From Takakia lepidozioides (taxonomy: Eukaryota > Plantae > Bryophyta): DNA of 64,000 bases. A program made the position numbers and the translations under genes. Under the pieces are notes generated by a model. It was not told the DNA's origin. It was given only the letters and a program-made list of their open reading frames with translations, and searched no databases. This document shows positions 1-64,000 of this stretch, one piece after another (position 1 is the first letter of the stretch; each line of letters starts with the position of its first letter). Location: the NCBI GenBank assembly GCA_030704615.1, contig CM060731.1, forward strand, positions 18,848,001 through 18,912,000, read 5' to 3'.

Positions 1-3000
1 CCAAAAGGTACAAATGGTGCCAAAACTCTCTGCATCTTTCCTGCTGCACATTTCCAGGCCCTGGGACCCAAACTCACAGCAAAAAGAGCCAGGCTTTTTG
101 CATATGGCTGCTCTGTATGATATCCTGTCTGCAACGAGAGAACATCAACAGATTCAGGCATAGTGATTACTCTCCGCAGAATTGTATTCCAATAAACACC
201 TAGCATTATTACCAAATCAGAATATCCTTGCAGAATATTGGCTCATTCTAATATTGAAACCATGCAACCCCCACCTATGAAGAGGACTCAGGCCCTGTGG
301 ACAGCAACCCTCCCTGAGGAGGTCAGGCACTTTTGGCCCACCAGTGACTATGAGACAGCCCAAATACCTCGGTGGTCATGCACTGTGTGACAGAAATTGA
401 GTGTTGATCACCGAGCTGGCCTTGACATCAAACTACAAAGAATAAGGTTTATCCAGCATCTTGCACTCAATCTTCTTGCAAAAGACGTGACCTGTGTGGC
501 TGCGATTATACAGCCATTTACACTTCTGATAAAGAGCAGTAAGGTCCGTCACTCTTCCCTAGTGTTTCTGCAGCTGCTTATGCTATCAGGATTTCCACCT
601 GTCTGGGTGTCTGCCAATACCATCCAAAGAGAGGGCTGGGAGAGAGGTGGAGTGGTATCATCAAACCAGGATTCACCAACAAAATACCCCATCCTGAGCA
701 GCAGTTCACTGAAATTTGACTACCTTCCCACAAAATGAGAAGAGTACATCGTCAAGTCATTGCAAGCTCAAGCTTACCGGCACAAGATGATGGAACTCTC
801 CACTGACTCCAGCAAGCAGTGGGCCACGGCCATGGGCTGGAAGATTGCGTGGTTTGTAAGAGCTCCTGTGGTACTCCTGAGTCGACAATGGCTTACGTGG
901 GTCCTTCAGTGGAGCTGCCTTTGGTACTGCCCCTGCAACAGAAAAATAGGTACCGTACATGATCCACCTACCGTGCACACAACTGAACCACACCATTACA
1001 TAGAAATGGTATGTAAAGATCCGTGTCAAGTAATAAGGGTAACATTGTTAAGTTTTCAAACAACAAGGAGGGTACGACTTGTGGCTCCTTATCCCCAGAA
1101 TCCCAAGTACTGCTTCTCTAGCCTTCCAACTTGTCTGGGGGAAGTGATGAGAAAATGAGCACTATGATTCAAAAATGTAAATCACCAACGGGGCCCACCC
1201 CCAAAGGGGGCAGTAGCCGTGAGGTGAAGTGGCTTTACTTACGCTGGTTTCGGCCGGAGTCGTCTCTCTAATTCAGCAACAGCAACAGAAAGGTCAAAAC
1301 TCACGAAATGCCTGTTGTGAATCAGTGCGAAGGCCTTTGGATTTGAAGCCACCACCACCACTTGCTGCTGGCACACTCCAAACTGCTTCTGAGTCCCCAC
1401 CCAAATTGCCCAACCGCACCGAAGCAGTCCCTTTCTTGGCACGGCTGACTTCAGCCTTGTTTAACAAGGCTACTTTGTCAGGGTCTGAATCTAAAGTGGC
1501 GCCCGAGGCAAAATCGGAATTTGCGAGCTCAAGTGATGTTTTGACAGTAGCAGCATTCTTTGAAGCTTTCTTCAAATAAGGCAGTTTTTTGTTCGACGTA
1601 TGTTTGCCACTATCTGGCCCTCCTTTCTGTGATACAATTACATCCAATGCCTTGCGAGCTGCATCTTGAATGGACCGTGCCTGAACAAAATCCCATTGTC
1701 AATGTTACTTGTTTCCAGCAAACGCCTTTAACTTCACAAAGAATGTTAGGTCATTAGACATCCATATTTTCTCCTGTTCTTATCACAAGCGGTTCTTCTT
1801 TTGCCTTGGCGACTTGAGAAGGGAAACTTGAGCTGTTATATGTAGTGAATATATTGTCAAGTTCCTAAGCAAATGTTGGGAGGGATGCAAAAGTTATTGA
1901 CATTGAATTTTCATGCAAACTGTTCAAGCTCCTCAACAATGCTGAAACTCAAAAGTAATAGAATCAGATCCTACCTCACTTCTTTAATGCAACATAATAC
2001 AAAGAAAATCTACAAAGAAAGAAGAAGCTTAAATAAACATTTTGCAACAGAAAAATGCCCCTGCTATGGGTGGGAAAGAAACCCACGCACCTGTTTGTAA
2101 TAGATGGTGTCAGGGCCATTGTAACGCATGGCATTGCTGCAGATAAGCATAATGTCCTTCTGCACAGACACACTTCAGACAGCATGGAGGTCTTGCAATC
2201 TTCCTAAGCAAGTTGGGTAGGGAGGGACAAGATAGGAAAATAAAAACTGACTAAATTCTCTTTATGCCACATCACGAGGAATGAAATAAAGAGATTGTAC
2301 TCATAAGACGTTGTTTGCCGTAGCCTAATGAAATAAAGAGAAAGTGACTTTGAGTTTGTCAAACATGGCTACAAAACCATATCAGCTACATTGCACCAGA
2401 TAGAGGTCCTACAAAGTCCCAAAACTTCCATTCCATATAACCTTGAATAAAGAAATGCACAGCTCACATGATCTGAGCCCACGTGAAAAGGGGTAATCAA
2501 CATGAGTGTGACTTATCAACTTGTCACCAGATTGCAGCATGCAACCTCACAATCAGATGCAAATCTAGACACAGATGTGACATGAGTAAGGCAGTTCTTA
2601 GAAAGAAGATTACAGACGGCCACTTGAGAACCACACTGAAAGGCATCAAATATTCATATCCTTGCTAACCAGCTAATGGCCCAATTCAAATAGATGCCAA
2701 AGCATTGGGGGCCTGGAAGATACCTCAAAAAGATTCAATGTGGTATAAATTCCATCGCTTATCTTATTGTACATTGTGCCGAAGTCCATGGGCACTTTGA
2801 TGACGTCATAGTAATCTGGAACCTATCATACACCCATAACTATTCACAAGAAAGAATAATTGCAGTAGATTTTGGGCCAGCCCTGCTTCTTCTTCCAATC
2901 TAACAGATTCTTCAGCTGCAAAGATTTGCAATTAACACAGATGACCCAGCCAGAACCCAATATAAACAATGGGTTCAATGACCACAGCAATCAGTAAGTC

Positions 3001-4738
3001 CAGACATTATTTCAGATCTTGCGACGGTAGCTTTTAGCACATGTAGGACTGAAAATGTGCATTGCACACTCCCCCAAGGAAATGACAGCAGTTGTATGAC
3101 AACTGAGGCATCAAAGACAGGTCGATCCTTCATCTAGAAGTTCAATATTATAATGGCAGATCCAACAAAGTGTGGCAATGATCGCAACATTTTGAATACA
3201 TTCATGAGTGGGAGAAGGGAGACATACAAGTCGAGAATCCACCGGTTCAGAGAATACTCCATACGTGTCCTTCCTGAAATTGCAAATCCATACACCTATC
3301 AGAAGTACAAAACCCACAAACATACAAGTGTTGAGATTGCCATAACACGCAGCAAGAAATAGACACTGCAAACTAATCTCAATTGATCTCCATTGCTCCT
3401 TAGAGCAAGACAAGACTGAGATACACCAAACACATTCAGGTTAGGAGCCCCATAGTCAAAAGCCCAAATGCAAAGCTGCAACAGACAGCATGCCCTCTCA
3501 TAGAAGGTTCTTAGTTCTTACATTTTCAACTTCTCAAGAACCCCTTCAAGTATCTGCCTTGAAGGTGGTGGTATGGGATCTCGTACATGCATGGATTGCA
3601 CTGCAGATAGACAACACAAACATAGGCCATTAGCATCTACCACTCATCTTTGCAGACTTTAAACTTGACCATCGATACAACAGAAAGGATAGATGAAGAA
3701 CCTGATGCAAAATTGGACATGGGTGCTGCTTCCTCCTGATTGGCACCAGTCATCTCCTTCTGAAACAGAAACCAGATTATGCATACAGTCATATTGATCT
3801 GGAGTACAGAATTCCACACTTCCACCTTGACATACTGCAGTGTGTACCAGCTATTACCTTATAGAACCTAATCAGATAGCTGTGGGAGTACTTTTACTAT
3901 GTCAACCAGAGTTTTACTCACTTTAAGACATGTTCAACGAAAAGTGGCAGAGCACTTGTCCCCAACAGACTGTAGGCCCAAACCCAATAAGAAAAGGATT
4001 CACACTTCACACAGGCTCTGAGGTCCACTCGAATGATAAAAGTCAAACCAAAAGCAAATTGTGGTGGCATAATTCTTTTTCCTCTCATGACAGAAGCGAC
4101 ACTTATGTGAAGCAGGATTCACCGTGCTGCTACATAGAACATCATTGGCAGATGTGATCGTTCTTAAGGTATCCAATCACGCCGGGAAAGCGGTTGAGTA
4201 GGAAGGAGATTGTAACATGCACTAAAATCGATCGAACAACCTAACACCACAGACACCAACTTGCATAACATCTGTGCCTATCATGATACAAATGTCAATA
4301 TCGCTAGCCTCTTGAGCTCCCAAGTGAGAGATGTGTCCTTTGTACCTACTAATACAATTGACCGCAGCAGTCAGGTCTCAAACTCACCTTGTACAAAGGT
4401 TTCTTCACGAGCGGGGGCAGAGATACCCGAACCCGAAGCGGACCAGATGCCTGACTTCCAACCGCTGCTCGAGTAGATGACACTGCAACCCCATCCTTCA
4501 CAGCTACTCCCACAGCATGACTCTCCACGAGAGCCTTGAACTTGCGCTTCTTAGGGGGCGTGGGCAGCCGATTGCTGTCATCCGAAGCGCCCACATGCGA
4601 GGCCGGCTTCTGAGACATGGAAGGACATGGTTGGGCCTGTACATTTTGTAGTGCCACAGACGATAGCGAGGTGTGTGCAGCAGACACGGGCTTGGGCAAC
4701 TTGAGAACGACCTTAAGCTTCCTGTCTTTGTCCGCCAT
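1..4738 (-). CDS. Multi-exon bromodomain-containing protein (plant BRD1/BRD2/BRD13-like); 3' end runs off the window
   Basis: ATG at 4738 (MADKDRKLKVVLKLPK). Minus-strand exons give bromodomain motifs KDTYGVFSEPVD (~3270-3235), PDYYDVIKVPMDFGTMYNKISDGIYTTLNLFE (~2820-2725) and DIMLICSNAMRYNGPDTIYYKQ (~2158-2090). Downstream exons at 1790-1300 and 935-778, then YEQPYAKSLALFAVSLGPRAWKCA (~118-45), the family's YARSLARFA-LGP-AW motif. Confidence 0.85.
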
Positions 4739-6285
4739 CGCCGACCCACCTGCCCCAGCTACCCCCACCCTTTCTCTTACCAATTTACTGTGGCGCCATT
4801 TATTTGCAAAGGAGCGATTCAGGTCGTTCCAATGCAAAGATCAATCCCACAACCCCAATGACAGAGTTTATATCGGTTCCCGATGTACTTTTACCCAAAA
4901 GAAAAAGGCGGTATTGGTTGACCAATGTGCTCTCGGACCACCTGTAGGTAATGCAGGCCTTTAATGCAAGAATGTAGCTGAAAAACAATAGACGTATCCA
5001 GCAATCCGGGGAAGGGCTTGCAAGATTGGAAGAAGGTGGATGGAGCGGTGAAATCCTGTCCAACAGGTGGAGACCCACCACAATGGTTTTGATTGTGCCA
5101 AAGCTGCATAGTGAAAATCGACATAAAGTTAAGGTTTGCTTAACGTCCAGCGGATTAGGACAGATACAGAGCTTAACCCTGCTTCTACTTACAGTGGCTT
5201 CTCCTCCCTTTCCCCAAATGCAAGAGCAATGTACCACATTGTACACTCTGGGCGCCCAGAGACACGGTGCCGGTAATAATGGGCGTGTTTGGGCAACATG
5301 CCAGCAATTATTATGCGGGGCGAAGTGGGTGAGCCTCCGATTGAAAATCTGGAGCGGTGAAATCAGCTAGTGGGTCTCCTTTCCTGTCATGTTGGTCAAA
5401 GTGGTGGATCTGGTTTTGGAGAAAGGGAATGGTGACCACCCATGCTGATCTCTTGCAAACTTTGCATTGTTTGGGAGAGACTGCCCTCCGACATTGCAGC
5501 GATTAATAGCTCTGGAATCCTGACCTAAATCTGAGGGCAATCCGACATTTTGAAGGCGAGTGATGAGGAGGTTTGGGTGTTCTTTTTCGTAGTCAATCCC
5601 ACCTGCGTTTTACTGTTGACTTTTGGGTCCGCGCCTCTGTATATTCGCAAACTTGCAGTTGTTGACAGCAACATTGTGAGAAGGATGCATCATCCGAAGG
5701 ACTGAAAGCTGACCTCAACCCAGCAAAAATGTCAAATGATCGTCAAACGTTCCAAGAACACCAATCCAGATCTGAGTCACACTCCTCTGTCCCGAATTAT
5801 ATGGGCAATTTCACCTCTTTGCAAGGCATTGTGGGTTTTCCAATGGATGAGTAGATGCACAGATCTGTAGCTTCGTCTCGTATAGATTTTTGTGTCGAGT
5901 AGCTCATTTGAATGCAAATTGATTTTGCTGGAGACCAGGGTTGAAATAACCTTTAAATGAGGCACGAGTCGTACAGTAGTGTCGGATGACGATCACACGG
6001 AACAAAGGAGAGATGTGTTTGTAGAGATTCAGAAAATGTCACGCCGAGTACCAAAGTGAGGTTCTTCTAAGTCAATCAAAAAAATTCTATCAAACATGAG
6101 ATATCTCGGGCAGGTTGAGATGGAATGGCGAATTGGGCTTGACACACTGCAATTGCAATGAGCAGAAGGGTGTTATAAAACGAGGAAGACTATGCCTACT
6201 TATTTCTGCACACGTCTGTGAGGAGGAAAGACCAGAAAAATGGTTTGACCATTTTGGTGAGAAGTCAGGGATAGCTCCTCTCAGA

Positions 6286-9200
6286 ATGCAGGAAGAAATA
6301 GCTTCGCTTGCCAGTAGTCCTGCTGCATTCATATCAGACCCAACTGCTGCTGAGATACTCCATAGAATGGATGTACCTGTCAATGAAGCGGCAGGTGTGG
6401 GGGAGCTTGAGACAGATACAATTGACAAGCTGTCTGTTAGAAGATCATCAGCAGGGGATCGGAGAGTGGAGGGTCTACATAGATCTGGTGAAGAGGGGGA
6501 CCAAGAATGTGGTTCCATTTTAAGGGAAAGGACAGGGGAGGGATGGAGAGATTTGACAAACAGCCATGAAGCTGAAGGTGTTCATGGGTTACGGAAGCTG
6601 GATTCTGAACCTAAAACCCCAGTTGTTCATGGCGATCTGAGAGAAAGAGGTGCAGGTCTAGTTTCAGACGATGACATTGAATCAGGAGGTTCGACACCAA
6701 AGAGAAGGTTTGGGACATTTAGGACTAGAGCCAATGGCCTGTCCTGTATGGAAAATGGGGTAGAGGGATCTTTCAAGGAGATCCCACTCAAGGGTGCACT
6801 TGATTTATCACCCCCTGAAAGGGATGCCAAAGAGCATCGCATGGAGTCCATGGACGAGGAGTTCGCAGTAGGAGGGGAACATTTGTCAGCTGAAATAAGA
6901 CCCATGACTCTAACCATCCTCAAGACCCTCTTTTATGTTTTGGTTTGGTACCTTTTCAGCACTCTCCTTACATTGTAAGTTTTTATTCATCCGGTGCCCT
7001 CATTCTACAGATTTCTCTTTCTTTCCTTGGGGTGGAAAAGTTCTCTATTATCTTTGTCATGGAGGTTTCCGAGTTGGTTCTCGTCTTGAATGGAAATAGT
7101 TCTGTGAGTTGGCATTGAATGCTTGTCCATTTCATTTTTTATAACAAAAGCGAGCAGGAGATGGATTTATTCTTGGACTGTCTCCTTGAGAATGTTTGGA
7201 TGGCATGTCCCGACAGAAATAATGCTCAGGGAGAAACAATGTGTTTTGTCGGACTTCATGAACTGACAGGTATAACAAGAGATTACTGGGAAAGAAGTTA
7301 GGCAATTTTCCAGCTCCTCTGTTGATGAACACAATCCATTTCTCCATGCAAGGCATCATATCGACTCTTTTAGTTCGCTTTTGGTGGAAAACACCCATTC
7401 GGATGACATGGAGAGACTATTTCTCAAGAGGTAAATTGTGTCTACATTGGCCTTTTAACCTGGCGTAGTTTCTGTAAAATCAACTAAGCTCTAGACGAAT
7501 ACCTCCATGTGAATGCAGCTTGCAGTTCTCTTTGTGTGTCTTTTCTATTTTTAGAAGATAGTTTTATTGAACCTTAGAAAGGTCGTTACTGAGAAGCCAC
7601 TTTTATCTGTTTGTTACAGTTGTTCCAACAGCAGGGGCAACAGCACTGGATATTGATCTTAGCAATATATCCCTTGTCTTTATCTCTGTGACTTTTTCTA
7701 CCATGGTGAGTGCCTTTTTTCACAGGACATGCAATTTTTCTACGAGCTGAGATTATTGTTGCAAGTAGTCACTAAGATGAAGCCTGGAAGAATTTGTCTG
7801 GATGTGGTTGATATAAGTACATATTATGGTGCAATTGATGGTACCCCCTCTATATGTTGACAAAGGGGTTGAGGTGGGGGGGGGGGGGAACAGGGTGGAA
7901 GACCATGCGGGTTTGGTTGAGTGCTGATTGCTTTAGATTTGTATTTGACTTGTAGCTGACTCTCATGGTATTTCTGGTGCAGTGCAAATCGGGAGCGCCA
8001 GTCTTTCTGCTCCTGTTTGCTTTCGCCTTCAAGTGGGTCACCCCTCAGACACTAGTCAATACCTTCATATAAGTGAACTACCATCTTCAAATTCATCTAT
8101 GCGAAGTCTGCTCTTGTTGATTGATCTGCACAGCTGCTTGCTCACTTTCTTTCCGTAATTCTCTTACTATAGTTTGCTAGAGGAACAAGCTACAGGAATA
8201 CACCCATGTACATATACCCCGTAGAAGCATATGATGTAAAGGTTTTAAGCTACCTGATATTGTTCAGATGTGCCACAGACTGAAGGTTCCCAGTTTCGAG
8301 GTGCTAGGCAGTATTGTAATCATTGTTCAGTTACCTGATGGTGCTCATCTGTGGCACAGACTGGAGGTGCCCAGTTTCAAGCTGTTGGCCATTATTGTGA
8401 TCATTTCCCTTGGAGTGATGTTGACAGGTATTTATTGCTCCTTTTCGTGTTGTTGCTGACATGCTGACACCTCCAGGGCAATGCATTTTCAGTTTGGATT
8501 GGAACAAAAGAGAAAAAGGAAGGAAGGTATGTAAGGCTCTGCTAAATTGGATTTTTTCTAGTGTTGCAGCCGTTGATGAATTTCACCAATCAAGACTTTC
8601 AGAAAAGGTGGCAAAAGATACGGAGTTTGAGCTTTGGGGCTTCATTCTGGTGATGCTGGCAGCAGTTATGTCTGGTTTCCGGTGGACTGTGACCCAGATT
8701 CTTCTGCAGGTACACTCCTATGTGAGGTTTCCAGAGACAACCCTTGCTATTTACCAAGGTAGGGAAAATTTGACAGATGTTTGTTAGTTTGTTATTGTTT
8801 TTCTTTCCCACTTCCTATAGTAAAATTCTTTCTTCTTTCTTTTCTGTTGGAAGTGTAAGAGGTAGCAAAACCTGTCTCTCTCACCCAACCCTTATATTTT
8901 GCAGCCTCAAAGATACACCAAGTTGACTTTGCAACCTAATCTTAAGTGGTCCCCACTCAGGAAAGCCACAAGTGCAATGTATCTAATAAGTGTCAAAATG
9001 TGTCGTCATGAGTCAATGTACCATCTTTTGCTATCACACAGTGAACAGGTGATTTTTTTCAACCAAGGCCTGAAGCTCTGTCTCTCCTTTTTACCGATGC
9101 CGTAGTCACTGGCATCTTGTTTCTGTTTTCCATTTTCTTTGGCATTGTCCTTAAGTTGTTGAATCATTACTTAGGCTAAATTAAGTTCTGTTTTCTGGTG

Positions 9201-10903
9201 GTTTGAATGGCTTTGTGCTTCTGCAAATGGGTGCGATAATATACAGAAAGAAGAATATGGTATGCCTTTCCCTTCCCTTGTATTCAATGCATAAATCCCT
9301 AACTTCAATCCCCAGGAATGCTTGAGCATAATTAGGGTGGAAATTTTAAGGCTGGAACAGGATTACTGCAGTACCCAACTACACATTACATGTAAAAGTG
9401 CCAGTAATGTTAGCATTTGATGCTTCCTTCTTAAAATGTTCATCCACACAAAATTTGACACGCCGATGAGAGTCTCAGATTTTTGTAGTCATTTGTTGAT
9501 CTGCATGGGGTTGGAGCAGGCTTGAACAACCCATTTGCAGCAATGGCCTATCTTACGCCTGTGATGGCTGGCATCACTCTGGCGTTCTCCTTCGCAACAG
9601 AGCCATGGGACAAATTTGGTCAGACCTCTTATTTCGACACTTCTCAGCATGTGTTTGACAGCTGTGCACTCATGCTGCTGGGAGGTACAATCGCTTTCTT
9701 CATGGTATGTCTAATCGGCCCTACGTTTGAAATCCTTTCCTGTCCTCTGTCCATTCCAATGGAAGTGCATACTGACTGATCGCTTCAGATTGAAATTTGA
9801 TAGATATCAATGTGACATAAAGCCTGATTTTTGCTTTCTTTCGGTCTGGGGAGACTTTTAGGTGATGACTGAATATCTGCTCGTATTGGCGACAAGTGCA
9901 GTCACATTGACCGTGGCAGGTGTGATAAAGGAGGTTGTCACCATTGTGGTAAGCAATCTAGTTGCCTCTGCAACTATAAAAAAAGTATGTGTAGGTACAG
10001 GCATAGTGATTAACTGCTGTGAATGTGAGCCATAACCTTTCCATATCCCCTGCTAGATGCTGATCCTCCTGGACCTGGTTGCATGCAATTCCCCACTGGA
10101 TTAAATTTCCATGGCATGTGGGTAAAGAAGGGGGACTTGAGTTGTGTTTTAACAGTAGCATGAAACGTCAATCATCAGCAATGGTTGCTTGATCTGCTAC
10201 TTGACTTTAGACACCCATAACTATGACCAAGCATCCTTCTGTGCAGGTGGATGTATTGTACTTTAATAGTCCGTTCGAAGTGTGGAAGGGGGTTGGGCTT
10301 GTCGTGATCATCTTTGGTGTCAGCCTCTTCAATTGGTTCAAGTATGTGTCCTCTTAACTTTGATCATAACATAGTTGTAACCAGACCGGGGGATAAGTTC
10401 AGTTCCAATTGAGCGTTGGTTTAAATGATACTGCCGTAGCACCTTTTATTCTGGTTCACTTTTTGCAGGAGTGATGGCTGGGGTCACATAGCTGGGAGCC
10501 TCTACCTAGAAACTCCAGCAGCTACTGGCTTCGTGCTTGCCAACTCAGCTCAATCTCAGACACAGTTATTGAATATGGGGGTTGTGTGGGAGGTGTATGG
10601 GTTGTGTTATCATTTGTCTTGCTTGTTGGAATCCCCATTTTCTATTTTCACTTGGGAGTTGATTGAGTACGTAGTACCTAGTTATCATCATAGTGAGCCT
10701 GTCTGTACCTTGGGTGTCACTAGTTTACAGCCAGGATGTATTGGCTCGAGTGCAGGTACCAAAAACTCGTAGAGGGAAAGCTGAGCAACCATCATGGAGC
10801 AACCCATCAAGAGGGTGATCGAAGTTCACTTAAATACATGCCTCTGGAGGATGAGATTGTTGTATTTAAGCTTGAGGATGAGTCAGACCAACACAATTTA
10901 TAA
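6286..10903 (+). CDS. Triose-phosphate/nucleotide-sugar transporter family protein (At1g06470/SLC35C2-like), about 11 exons, long acidic N-terminal extension
   Basis: GT-AG exons read TILKTLFYVLVWYLFSTLLTL / YNKRLLG..FPAPLLMNTIHFSMQ / VPTAGATALDIDLSNISL / CKSGAPVFLLLFAF / LEVPSFKLL / GFRWTVTQILLQ / KEEYG / LNNP..YLTPVMA / TEYLLVLATSAVTLTVAGVIKEVVTI / GVSLFNWFK / YQKL. Stop TAA at 10901-10903. Start codon uncertain. Confidence 0.9.
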
Positions 10904-12129
10904 TGTTTACTGCCAGTTGGGCAGTGTCACAGGACACATTCCAATGCTTGATGTTACAGTCCTCAATAGTTGAAGGGTAAGAGGATTCCTTAGAAAATTT
11001 TCCGTGTGCTCTGTTTTGTATTTCGATGGAGAGTGATTATGAATAGATACATGGGTTGGTACATTCTTTTGCTTGTAATTTCTTTCCTGGGTTATGGTTG
11101 TGCTTAAACTTTCCCAAACCTGTGCAATCATATATGAGCAGCGTCCAGGTGGGGTGCCGCATGGCATGGCCCAAATGAGGGAAGAATGCATTTCAACTGT
11201 TGAAAATCACTAGGTTTTCAGAATCCATGGATGGCCGTGTGGAGTCACACTCGTATTTGCTTGATATGTCTAGGTGACAGTATATTGCCATATTCTGTGC
11301 ACCTTCGATTTTGAAAAGAAAATCAGGACCAACAGTGGTTTCCATGTGGTCCTGCCTTATCAGTCGTGACCTACTATAACCCGTACGGGTTTGTGAATCT
11401 GACTAAAGAGACATATTAGAGATCACAAATTGCTGTACTGGTTGCAATTCGATGTATATGCAGGGTCTGGATGCAAGGATTCAACATTTCAGAGGGAGAG
11501 GGTCCACATGCAGCCAAATTGAAATTGGAAACTTCCTATGAAAGGCATGCGTGCTCTATATTCTATAGCTTAAACTATTATACACTAAAGCGTATATTGA
11601 TGAGAGCTGCAAGGAGATCGGAAGTGGAAACTTGTTTGAAAGTTGGTCATTGAGCAGTGTCTGAAATGTACCTATATCTCTCCTGTACATGACGTCTCTC
11701 TTCCTGTTTTGATAGGTTACTGATATCCTACAGGATGACAGCTTTGGAGCTTGATCAGACCTGCCTATTCATGGGCTGAAGCTCAATGTGTCAAAAAGGG
11801 GATGCAGATTTACACCTGTGAGGTTGAGCAAGGAATATACAAGAATGACAGTCAGACTGAGTGTTAATTGCTTCCCCTCTCCAAATCGACTAGACATGCA
11901 ATGAGCACTGAACACTCCATGTCATGGCAAGCTGGCACAGCCTTTGAGCTACAGTCATGGACTTCACTACAGTGAATCTCTTGTAGCTCTTTGTTTCAGT
12001 TACTTTTATTGTCTATTTGTCTAGCTCCTGCCTCTCAAAAAGAGGGACAGTGCCATCCCAAGCCAATATTAAAAATAGCCTCCTTTTGTCTGATAAAGGT
12101 ACTGTCCCCTTTTGAGGGTCTCCTCCCAC

Positions 12130-14294
12130 TCACAAGTAATGGAACCTTGTGTTGCGCACGGTCTCTCTTGTTCCAGTGATGGTGTTCTTAGCAGCCTGAG
12201 ATAGCAATCTGGGGCGGACATTTGCATATGAGGTTAGAGGCCGCTGATCCGGGGGGTAGTACATGGACTTTGGTCGTCTCCGATAGTCTTGGTTGTCACC
12301 TGTGGGCTCTACAGTGTTGGGAGTAAACCGCACCTTCTTTTTATGTTGAGCTTGCTGCAAACAATAGACTCCGGGTCTGCATTGTCCAGTTACTTGATTA
12401 CCATCCCCGTCATTCTGTTCCTCAAGATGGGCACCTGGTAAACCTGCTTGAACCAAAACCAGTACTCAAAAGAATTGTTGGGGAAGAGGAAGAGGATGAA
12501 GAACAGGAGGAAGAAAAGTGATTCGGGGATGCTTGTTTTTCACATTGCCAATAGCAATTCTGGGGCCCCAGACAACAAGATCCGATTGCAGAGAATCTGG
12601 GGACGGTTTACAATCATATCTCAGACCTTTTGTAATCATGTGAAAGCTGCCGTGGCAAATACAACTAGAGATACTGGCACTAGTTGAACCTTTTGTTTTC
12701 TAAATGCGATAACACAATTCCGAAACAAGCATGCAACATATCTTGTGAGTTCTGCGACTTTTAAGGAAACAACACAACACTGGAATCCACAATCTCGAAC
12801 CTCTGATTGAAAAGTGGTCTAGACGATAGCCTGACACATAAAGTTTTCCGTCAACAAGTGCACAAGCCTACCTCCACTTTCATGAAAACAATGGGATGAA
12901 ATGAAGTCATGGAGTTCAATAGTTGAAACAAGTAAACCTACTTGTATCTGGCAAGCATTCTTCGCATTGCCCCCCAATACATATCTCACAGCATTCATCC
13001 ATGCATGTTTCGCAGACCCCTTTTTCTTTCGCTTCTTCGGAAAATTTTGGCCAGCAGGTGATAGTTGCTCCAGAATCTGGAGTGGCTGCATGTTTATAGA
13101 AAATATGAGTCATTTGAATATAACTCTCGAGGGCACCTGTACCACTATCTTCCGGAGCCCTTCAAGAGGATGGCTCTCTTCCCTTCTTTTTCTCTCTCTG
13201 CCCACAAGACGGCAAGAAAGTGTATTGAGTGTTTCTCTAAGTGTGTTTCTGTCTCTAGTCTGTTTCTATAATAACTCCAGTATTAGAATCTAGGGGTCTA
13301 CAGTCTAAGTCTCGTTTAATCTGCAAGTGAGAGATGTAGTTGGCTGTATGGATACTATAACAGGTAAAATTGTCACCCAGCCAAGAAACTACATTGGTTC
13401 CATTTTGTCGAACTTTCTGACCTCCCACCAGGCTACGAAATATACATTACAATTCCTCTTCTCCTCCTGCTATCCCACACACCTTGATCTGGATTAAGGA
13501 TGCAGATCCTAATATAATTAAGTACCTGACGTGCTGGGCCTCCAGGATCCAAACACAGCAAAGCTGGGTTGAAATCTTGAGGTCCGCGTACCAGACGGGG
13601 TGGCCCTTGAAATCGGTGCTGTTGACAGCATCTCCAAATAATCGCACGCAGGAGGTGGAATGTTTTCCCAACTCACCCTTGATTCCTCACTCTTGTCCAA
13701 ATTGTGGGGCCTTACTACGTCCCCATGAATACTGTCTCTAATAAACCCAATGGATTTGGGAGAGCTTTCGTTGCTGGAGCAGAGGCTAAGACTCTTTGTG
13801 AACCAAGGGCTGCTTGAGCAACAGGGGTCCGTAGAAACACCTACAGATCTACAGGAGCGACTAGCAACACAACCGCGAGGACCACATGATGTAGCATTCT
13901 CCGCAGAAGCCCGTGATGAAGATGATGGGTCGTTTGGGTGGCTTGCAAAAGTACCTCTACTCCTGTCTTCAGGAACTTGCTCCTCCTCGATGTAGAGGTT
14001 GAGACGTCGCCCTTCGAAGTGATCATTCGCATGGTCACACTCAAAGATGTTGCCCAATTTCTCTGTGGTCATAGCGATGTTATCCCTAAACTGGTCACTC
14101 GTAAATCCCTGCGGATTTTCTTCAAGGATGTCCTTGTCCTCCTTTATCCGCCGCTTTTTAGCGGCACCAAGGATGAGACAGAGCGCTGTGGCTGAGACCG
14201 CCAGCGCCGCCACAATTGTGAGCCCCTTAGTGAAAGCTGCTGGGTTGAACTGACCGGTGCCAAGCCCGACGCTCACCATCGTCTTCTCCAACAT
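12130..14294 (-). CDS. Predicted 408-aa N-terminally membrane-anchored protein with Cys-rich exon and C-terminal KKVRF..VEP..YRRR motif (exons 14294-13526, 13085-12942, 12443-12130)
   Basis: Hydrophobic segment LTIVAALAVSATALCLILG followed by AKKRR. Canonical GT-AG phase-1 junctions join three ORF pieces in frame (769+144+314 = 1227 nt). KKKVRFTPNTVEPTGDNQDYRRR resembles a motif of a plant family of uncharacterised TM proteins. Confidence 0.65.
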
Positions 14295-15734
14295 GTCTCT
14301 GCCACAGCTGATTCAAAGTAATACCAAAACCATTGACGAGGAAGTTTGGAATCAGTCACCCAATTCCCCGTACGTTAACTGGGCATCTAATAACCTGGCA
14401 TTTTCATGAAGAACAGGGAAGACAGCATTTCCAAATCATTTCTATGGAAGACCCAAGATTCATACAGAAACCGGCGTGTCTCCACCCAACACTACTAAGA
14501 CATCTGACAGTTTGAAATGCAAACTACTCATAATCGGCTCTCAATCCACACAAAACTGACTCTTTGCTTACTCACTGCTGAATGCTGCCACAATCTCTTA
14601 ACAGATTGCATTCGCCTCTCTGAATCTCGCCATACTTGCCTCACGGGTGTTTCTGCCATCATCAAACTGAGCTCAATCCCCTTCTCCCAATACTCATCAC
14701 ATCTGCTGCCATTGCTCCACCTCCACCTCAACACGATCCTCCTCCTCCTCCTCCTCCTCTCTCCCCACAATCATCCCTCCACCATAACCACAAACCGATC
14801 TCTGAGATGCATACGAGATGCTTCGTCTTCATCTCTCTCATTTCTCTAATGCAATTCTCGCACGCACAAGAGCATAGAGAAGAGACCAAAGGGCATGCCT
14901 TTGCCAGGCCCCCCTTGGCGGCACGTGGCGCCCATCCAGGTCGTCGCCTTTGGGAACTCTGTGCCCTGTGCCTCGGGAACGCTCAGAGCGCAACATCAAA
15001 TGCGATCCGAACATTCATCCACATGTATTAACGTCCCTGCGAACTTCATCCTACGATGAAGCACAACATCCATATCTCATCCACCTCCGACAATCCATTT
15101 GATATTTAGGTGGCCTGGACGAATGAAAGAGAATTTGGATGCCGTGCATCCGCGGCACCAAGGGTCACTACACCACCAAAAGGCTTTGCTAACAGGTTCG
15201 GTATGCTGGCCCGGGCTATCCAGACCTGCTGAGATCTCTCTACATCCTGCTTCGGCACCAGCCCCGGTAGAACCCCTTGAACATACGATGATTGTATTTA
15301 TAGACAAATTTGAGAAAACATGCTTTTTTTTGGCACAATGATTCAACGACCAATTATGAAAATAAATAAATAAACATGAAAATATATCACATAAGTTGGA
15401 TTCATGAATGCATAATATTCTCATCCATATATGATATATCAACAAAGTCTTTGGATGAGAATCTCGTTGGAAAGAATTAAATTAATGATTTTTCGACAAT
15501 TGATGTTTGAATATCTCAAGATCTACCAGAGCTCATCTAAGTAGGGTGGGTATAAGTAACGCCTGCCCGAGCCTGAGGTGAAGGTTTGGAAGGGAGCAAT
15601 GGAGGAGTGCGAAAGGACTCAAGCGAGAGACAAAGTGTCGTGTCTGTCCATTTGGGGGCTGCCAATTGGTGGAGTTGGATCGATCCGTGTGAAGATATAT
15701 GGAGCAATGGGAATGGAGGCGCTCCTTTATCAAC

Positions 15735-16058
15735 AATTTCGAAGTGGAAAAAGAACTTGTTCTAGAAAGCTTGAGTAGATTGCTACTTTCTCGATGTTGC
15801 CCAAACTTTGTCCACGGTAGATTACGTTTTCTCTAGACAATTCCTACGTACTGAATCTCTTTGTTGGCGCGATTTTATTGTTTTTCTTCTTTCTCCAAGA
15901 ATTTCAAAAGTGGAAGAGAACTAGTTCTTAGCACGCTTGAGTAGATTGCTAGTTTCTCCATGTTGCCCAGACTTTCTCTAGGGTAGATTACACTTTCTCT
16001 CGACAATCCATAACACTAAACTTCTTCGCTGGCGCGATTATATTGCTTTTTTTCTTTG
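15735..16058 (+). repeat. Diverged ~165-bp tandem duplication directly upstream of the H1-like gene
   Basis: gcttgagtagattgcta...gttgccca...ggtagattac...tggcgcgatt.tattg occurs at ~15769 and ~15935. Confidence 0.85.
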
Positions 16059-16069
16059 TCCGTTGGCTT

Positions 16070-16618
16070 ATGACAAAGATGTCGGAGAGGTCGCAATCAA
16101 CTCGCTCGTCGACGACCTCCAAAGTTTCACGAGGCTGCACTAGTGCCTCGCAATCTAACACACGTAGCTCTGCACGTTCGTCGTTGGGTGGTAGCTCAGC
16201 ACGTTCATCAAGGGGTGGGTCAAAGGCTACCTCACGGGCTACCTCCGCGCATTCATCGCGTCGTAGCTCAGTGCAACCATCTAGTACGTACGATCCTTGT
16301 CCCGGAGCAAAAGCACATCCGAAATGGACAAAGAGAGTACAAGTAGCACTCGTGAACCTTCGACATCCCAAGGGATCACATATCGGAATGATACGTAGAC
16401 ACATTGTCAGCAAGTACGAGGGGAAGCTCCCGGAAGATTACGATGGCTTGATTAACAAGTCCATTTACTCTCTCATCAAACAAGGTAAAATTCTAAAGAT
16501 CGGCACTCGCTACAAACTCACCAAGAAGGGTGAGGACGCTCTTAGCTCCTCCGTGTCAAAGTCTGCTATAAGATCTCACTGTGGCAAACCAAAAGGCCAC
16601 AGACATCGCTACAAGTAA
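16070..16618 (+). CDS. Intronless linker histone H1-derived basic protein (GH1 winged helix with Ser/Arg-rich N-tail), protamine-like candidate
   Basis: HPKWTKRVQVALVNLRHPKGSHIGMIRRHIVSKYEGKLPEDYDGLINKSIYSLIKQGKILKIGTRYKL aligns by eye to the plant GH1 consensus (HP-Y..I..A...L....GSS..AI..YI...Y...LP.....L...L..L...GKL.K....YKL). N-tail consists of RSS/SRxxS repeats. No K/A/P-rich C-terminal tail. Open 182-codon frame from ATG 16070. Confidence 0.8.
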   Translation: MTKMSERSQSTRSSTTSKVSRGCTSASQSNTRSSARSSLGGSSARSSRGGSKATSRATSAHSSRRSSVQPSSTYDPCPGAKAHPKWTKRVQVALVNLRHPKGSHIGMIRRHIVSKYEGKLPEDYDGLINKSIYSLIKQGKILKIGTRYKLTKKGEDALSSSVSKSAIRSHCGKPKGHRHRYK

Positions 16619-17669
16619 GACTCCACGCACTCTCATTTCATATGTGTCAAGTTTAGATAACGAGTTCGTTTATTTTATACTGTTGTACAAAAATCTTAAT
16701 CTCAGAGTACAATTGATTCAAATACAATCTCTTCATAATCATCACAAATTTATATTTCTGTTTTGAATTTGATTTACTAGTTCAGTTTTATATCAAACCA
16801 TGATGATAGATCAAGTTACAGTCTCTAGTGGTATAAATCCTCATGAGGACATCCTTTCTTCAAAGGGAAAAAAAAAAATGAGAAATGAAAAAAAATGTAC
16901 TTGATAGTATGGACACTAAAAATGATACTATAAAATCTAACATTAATAATAAACTATATTTTTAAATATAAGTAACATATTTAAATTGTCTCCATGTAAG
17001 ATCAACAGTAATGTGCAATTTGTTTTAAATATTTTAAGTGATTCGTGATCAATCATTGTCACAGGAAATCAATTGGGGTTGGTACTATTTTTTGTTTACA
17101 TGAAAAGTGGACAATGTTTATATTTATTGGATTTATTGGTTAAAAAGTAATTAAAATATTTATATGCTCTTGTGGATTTAGGAGGAGGAGGAGGAGAATT
17201 GGACGACGGAGGAGGAGGAGGAGGAGGAGTCGAAGACGGAGACGGAGTAGAAAAGGTAAGAAAAGGAGGAGGAGAAGGCGTCGGCGAAGTAAGCATAGAC
17301 GGCATAGACAGCGCCGAAGGTGACAAAAAATAAATATGTCATCGCTGAAAGAGATCAAATATACATCGGAGGTGGAGATGTGATGTAGATTTTCATTGAA
17401 CGGTTTTTAAGGGTCTTAAATTAAAGAGTAGTAGCATTGGAAGTATTCCCAAAAAAAACATAATCTAACTCGGATGTCATAGACATTAATATGAATCAAC
17501 AATTATAGCTAATTCATAATTTAATATAAAGAGGATATTTTAATAAAGTGTATATAACATGAGGGCCGCGCCATGGTATTTATGTAAAACTACTCTAACG
17601 ACATGTGCAGAATAAATCACATAATAGAAGCATTGGTATTGCGTGAGTAAAATGGAAAAAATGAAGATG

Positions 17670-18850
17670 ATAAGGTAATTTAAATGCAATGTATATGGGT
17701 TGATGGTTTGTCCAATGTGCTTATGTGCATCTTAATTGACAACCATTACCAATTGCATTGGTCCATATATGGTCTAATGTGAATCATAATCTGTCAACTA
17801 TACTATTAGGAAAACTAAGTTCAAGATTATGATGTTCATATAATCCTAAAGTTTCTTGGATCGGGGTTAGTTGTAGCAACATATCTACATTGTAATCCCC
17901 AATCATGGAACAAGATAGAATGTACTCAAAATGCGAAGAAAATTTTGCACTGCATTGTTGGGGTTTATAAATTGCTATGACATGTAGCGTTTTGGGGGAT
18001 ATTGAAGTTGAATACCTGTAATGCCTCCATGGCTTAGGAAATGGATTTATTTCCCCCACAACTGGGCCACAAGGGGCCCAGTTGCTAGGGCTAGTGCTTC
18101 CTCGGAAATAAATAATAAATAATAAATAATTGAATGCAATTGAATGAAGCTACAATAAACTCTTCATCATTATATGTGCGTAATTCATGGTGTGACAATA
18201 TCATATTTTTATAATACATTATCACTGTGCCGTGATTATCAATCTCTTGTAGCCTAACTCGGACCACATTTAATATTATCTAAGTTTGGTTTAATAGCTA
18301 CATGGATTGCTTTTAATGTGCGTCCTTGCAATTTTCCTTTCCTGATTATGCATATCCAAGACATGAAGATAAAACACCATTGATGAGTATTTTGATTGCT
18401 TTAAGAAATATGTTCGAAACGTGACAAACGAAATCATGATTTTTATATAAAAGTTCTCATTTCGCTATTTTGTGGTACGTATGTTTTTATATCAGATGGT
18501 ATTGTAGCCCCAAAAAATAGCTTTGGAAAATTGTACTCGTCACAATAACAATTATAAAATAAAACAATGGGTTTGTAGTTTTCATAATTTGGAGCAGTAG
18601 AAACAATATTTGTTATATTGTTATCGTTAATTTGTTCAATGTCTAGAAAGTTTCAATGAATATATAGGTTGGAATATTCTCTTCAGTTTCTTCAAAATGA
18701 AATGTTGCAGTATTAGCTATTACCGTGTCGTTATTTATATCGACTACTATTGGAATATCTTCAATTTATTCAAAGTTTGTAATATTGTTGGATGAAGCAT
18801 TCAAAAATGCAGAATAATCTATCCACTTTTGGTTTATGTATTTTTTTTAA
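17670..18850 (-). mobile_element. Degraded, internally deleted endonuclease-encoding Helitron (Helentron/Helitron2-like) relic
   Basis: AT-rich. Frameshifted minus-strand translation gives the Rep-region motifs TAPNYENYKPI..CDEYNFPKLFFG..YHKIAK*ELL..NIFLKAIKILI..IRKGKLQGRTLKA (~18600-18300). AP-endonuclease motifs LHVIAIYKP..IGDYNVDML..TLDHIWTN..PIYIAFKLP follow (~17990-17675). Confidence 0.6.
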
Positions 18851-19965
18851 GCTTCCATCTTTCTACACTTTGCATATTCGAACCAGCTAGGAACAACCGC
18901 TACTAGCATAAGATGGCAACTAAAAAAGTTTAAAGTGACGTGATCATAACTTCTGAAAAGACAAAGCAAACTTTGAGATAATACAGACAAACTACGCATA
19001 GACAAGGTACCAAGGAATGATTTTTTTTGGAAATTTTGAAAACCACGTGTGTAAGGCACCTAAGTTTTTCAAGTTTTCCAAATTATGCTATTGTTGCCAA
19101 CCGAGGGGCCCGTCACGTTAGTAAATGCCGGAACCTGATCCATGTTCCAAATTCGTCAAGGCACCCCGTGAAGTTGCAATGCATGCCCATCGCCCTGAGC
19201 CACGTGTGCAAGTCAATTGCTTGTGACTAGAACCTGTTTCACAAATTGGCCGTGTATGCCATAGTGATGGCTTGAATCCCTATGCCCTTCTAGGTTCAGA
19301 TGCTGCTTACCAATGCAGGCCATGGATGTTTGCTCCATTTATTGGAAGCAAAGATGGATTTACTGGGGAGCAGACAAATTGGAATTTTTGGGTATACCTA
19401 GGGCTTTAGAAAATCATAGTTGACTAGGTTTTTATTGTTTTGGGGCGCAATAAATTTGTCTCAATTCCATGCTCACTTTTCATTTATGAAATGTTTCCAT
19501 CTATGTATAATATCGGGAGAGCTCCGCGGGGTCTGCGAAGTGGCCTGCTTCTAGTCCATGGCGACCTCGTTGATGTTGCTTCCCCGTCTGGCCCAGCTTT
19601 TCCTTTCCCCCCATCAGAGTGTTTCTCCCTCTCTCGTTTGATTCCTTTCAAGCGCGTTCTTTTAAGCGCATTGGTGCCTTTTCGTGTGCCCCCTTCTTTT
19701 TCAGATTTTAAGCTTCTACGGCTCCTTCGGCAACGTTCCCCAGGCGGAGCCTTCACGTCTCTTTCATGTCTCCAGTCCCTGTCAGCACTTTGCTATCCTC
19801 TCCACCCCCCCCCCCCCCCCCCCCCCCCCCCTCTGCTCTTCATTACCTGCTTGTTTAATCTTTTGTTTCTGACTGCCTCTGGCTTGTCCCCCCCCCCACG
19901 TCTTTCGGAGTATTGATGGCCTCCTTGTCGCCAAGGCTTTCTCCCCCGCATTCTCCTTCCCTTGC

Positions 19966-21171
19966 TTGCCAAGATTTTCGTGTCTCTCACAGCTCCCCGA
20001 CTTCACTTTCCCGGTGCCACCAGAGTTAGACATGGCCTCCTTCATCTCTGTTGCGAACCATCAAAGGCGGGACAATAGAAGAGATGATAGACACGGAGCA
20101 GCAGGACCTTTGAGGCGCAACCCCCATCACCATGGCAATCGAATCGCACATAATGGCCCGGGGGTTTTGGGCAATGGCCCTTCCGCCTCATTCGACCCTT
20201 CGGCAGATTCTTTTCAGCTGTGGAGTGAGAATGCAGGTGTGGTTGATGAGAATCAGCCTATTTTCAACATTGATATGGATCTGGTAAATGAGCATTCCTT
20301 GTTGCTCAAAGAAACGGGAATTCTTGTCCATTTCCCAGGTCGTGCGAGAAACAGGCATTGGGCTAGGAGTTGGACCTTAGAACACTTTGCCCCAGGAGGG
20401 GGACTCACACACCATTTCTGCATTCCTCTTGGTCGGGGATTCTACTCCATTGTGTTTGTTTCAGCGGACCATGCTGAGAAGGCCCTCAACTTCAATACCC
20501 TGAAATCCAGGTATAGGGTGAATATATTTCCCTGGTCTTCGGAATGGGGACACAAAGGAGGTGTGACTTGTAAGCCGAGAATAATCGCGCTCCCTTTTCT
20601 CCCTGGCAACTACCTCCGGTCTTTGCCAGAGATTGGGGCGCATTTTGGCGCCTTCATCGGGTCGATTCTCCCGAACGATCACTTTATCTCTGACCCCCAT
20701 TCTGTCGACAACGAAGGTGGTCCGTTTGAAGGGCATACAGATAATGGAATCCCAAGGTTAGTGGTTTTAATGCCTGAATCTGATCGTATTCCGCACACCA
20801 TCAAGCTCCCCTCTCTTGACGGGTCTTTCATTTCAGTGGTTGCACAAGAGGAGATCCTTGCAATTAATTGCCACCACTACCATCGAGACGGACATGTGAA
20901 GGCAGACTGCCCCGATTTGCCTGGTAAAGTGCAGGATGTTTTCCCCCCATTCGTTTTTCCAACTGTGAGTGGACCCTCACGAAATAGGGGGATCGTGGCT
21001 TCTTCTCCCTTGGTAAGAATGGACTCCACCCCCGTGGCTCAACCCCAAGCGAAGCGTTTTAGGGATACCATCACTGGATCCCAGTCGGTAAGTCCAAAAA
21101 TCTATCTCCTGCCGGTTAAATCGCCAGTTGACGAGCCCTGGTCGCGCGCGGCCAGGGTGACGGCATACTAG
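19966..21171 (+). mobile_element. L1-type LINE ORF1 (DUF4283-like region plus degenerate CCHC knuckle); no adjoining ORF2
   Basis: IPLGRGFYSIVF..AEKAL, IFPWS, LPFLP..LPEIGAHFG.FI and CHHYHRDGHVKADCP. Preceded by a C-rich 5' region with poly-C runs. Confidence 0.75.
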
Positions 21172-22929
21172 CCTAGGGGGTCGTGGCAAGTTGCGGTGTA
21201 GGTTGGGCTCATCGAACCGCCTACCCGGCTGCGGTAAGTGCAGGGGTCCGTGACAGCTATGGACGAATCTAAACAGTCTAACTTCCTACCGGCAAAGCAA
21301 AGCTTAACAACTCCACTTCACAGGGCGATTTGTGTTTCCTAGTCCTACGTTTTGTTTATGGGTTTTCTACGTCTTTAATCGTAATTGCCTTCCAAGTCTT
21401 TGTTTATTACTACTTCCTACATGTCTGGACTCCCAACACGCTTATAGCCGGGACGAACCTTCAAATCTCTTCACAAAACGAATCCCGAGTCTAGGGAGAT
21501 GGGGATCATCTATCTCCCGCCCAATGCCCCCCCCTAAATCCCGAGGTGGATTAGTCAATCTCTCTTGCTTAGAGCGATCCAAGTTTTAACCTCAATGGTC
21601 AGTCCATCGGGTGAATGATAACAATTCAAACCTCTAGGTAATTCCCGAGATCGAATAAAACAATGGCCGTTCATTGGCCCAGCCCCACCCCCCACCCCCC
21701 CCCCCCCCCCCCCGGGCTAGGTACTTGACTTCAAATATCTTCGGCGGAAGGGGACGATACCTCCATTAAAACTTTTGTTTTTAAGTTAAGGGGGTCCGAA
21801 TAAAATCCCTTATTAAAGGCGAATTACCCTGTTGAATAATAAAGAACAAATCATTAAAACCTTCCTACAAATGCATGAAATTCGTAGAAATAAAGAATCA
21901 TCGTAGGATGCTGGAGCTAACTAAATTATCCTCAAGGTACCAGGGGAACACCCTGGGAACGCCCTTTATGTCGGGAGCATTGGGGAACCGCTCTCCATTT
22001 GGGAGCGCCCCTCCAAACTAAGCAATAACGCATTAGCAACTTAAACCATCACCGGGCCAAGATGAATGAAATCTCTCACCCATCAGTTTCTCATTTGATC
22101 GCCACCCTGGTGTGTAAACAATGATTAAACATTCAGTGGGTCCTAGGGTTCATTCCCTGCACCTCTTCCACCTACTTCTGCAAACAACCTAGAACGACCC
22201 GTGAGCCGTGCTTTCACAAGCCCCGGAATACATATCAAACTGATGGCCTCACTGGGGCCTATCCAATGGTTCCAACCATTCCTTATCATTTGCTAAAACA
22301 CGCCCTCATTCCCATGCAAGAAGAACACCATGAATAGTGCACAAGAAATCAAAGGCATAGGGAGAAAACCCCCCTTAGAATACCCGTCCCAGGGACAAAC
22401 AGTCCCTAGCGGGGTCCGTCGTAATATCCAACGGTTAAAACCGATACCCCGCAGCCATCGCTACGTGACGCGGCGTGACTGGCCCCCACGGGGGAAGGTC
22501 ACGCCACCCGTGTTAGATGCGTCTTTCCATGGCGATTCTAAGCAACCTCATTGGTTGACCTCCAGCCCAAAGGCGCCTAAGGCACCGACACTTTAGTGCT
22601 GGGCTCTGCCTTTTTTGGCAGCTCTCTACAAAATAGCTTAACCACTTATAAAGCTAGTTAGCACTGCCTCCCATGGTCCTCTATGGCCAGGGGGTTTATA
22701 AACATAGATATGAACTTAATAATATGGAAATTTTGGCGATAGCTTCTCCGTCTCATGCAATATGGCCGTTGCCACTAAGCTAGAAAGGGAAATTTGACAA
22801 GAGCTTCGCCACTTCATTCAAGCTCCTGCAGGGCTGCAAGCGCATGCTGGAAGCGTTGGTGAATGTGCGCTTCATGCCCCCGCAATAACACCTGCCAGGT
22901 CTCTGGCGTTTTTAGGATTTTAGATTGGA

Positions 22930-24812
22930 GATGCTCTGCTGTTTGGATTATGGCTGACGTCTATCTTGAATGTCCCTCAATGGAGCTGGGACGGCTGCTA
23001 GGGCGGGTGTAGGAATGTGGAGGAGATGGTGGTTATGTTGTGCATTGATCTGCAGTCTTGAGTTGATGGGGCGCCGTCTGTGTTGATGGTGTTCTAATTT
23101 CCTACTTGTTTGGGCGGCAAGGGCGAGCGTAGGGCTGCTCATGGCACCTAAGCAGAAGGCTCCAGAGATATTAGAGCCCCCACCACCTCTTGCATATCTC
23201 ACAAGTGAGGTGCAAATCATTAGTCGATGGGCAAGTGTCGAGCAACACGTACTGTGCAGCAAGTGAGAGAATCACTTGGTTGTTTGTCTGAATCTGACTT
23301 GTTTGATTTGCCGCCTCCACCTAGTGCCTCACGGTGGCCCAAACACCCCAAGCCATACAATTGTCGTTTTCTTCTTAGAAGGCAAGTAGGCTTGATTTTG
23401 GGTTGCAACTGCTCGGTCTCCGAGTCCGATGGCCTTGCTGCGGAGAAAATTTGATGTGGGTGTTGGTTTGGGGTTGGAGACTGACGACAGTTGATGAGGT
23501 TATGATACGGTACAAGGGCAAATATTGTGCCATCCGACAGTACATGCCTAAGAAACCGATTAAGTGGGGCATAAAGTGTGGGCCCTAGTGGATAGTGTCA
23601 CTAGTTATATTTATGACTTTGATCTTTACTACGGCAAGAATGGAGGGCCAGAGGGGATGAGAGAAAAGAGTGGAAAGGGTGAGGGATATGATGTGGTGAG
23701 CAGGTTGGTATCACCACTGCATCGCCGTGGTCATGTCGTGGTGACCGACAATTTTTTTCACCTCTCCTCATTGTTGTATGACATGGCCCTTCTTGGCACT
23801 TGGGCCACTTGTACAATGAGGCTGAACCGCAAGGGGTTGCCCCCTTCTTTGATTGCCATGATGAAATCCAAAACTGCCCGACAGAGGGATTCGTGGTACA
23901 AAATGCATGTCACGCGGCAAATTGCTATCGTTCTATGGTGGGATAAGAAAGGTGTTTTCCTTGTGTCTTCTGCAGCTCGGCCAGCCAATGGGCCCAATTC
24001 ACCTGTGAGCGTCCGTCGATTTGTGGGGAATCAGCAAGTGCAGGTTCCGTCTGTGCCCATACATGTCCAATACCAGACATACATGCGGGGTGTAGACGTT
24101 CAAGATCAATTGAGGGGTGCATATAGTATGCAATTCAAGACCCACAAGTGGTGGCACCGTGTCTTCTTTTTCATTTTGGACACCATCATGGTGAATGCAT
24201 ACTTGCTCCACAGAGAGCATTTGAGAGGCAAAGGCCTACCTGCAATTAGTCATCTTGAGTTCACTATGCGGATGGCTCAGTGCTTGATTGCTGGTGTTCA
24301 TGGCTTTGAACCAGCGGCTTATGTGTATGGAGAAGGACGGGCCCATATGCATAAGTGTCTACATTCCAGCCTTCGGCGTCAGTGTGCAAGGTGCCGCTAG
24401 AAGACTCACTTCTACTGTCCCCAGTGCAATGGGACATACATGTGTCTCGGCCAATGTTGGCGTGATACCCACAGGATACAGGCAATGTGATGGCTTTGAC
24501 TATGTTCAATGCCTTGTGTATGTTATTGTGATGGGAGGAGTGAAATCGGGATTTGTCTGCACCTGCTGTTGATTTGGTTTGTGTGGTCTGTACTGTCTGG
24601 CAGGGAGGTGACAGGGGGCTCATGGTGTTGTATGGCTATAGGGGGTGTGTGTCATGGCAGCGGCGGGGTCCTCGTCTTTTTTTTTTGACCTGTTATGTTG
24701 CTGATGTTTGTTCTTTGGTTCGTGAGTGAGCACTGGCAGAGAGGGGGCAGGTAAGATGGTGGGTTTTGTTGTTTTTTTGGGTGCTGGTGTATTTTGGGGA
24801 AGGGGGGGGGAG
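22930..24812 (+). mobile_element. piggyBac-like transposase pseudogene segment, copy 1 (DDE_Tnp_1_7-type core plus C-terminal cysteine-rich domain)
   Basis: TVDEVMIRYKGK..RQYMPKKPIKWGIK/VWALVDS..YIYDFDLY, HVVVTDNFF, TMRLNRKGLP, WWDKKGVFLVSS, YQTYMRGVDVQDQLR, KWWHRVFFFILD..VNAY, CARCR*KTHFYCPQC..CLGQCW..H. Frameshifts present; no TTAA/TIR ends found. Confidence 0.92.
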
Positions 24813-24889
24813 GGTCGTCGCCGCCTGCATCGTCGTTTTGCGACACTAGTCCGCTGCTTCCACCAGTCCGCCAGTTCCCTCTAACCCAC

Positions 24890-25846
24890 GCCCCTTGTAA
24901 CCCCCTGCACTTCAGCCCCTGTAACCCCCGCCCCGGGTGTAACCCTCACCCCCATGTAACCCTCTACAACCCTCTGTAACCCATGTAACCCTATGTCATC
25001 CACGTAACCCATATAACCCGTTGTAACCTATGTAACCCTCTGTAACCCTCGATAACCCTTTGTGACCCCTCTGTAACCCATGTAACCCTCTGTGACCCTC
25101 TGTAACCCTCACTAGGTGTAACCCTCACCACCATGTAACCCTCTGTAACCCATGTAATCCTCTGTAGAGTGTCACCGCAGAGTGTCACCCTCACCCCTAT
25201 GTAACCCTCTGTAACCCATGTAACCCTTTGTAACCCTCTATAGACTGTCACCGCATAGTGTCACCCTCATCCCTATGTAACCCTCTGTAACCCATGTAAC
25301 CCTCTATAGAGTGTCACCGCAGAGTGTCACTCTCATCCCTATGTAACCCTCCCTCCATGTAACCCTCTGTAACCCATGTAACCCTCTGTGACCCTCTATA
25401 ACCCTTTGTGACCCTCTGTAACCCATGTAACCCTCACCAAGTGTAACCCTCACAACCATGTAACCTTTTGTAACCCATGTAACCATCTGTAACACCGTAG
25501 AGTGTCACCCTCACCCCTATGTAACCCTCACTCCATGTAACCCTCTGTAACACCGCAGAGTGTCACCCTCACTCCTTTGTAACCCTAACTCCATGTAACC
25601 CTCTGTAACCCTTTGTAACCCATGTAATCCTCTGTAATCCATGTAATCCATATAACCCGCTCTAACCCATGTAACCCTATGTGACCCTCTATAACCCTCT
25701 GTGACCCTCTATGACCCATATAACCCTCTATGACCCTCTGTAACCCTCTGTAACCTATGTCACCCTCTGTAACCCTCTATCACCCTCTGTGACCCATGTA
25801 ACCCTCTGTAACCCCGCCGAGTGTAACCCTCACCAGGTGTAACCCT
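24890..25846. repeat. Telomere-like minisatellite of TGTAACCC(TC/A) 9-10-mers with a ~55-75 bp higher-order unit
   Basis: Many tandem tgtaaccctc/tgtaaccca units. Repeated blocks caccgcagagtgtcaccctca.ccctatgtaaccc in 25170-25580. Confidence 0.95.
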
Positions 25847-26033
25847 TGTCGTGCGCATACATATCGTTACATAACTACATCGCTATCCAAAACCACACAA
25901 CACATGTGCACACCACACACTAGTATACCACTAGTCCACCACTAGTCTAGTCACTAGTCCAACCACTAGGCTGCAACTAGTCAGTCACTAGCTATCACTA
26001 TGCTGCCCACTATGGCAGTCACTAGTCCACACA
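25847..26033 (-). mobile_element. Partial LTR, near-identical to the first ~187 bp of the LTR at 26364
   Basis: tgtcgtgcg.atacatatcg.taca.aactacatcgct.tccaaaaccacacaacac... is repeated at 25847 and 26364. Confidence 0.75.
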
Positions 26034-26363
26034 ATGATAAAGAAGAAGAATACAAGCACAAGCTCATGCGAGCTCACAAAACTGAAGCATAAACTCATGC
26101 ATATATAACCTCATCACTCAAATACAAGTCAAGCCAAGTACACCCCACACCATGGGGAATCCACACTACGGCGCCATAGCTAGGTGCGGTGATGCTCAAC
26201 TCGAGAAAGATGAGCCTCCCGCGCTTGCCGTGAAGATAACCACTCCAAGGCCTAAATCTGCCTTAACCCCTGGATTGACACTTGGGCCAATCCCAAATAT
26301 CAATATGTAAAAGCTAGTTATTTCCTAGCTAGTTTCACACTAGTGGTAAAATAACCTGACAGC

Positions 26364-28290
26364 TGTCGTGCGTATACATATCGCTACACAACTACATCGC
26401 TGTCCAAAACCACACAACACATGTGCACACCACACACTAGTATACCACTAGTCCACCACTAGTCCACCACTAGTCCAACCACTAGGCTGCAACTAGTCAA
26501 TCACTAGGCTGTCACTATGCTGCCCACTATGGCAGTCACTAGTCCATACAATCGCCTTCCTAGCTGGTGCTTAGGTCCCTCTAAGTCCAGGTAGCCACAA
26601 GATGTGATAGTGACCATAGCCTCACTAAGTCCTCCACCACTGTCCCTACTACACTCAAACTCGATAGATCAAGAGGCCGGGTGTAAGAGTTGCCCCATCG
26701 TTAGTCGCCGTTTTGCAACAACTTGAGCCTGGGATCTCGTGTATTGACTCTTATGAGCTTGGTCTCCCATGTCTTGTTAGCTGCCTCTAGTCATGTCCAC
26801 TGCCACTATCCCAAGCAGTGTGGACACAACCAATCTCCATCAGGAACCTTCTCAAGAGGTGGTGTCAAACATCCCATGTGCCAACCTCTTGAGCATCGAT
26901 CACACATCAGCATGGTGGCTGCCCCTTTAGACCCACAGAGCATGCACCTCAAACCTGCAAGTACCACTGCCAAGTTTGGGTCAACTCTGCCATCGACATT
27001 GGGAAGGTGACATGACGCGCAATTACGCACATGGTCTTTCCAAGTCATGCCATCCCGACCCTCCAAGATCAGGACTCCTGAGGGCAACACCTCTCGAACC
27101 CTCAGAATAACACGCCCTCCACCACGTATAGTGGCATACCTCAACGTATCACGGTGCTGTGCAATGGCAAGGTTATCAAAACCCATGGGCATGACTTTCT
27201 TGAACAACTCTGCATGCTGATCACATGCACGTACCCACACGTCCGGATCGTCAAGGTTAATGACTTGAGCAATGTTCCTACGAATGGCTGCAGGCAAATC
27301 CGGCCTGAACCTGTAGCCCATGGCTAACCAAGGCACCTGAAGCTCAAAATCTCCTAGGTGTCCCTTCTACAAGCCATACTTGCGCAAATCCCTCTTCACC
27401 GTCTGAACAACTCTCTTTGCCAAGCCATCGGCCTCAGGATGATCCCGAGAAGTGGTGCGGTGGTCTATCAAGGCTTTATCACACAAATCCTGAAACTCCC
27501 CCAAGAACTCTCTCCCTTGGTCCGTGAGTACCTCAGCTGGAGCACCGAATTGGCTAAGCACACGATCCAAGAATGCATCCGCAGCCCCCTCACTAGTCTT
27601 GTCAGGCAATGGAACCAACTCAATCCACTTGTGCTCCACCACCAACAATACATATCTGTGGTGGCGCATCGTCAGTGGTAACGGTCCTGCGAAGTCAAGA
27701 CTCCACTTGTAGCCCAATCCCATGATCGGAAGAGGATGCAACTGGGGTGTAGGGGCGTTGAATGAAGCACGCGCCCTGTCACATACATGCACCTAGCCAC
27801 AAACCGTTGCACCTCTGTGTGCATACCACGCCACCAATACTACCCCTGCAGTAAACTGTGAGTGCGTCGCACTCCAAAATGCCCCAACTCCTCATGGGCA
27901 TGCCGCACTAACCGTGCACGTTGTGTTGGATGAGGCACGATCCTCACTCGACCATCCTCCCACACTCAAAGCAAGTGTATCCCCTCCCACTTGAACCTCT
28001 TGGCTCGTTGCAGGATCCGATCCCTCTCCCTGGCAGTCACAGTGGCTGCCGTGTTTTCCGTGCGGAGGTAGTCCAATATAGCCGAATCCTCATGTATATC
28101 TCTGGCACCACCTGACTCATCACTAGCCTCAGGGTCCTCAGACACTCCATCTACAGTCATCCCTGTTGTAGGTCCAACCTGACCTCCCGATGCCAAGATA
28201 CACAAAAATGCAGATGCGTGCCATCCCTGCACCATCTCCTCGTCCGTCTCACCGTGCCACCGAGCTCCAGTGTCATCCTACTGGCTCAAC
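26364..28290 (-). mobile_element. 5'-truncated Ty3/gypsy LTR retrotransposon: integrase with C-terminal PHD finger, plus 3' LTR (26364-26720)
   Basis: HEELGHFGVRRT..YWW and CDR (zinc-binding region), WSLDFAGPLP, LTDQGREF, HPEADGLAKRVVQTVK (integrase core). Ends in CMLCGSKGAATMLMCDRCSRGWHMGCLTPPLEKVPDGDWLCPHC (C4HC3 PHD). LTR runs TGTCG...GCAACA. Confidence 0.85.
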
Positions 28291-28344
28291 ATGGTTGTTA
28301 TAGGGAGGTCCTGCAACTATTTGAATGAATGCACAATATCACCT

Positions 28345-28690
28345 TTATATGTGTTCTCTCTGCATGCAGCCACATTGGCCAACTGGATGAATGAAAACAC
28401 TACTTTGATTCCCTTAGTCAAGATCATGGTGTCACTCTGACAGTAAAGCACTTTGGCTGCATGATGGACCTTCTTGGACGTGCGAGACAACTGGATGAGG
28501 CAGTGGACCTGATTAATAAAATGCCATCAATCCAGATGTTGTGGTGTGGAAGGCCTTGCTTGGTGCCTGCAGAATCCATGGCAATGTGGAGATGGCTGAA
28601 CGTGCGGCTTTCACGTCGGATGAACATAATGCCGCGACTTATGTGTTGCTATCAAATATCTATGCTGCAGCTGACAGGTGGGATCCATCT
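28345..28690 (+). pseudogene. PLS-class PPR fragment (last repeats plus E domain), frameshifted
   Basis: HFGCMMDLLGRARQLDEAVDLINKMP / VWKALLGACRIHGNVEMAE..AATYVLLSNIYAAADRWD. Confidence 0.88.
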
Positions 28691-28844
28691 GGGCAGCAAA
28701 ATGTTCTCCCTACATTTTACCAGCACCTAACAACAAGCTGTATGTCCCATCACATTTCACATGAGCTTGTTCTTCCTTGTACAACAATTTGACACTTAAA
28801 ATAGTTTATATAGCTACCGGGACGTTAAATTAGAATCCAAACTA

Positions 28845-29000
28845 TTTGAAATCTACTGGGCAGTCCCGCTTCCAAGATATAGAGTCGATTAACTTAGGAT
28901 ATCGGGTATTAGTCATACGTTGCAGCTGACCCCACCATTTGACCTTGAATTCATCGCGTTGGGAGCTTAAGGGGGACAAAGAGATAGAGATAGAGTTCTT
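28845..29000 (-). mobile_element. Short LINE RT C-terminal fragment (RTE/L2-like)
   Basis: KVKWWGQLQRMTNTRYPK resembles the W-G-L-RM---R-PK motif at the end of LINE RTs. Confidence 0.35.
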
Positions 29001-29009
29001 TATCTCCTG

Positions 29010-29172
29010 ATACCCTTTCGAAAAGGGCAAAGAAGTCCATGGTGACATCGTAAGAGCTGGAATTGTATCAGATGTCATTCTAAACCCTACCTTAGTGGAC
29101 ATGTAATTCAAGAGCAGATGCAGCAAGGTGGTTTAACTAGATGCAGTGTTTTGATAATATGGCTGCCCGTGA
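29010..29172 (+). pseudogene. Second PPR fragment
   Basis: GKEVHGDIVRAGIVSDVILNPTLVDM*..VFDNMAARD. Confidence 0.7.
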
Positions 29173-29437
29173 CCCGACGGCCCCTTGGTGTTCCCGCGCG
29201 AGCTTCTTCCCTGCGTTCTCTCATTTCTTAGAACCCACAAATTACCTTTTCATCATAGAATCCATGGCGCGTTTGCATTTTGTTGCCTCTTTCGACGCTG
29301 CGCCATTGCTCCAATACAGCCTCATTAGCTGGGCAATGGGCTGAGGGTGCCGCCCTGAGTTTGAGCTGGCGGGAGCTACATAGAGTTATGCCGTGTTCGT
29401 TGGTTGTGTTTGCAATACAGGGCTGCAAGCTGCAAAC

Positions 29438-31318
29438 ATGCTCTGCTGTTTGGATTATGGCTGACGTCTATCTTGAATGTCCCTCAATGGAGCTGGGGCG
29501 GCTGTTAGGGCAGGTGTAGGAATGTGGAGGAGATGGTGGTTATGTTGTGCATTGATCTGCAATCTTGAGTTGATGGGGCGCCGTCTATGTTGATGGTGCT
29601 CTAATTTCATACTTGTTTGGGCGGCAAGGGCGAGCGCAGGGCTGCTCATGGCACCTAAGCAGAAGGCTCCAGAGATATTAGAGCCCCCACCACCTCTTGC
29701 ATATCTCACAAGTGAGGTGCAAATCATTAGTCGATGGGCAAGTGTCGAGCAACACGTACTGTGCAGCAAGTGAGAGAATCACTTGGTTGTTTGTCTGAAT
29801 CTGACTTGTTTGATTTGCCGCCTCCCCCTAGTGCCTCACGGTGGCCCAAACACCCCAAGCCATACAATTGTCGTTTTCTTCTTAGAAGGCAAGTAGGCTT
29901 GATTTTGGGTTTGCAACTGCTCGGTCTCCGAGTCCGATGGCCTTGCTGCGGAGAAAATTTGATGTGGGTGTTGGTTTGGGGTTGGAGACTGACGACAGTT
30001 GATGAGGTTATGATACGGTACAAGGGCAAATATTGTGCCATCCGACAGTACATGCCTAAGAAACCGATTAAGTGGGGCATAAAGTGTGGGCCCTAGTGGA
30101 TAGTGTCACTAGTTATATTTATGACTTTGATCTTTACTGCGGCAAGAATGGAGGGCCAGAGGGGATGAGAGAAAAGAGTGGAAAGGGTGAGGGATATGAT
30201 ATGGTGAGCAGGTTGGTATCACCACTGCATCGCCGTGGTCATGTCGTGGTGACCGACAATTTTTTTCACCTCTCCTCATTGTTGTATGACATGGTCCTTC
30301 TTGGCACTTGGGCCACTTGTACAATGAGGCTGAACCGCAAGGGGTTGCCCCCTTCTTTGATTGCCATGATGAAATAAAACTGCCCGACAGAGGGATTCGT
30401 GGTACAAAATGCATGTCACGCGGCAAATTGCTGTCGTTCTATGGTGGGATAAGAAAGGTGTTTTTCTTGTGTCTTCTGCAGCTCGGCCAGCCAGTGGGCC
30501 CAATTCACCTGTGAGCGTCCGTCGATTTGTGGGGAATCAGCAAGTGCAGGTTCCGTCTGTGTCCATACATGTCCAATACCAGACATACATGCGGGGTGTA
30601 GACGTTCAAGATCAATTGAGGGGTGCATATAGTATGCAATTCAAGACCCACAAGTGGTGGCACCGTGTCTTCTTTTTCATTTTGGACACCACCATGGTGA
30701 ATGCATACTTGCTCCACAGAGAGCATTTGAGAGGCAAAGGCCTACCTGCAATTAGTCATCTTGAGTTCACTATGCGGATGGCACATTGCTTGATTGCTGG
30801 TGTTCATGGCTTTGAACCAGCGGCTTATGTGTATGGAGAAGGACGGGCCCATATGCATAAGTGTCTACATTCCAGCCTTCGGCGTCAGTGTGCAAGGTGC
30901 CGCTAGAAGACTCACTTCTACTGTCCCCAGTGCAATGAGACATACATGTGCATCGGCCAATGTTGACGTGATACCCACAGGATACGGGCAATGTGATGGC
31001 TTTGACTGTGCTCAATGCCTTGTGTATGTTATTGTGATGGGAGGAGTGAAATCTGGATTTGTCTGCACCTGCTGCTGATTTGGTTTGTGTGATCTGTACT
31101 GTCTGGCAGGGAGGTGACAGGGGGCTCATGGTGTTGTATGGCTATAGGGGGTGTGTGTCATGGCAGCGGCGGGGTCCTCGTCTTCTTTTTTTTGACCTGT
31201 TATGTTGCTGGTGTTTGTTCTTTGGTTCGTGAGTGAGCACTGGCAGAGAGGGGGCAGGTAAGATGGTGGGTTTTGTTGTTTTTTTGGGTGCTGGTGTATT
31301 TTGGGGAAGGGGGGGGGG
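29438..31318 (+). mobile_element. piggyBac-like transposase pseudogene segment, copy 2 (direct repeat of 22930-24812)
   Basis: Colinear near-identical sequence with the same motifs, plus an extra frameshift/stop at ~30375. Confidence 0.92.
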
Positions 31319-31555
31319 TTTGCTGCCAGAGGTAGGGTGCAAGCTGTGGGGGTTGTCTGACTGCTTTGGGGAATGGGGGAAGGGGGGGAAGTGTCTGCAT
31401 ACTGGGCAGATCAGGGGGTTCAAGCCTCATTCAGTTCTTGGGAGGTCATGGTGGTTGGGAGATACAGTTGGGGAGGTTCATGGTGGGCGGACACATGAGT
31501 AACTTCCTTGGGTTCCTCTGTGGGCAAATGGCCCCGCTGTGTGTATCAGGTGCCT

Positions 31556-34500
31556 GAGTGTAGGTCCTGGAGGTATATAGAGAAGTCCATTGAAATAAAG
31601 TAAGCCATTTTTGAGTTCAAAGTCATTTATAACATGTGGGTTGTCTCGAGGTCGATTTAGTTGACTTCGTAGTGTCGTAGCAAATTGGTCGTTCTTCAGT
31701 GCTTCCTGAATCTCATTTATGATCTCTGCATCGTCATAGGTGGACATGGATAGCATATTCAGTTGGAGATTTACTGGTTTCAAGATGATGGATTTTTGTT
31801 GGTCAAAAGCTGCATTCATTTCTTTTGGCGCAAGATACAATCGTCAAGAAAAAGCATCTGATTTTCCTTGAAGATGTCCGGGACGATAGGTAATAACAAA
31901 ATCAAACCTTGCTAGCGACATACTCCATCTCGCTTGATGTCGATTCAAAACATTAGCACTTATAAAATACTCGAGGTTTTTGTGATCGGTATAGATAGTG
32001 ACCTGATGTTTAGCTCCCTCCAATAGATGACGCCACTCCTCAAAAGCATCGATAATCGCTAGAAGTTCTTTGTCATGGATTTCATAATTGATCTCCGCAG
32101 CAGAAAATTTGTGAGAACGAAAACCAACAGGGTGGAGTCGGCCATCTGTACCGTATTGAGAGAGTACTGCGCCAAATGCAAAGTTCGATGCATCTGCTTC
32201 AAAAAAGAATGGTTTAGATGGGTCTGCATGTACCAGTATTGGAGCCGTTGTAAATGCCTGCTTCAGCCTTTCAAATACTTGGTCAGCCTTCTCATCCCAT
32301 ACAAATTTGTCATTTCCTATTAGTCGTGTCAATGGTGCAGCAATTTTGGAGTAGTCCTTGATGAAGATTCTATAGAAATTTGCAAATCCTAGAAAACATT
32401 GTACATCTCGGACCGAAGTTGGTTTAATCCACTCGATGACAGTTTATATTTTCTTCTGATCCATAAAGACGCATTTGTCGGAAATAATGTAGCCCAGAAA
32501 TTCGACCTCAGATTGATGGAAAAGACATTTTTCCAACTTGGCATATAGTCATCTTCTCTTAATTTATCAAGGACAAGGCGTACATGGCAGCCATGTTCTT
32601 CTTCATTCTGTGAAAATATCAAAATGTCGTCCAAATAGATGACTACAAAGTCATCTAAAAATTCTTGAAAAATGTCATTCATCATATGTTGGAAAATTGT
32701 TGGAACATTTGTAAGACCGAAAGGCATAACACTGTATTCAAAATGTCCATACCTTGTTCGAAAAGTTGTTTTCCATTCGTCTCCTTCTTTTATCCGTACA
32801 AGGTTATAAGCTCATCTCAAGTCAATTTTGGTGAAAATCTTTGCTCGTCCCAGTTGGTCGAGAAGCCCAGAAATCACCAGCAACGTATAACGATTCTTAA
32901 TTGTGACTTTGTTGAGACCGGGATAGTCTACACACATGCGTAATGATCCGTCCTTCTTTTTCACAAACAAGATAGGCGCCCCCGCATGTGATTTTGAATG
33001 TCGGATGAAGTTCTTCGACAAATTTTCATCAATGTACTCACGTAATGCAGCCAATTCCGTCTGGGATAAGTTATAGATTGGGCCGAATGGTGGTTGGGCT
33101 CCTTCTTGTAACTCAATTGCACAGTCATAAGGTCGATGTTCTGGCAATATGTCTGCATTTTTCTTCTCGAAGACATCCTTGAAATCTTGATATTGAGTGG
33201 GTAATGTCGAAGTACCTTTGTCTGTTGTGGTCTTGATCGGAGTCGCATAAAGTGCAAATGCCGCATCTTTTTTGGTAGTTCTCATGAAAGCTCTAGCTCC
33301 AAGGAACAGGGGTTGAATACCTTTGATATTTCTACATTTTTGTCTTGTAGAAATTTTTCGCGATCGCCAGTCGATGTCAGGATTGTGAAGTACGAACCAG
33401 GGAAGTCCAAGGATCACAGGATTCGTTGGAGACTAGATGATGTTGAAAACAATATGTGATGCTTGATCTTCAAGCTTCACTTCAAGTGGTCGAGTTTCAT
33501 GGTCAACATTTCCTGATGCTAACAGTCGTCCATCGATGACTTCAACGGGAGCCGAAAGTTTCTTCTTTACGAGCATTAAATTGTGTTGCTTCGTAAAGTT
33601 TTTGTCAATAAAACATGCTGAAGCCCCTGAGTCCAAAAGTGCTTCTACAGAGATATCTCGATTTTGTACTCTGATTTTTACCGGAACTGTGAAGCAAGGT
33701 GCAGGGTCTGGAGGTAGAAAAAGACATTTTTTGGTGAGGAATTTGTGGTGTATAGCCGCATGGTCCCTACTGTGACTGGACATCTTCGTTTTCCGACCTC
33801 CTCGTATCGAACACTTGAGTTGCACCCCGAGCTTTGAATCTTCTCTTGTTGGGGCAGTTTAATGCTATGTGATCTTCTTCTCCACAATAAAGGCATAATC
33901 CATTCGAGCGCCGTCTTTGTTTATCTTGTGGCGTCAATGGCTTGAATCGGACAACATCAATCTGCATAGGATCACTACCGGATGTCTGATGGATCGTCAT
34001 GTTTGGTGCCGTAGTAGCAGCGACATGATGCGTCGTCGACCATCTAGATCGCTTCTCTTGACGTCTTTCAAACAAACGATTATCGCATGCAATGACTTGG
34101 GTGATGAATTCGCTTGGTGTGCTCACATTTGGCATTGTCAACAACAAATCTTTTACATCCTCATTTAGCCCACATCGGAACTGACTAATGAGACTCTTCT
34201 CATTCCAGTCGAGGTCGCATGCAAGTTGTCGAAATTCGGCAGCATAAACGGAAGCAGGACGTGTTCATTGTCGAAGATTTCGCATGTTTGTCTCTGCAAC
34301 TCTCTCCCTGTCATTTTCTCCAAACGTTGCAGTGAACTCAGACATGAATGCTTCAAAATTGTATAGTTTATGCGAGTTTTTTTTTCTAATAGCTGTGCAA
34401 ACCAAGACAGGGTAGTGCTTGATAGAAGGGTGCCAATGAATCTCACTTGAATACCTTCATCGGGGTAGCGTTGTGGATGTAGTCATAGGAACAGTCGTAT

Positions 34501-35462
34501 TTGTTGAACAAAACCGCGAAATCTTTGTCCCATCAAATTTCTCGAGCATGCTGATCTTTGGTTCTCTCGTATTCTGTTGAAAAAGAACCGTTGCAGTAAG
34601 AACTGTTGCAGTAGAGACTCGTATGGTTGAAGATCCATTGTTCGACTCCTTTAACTCTGAAATTTGTTGTTGCAAATTGTGGAGAACGTTGCCGAAATCT
34701 TGAGACTAATCAGTTTGTAATTGGGCGGTACAGGTACGAAGTTCTGCAATGTGGCGACCATTTCCGCAAATGTGCCTTCCATCTTAACTAACTAAGGAAC
34801 AAACTTTAGTCCCGCCAAACTGTCAAGGACGAGAACATGACTGAACACAAACCAAATATCAGACTAAAGGTACAAGACTAGACAAGAAGCCAAGGCCGGC
34901 GTGGCCGAATGCATGATGAGTAAATAGGAATCAAGACGATCTTTATAACAATGAACAAGAGTACAAGATATTGGAACACGACTTGAATACTGGAAATACT
35001 GGAAACTGGACTGGAGTACCAGATATTGGAAACTGGGCTAGAGTACTGGGAACTGGACTGGAGTACTGGAACTGGGAACAAGAGTAGCTTGAACTGGTGT
35101 TGGCGAGACTGAAGAGTGTCCAGTCTCGCCTCCTATATATACTGGCTACTAAGAAGCTTCCCTAAGAAGCTTCCCCTATGGAGGTTTCTTGCTAGAGAAG
35201 TTTCCAAGATTAAACAAAGGTTTCTTGATGGAGAAGCTTCCTTAAGCAAATGAGGTATCTTGATGGTGAAGTTTCCTCCAAAGGAAGCTTCATGAGCAGT
35301 TTCCCAAATTACTCTTGGTAATTTGATAAACTTTCGGTAACTAGGTAAATCATGGTAAATCATGGTAAATTATGGTAAGTCATGGTAACTTCCGATAACA
35401 TGATAACTTGGTAACTTCTGGTATTTACTCTTGATAAGTTCCTCTGGGCTATGTCCGTGACA
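31556..35462 (-). mobile_element. 3'-truncated Tcn1-like chromovirus (Ty3/gypsy): 5' LTR 35462-34821, gag, protease, RT, RNase H, start of integrase
   Basis: LTR termini TGTCAAGGAC...GTCCGTGACA (9/10 inverted). gag EPKISMLEKFDG and CLYCGEEDHIALNCP; protease ALLDSGASACFID; [25 protein letters not shown]; RNase H EADASNF, YEIHDKELLAI, YTDHKNL. Many stops and frameshifts. Confidence 0.92.
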
Positions 35463-37504
35463 AAATGTAGAAGGTTTGATTTGAGAGAGAAAAGGACGAA
35501 GCTTACACCAAGCTCCACATATTGTCTGCCAAGCCTGCGAACCTATCTTGGGGTACGTATTTGAATTGCCCGCTTGTACAGTCCACCGCAGATAGGCTGG
35601 CCACAAAGGGCTGGTACAAGGAGTAGCTGCAACAAGGTGATGTCTCACCAAGACAGCTCCAAGGGCTTGAGAGGTCTTGGCACCCATTTGGCAAGCAACG
35701 CCATAATTTGAGCCTGCGGGTCCAGAACGCCAAGGCCACCGTACTTCTTTTTTTGACAAATCTGAGCCCAGCTTATAAGGCCCATTTGTTCTGAGAGGCA
35801 TCAGTAGCTCCCCAAATGAAATTCCTCACCGAAGTTTTAACGTGCTTCATTATGGGAGACCCAGACGACCACACTGAGGCAATAATTAGCCACATGGAGG
35901 CCAAAAGGATTTGATTAACAACCAAGGCCCTTCCCACCACTGATAAGTGCAAAGAGCTCCAATATGAGAGCTTCTTTTTAAGCTTGGATAGAACAGCAGA
36001 CATTCTGATATCATCAGTGAGGCCATGTCCAATTTGATGCCCCAACAATTCGTAAGATTGTCCATCATTCAACCATCGAAGATCCCCAAGGATTACAATG
36101 ATTAGCCACAGATGGATCCGAAAGGTGGCTCAAAAGCCCAACCGATTTCTTCCAATTAACATTCAGACCAGACGCCTGATAGAATCATGTAGAAAGGGAA
36201 TTGAGGGTGGAAAACACATTAGAATCAGTGTTGTTGTCAATGAACAACGAGGTATCGTCCGCATATAGCGAGGACTACTGGAGGAGGCAGGATCTGCACA
36301 AAAGAGTCAGGAAGAACTAGGCCCAAGGAATTCCATCAAATGTCCCAGCCCATCTGCAACAATAAGGAATAGAAAAAGGGCAAAGTGGGCAACCTTGCGT
36401 TACTGACCTGAAAAGGGGAAAAGATTTGGATACCACCCCATTGATTATGACTCTACTAGAAGCAGATGACATGATACTAATCCACTTGAGAAAGTTTCCC
36501 CCCAAACTAGAGGCTCCCAGGGCACCCAGCAGATAACTCCAATTAATACTATCAAACGTTTTCTCAAAATCTAGCATCAGCAGGGCCAAGGGCTGATAAG
36601 CAGAACAAGCCAAATGCAAGGCTTCATTGGCCAGCAAAATATTATCCAAAATCATCATGTTTTTTAAGAACCCAGTCACGTTCTAGCCGAATGAGCTTAG
36701 GCAGAAGAGGCTGAAGCCGAATCGCCAAGGCCTAATTTTGTAAGATGAGTTGAGGAGAATGATAGGCCTGTAATTGGATAAGATATCACAATCTTCTTTC
36801 TTCTAAATTAGATTAATGAGCCCTTGCAAGAGCTCCGAGGGCATGATCCCCTTGCCAAGGAAGTCATCACTGATCACCTCCCACAAGGCCGGGAAAAACT
36901 CCACCGGGAGACCATCTAGGCCAGGCGATTAGAAGGAGCTTTAGGGCTTCAGTGGCCTGCAAAAGCTCAAGGGCAGAGAAAGGTCTTGAAAGGGCAGATT
37001 GCTCATCCGCAGAGATGAGTTTAGGAAACGAGTTGAGGACTTCTTGCGTGGTAACTGAGGAAAGAGGAGCATCCAGCTGCTTTGAGAACAAACTAGTGAA
37101 GTCCTCAGCCGCAACATTAGCCATGTCTTTGGGTTTATGCATAGAGCATCCGTTGGAATCAGTGATAGAGCTGAAGAGGGTAGCTTCGCGACTGTGCTTA
37201 GTTTTTTGAAAGAAGTAGCTAGTCATTTTTTTCACCTTTGAAAGACCAATTAACTCCCGCCTTGATGCGCATGAACTTCTCTTTCTCTGCAGATAATAAA
37301 GCCAAATTCCTTTTTGCAGAGAGGTAGGATTCCATGGTGAGAGGACCAACGATACTAGTTTCGATCCTTCTCGGGCAGTGCTTCAGGCACTTAGTAAGAG
37401 CTCTCTGCCTCTGGGATTTACCCAAGGCCAACGAGCGGGAAAGAGACTAGGCCAGCTTCCTTGTGGCTTGCAGCTTATGACCACCAGCCACCTCGTGACA
37501 TATT
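35463..37504 (-). mobile_element. Degraded L1-type LINE ORF2 (reverse transcriptase region)
   Basis: GEK..YFF, MILDNILLANE, MLDFEKTFDSINW, VTQGCPL, SLYADDT (~36270-36252), GRALVVNQIL, RNFIW. Confidence 0.85.
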
Positions 37505-40500
37505 TATTGAGTATTGGGAACATCGAACTAGTTCTTGGGAACAGTGAGATTTGAACTATACAATTGCCCGCCAAAAGTACTCTGATATACAGTGTGTGAT
37601 AGTTCTCTTCGCGTGTATCGATTTACTACCAGAGCAGGAACACGTTGTATGACACTGTATGCAGAAATGAGATGAGTGTGGAATCTAAGAGCGTTGAATG
37701 GTGATTGCATGTCTGATCAGATATGAATGTGTAGTGTGACAACGTTGATTGAATAGTGAAATTCACTAGGTTATGGGCCTTATCTTCATGCTGGTCGTCC
37801 GCTACGAACAAAGAGTCTGTTGAGAGTTTGTTTGTTGCTTGTAGTTAGTTTAGTCAAAGAATCATATGTTTTTCTTTGTTTTTGTTTTGCAGTACCAGAC
37901 ATGGATAGCAAAGATTTTTGTAATGTCAAAAAGTTCAATGGTCACAACTTTCAGATATGGAAGTATAAAAATGGAATCAGTCTTGTCCGGTCGAGACTTC
38001 ATGGATATTGTCACAGGTCGTTAGCAGAAGCAGCCGACGCAGTTGCTCGGCACCGCAAAGATATGCAAGCCAAAAGTGTTTTGACGCAAACGATTGATGA
38101 TAAGCTTCTCGTCCAATTGTTAAATTGCAGAACCTCAGCTCAAATTTGGTCACGCTTGATTCTTATCCATGAGCAGAAGCCCACTGAGGACATTTATCAT
38201 TTACAACACCAATTTTATGAGTGCAAGATGTCTCCAGGACAAGATATGGCTTCTTTCCTTGGTGAAGTAGACATCATAGTGTCAACTTAAAGATCTAGAT
38301 ACTGCTTTTGATGACAGCGCGGTCATGACCAAACTTATCTGCAATCTACCACCAGAATATGACAATCTCATCACAGCTTGGGATAACGTTACCAGGGAGC
38401 AACGCATTGAGGTTGCTAAAAGAAGAAACCAAGTTAAAGAGATGAAGGGAGCAGCAAACTTCTACGGACACCCGAGCATTCTATACCAAGCCAACTGTGA
38501 CCACAACTGTCAAGTCACAAACGCAACAACAATCGCATCAACAACCTGTTGGAAGCCGTGGGAGTTTTATACTCAATGGCAACGACAACCGTCTGGATCT
38601 TATTCAAATCAGTGGAAACCTGCAACTGTTTCAAATAGTGGGAGTAATTGGCAACCGAACGTTGCATGGAGAGGGCCACCTCCAACCCATATTGCTTGGC
38701 GGCCACCGCTCACCAACGAGCAATGTCAAGAAAGATCTATTATGATTGCAGAGCTCAAGAAGACTACCTGTTGCAACAATTGCGATAAGGAAGGTCATTG
38801 GGCTAGAGAATGCCCTGACCCGCCCAAACAATTTCAGTACATTGGTCAGTCTTCACAGAGTACTACCAGTCCAAGAGCATGGACCATAACTAGTTCTGTT
38901 GAGAGTCATCTCACCAACTGGTTTACAGACAGCGGTGCAACTCATCACATGACCTGCCGTCGAGAGTGGTTTACCAAGTTTACTCCTATAGCCGAAGGAC
39001 AATGGCCCGTTAAGGCTGCTTTTGCAGATGGCGGACGCAGTGATATTGATATGATAGTCAACAACAATGGCACAGAAGAACGAGCTGTGTTAGTGGATGT
39101 TCTTTATTGTTCGGGTCTCAAGAGAAATCTCTTTTCTATACTCCGAGCTGTCTCTAAACCAGGTATTTCAGTTACCTATACAAGCACAAATGTCTATTTT
39201 CTTCAGCACAATCATATCGCTCTTAGTGGTCATTTACATGGAGGTCTATGGAAACTCAACTTTGTTACCATTACTGCAACGATGAGTCATCTTGTTACAG
39301 AAGTAGCAGTCCTTCCCAATTGACACTGTACAGAGTCTAAAACTTTGGCATCATCGCCTTGGGTCATCTTAGTCATGGCATGATAAAACAGATGGTCAAT
39401 GAGCACATAGTAGAAGGGATTAAGTTTACAAATCCAAGTTCCACCATAGAGGTTTGTCATGGTTGTGGCTACGGCAAGCAGCATAGGACGTCGTTTCCTT
39501 TCAACATTTCTCGTACTAGAGTAGCCAAGCCTGGCATGCTTTTTCATAGTGATATTTGTGGACCGATGCCAGTTCCTTCTCTTGGCAAATCCCAATACTA
39601 TATCCTTTTCAAGGATGATCACTCCGGGTACCGCTTCATCTTCTTTGCTCAACACAAATCATAGGCTCTTTCTTGTTTTAAGCGAGTAGTACGCCACACC
39701 TTCAGAGATACAGGAAACAAAGTCCTTACCATACGGACTGACCAAGGAGGTGAATATATGAGTCATGATTTTGCACGCTTTTGTGAACAAGAAGACATCA
39801 TCTACGAATACACTGCAGCGTACAGCCCAGAGCAAAATGCTGTCTCTGAAAGGGATAATTGAACAATTGTTGAAGCCGCTCGGAGTATACTTCACTCAGC
39901 CTCACTTCCAATTCGTTTTTGGGCCGAAGCAATCGCTTTTGCAGTGCATGTACTCAACAGAACAGGCACTAGAACGCTCCCAGGAAAAACGCCTTATGAG
40001 GCTTGGTTTGGCATCAAAGCATCAGTGGCTCATATTCGAGTGTTTGGCTGTATAGCATTTGCACATATCCCTAAAGAACGAAGACACAAGTTGGATACTA
40101 AGAGCAAGAAATGTTTGCTGGTTGGATACAGTGATCACTGCAAAACCTACCGTCTTTGGGATATCATAGACAACAAAGTCATAGAGAGCCGCGATGTTCT
40201 ATTTTGATGAACATACTTACGGTGATGACGCTGAGGACGCAGATCATGATGAGGCTACATATGCTCGTTTGTTTTAGGATTTTCCTCCTACCCATGTACA
40301 ACAAGAATCCGTCCAAGTGACAGTACATACTCCTCCAGTAAGTCCTACGCATACTGCTCTTGCCCATATATTGCAGGTGCTAGAATCCGTCGAGGTGGTA
40401 GTACATACTCCTCCAACAAGTCCTGCTCATATATTGGAAGTTCCTGCAATACTAATTGTGACATCTGATGATGTTGACACATTTTGATGATCACATAGCA

Positions 40501-42141
40501 TCACCAACGGCGATTCCTCCTCGTTCCAGATTGCCCCCCACTAGATTCGGCGACTGGATATACCCAACTAATCAGAGTACCTATGCTTGCACATCAACTG
40601 TCGCTTCACTCCCATTACCACCAGAGCCTGCTGATTACTGGACAGCCATCAATTCCCCTCATCATGCTGAATGGATCAAAGCTATGGAGGAAGAATTTCA
40701 GTCTCTAATCCAAAATCACACTTGGGAGCTTTATGATCTTCCTACAGATCGGAACACAGTCAAGTGCAAATGGGTTTTCAAGCTTAAATTAGCCGTTGAT
40801 GGATCCATCTCACGATACAAAGCAAGACTTGTTGCTAAGGGATTTACGGAGAGGGCTGGTATCGATTTCTTAGAGACTTTCTCACCTGTAGTGAGATATG
40901 ATTCCATACGGACTATTTTGTCAATCGCAGCAGTACACGACATGGACATCACCCAATTTGATGTTAAAACTACTTTTCTCCATGGAGATTTAGCAGAGGA
41001 AATCTTCGTGGATCAGCCTTTAGTGTTCATAGATCCGACAACCCCTAAGCAAGTGTGTTGACTCAAAAGTCTATCTACAGCCTTCGACAGGCTTCTCGAG
41101 CATGGAACAAGAAGTTCGACTCTTTCTTGACTAAATATGATCTCACAGCAAGTGATGTCGATCCTTGTGTTTATTTTAGCAGCAAAGGCACAAATCTGAT
41201 CCTCACTATCTTTGTTGATGATGGTCTAGCCTGCAGTGTCAAAACAGAGAAGGTGACAGATGTTCTTAATTTCATGGGTGAAGCTTTCACTATCACCAAG
41301 AATGCGGCAAGAATGATCCTGAAGTCTATGTAGGGCTTCACTTGGTTAGTAATCGAATTCATTGCCAGATTTCTATTGACCAAGACAGATACGTCCAAAA
41401 GATCATTTTAGACTTCAGACTTGTCGATGCAATCCAGTCTCCGTGCCAGCTGATCCGGCGAGCCATCTGGTATCTTTTTCCACTGCTGATGATGAACCTG
41501 CAACTTCGTTTCCCTACAAAGAGTTGGTGGGCAGTTTAGTATCTTGCTATGTGCACGAGACCGGACATTTCATATGTTGTCAATAATGCAGCCAAATTCT
41601 CTGCCAATCCGACACAGATACACTGCATGGCTCTGAAGAGAATCTTGAAGTACTTGATTGGCACACCACACATGGCGATATGCTATGGTCCAACACCACA
41701 GATCAACACTTTGGTAGCCTTTTGTGATGCAGATTATGCTATGATCTTGATGATCGCAAATCCAGATCTGGCTACGTGCTATTACTTAATGGGGGCCCTG
41801 TTGTGTGGGGAAGCAGAAAACAAGTCTGCACAACAAGTAGCACCACAGAGTCAGAGTATATTGCTGCATTTGTAGCGGCAAAAGAGATTCTCTGGACTCA
41901 TAGGCTGCTTCACAGTCTTGGAGTTTCGCAGAAGGAACCTACTCTATTGTTCTCTGACAACCAGAGTGCTATACGTCTAGCATACAATCCTGAATATCCC
42001 AAGAGGACAAAACATTTGGACGTTGCATATCATGTCATCAGAGAAAATCAAGAGAAAGGGGAGCTCAAAGTTCTATATGTCCCTACCAATTCACAAATCG
42101 CTGATTTATTCACGAAGGCACTTCCAGTACACACCTTCTAA
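37505..42141 (+). mobile_element. Ty1/copia retrotransposon, degraded; putative 5' LTR ~37505-37768; 3' LTR missing
   Basis: PBS GGTTATGGGCC at 37769. gag KFNGHNFQIWK and CNNCDKEGHWARECP; protease WFTDSGATHHM; integrase HSDICGP, FKDD, RTDQGGEY; RT KARLVAKGF, QFDVKTTFLHG, IFVDD; RNase H SSTTESEY, DNQSAI, KHLDV, ADLFTKAL. Confidence 0.93.
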
Positions 42142-42250
42142 GCTGATCCATGGATGTCATCAATATATGAAGCAAGGTAATATGTTTGTTGGCTCTCTTG
42201 TAGAGAGAGACTTTGCGGAGACATGCAAGTCAATGGAGGAAATGTGGTCA
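42140..42250 (+). pseudogene. Possible third PPR fragment at the copia truncation point
   Basis: KLIHGC....GNMFVGSLV....CKSMEE resembles GK-IH...DVFVGSSLVDMYAKCGSMEDA. Confidence 0.4.
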
Positions 42251-42418
42251 AAGTATCTTACCCCGTGAGGTGCTGATTGGTGTGTTGTGCTGAGTCATGC
42301 TCCCTAGTCTTACCTTCCTCTTACATTGTGCCAAAGCAAATCTTATGTTGTGCCGAAGCAAAGCAAGAGAGCCAATTGCCGGCTAGGCTTATTTGTGTTG
42401 TGTTGTTTTTTGTAGCAT

Positions 42419-43090
42419 GGAGATCTCCCAAACCACGGGCCCTAGCCCTGGTGCTTAATTGGTACCGTTGGAAAGCCCTCGATGATGACGAGGGGTGCAC
42501 CGACTTTGTCTCATGATTTTTGGACATGTAGTGTGGGAGATGTGGAATTTCAAGTACTTTTGGTCGCCGGAAATTCGTGAAAAATAGCAAAGTGGGCTTT
42601 CTTGGAACAATTATTGGCCCTTCATTTGTCTTTTGTGATGTGGACGTAAATATAAATTGGGTTTTTTTTTTAAATATTGGCGTTCACAATATTGTTTGTG
42701 GTGTCGCTGAGATCTCCCAAACCGTGGGGCGTTTGGCCACGATTTTAGTACCGTTGGGAAGCCCTTGATGAGTAGGGGTGCACTGACTTGGTTTCACAAA
42801 ATCTAGACTATAGGCCGAGACTTATGGAATTATAAACAATTTTGGTAGCTGAAAATCCAACTAAATTACAAAAGCAAGTGTTGGAAAGACACTAGAGGTT
42901 GCAGTTGGGCTTAAATAGATGCCAGGATATTGGTACGGTTGGAAAGCCCTCGATGAGTAGGAGTGCACCGACTTGGGTTCACAAAATTTGGACCTACAGG
43001 CCAAGAATTATAGAAACACGAACAATTCTGGTCACTGAAAATTCAATTACATTACAAAAACAAGTGTTGGAATGACAATGGAGGTCGCGC
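42419..43090. repeat. Three diverged direct repeats with core GTACCGTTGGAAAGCCCTCGATGA..GGTGCACCGACT; probable DNA-transposon subterminal array
   Basis: Core at ~42462, ~42748 and ~42933; downstream portions are also colinear. Confidence 0.75.
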
Positions 43091-44472
43091 TTGGATGCAT
43101 AGGAGATGGCACTTGGGCTTAAACGGGCCTTAACCTAGGAGACGCACTTGGATACATAGGAAATTGCCCTTGGTCTTAGATTTCAATTTTTCACACACGG
43201 GCCAACATCACAGACTACCTTAGTTTTATATGGCTCAGAACATTGAAATTTGGATTATATATATAGAAGTGTGCTTGATGGGTCTATTGATTCAAACCAT
43301 ACCCTTCCAGGGCTTCTTTCAAGCTATTAAAGGCTCTACAACATCAAGTTCAACCCAAAAAAAATGACATATAGCCATGTTGGGTGCATGTATGAACCAC
43401 ATAAGGGACCAGCGTACACCTTGTCACTAAGCCATACAAGGAACACCCGCGCCGAAGGGGTGCATGGACCCAACTTGTTGCCAACTGATTTAAGGCATTA
43501 TCAAAGCTAGTGCTCAACTAGAAATCCACCCTATATAAAAAACGTTCTATTCAAGTAAATTATGGCTTCAGAAGATTTTTTTATTTTTTTTAAAGAGGGA
43601 GGGAGGAGATATTTAAGGAACTTGTCAAGCCATAATAGGGGCTTCTACCCTAGCTATACCACAGTTGAATTTTAGTCGAGGATTTGCCCTATGTGTCTGG
43701 AAACATTATCTGGATGGCGTAGAATGAGTCCCAGCAAACAATGTTTACTGGTAATGAAAATTGAGGCATGTAAGGGTTTTAATTTTTTTCCCTTCAATAA
43801 TCCTCAATAAAACTCTTAAGGGCTTCCTCCAAAAAAATAAAATAAAAAAAATAAAATCTCAAAAAACCAATATTTGGTCTCAAAGGAAATCCCAAATGTA
43901 CTAGAAAGCAAGTTTCTTTCATTATAATATTTACAGGCCTCATACCACCAATTCCAGAAGAACTTCCAGACATCTCTCCCAATCCATGGAGGGAGTTCAA
44001 CACACAGACTGGTAAGCCCGGTACTTCCATATAATGAGCAGTGGACTGGAACCAAGAAAAGTCCCGATCTGTCACTTTAAGAACAATCCTTTCCTTGCAG
44101 ATGAGGAACACACCCCACATAGAAAGTCCTTTAAAAAAACAAAAAAACCTTCTACGGAGTGGGATCAAAACTGGTGATTGTATAGATGCGAACAAAATAC
44201 ATGACCGTAACAGATTACAATGCAAGATACAATTTAATCATCCCTGTTCTGAAACCCAGGATGCCTCACTGACCAACTAATTTGCAACACTATGCCCACC
44301 TGCTCTCTCCTGGTTACACTGAGATGGTGTGTGATTCACTTGGAATAAACGAGAATATCCAAAAACCTACCAGTTTACCTCCAAATAGATGAATTGGGAT
44401 CTTACCCTTCCTAATTGAGCACCCCACCTGCTTAAGTAGTCACATGTGAGCAGAAAACAACAATTTTGATCA

Positions 44473-47400
44473 CTACAAACCTGCAGGGAAGTTATTGACC
44501 TGGCCTTGCTCCAGGACACTCTGCCCATTGGCTTTGAAGCTTACTCTCAACTTCATGACCAAAGGTTTCTGCAGACACACAGCTCGGTGTTACAACGTAA
44601 CATAGGTGGTGGACGTGAGCCAGATCTGGTGTGACGGAAAGGAGGAAAGGAGACATATATAGCTTATTCTGGCTCTTCATTTTCATTGTTTGTCTGTTCA
44701 CCTAGGTCCGTCAATTTGGTGGTAGCATTTCTTCCACTGAAAGCATGATTTCACCTGCCATCTGGCAAGTGCCCTAGCCACCTGGGTATTTGTTGAAGAC
44801 TCCTGGGGGAGGTTATAGAGTGGAATAAGAATTGAAAAACGCTACCTGGCCATGCATACTGTTGGTCAAAGTAATCACTTGTGTCATCAAGCCGCTGCCA
44901 TTGGCAGGAAGAGTGCTGCTACTGGCAGGTTCCAGTTGCAGTTGCATGAACTGCGGAGAACAACATTCAAAAGCTGAGTCATTAGCTGTACATTAACACG
45001 TCGTATGCATAGCCTAAGGTCAGGAGACTAACATAACATGGGCAAAAAGTGGAAACCAAGCTCAAAAGATGGAGGGATCGTGAGAAAGTGTAAAATGTGG
45101 AAGGGCACTGGAACATTGGCGAATATAGGAGAGGGACGGATAGAGAGAGAGAGAGAGAGATGACTCCAGCTGTAGTAACTCAGCCACTTCGCCTTTGGGG
45201 TGGGCCTGATGGTCATGAGAACTAGGACACAGTTACAGCAAGAGAAAACACAATGGACAAAGAGATAGATGAAAAGGCAAGAGAGGAGAACCCTAGGAAG
45301 ACTACAGTCCACAACTACACTCACCTTCGGAACTGCTGCTTGAAAAATGAAATCTGTGTAGGGCATAGAAGTCATGTTGGTGTATGTGGCCTTAATGATA
45401 GTCGTCTGAGGAGACCCTGGAGGTTTTGTGAACTCAAATACCACCTTCAACCCGCTTGTTTGCAGTGCAACAATGGAAGCGAATTGTCCATTTTCTAGCA
45501 AAACACACCAAGGCATAAGATACCAGCAAATAGTTTGCAACACTAAAACATTCAAATTAGTGAACAGAGCGATCCACTAGCCACAAATGCTCACTGTTGT
45601 GGAATGCAACCAGAAAAAAGGAGTGCATGCATACCAGTTGCACACGCTTGCATTGATGGCATAGTTGGATCCAAACCAAGGGGGTCAGCATCAAGGAGAG
45701 AACCCCTTTGTTGCAGCCCATCAGTTAGATCAACATCAACAAGAGAACCGCGCTGGTTGGGAATGACATCCAATAAAGAGCTCCCCTGTAGAGGTAGGGC
45801 AGGGGTCGAGAGAGAGGACCGGGAGGATATAGAAGGAACAGGTGGGGTACCCAGCGACAAAAGGTCCAATAACATGTCCGCCCCTCCTGCAGAATGTTGT
45901 ACTGCAAAACGCCACATATCCCAAACCTCTTGAGAAAAGTGCGGAGGATAATAATCTAATCAAAAAATTATTCCGTAGCTTGCAGCCAGGGACCCCTCTC
46001 TCCTGGGTCGGAAGATGGGGAAGGTAGGGGACAAGAAGAGAGTAGAATGGAATCCTGAATATGCCTGCAGGAGGTCCATAGGACTCGAGGACAAAGTACA
46101 ACAACATGAAACCACTTCAAAAAATACCAAAAAATACCTGCAGACAATCTGCCTCATGAACTAACTTCAGCTACATTTTGTGACTATAGTGGGCATTCTG
46201 GGAGATTTAGACAGATCTGACTGAAGTCTTGCTTCTATAATCTGACTGACAGCCAGAGAGGGAAAATCCAGATGGTGCTTTCAGGCAACTGATAAACCTA
46301 CAGAAGCACAACTGGGAGTAACACATCGTACAAGTAGTCTTGTGCAAGGAGATAAAAAACAGGAAGAATTGCCAATCAGGTCTGCTGAAGCAAGCTGATA
46401 TTTGACTACCACAACCCTGCAACCAGACGAAGATGAAAGAGATCAATACCTGGAGACGTGATCACTTTTGAGGCAGATGTGGAGCTGGACCCTAACAAAT
46501 CCAGTAAAACATCCCCAGCAGATTTGGGGGGAGATGAGGGGTGCTCGTCAGTGTGAAAGCTAAGCAAATCCATTAGGTGATTTGTGGGTGCTGGTTGTTT
46601 TGCACCTCCATTAGAAAGCACTTCTGAAGTCCCCAGCGGAATAGTCTGTGTGTCAACTACCATATCCACACGCTTGGCAGAGTAGGTAGCTTCATCCAAC
46701 ACCGGCATCCTCTCTAGCAGTGCTGCTCTGCAGACAGCAAAACCCAGGACAACACTTAATATAACTTAAAAGGTCTGGGCTAGGGTAGTGTGCAGTTCGA
46801 GGCACTGGTTGGGCTGTCTCCCTCACTCTCCTGATAGGGGAGAGTTCTGCATAACTCTTTCCCACTGAGGCCTAGTGTATACTCAAAGGTGATCCTCAAC
46901 CTCCTCTTATGGACATGTAGGAAGTCAATGAAGCAAAGGCTCAGTGACATCTGTGTCGGACCATGTAATCACAGTAAACAGTACACTCCACAGGGCCATA
47001 GAGTGCTAAATCAAATTCATACAGCACAGCACAGCAAAAACTAAAAACACAACAAAAAGCCTAGAGGTCTTGATAGAAGGATGGCTGAAACCATGACTCT
47101 CAGAAAGAAGGTCTAGCAGATGGTAGGGGTACACGAACTTGATGTCTGCGTGCTTGGTAAGAATGGACCCAAACTCAATGGATCGCTGTTGCAACTCCAG
47201 AACAAGGCTCCCCTTGTACTCTGATATCAAGGCTTTGATACGCCTGCTTCCCAAAACGTTGCCAACAAAGTAAGTTGAACGAACAATATGGGCATGTGAA
47301 TAAGATTGAGAGGGACTGCTTCATCTGAAATAGTTACTGCACAGGCAAAGCACCTCTTGCAAAAGCACATAATACTCCACCAAGCAACAAAAACTTGAAA

Positions 47401-50400
47401 GTGTGAGCATAGTGGCACTGAATTTAAGAGAAACCAAACCATATAGATAATTGAATCATGTTTGAATCAGTAACAAGGACTAATTGCCCACTCTGTGCAT
47501 TGAGGGAACCGGGATGAAAGTTTCAACAGCGCTGTGAGTGCAAACGCTACTGCAGTTGGAGTCACTCGAATATCTTTCAGGACAGTCTCGACTACATCCA
47601 CTGCATCTGATTCTGTGACCTGCAAGGAGAACCATCCCACACCATAATATTAGTTGACGAGTGAAACATTTTTCTTTCGGAAAGAGAACCACTTACTAAA
47701 CTTTCAACGCCAAAGAAACAAGGGTTAAATTCCCCTATCCACAAGAACCCTTGTCAATGAAATGTCAGGATATTTTTGCATCAAAGTGATTGGAGATTGA
47801 AAAATATGCTGACAGTCAATATCAGGTACTTCCAACATCAACAATAGTTTTTTTGTCTTCAACAGCATGGCTCCAAATCATGCAAGGTGGCAATCTTCAC
47901 TCTGGCTCTCACTAAGCTATTATTAAGCCACGACAATGATCTTCTGATCCACACAGAATATCTCAGGTCAGCTGATCCTGAAGAAACTTCCTTGGTCGAC
48001 AAGGAGATAGATCTGAAAAAACATGTTTGAGTATGTAAACTAAGGGAGCGTTGCCAGATGTTATTGATCCCCAATAAAAGACTCCTGAGGGATGCCTCTG
48101 ATCTAGATAGTAGATGCAACACTGCAAGGGGTAGACTCCAGTATCTCCATCATGAATCTGAGCAAGCATCAGCTGCAGGTAGGACTGAATGTAAGAGCTG
48201 GAGGAAAATGCTTACAGTAAGAGCCTCCTCACTTTCCAACTCGTTCAAATGGTTTATCAACATTTCACCATATTCACCGATGCACCACACTGTAACTTGT
48301 GCCAGGCTTTCCTGTTCTCATGGACATGCCGTTCTCAGTATATCTTGAAATGAATCATCAAACAGTAATAATCCTCTGAATCTGAAGTCTCTAGATTGTG
48401 TTGACGTACCCACCAATGATGCAGTTTATACAGTAGCCAACTCTGACAAACTTTAAAACAATATCCAGTTATAATCACATCTCATTAGACCTAGGGCAAA
48501 CTTCAGGAAATCACTCCTTATGAGCTTGCCTGCTTAAACAGACATAGGATGCACACTCTGTGGAAATAAGAGGCTGAATATCCTCAAGACATGAATAAGC
48601 AAGAGAATTTCAAACTAAATCAACATGATTTTAAATTCAAACACCCTCAAAGAGAAAGGGAAGACTGTACCTGCCCATCCCATGCTTGGAATACACGATA
48701 TAGTGTCCTAACTGTATAGCCATGAAGCTCAGATGCATTGCTAATAACCACCACTAGTGAACGGGTGACATCTTCAGTCACATACTTCCCAGCCTGCGCT
48801 ACCAAACAACCATACCACAAAGTTAAGAACATATTGAGCACAGGTGTAGGGCGAAGAGAACACATGCTTGAACAGGAATGCTCCCATCTGACCCTTTTCT
48901 CCCAGAGCAACCATCACATTATTTGAATGTCAAGAGGTGACACACCTAATCATCTTGTTTACAAGGCAAGAGTTGGTCGTGGTTTTTGGTCGCAGAGTAT
49001 ATCCACATGGCTTTCATGTCTGACTGTGTACTAGACCTGGTCGACAGGTTATTATTGTACTTCTTTGTTGCTACAAAGTTGTATTAATGCTCTAATTTTC
49101 AGTATGTCATGAGAGAAATTGAACCCTCATTCGTCTTGCTAAGATTAAAACGCACCTGGGAAAGCGAGTATACTTAACTGTTGATGAATTAGCCTGACAA
49201 GTACTGCACTTATTATCATTGAAGTGTCTTGCAAGTCAACAATAATGAAGGCCAGGGAGTATGTCCTTGCCTGTTTGCATCTTCCAAACCGAGAAAGTAA
49301 AAGTAGAAGTGTGGAGTAGTGGGTGTTAGTTGATCTACCTCAACCATCAGTGAAATCATTTGGTCGATATACCACTGCCTATTTGGAGCAAATCTGCACA
49401 TGAACCACAGAAACCCAGTTTTGCTCCAATTGAAGGATGATGTGAACCTAAACTGGTTGACACATTCACCAGACATTGAATGCAGAAAAACATCACTAGC
49501 TGAAGGTTTGAACTCCTGGCTCTAAGGAGCTAAAGGTTCCATGATATTTGGCATGCAAAGGGAGGTGGACGCAAGGCTACAGAAAAGTTGATCCAATCAC
49601 TACAACTTGCACTCCATGCCATGCTCTTACGTCAACGCGTGGCATGAAAATATAAGTCAGTACAGCCTTCAACATATATGTGCCACTCCCATTACCAAGC
49701 TTAGAGGCGCCATGCTTCCCGTGATAGCACGTCAGCAACATATCCACCTGCTCTAAGCAAAGTTGGGGAATGGAAAGACACATATCTTGAGAATTCCAGA
49801 ACATTCAAAGTGAAAGGAAGTTGCTTTTACATAACCCAAGGCAGATGCCAAAGAAGAGATTAACTTCAACTGAGTTTTCTCCTAGCACAACACATACATG
49901 CAGAGAGAGCTGACAACACAGAACACCAGACATTAAATGTAGCGTGGAGCCTTACTTCTGCACAAGAGAGGATATTTTGGCTGTAAGATCCACTTTAAAC
50001 TCAGGATCACTGTCTTTGAGGTATTCGACCAATTCCTTAGTCAATGCCTTAACATTAATCTCATTGACAAGTGCATATACGAGCTCCAGTGCTCGTCTTC
50101 TTATGGAAACATCCGAATCCTGCACAGGTAAACTAAAATGATGTGACCTGCAGAGTAGTAGCTCCATCGAAAGCTCCTTGGAAAACAACAATAGGCAAGA
50201 CTTAGGCTTACAGTATTGTCTGTGCCAGCAGTTCAAGTCAGTTTTGAACCTTAACTTGTTGCACAACACAGATATCTTTTCATCAGAAAAAAGTAACTTT
50301 CATGAAGTTAACAATGTTAGAAGAACATATAATCTTCTCTTCTTGTGTCCTTCAAAACTTCTGAGTCATGGCAAAACCAAAAGCATTTTGCTAAGGACAT

Positions 50401-53400
50401 TCTTCAGAACACCTGTGGGCCAGTACAGCAACCTCACTTGATACAAACTGGCCTTAGACCATCTAGGTGCTAAGAGACAAGAGACAGGTCAAAACCTTGA
50501 CACATTCCACGATAGTAGTGCGATGTCGCTGAACAGCTTGAGTGTCCACAGATACCACCTTCACCAATGTGTTGAGTGCCACATATCTGCACACACAGCA
50601 ATTTACCTGGAGGCTTCTTATACCATACTACTTCTCATTCTTCGTCTTGCAGAGCCACAAAAGCCTGCATGCACACACCTAGCATCCATCACCTCTCACA
50701 CAAGGCCACAAACATTTCTAACATCACCTGAAACCAAGAGCAACTTAAGTAACTACAATCCAGTGACCTAACAAAGGCAGGTTGCTTGCTACCTTTACCC
50801 CACCTCACTCTGGGTCTTATGACATACATCACCAGCACTCACGGTGGTATGTGGCTAACCGAGCTCTCCCTTTGCAAACGTAACCAGAACTATTAGCCCT
50901 AATAGTAGGTGCAAAGCAGAACATACCTGAGGAAAGCACTAATTAAGCTCCCTTAACAACCTACCTTATGTTGTTGTCGCGATTTGCCAGAAAGCGGCCG
51001 AGGATGTTGATGGCAAGGACCCGAAGACCCCCAATGGCCTCTATGGCCATGATTGTCTGCACACACTCATACAGGATGGCATTGCCTGCATTCTTGTTCC
51101 CTTCTGTGTTTGTTGCAACCTGCCCAACAGCCCACGACCTTTTCTCGTGAAACTCCCTTGCTCCAAAAGGTCAAAAGATTCCAGTAGCAAGATGACGACT
51201 GAGACCTTTGAAGTACACACTCCTTCCAACTTAAGCATTAATTGCTTGAACTCAAGCATTTGTCCATCAATGCAAGGTATGCTACATGAAAGCCAAATGC
51301 CCAATGTCCGAGCCTGCAATATCAGCATCTTACATCCATTGAACCACCTCTCTGTTTTTCAGTGTGCCACAAAATCCATGTGAAAGCCCAGACAAAGGTC
51401 AGGGGAGCCAAGTGGCCACAGTAGTGCTCCGCTGCTGTCAATGTTCCACAAAATCAGCATGCTGCCTTCTTTAGCAATGAGATATGATGACTGTACCTGT
51501 GCAAGAATGTCACTCATAATATCACTTGAATCTGCATCACCCTTGCCCACAAGTCGCAGCAGTCTAAGAAGCCTGATTTGCAAAAAGGGATCTGTGATAC
51601 CGCCCACATCATACTCGGGCGCATAGCCACTTATGACCAAGTTCTTCAATATGCGTACCAACGTAGACGATTGCTGCACATTAATCACCACACATATATA
51701 CTTAGAAGACATCAAGACTGTTCGTATGCAATTTGGAACATGTATTTACGCTAACAAGTCGGGCAGGAGCATGTGTGACATGTAGAACCTCCTATTGCGA
51801 GCAGTGTACTTTGGACTGTTACAAGTGTTGAATACCCACACAATGGAAAACCTAGAAAATTTCGACACATGTACCTTTCTGAAGTGTTCAAGGGCCAGCC
51901 CACTGGCCTGACAGAGCTCTGTGCACAGCTTCACTCCAGCAATTAGAACACCATGATGTTTGTCTGTGAGAAGCCCTGTAGCTGGGACCATCATAAATTC
52001 AATGAGGTCCGGTACCTTCCGAACAATCCGCACTGAGCACAAGGCTGCCTACAAGACCACACAATCCCACCGAGCACTAATGAGGCCCTCCCCTTCTGTC
52101 TTTGTATTACTGTGTTGGAAGGAAAGGAAAATGAATATGTTTCCTACCAACAAAATAGTAAATCCAAGCAAGAAGACACAAGGACAACATCACCCCGTAA
52201 AAAGGGTGGGTTCAGCAGAATGCCGAGCAGGAAGGCTGGAGCACCAAAATCTTAGTGGCAGATAATATCAGTAAACCTGTCACCTCTTTTGTTGACTTGT
52301 GAACTTTGATAAATAAATACAAGGAAGATAAATGCAGTTCTTTTACTATACCTTTTTGCGAATGTAAGAATTGTTATTGTGCAGAAGCTTTTCCACTTCA
52401 GGGGCAAGATCCCGTGCCATTTCAGCTGTACATATATTGCCGAGCGCACAGAGCGCCAATCCCGTGATGAACTGATTTGTGTGATTCAAGTCACTGCTCT
52501 CAAGTCAAAGGAAGATCAATAGTAATGACATCACCTAATGTCTGATGGAGGAGGCAAACCAATTGTACCAGAGCACCTACTTGAAACACTGCTGATTCCT
52601 GGGCTTCATTGTTGTCCAGACAACATGAAAGTATTACAAACCTCCTTGGTTCTACGAAATAGGTGCTTTGCATCCGAAAAAAATTCATTGACCATTGCTC
52701 CAGATAATTTTCATGAGCAAACATAGTCCGAGACTATAGCAAACTGACAGAGGAGGCTCAAACACACAAGGGTTTAGTCAAAAGCTACAAACCCATGGTG
52801 GGGGCCAGCCAGGGTGGGAGGATGTTCAAAGAGAGAAAGAGAGTAATTGAAGCTGGGGCAACTGGCCTGTATGACTATGAGGGCACTTAGCTAGGGATCC
52901 AGAAAGAGAATTTATGGACACAGACAAGAAGAAACGGAACTAATAGTGCGGATACTTTTTTAGAGAATTGGTAACCAACATCAGGACCTCCTGGCGCTCG
53001 TCAAGTAGCAGCATAAGCCCCAAGTATCCAATTCTCTTCTCAGGAAAGCTGCCTGATGCAATCAACTTAATGCATTCCATCTGACCGAAGTGTGTGGGAT
53101 ACCCCAACATGTGGATGAACATGAGCTTCGCCACATTGCGATGCCGATAGTCCTGGTCATTCTCTTTAAATGCATTCCGCAAAACTGCACACTCTTTGGC
53201 AACAACCCCCCTTTCCTCTGCTGCTGTTTTACAAGCCCGAATTGAACGGATCATATCCCTGCAGTTACCAAACATGGTATTTCAAAGCCCACGCTTCAGA
53301 AATCAAACTCACAAGTTGACACATAAGAAGTCTTGAATATGATAGATCATATCAAGGCTGCTTACTACACAATGCAGCAATGAGGGTAGGTAATGTGTAC

Positions 53401-54754
53401 AGATCATCATAAGGATAAGCCTTGTAATCAACTTCTAGAGGAATTATTTGATCTAGGAGTTCTCATCTCCCAACCCAACAAAATACATCGTTCACTGTGT
53501 TATGGAAATGCTTGGCCACATTTACCCACCAGAAATGACTTTACATGGTCATACACCCTAGCTATATTCACCAAATTCAAATGCATTACTCTGCTTCAGA
53601 GGGCTTGGACACTTTAGCACTATAGTGGACTTCCACAAAGCTCTGTTGTGTGTCACTTTCAATGCTCCTTTCTATACTCCACAACTTTGGCATGAGATCC
53701 TTTACAGACTTAGTCAACTGCCATTGGCTTAAAAATACATCGCTTGTATAATCTTGGAACACAAGGTTTGGGAGGAAGGTATGATAATTTGCTAAACATG
53801 GACATCCACTGCCACGCTCATTGCAGAATAAATGCAAAGGAGGTGAAGTGTTGTGCTCAACTGCATCTATCCCATGTATAATAAGCCTTGTTATGGGCTC
53901 TTCAGATTTACCATCCTAGTGCTGCAAGTTGAACACTTACCTCAGCTAAATTTCTCTGCGTAGCCATTCACCAACCGATCAGCATTGGTACTTATTGGAG
54001 ATTGCAAAAAAGGGTTTACCATCCCCACAAAGACGCGATGATACAATGCCCAACAAGCTTCATTCTATGTGGCTGAAATGGAGTATATGTTTCTATGCAC
54101 ATCATCCATCCATCATTTGAAGTAGTCAAATGCCTAAAGTACAGTGTGGAGTTAAACCTAATGTATGTTCATATGTCTTTGCATAAACGAAGCTCCCTCA
54201 AATGAACCAGAGATAGACACAAGCTGATCTGTGCAGGCGCCAAGGTTAGCAACAATCTTGGCTCCAGTTCGACTTATGGACTCTCATCCTTGGCAGATGT
54301 CTGTCACTGTGTGATTGGCACTAAGCTGTTAGCGATACAGAGGAGTCCTGAAGACTTCAAAGGCAGCTAACAAGATGTGAAACGCCAGCTAAACCTTCAG
54401 GAAGGTCATCACGCCTCTACCCTTCTACAAGCCTTCTTACGAGCGACCCTGAGTCTCCAACAAGTTTATAGAAATGAGAATCACTCGTAAGAATGCGACT
54501 GGTCTGAAATGACATTGCTTCCGTCTACTGACGTTGTATATCTGTAATCACCAGATCCAGTACATACCTACTACACTGTGAGATCCTTCATTTGCTCTTT
54601 GACAATGAAATGACCCTAGAAGATGCAAAGGCAAAGAATCATCGGCCTCATTACCGACAGCAATGTTGATGGAAATCTCCCCTGGAAAAATCGTACTGTA
54701 GATAATTAAAGGAAGAGGGACATGGAGAGAGCTACACCTTAGTCTGGTCCCCAT
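44473..54754 (-). CDS. AP1G: AP-1 adaptor complex gamma subunit (gamma-adaptin), multi-exon
   Basis: MGTRLR|[98 protein letters not shown], hinge with DLL motifs, ear domain [27 protein letters not shown]. Stop at 44475-44473. Confidence 0.96.
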
Positions 54755-54807
54755 GATGAGCTAATCAGTCCTTAGAGAAGATGATCCCGTGATCCGCCGT
54801 CCTGATC

Positions 54808-55001
54808 TGCTACACGATGGCGCTGCCCAGAGTCCTCTTTACAATCAAGCCATCTATTCAGAGCCTCCATCCACCGGTATTACCTCTCGATATGGCTAGC
54901 CATCCTGGTTTGCTGCACGATGGCGCTGCCCAGAGTCGTCTTTGCAATCAAGCCATGTATCCAGAGCCTCCATCGATCGGCATTACCTCTCGATATGGCT
55001 A
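54808..55001. repeat. ~103-bp tandem duplication in the AP1G 5' leader
   Basis: acgatggcgctgcccagagtc.tcttt.caatcaagccat...ttacctctcgatatggctag occurs at ~54814 and ~54917. Confidence 0.9.
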
Positions 55002-55145
55002 GGGCGGTTTCTTTGTGGGGGAGAAAGAGAGCAATGAAAGGCTTTCGAGAGACTTGTCCAAATTTTCCGTCAGGGACCGAAACTCGGCCCTTTCGTTCAC
55101 ATTTGCATAACGTTAAGTCCTGTCACATAGCTAAAAGCCGCTTAA

Positions 55146-58100
55146 TCCCTAGGGCCTAAACGCCCATGGGTAAATTTGACTCTTCCCAAAATGCCAAGTA
55201 CCCCTGGGGTGGAAAATTGCTGTAATTTCCGGGTAACTTGGAATTTTAAAATTTTGACATGACATTATCTTGCTACCTACCTCCTACATAGATCTACCAA
55301 ATTCCAGGGCAATGGGATGGAAATCAAGAAAATGCCGCCATTGCATGTACAATTGCTAGCAGTTGGTCAAAGTTAGGGGAGTCTTTCTTGGAGTTTTGGA
55401 GCTTGGAGCTTAGAGCTTGGAGCTTGCAATGAAGCTAGGCCCACTTTCACACATTATAACAGCAATTTAGAGTACTCAGCTCAAGCCTACCATACGCTGC
55501 CATTGCATGAGTGGGATTCGAACCCATATATCTATCCCAATTGGCAGCCCATGCATATACACAAGGAGGGGACATTTCACCCCCTTGTGTGCACCCTGCT
55601 TATAAGGGGACTAATTACCACTATGAGCCTACTTCTATACTACAATGATATTCTAATGAAATGGAAACTACCACACACATGTTGTTGTTTTATGTTTGCG
55701 CTGTTGATACCACAATCTATTCCATGACAAAAAACTGGCACTATCTACTCTACTTCGAATGATGGCGAGTCAATTGGAGTTGCAACACTACATGAACTGC
55801 ATGAACCTGTTGCACCAGCCATATACCACCAGTCCCACATAAACTACCAAAAAATAGCCTACACCAGCCATAGAATACCACCACTGCAAGCTCAGGAATT
55901 AAAGCAAATCTGTTGTACCAGCCACATATATTCAATTGAATGTGGGAGCTCAGCCAACACTTGCTTTGCTATGACATGCTTCTCTAACAAAAACGACGCA
56001 GTATCGGTCACAAGACCATGTATGATAATTGCAACTTGAAGCCAAGGCAGTGAATGACAAACGTGGCACTGTAGCCAAACTCAAATCAGTCAATCAACTA
56101 TGACATTGTAGCCAAGCTCTATCACCTAGTAGAACCTCTTCAATGTAATGCCAACATATACCCACCAACTCCTAGGCATGTCAGGGTATGCAAACAAAGA
56201 CAAAGACAAACCACATAGAAGGATAATTGCAGTGACCTGGATACTCCCTCCTTGTTATCCATCGTTTCATGATCTCTGCAAATTGAAACAACATGTATCA
56301 ATTCCACAAAGCACTCACATGTATTAGAAGCCACTATGACATTTCACAAAACACCGGCCTAAGCAGCAGGACACATCTCCACATGTAGCACAAAAATACC
56401 CTCTGTCAAGCACCGCAAACCACACATTTTCTCCAATGGGAACTCTTCATAGAGAAGTGAAAGGATACAAGATTTGGAATAAGTAGCCATATCCAAATTG
56501 AATATAAGGTGTGACCTTGGTGTCTTAGTACCTCGGCCTTTCGTGAATGCAAGGTACATGATGTAGGTTGACCAGAGAAGAGTCCACTAAATGGAAGTAC
56601 AGTCTCTACCACCATTGATGGTCACGGGTCTGTACACTATATTAGTAGCCCCTTAGTTGGTCTTGAATATCAACCCCTCACATGTGTTGTTGATAATGTA
56701 GCACAATTGGAGAGGTATAGACCATGCGCCAAACACCTTTGTGCCATCGCCCTATGAAGGTACCCACAGCCTCTGGGCTCACAGCAGTAATCAACAGGTT
56801 CACGCATTTAGCATCAACCATGACAAAACACACAACTTTCCATAAATGTGCATATGCCACTGCAACCTTCCCCTTTCGCCCTTTTTCCAAACAATTAGGA
56901 AATCTCGCACATTGGGATTTCACAGTATCAGTAGCATAAATTCTCGTTGCATCCAAATCACAGAAAAGCAATGGGATAGAAAAAAAATTATCCATTGTAC
57001 AATATGATGACCTTTACTCTCAAATCCATCAAGTAAAAGACTAACCACGTAGTACCCCATGCCATGGGTGAGTGCACATAATTGGAGTTAGCATTTGCAA
57101 AACACCAAATTTTAACTCCTCATTTCATTAACTTCTTAGGCATGCACTGTTGCAGTTTGTTGTATTTACCTTTGTATTTCACCATCATCTCCGCGTCCAT
57201 CGTCAAATACTGCATACAGATCATTATGAGCATCTATCAACCATATCGTTTTGGCTAATTTATCATATCCAAGTGCACCAGTCTCCACTACCACAATAGC
57301 GTTGTCAACAAGGTGAAGACACCTAGTTTTGCTTCCCACTCATGATACGGATAATTGAAGGGCACTTGAAGAAGTCATCATTAGCTTTCCAATACAGCCT
57401 AGTGCAGTTATGAAGCTTTTTGACCCCCATCAAGATATGGCCAAGCTCTAAGTTCATTCACAGTCAGTGGATACCACCACCTTCCTCCCTTGGTTCCTTC
57501 TCCGGAAGTTTCCGACTGAGCATACATGTTGGTCATCAAGCAAACCTTCTGCATGAGAGTCCAAGACCAGTATAGATTAAAAAAATCAATCGGTTGGGCC
57601 ATCAGTCAACACTACAACAGAAATAGGAATTTGTGACTGGGATTCATGACTATCTTCTAGTCATAAGTCCCTCATGACTAACAGTCATAAAACCGTGGTC
57701 GTAGAGCAACTGTAGTCACATGTACCTAACAGTCATAAGTCCCCATGACTGACTGAAGACAAGTGACGTGTCATCTGAGCGTGCTGACTGGAGGCTGATG
57801 TGTAGTCATATGTACCAGCGCTGTCATGACTACAGATACCCACATGGAGGCCACGCGGCGAGACGTCTACATGTCACATGTCCACATTTGACCCTATAGT
57901 CATAGTCATAGTCATATCAGCGCTGTCATGACTACATACATCTGCGTGGAGGACACACGGCAAGGCGCCTGCTTGACACATGTCCACATTGACATTTGAA
58001 ATTCAAATTTTGAATTTTGGCGGTTCAAAAATTTGAAATGTGCGTTGACCATTGACCCCACACCATCCCACACATTACTAGACAATACATACTTGAATCT

Positions 58101-59609
58101 AAGACCTCCGCATTATAGTATTACTAAGTCACTTTACACTAACCAACTCACCTATTACACATACATACACATTATAAGTGGTTTGATTGTATATAACCAC
58201 AACAAACTTTGAAATATAAAGAGAGTGACACGTCTAGTCATAGTCATATATACAGTCACAGTCACAGTCATGTAGTCATGTAGTAATATATGACTATGAC
58301 ATGTCATACAATCATAAACATGTGTACATGACACCTCATCCTATCTTAGACGTACTCATCACTGTTAGTCATATGTACCGTGACATGTCATCACATCTTA
58401 AACATGCACATGACTATTAGTCATATGTCTTGTGACATGTCATCACATCCTAGACTTGCACACGACTATCAGTCATATGTCCCGTCATATGTCCGTCCGG
58501 GAAATATTTTATATTTCTAACTGCATTCATGACTGTGTAGTCATCCATTTTGTCAGATGTGCCATGACTACAGGAAAGCCACAGTCATGAAACCCACCTT
58601 ATCTTGTAGTGCAAGTCGGGTATATTGTTCGGACCTAAATTCCCCCAAATCCACATTACCTTTTGACAGTGAATTCGTCCCACAATTCCACATATCATCA
58701 ACGAACAGAAGCTTTGCCGACCAATCTTGCCAATTCTCTGGCAAGTCATAAGCTCCCACCTTATGTGTAGTTTCCTAGTGTCAACACAATAGTCCCACAA
58801 ATTTGGATCGTCAGCATCACCAGGGTTAGAGTTTACCTCTCTAGCAAGATCATAATCCGAGTCAGAGTCATCAGACTCTGACAAAATATCATGGTTTTTT
58901 GTCCTCAACATTAACAGATCTCAATCCGAGCATTTCCTCCATAGTGTAACCAGTACTGACTTCATCTAAAAGCACACACAACCATGAAGGGACATAATGC
59001 ACACCATACCATAAAAAAGGATACAAGGTAAATCTCATGAGCTAAATCAACAATGTCCCAAGTTATAACTTCAAGATCTGACACCGCCGAACTTACAATG
59101 GCATTGGCATTGTAAGTCAATGGCATTTCAATCACTCAAGCCTACACATGAAGAACGGTGAGGGATCACAGCAGATAAGTGGTATCAATGCGAAGGTGAG
59201 GGAGACAAGGTTCAGCCGCAAATCAACAATGCAAGATGAAGGATACAGTGGGCAACGACCCCCTGCCACAATCGCATCGGCAACCTGCACACCTATCGCA
59301 GGCCAGTGAAGCTCCTAAACAACGCATAGGACTGAAGCGTGAAGGCAAACATGGGCAAATGAGCTGCATGAAAGAGAAGGAAAAAGTGCGGGAGATGTGC
59401 TCTCACCCCGCAAAACAAACCTTGTTGCCTTTGATTTCAAAAATCGTAACCCTAATGGAAAATCTGGAACAGCACACACTAGATTCCTGTCTGCCAGATG
59501 GATGGCATCCGCAGTCCGAAAATGGGGCCAATTGATCACAATTTGGAAAATTCATACGCAAAAAACCAAAATGAAAGGCCCTAAACAGGCCCGAATGGGT
59601 GCTTAGGGG
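55146..59609 (-). mobile_element. Second, diverged piggyBac family element (degraded transposase ~58910-56340); ends tentative
   Basis: Acidic N-terminus SESDDSDSD, GPNNIP..PIDFFNLYW..TNMYA, CLHLVDN, MVKYKGKY..MPKKLMK*GVKIW, MDNFFS, YQQHM..VDIQDQL, CVVCGA*QRVFCATC..CLGRCF..H. Left end TTAA|TCCCTAGG at 55142; right end TTAGGGG|TTGA at ~59609 (degenerate). Confidence 0.8.
57610..58611. mobile_element. Non-autonomous CACTA (En/Spm) element, 1002 bp, inserted in the piggyBac transposase
   Basis: Starts CACTACAA, ends TTGTAGTG. 3-bp target duplication CAA at 57607-57609 and 58612-58614. Dense AGTCAT/ATGACT subterminal repeats. Confidence 0.92.
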
Positions 59610-60520
59610 TTGATGGGTTTATTGGCAAACTAGCTGTACAAACAACCATTAACACCATTGACATTTTTATTTCACCTAATTGTGTCTTAACTTAACCGTT
59701 GGCTATTAAGAGTTAATGTAAATGTTGACTATTAATGACACTAATTGTTGTATGCAAACCTAGCCTTAAAAACCGTGCATAATGAGAAGAAAAGAAACAA
59801 TGAGATCTTCAAAATTGCTCAATGATTTCTTCTTTGGAATTAACTTCTTTGGAATTAAAGTACATGATTGAAAGATTTGAAATATAGTGTTGCAATTACG
59901 TTTATGACATTAGAACGTGCAATCTTGGTTTGAGCTTATATCGGTCATCGTCTCTTAAGCACATATATAAATAAAATATATATGAAGATGTCACAATCCA
60001 TGTTGCTCCTAGATATCTTGAGGATATTATCAAATGATTGGCAAACCTAATATTCCAAAAGTATGATTGGGTGGAAAGACGCACTTGATTGAGATATTGT
60101 CTATTGATCCTTAGTATTATATACATATTATATATTTATATTGAAAAGTTAAACGATTGTCCGCTAAGGAAGACATGGAGAGTGAAAGAAAAATGGATGT
60201 AAGTCCGACAAGATTTCTTTTCAGATATGCAGAGGGACGTCTTTTCACAACATGTGAAAGGTCACGTCTCTCAAACTTTTTTAATTGACGTTCTCCACTC
60301 TTTTAGGAAATTTGTTTTCTTTATCCTTTATAGACTTGTTGGATGTTGTCCTATAATTGTGATTCACAAACTAAATCACAAACTTTCAGTGGGTTGTTTT
60401 ACGTGGTAGTTTGGAGGAGCCGAGAGGTTCCAAATATGCATGAAATTCAAGGAATACAGAGAAAATGGTGATAAAATATTGATGGGTTGTTTCTAGAGGC
60501 CCAGCTGAAGCTTTTCAAAC

Positions 60521-62339
60521 ATGGCAGAATGCTTTGAGACCAAATTATCGACAAAGAATGCAACAATTTTGAGTTGTGAAAGTGCAACCACTTCTATTGT
60601 GCATTTGGCATTGGATGAGACTTTGTGGACTAACCTGCCTCAACATCTTATTGAAAAAGTATTAAGCATATCCTCCATATGTCATCTTTAAGAATTCATA
60701 GATAGAATAACTCGTTTTGTTCATCTAGCTGGCCTGAATCCATTTGTGAACTAGTTCATGTTTTTTCAATGTTATTGTGAGTATAATATATGAAATAATT
60801 GAGTGGGGATGTTTAGGGTTATGTAATTATATTGCTCAGTTTTCAGTTTCAATATATTATTTTATTGGTGCTTTAAATAATTTATTTTATTGACCTATTA
60901 TAAGAATTTTATCTAATATCTTTTGTAGAGCATCCAAACTCGAATCTAACAAAAAATGTAAAATTCTAGGTAAGATAAGTGATGAGAATTCATGGCTAAC
61001 ACATGTTTGTATTAAGGGGGTTTAAACGGACTTGCTTTGCTTTCTATGAGAATATAACTTAATCAACGAGATATAGAGGTCATCTTGATATCCTGTTAAT
61101 ATCGAAGATGCCATAATAAAATAAATCAGATGTTGTAAACATGTAATTCTAGGCTTCTCTGAACGTTGACATCATGTCAATTCATATTCCTTTGTAAACC
61201 TTGTGGTAGTGAAAATAAAATAAGCATGCTTATTTCTGCATCAATGGAGGACTTTGTAAACATGTTAATTTGTTGTTTGGACCACAATTGACAAGTTGTT
61301 TAGACTGGGTTGTTTTTGTTGTTAGGTATTAGTATGGTTGCCTATCCCAACATTTTTACGATTCCGATCTGTATGCAAGACTTGGAACATGCTCTTGACT
61401 TCTTCAGTTTTTTTGAAAGAGTGTGGCGACATACCCTCTCAAGGGCCATGGTTCTTGATGTTCAAAAATGACCACTACAGGGAGGCGACTACTTATAACC
61501 CATCTCTTAATAGCTGGCACCATATTCCCCTTCTTGTTGCAGCTGCCCCTGGCCAAATTAGTTTTCATGTTGCTGCAGCTGGGGGCCTTCTATGTTATTA
61601 TGCAGCCGAATGTGATAGTGTTGTGGTTTGTAATCCACTTACAAGATCTTGGCGCAAATTACCCCTCACTCTACGAATTCAGTTCTTCCAACCTGTGGGT
61701 ATGGTAGTAGATAGACCAACAAGATCTTACAAAGTTGTCGTTGCAGGAATTTGGGCCACGTATGGGGCTTGCTATCCTACAGCTGAGGTCTTTGACTCAG
61801 CCACTAATACTTGGAAGATTACTAAGAACACGCCTCCAAATTTTCCATTGCATCCACCAGGAATTTTATGTAATGGGGTTTTGTATTGGCGGTGTCATGA
61901 ACCTCACGGATTAACCACTTACGACATGCATGAAGAGGTTTGGAATCAGATACATGCACCTTTACCATATTCATTTGAGAGTTATGGACTGGTAGAATGT
62001 CAAGGAAAATTATACATGGTTGGCAGACTGGATGAAGACAATACAACCAAAAGCATTTGCATCTTGGAGCTTCAAATGATACAATTGTGTTGGAGGGAAG
62101 TGGATCGAATGTCTGACACATTGTTAGAAGAGTTTCTACGGGACGCAACCAATGATGCTTACTTTCGATGCATTGGACATAGTGATTTGGTGTTACTTAG
62201 CATGTGCGGCCGAGACATGCCTCAGTTACTATATGATGTGTCCAAAATGTCATGGCGACGTTTGCCTAGGTGCTCCATGCTTGAGCACCGGATGGTTGAT
62301 GGGTTCTCTTTTGAACCACGATTGGATGCTCTAGTCTAG
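60521..62339 (+). CDS. F-box protein with beta-propeller (kelch/FBA-like, At5g15710-like) substrate domain; exons 60521-60658 and 61326-62339
   Basis: LWTNLPQHLIEK|VLVWLPIPTFLRFRSVCKTW F-box, then AAAGGLLC, VVCNPLTRSWRKLP, AEVFDSATNTW, LVECQGKLYMVG and C-terminal FEPRLDA. Confidence 0.92.
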
Positions 62340-63208
62340 TGACTACAATATCATCTAAGAGTGTTCTCTGGGACATTTGTGAAAGAGATTGTTGATGATT
62401 GAAATTCTACAAATTTCAAAAATATAAAATATTGTAGAAATGACCCACTTTTGCAATGTGAAGTTCAATTGAAACATGTACTAGACATTTGGCTCTCGGT
62501 TTTTTGTAACTACATTTGGTTAATTAGCTCCGTAGTCCAAAGAAGTTCCAACCAAAAATCTCTTCGGTGCATTAAGCTGGATTAAGTAGATGTACCCTCT
62601 ACATGGATTGTACTTAGATAGATTGCTGAGGAACTAACAAAGAGTAATCCATTCACAGAGAATAAGCAAAGAAGGGGTTATGTTCTTGGATATCCATATC
62701 TATTCACCTCGATCCGTTAGATGACCTTTGAGAAACCAATAAAGGTTTCATGCATAGTGATAACAACTTGTAGAAGGTACTCATCAATTAACCTGGCGTG
62801 TCATTTAAAAGCAAAACAACACGAATTGCATTAGGCCCGCCACTGATCCAAAAACAATGGAAAAAATTCTGAAATTTCATAGGGCCGGACGGTCACTCCC
62901 TAAAACAAAACGTCTTAAAATCAAAAACATTTAAATCCTTCTATTTATTATCACCAGTAACTGCTAGCTTAGTTTGGTTGGTGCATTGTGTGCCACCTAG
63001 GTGATCCTGGTTTCAAATCTTGCTATCTTGGTGTGTGTGGCATTATCTAGTTTTTGGGGTCCAATCTCGTGTACCTCATGGCTCATAATGAAAGGAGGCT
63101 ATTATTTACTATTATTTTAGTAACAATTTATTCAGTGGTTATAATCAAGTGCATATATATATCACAGGGAAGAGGCTCTTATTTACGCTGGCTGATGTCA
63201 TATATATA

Positions 63209-63990
63209 TCATCCATAATAAACTTGAAAAATCATTCATTTGATTTTCATAAGTTGCTCAATAACAAAGGTGCAAAAGAGAGGTGACACCTTGGGAAGGC
63301 ACAACAAGTGCTTATCAATTTTTTGACCTTGATGTATAGTCGTCTCCTTGTGAATAGTGGAATTTACTTTCATCCATAATACAATTGAAAAGTCATCCAT
63401 AATAGAATTAAAAAGTCATCCATTTATTTTTCATAAGTTGTTCAATAATGCAAAGGAGAGGAAAGGAGAGGATGTGACACTTGGGGGAAGGCACAAGAGA
63501 TGTGATTTTTGACACTGAAGTGTACCGTACTTGCCTATGCTATTCGTCAGGCCCCACCGGACTAATTAATTTTTCTTAAACAAGGGGTCTGGTAGGCTTT
63601 TTTATAATTTCTGTAGTTCCGAAAATTTTCATGATAAATAATAAAATAACACTCATATCACATATGTGTGTGGTTAGTGCAATGGTATTGAAAGTAAATT
63701 CGGAAGGGCAGGTCTGGGGGTTGAATTTTTGACATTCATTCCTGGGAGGGCTTTATTTTAAAAAATTTCGGCATTTTTGTTTTGCATTTAATTTTCATCG
63801 GATAGCACAGGTACGGTAGTCTCCTTGTGAATAGTGAAATCCACTTTCATCCATAATAAACTTAAAAATTCATCCATTTAATTTTCATAAGTGTTCAATG
63901 AGAGAACTAAAAGAGAGGAGGTGATACATGGGGAAGGAAGAATAGGTCCTCAGCAATTTTATTTTTGACACTGATGCGTATCTCCTCTTT
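63209..63990. repeat. Diverged ~160-185 bp tandem repeat (about 3 copies)
   Basis: catccataat.aa.tt.aaaa.tcat.cattt.attttcataagt..caat...gagag..gtga.ac..ggg.aagg..tttttgac..tga.g occurs at ~63209, ~63395 and ~63848. Confidence 0.8.
63525..63816. mobile_element. 292-bp Tc1/mariner-pogo-type MITE with TA target duplication
   Basis: TA|CCGTACTTGCCTAT...ATAGCACAGGTACGG|TA. The neighbouring repeat unit shows the uninterrupted site (..gtatagtcgtctccttgtgaatagtg). Confidence 0.8.
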
Positions 63991-64000
63991 AGGATAAAGA

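Follow-up and report, generated by a model that had tools for sequence, protein, structure and literature searches.

A probable moss gene of the bryophyte PRM type: two predicted exons for a protamine-like sperm nuclear basic protein

The descent of protamines from linker histone H1 is a textbook case of the repeated evolution of sperm DNA packaging, and to our knowledge the plant H1-derived protamines have been characterised in Marchantia only. What, then, should be made of a moss open reading frame (ORF) whose product carries a diverged H1-type globular domain (GH1) behind an arm rich in serine and arginine? The locus lies in a stretch of 64,000 nucleotides, referred to below as the window. 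A first, sequence-only reading had described it as an intronless and possibly retroposed H1 derivative with a short basic C-tail, and had proposed for it either a role in sperm chromatin or the status of an evolutionary intermediate. The analysis presented here leads to a different gene structure, and the window gene most likely serves to package sperm DNA, as do genes of a kind already described from liverworts.

The 182-codon ORF is present and intact on the forward strand at 16070-16618, as first described, with its ATG at 16070 and its TAA at 16616-16618. Its product consists of an 82-residue N-terminal arm, a central block made of residues 83-150, and 32 further residues ending in a His/Arg/Cys peptide. 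The ORF is single-copy, with neither a second copy nor any other GH1-coding stretch in the 64-kb window. By exact look-up its product is not on record in public assemblies, and word-index protein searches run with the whole ORF, with residues 70-182 or with a three-sequence profile returned nothing outside the query's own set. No orthologue above about 30% identity was found among 15 billion proteins, a metagenome scan with the profile produced 276 pattern matches of which 0 were confirmed, and for the window gene no similarity to any database entry outside GH1 was detectable. The exons discussed below were searched, translated and folded separately, and all these results refer to single exons. 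The features of the locus are collected in Table 1.

Table 1. Features of the locus and its upstream region, in window coordinates; a slash within a splice site marks the exon boundary.
Feature	Position	Strand	Basis or remark
Tandem duplication, promoter / 5' leader unit	15722..16061	+	copies 15722-15896 and 15886-16061, ~80% identical
Distal 15-nt motif TGGCGCGATTTTATT	15865..15879	+	identical to L001 7898-7912
Proximal motif copy TGGCGCGATTATATT, ending 25 nt before the ATG	16030..16044	+	one change relative to TGGCGCGATTTTATT
Upstream motif, form for sequence searching: TGGCGCGATTWTATT			
Exon 1 coding part, start codon to AA of the junction codon	16070..16614	+	50% GC
Ser/Arg-rich N-terminal arm, residues 1-82	16070..16315	+	composition count
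GH1 (linker histone) winged-helix domain, residues 83-150	16316..16519	+	Pfam, phmmer, model
Basic linker ending in the His/Arg/Cys peptide	16520..16614	+	
Predicted phase-2 intron, 567 nt, 26% GC, donor CAA/GTAAGA, acceptor ggatttAG/G	16615..17181	+	sequence and L001 parallel
Predicted exon 2 coding part: one base completing AAG, then 46 codons, then TGA (17321-17323)	17182..17323	+	
AATAAA, possible polyadenylation signal, 6 nt past the exon 2 stop	17329..17334	+	

The central block is a true but diverged GH1 domain, which bears out the winged helix first proposed. The linker-histone HMM search suggested in the sequence-only reading matched the Pfam family Linker_histone (PF00538) to residues 83-144 (E 7.2e-5) just above the cut-off, the margin between the score of 23.4 bits and the gathering score of 22.4 bits being small. 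An exhaustive phmmer search of residues 70-182 against 1.84e9 cluster representatives retrieved 10 proteins at E<=1e-3, the best at E 4.2e-6. Nine of the ten carry GH1 domains and are mostly plant H1s, such as a Psilotum H1; the best sequence hits are plant H1s with 29-34% identity, and the tenth and weakest, P0010, is an unrelated repeat protein. Two of the ten, P0005 and P0008, are short singleton GH1 proteins from Logan contigs of public assemblies, and their loci (L001 for P0005, in run SRR22405887, and L002 for P0008, in run SRR31511108) serve below for comparison. In the alignment, the window protein retains the hallmarks of plant H1s: helix 1 opens with the "AHPK-aromatic" pattern, and the columns of conserved Ala, Leu, Gly, Ile, Leu-Pro and Lys are kept. 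Helix 1 starts with Lys-Trp in both the window gene and L001, whereas Tyr or Phe replaces this Trp in plant H1s.

Structural comparison leads to the same assignment. When the PDB was searched with a profile made of the three short GH1 proteins (the window protein, P0005 and P0008), human H1.0 was matched with E 1.5e-5; a direct phmmer search of the ORF against PDB sequences gave chance-level hits only. The single-sequence AlphaFold model was poor (pLDDT 56), with only generic winged-helix hits in Foldseek, and was replaced by an alignment-based model of residues 75-166, whose 12-row input alignment itself contained H1s. This second model (pLDDT 76) has a helix-helix-helix-hairpin topology, and Foldseek superposes it on the globular domains of H1.0 and H5 with target TM values of 0.73-0.80 and an rmsd of 2.1-2.8 A.

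Several known classes of plant GH1 protein were considered and set aside. HMGA proteins combine GH1 with AT-hooks, and exon 1 contains no RGRP or GRP and no Pfam AT_hook match. In TRB/SMH proteins the GH1 domain is accompanied by a Myb domain and a coiled coil; in the window protein Pfam finds Linker_histone only, and the N-arm is low-complexity Ser/Arg sequence. Neither is it a canonical somatic plant H1, as the long C-terminal tail rich in Lys, Ala and Pro is missing: the domain is followed by only 32 residues and then by the Arg-rich exon described below, so that the absence of a somatic-type tail had been correctly noted. No SPKK motif was found in the window gene, and searches for AT-hook and Myb motifs were likewise negative. 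The GH1 phylogeny that had also been proposed bears on this in part. The window protein, P0005 and P0008 do group together, apart from nine somatic-type GH1 domains, but on long branches and with weak support (73/72); the likeness of the window gene to MpPRM, the Marchantia protein, is described below in terms of build.

On either side of the domain lie two segments of distinct composition. The Ser/Arg-rich N-tail of the earlier description is real and was measured as 82 residues, with 27 Ser, 10 Arg, six RS and four SR dipeptides and a net charge of +12. Part of this arm exists because of an in-frame tandem duplication of 27 bp (x2) at 16164-16218. On the other side, the 32 residues of exon 1 that follow the domain contain 6 Lys and 3 Arg.

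Where does the protein end? The His/Arg/Cys peptide had been taken for a short basic C-tail and the gene for an intronless one, and neither description survives a closer look at the apparent stop. The TAA at 16616-16618 occupies positions +2 to +4 of a splice donor, and an in-phase Arg-rich exon lies downstream at 17182-17323. With splicing as predicted from the sequence, the peptide becomes an internal linker, and the gene has an intron. The acceptor is the first in-phase AG acceptor, placed after a T-rich tract, and the junction codon would be AAG (Lys). The predicted intron is poorer in GC than both exons, exon 2 having 56% (Table 1). A second plausible donor, G/GTGAGG between 16530 and 16531 in phase 1, counts against this structure; it would join the Gly/Asp frame of the tract, and was set aside since it leads only there.

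The predicted second exon has a striking composition, with 33 Arg (72%, written with six Arg codons), 4 Lys, 3 Ser and 2 His among its 46 codons. The 64-kb window has no other Arg-rich ORF, whichever strand is read, and this one lies just downstream of the sole GH1 ORF, on the same strand. Its frame holds no ATG, GTG, TTG or CTG between the preceding stop and the frame end, and it could therefore be expressed only by splicing onto an upstream exon. Purine-rich tracts are by nature open in several frames, and the Gly-rich frame of this one is open too, which counts against the exon; openness alone therefore proves nothing about coding. The codons themselves are more telling. In the Arg frame, 14 of the 15 C's stand at codon position 1 (p 2e-6), and among the 31 codons other than AGG, Arg is still specified by 18, where single changes would lead one to expect a fraction of 2/9 (p 1.7e-5). 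These patterns argue for a tract that is coding in its Arg frame, and a genuine protamine-type exon with 33 Arg in 46 codons very probably forms the end of the gene. When exon 2 was searched by itself, neither Pfam nor Atlas gave a hit, which is usual for sequence of low complexity.

The locus of P0005 offers a parallel. There too the apparent stop lies in a phase-2 donor (CAA/GTAAGT), which opens a predicted intron of 717 nt; the first in-phase acceptor is gtgtgtAG/G, and the junction codon is AAG again. The exon 2 that follows has 148 codons, of which 55 encode Arg and 27 His. The Arg codons are mostly CGT, and the Arg richness is therefore kept at the protein level and not as a common DNA repeat. 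The window gene and L001 thus have in common an SR-type N-end and an exon 1 that ends in R-(Y/C)-K (R-C-K in L001). In both, a donor overlies the apparent stop and is followed by a predicted intron of 0.6-0.7 kb and then by an Arg-rich exon 2, and both carry an identical 15-nt motif upstream. They differ in the length of the N-arm, 25 residues in L001 against 82 in the window gene, and in the tail, which in L001 is His-rich, CGT-encoded and 148 codons long, against 46 codons in the window gene. Their GH1 domains are only about 30% identical, and the remaining nucleotide sequence of the two loci is without similarity. A common motif in otherwise dissimilar DNA, together with so low a GH1 identity, marks the two as old homologues that have retained a small cis-element.

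The same observations bear on a simpler explanation, in which the product is the 182-residue exon-1 protein only, made from an unspliced transcript or one that retains the intron, and the Arg tract is a non-coding simple repeat of the (AGG)n type. Such a view draws on the fact that the ORF is complete with its own stop, on the openness of purine-rich tracts in several frames, the Gly frame included, and on the public-assembly ORF callers, which ended P0005 and P0008 at the same type of stop. Against it, in both the window and L001 the stop sits in a near-consensus donor with an in-phase acceptor and an Arg-rich exon downstream; the codon-position pattern and the Arg-preserving codon diversity of the tract indicate coding; the CGT codons of the L001 tail do not fit a microsatellite common to both loci; and the only Arg-rich ORF in 64 kb stands 567 nt downstream, on the same strand. 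We consider an exon-1-only product unlikely, and retain the two-exon structure.

The intron also bears on the idea that the gene was retroposed. A processed retrocopy was rejected in view of the predicted intron and of L001, with which the window gene shares its promoter motif, its intron position and its tail exon; the retroposed origin suggested at first is thereby contradicted. As for traces of retroposition, the only A-rich candidate is a run of 11 A at 16868, about 250 nt into the predicted intron, and the only flanking direct repeats are those of the upstream tandem duplication. Rfam found no histone 3' stem-loop at the window locus, L001 or L002, and no stable or shared hairpin was found in the 3' regions.

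The locus of P0008 is less regular. Its GH1 ORF is followed by units rich in Arg, His, Tyr and Cys in other frames, and its called stop lies within GTAAGA. Like the window gene, L002 thus has a GH1 domain and then Arg-type units; its intron, however, seems to begin directly after the winged helix. Between 800 and 1100 of this locus, units of the pattern HGRCK-HRR-aromatic-HK occur in two frames about 30 nt apart, too close for an intron, which points either to a duplicate that has decayed within the intron or to a gene with a frameshift.

Upstream of the ATG, the local duplication first described as that of a promoter is indeed there, as a tandem unit of about 165-175 bp (Table 1). Each copy contains a short ATG ORF of eight codons (15795-15821 and 15960-15986), and these would be upstream ORFs within the leader if transcription starts at the distal motif. 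The 15-nt motif is matched twice in the window, once in each copy of the unit and nowhere else, where 0.01 matches would be expected. No longer word is common to the upstream regions of the window gene and L001, a length of 15 nt being reached in 0 of 1000 shuffles. In L001 it stands 88 nt before the P0005 ATG; it is absent from L002. The DUO1-type MYB site is AACCGY, and none was found in the 670 bp upstream of the window gene or upstream of L001 or L002.

Such a duplication might also belong to a gene that has lost its use. The locus could be a silent or recently disabled protamine-like duplicate, its sequence intact but no longer expressed or needed, under relaxed selection on sperm functions. 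The window is rich in transposons, as its piggyBac and copia-type pol ORFs show, the gene has no known close orthologue, and the duplicated unit places one more copy of the motif, together with a short upstream ORF, within or ahead of the leader, all of which would suit a gene of this sort. The state of the gene itself speaks otherwise: reading frames are open in the two exons, donor and acceptor are canonical, the motif is kept in both copies of the unit, and the codon pattern of exon 2 still shows selection for Arg. A disabled duplicate is accordingly given little credence, and the reading preferred here is that of a gene still in use for sperm chromatin.

What kind of gene would this be? 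In Marchantia, MpPRM is an Arg-rich, DUO1-dependent sperm gene (PMC6290024), and the protamines of liverworts arise when male germ-specific H1s are cleaved (D'Ippolito et al. 2019, as cited in PMC13251019); for MpPRM and the liverwort germ H1s, Higo et al. 2016 is the further source cited in PMC6290024 and PMC13251019. According to these papers a GH1 domain with an Arg-rich tail is the defining build of H1-derived sperm proteins, and the animal H1-derived PL proteins (PL-I type, in molluscs and others) are traced to Eirin-Lopez et al. 2006, as cited in PMC13251019. The window gene would combine both parts of the PRM-type build, GH1 and Arg-rich tail in one gene, through canonical in-phase GT-AG sites predicted from the DNA, and L001 has the same layout. 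The two exons of the window gene thus probably encode a sperm nuclear basic protein that is protamine-like and belongs to the bryophyte PRM type. The protamine-like role put forward in the sequence-only reading is kept, but on other grounds than those it gave, namely a GH1 domain and a predicted exon with 33 Arg in 46 codons, paralleled in L001. Calling the gene an evolutionary intermediate, on the other hand, is unnecessary because the full build of GH1 and Arg tail is present.

The likeness to the known systems has clear bounds. With MpPRM and the liverwort germ H1s the window gene shares an H1-type globular domain, an Arg-rich C-terminal part and a presumed role in the condensation of sperm chromatin; unlike in MpPRM, its N-arm is long and rich in Ser and Arg, and a phase-2 intron separates linker from tail. 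The animal PL-I proteins likewise have an H1-type winged helix flanked by basic arms rich in Arg and Ser, and the same route from linker histone to protamine is proposed for them, but the origin in the plant lineage would be independent, and beyond GH1 the sequences are unrelated. Somatic plant H1s share the GH1 domain, to the extent of the identity of the best hits given above, and the window gene departs from them by its Arg-rich tail, its Ser/Arg N-arm and its long GH1 branch.

The way in which the protein may act can be modelled, by analogy, on Marchantia MpPRM and the animal H1-derived PL proteins. It would be made in spermatids, where the winged helix would dock it on nucleosomal or linker DNA, and the Arg tail would neutralise DNA phosphates and condense the chromatin, possibly once released by proteolysis, as happens in Marchantia. 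In animal protamines, RS motifs are phosphorylated under the control of kinases, and the Ser/Arg arm recalls these motifs. The arm would likely be controlled by phosphorylation, and might hold the protein soluble or inactive until deposition, or else aid its removal after fertilisation.

Could such a protein serve chromatin outside sperm instead? It might be a stress-, spore- or stage-specific linker-histone variant, for example, with its Arg tail and SR arm at work in somatic chromatin or in RNA binding. Plant GH1 proteins with non-sperm roles do exist (H1 variants, HMGA, TRB), SR-rich arms occur in RNA-processing proteins, and the 670 bp upstream are free of the DUO1-type site. But AT-hook, Myb and SPKK motifs are all absent from the window gene, and a tail of 72% Arg on a GH1 domain is the very build by which H1-derived sperm proteins are defined (PMC6290024, PMC13251019). 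A role outside sperm is therefore held to be very improbable, and a sperm protein of the PRM type remains the preferred reading.

Beyond this identification, a more specific proposal can be put forward tentatively, as a conjecture that may well prove wrong. The window gene and L001 could represent a distinct and very fast-evolving moss subfamily of H1-protamines, with an expandable, phospho-regulated Ser/Arg arm, a winged helix and an Arg tail placed behind a phase-2 intron, the donor of which also serves as a stop. If this were true, the choice between splicing and intron retention would act as a switch between a full protamine precursor and a tail-less GH1 protein, and TGGCGCGATTTTATT would be a spermatid-specific promoter element of these genes.

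The points of interest of the locus are its distinctive Ser/Arg arm, its donor doubling as a stop codon and its conserved promoter word. A moss gene with the full build of GH1 and Arg tail would add a second bryophyte lineage to the plant H1-derived protamines, and the short conserved upstream motif is a candidate male-germline promoter element. ORF-based gene calls, those of public assemblies included, end such genes at the TAA of the donor, and the protamine exon is therefore missed.

Some minor observations concern repeats and short matches. A (CCT)n tract in the window at 14715-14755 is 76% complementary to the Arg-tail exon at 17180-17220. It was considered as a possible second gene and rejected, the minus strand having only seven Arg in a row (ORF 14528-14770) and no GH1 nearby; it is probably a simple repeat. 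An Rfam match to mir-598 at 9157-9255 of L001, within the Arg/His-rich exon, scored 42.9 bits against a gathering score of 69 and was discarded as a low-complexity artefact. P0004, a protein of 143 aa from Logan contigs, is made of two tandem GH1 domains and nothing else.

As for the surroundings, two consecutive long ORFs of 158 and 401 codons lie on the forward strand at 19440-19916 and 19966-21171, neither of them matched by Pfam. On the minus strand at 13518-14294, an ORF of 258 codons that opens with ATG encodes, close to its N-end, a hydrophobic stretch resembling a membrane anchor; it belongs to no Pfam family and may be an exon of the neighbouring gene. The transposon-derived sequences of the window include a piggyBac-type transposase ORF at 23564-24400 and copia-type gag/pol pieces (zf-CCHC, Pol_BBD, RVT_2) at 38325-41061, and an ORF for a Kelch/KIB1-4 beta-propeller is found at 61338-62339.
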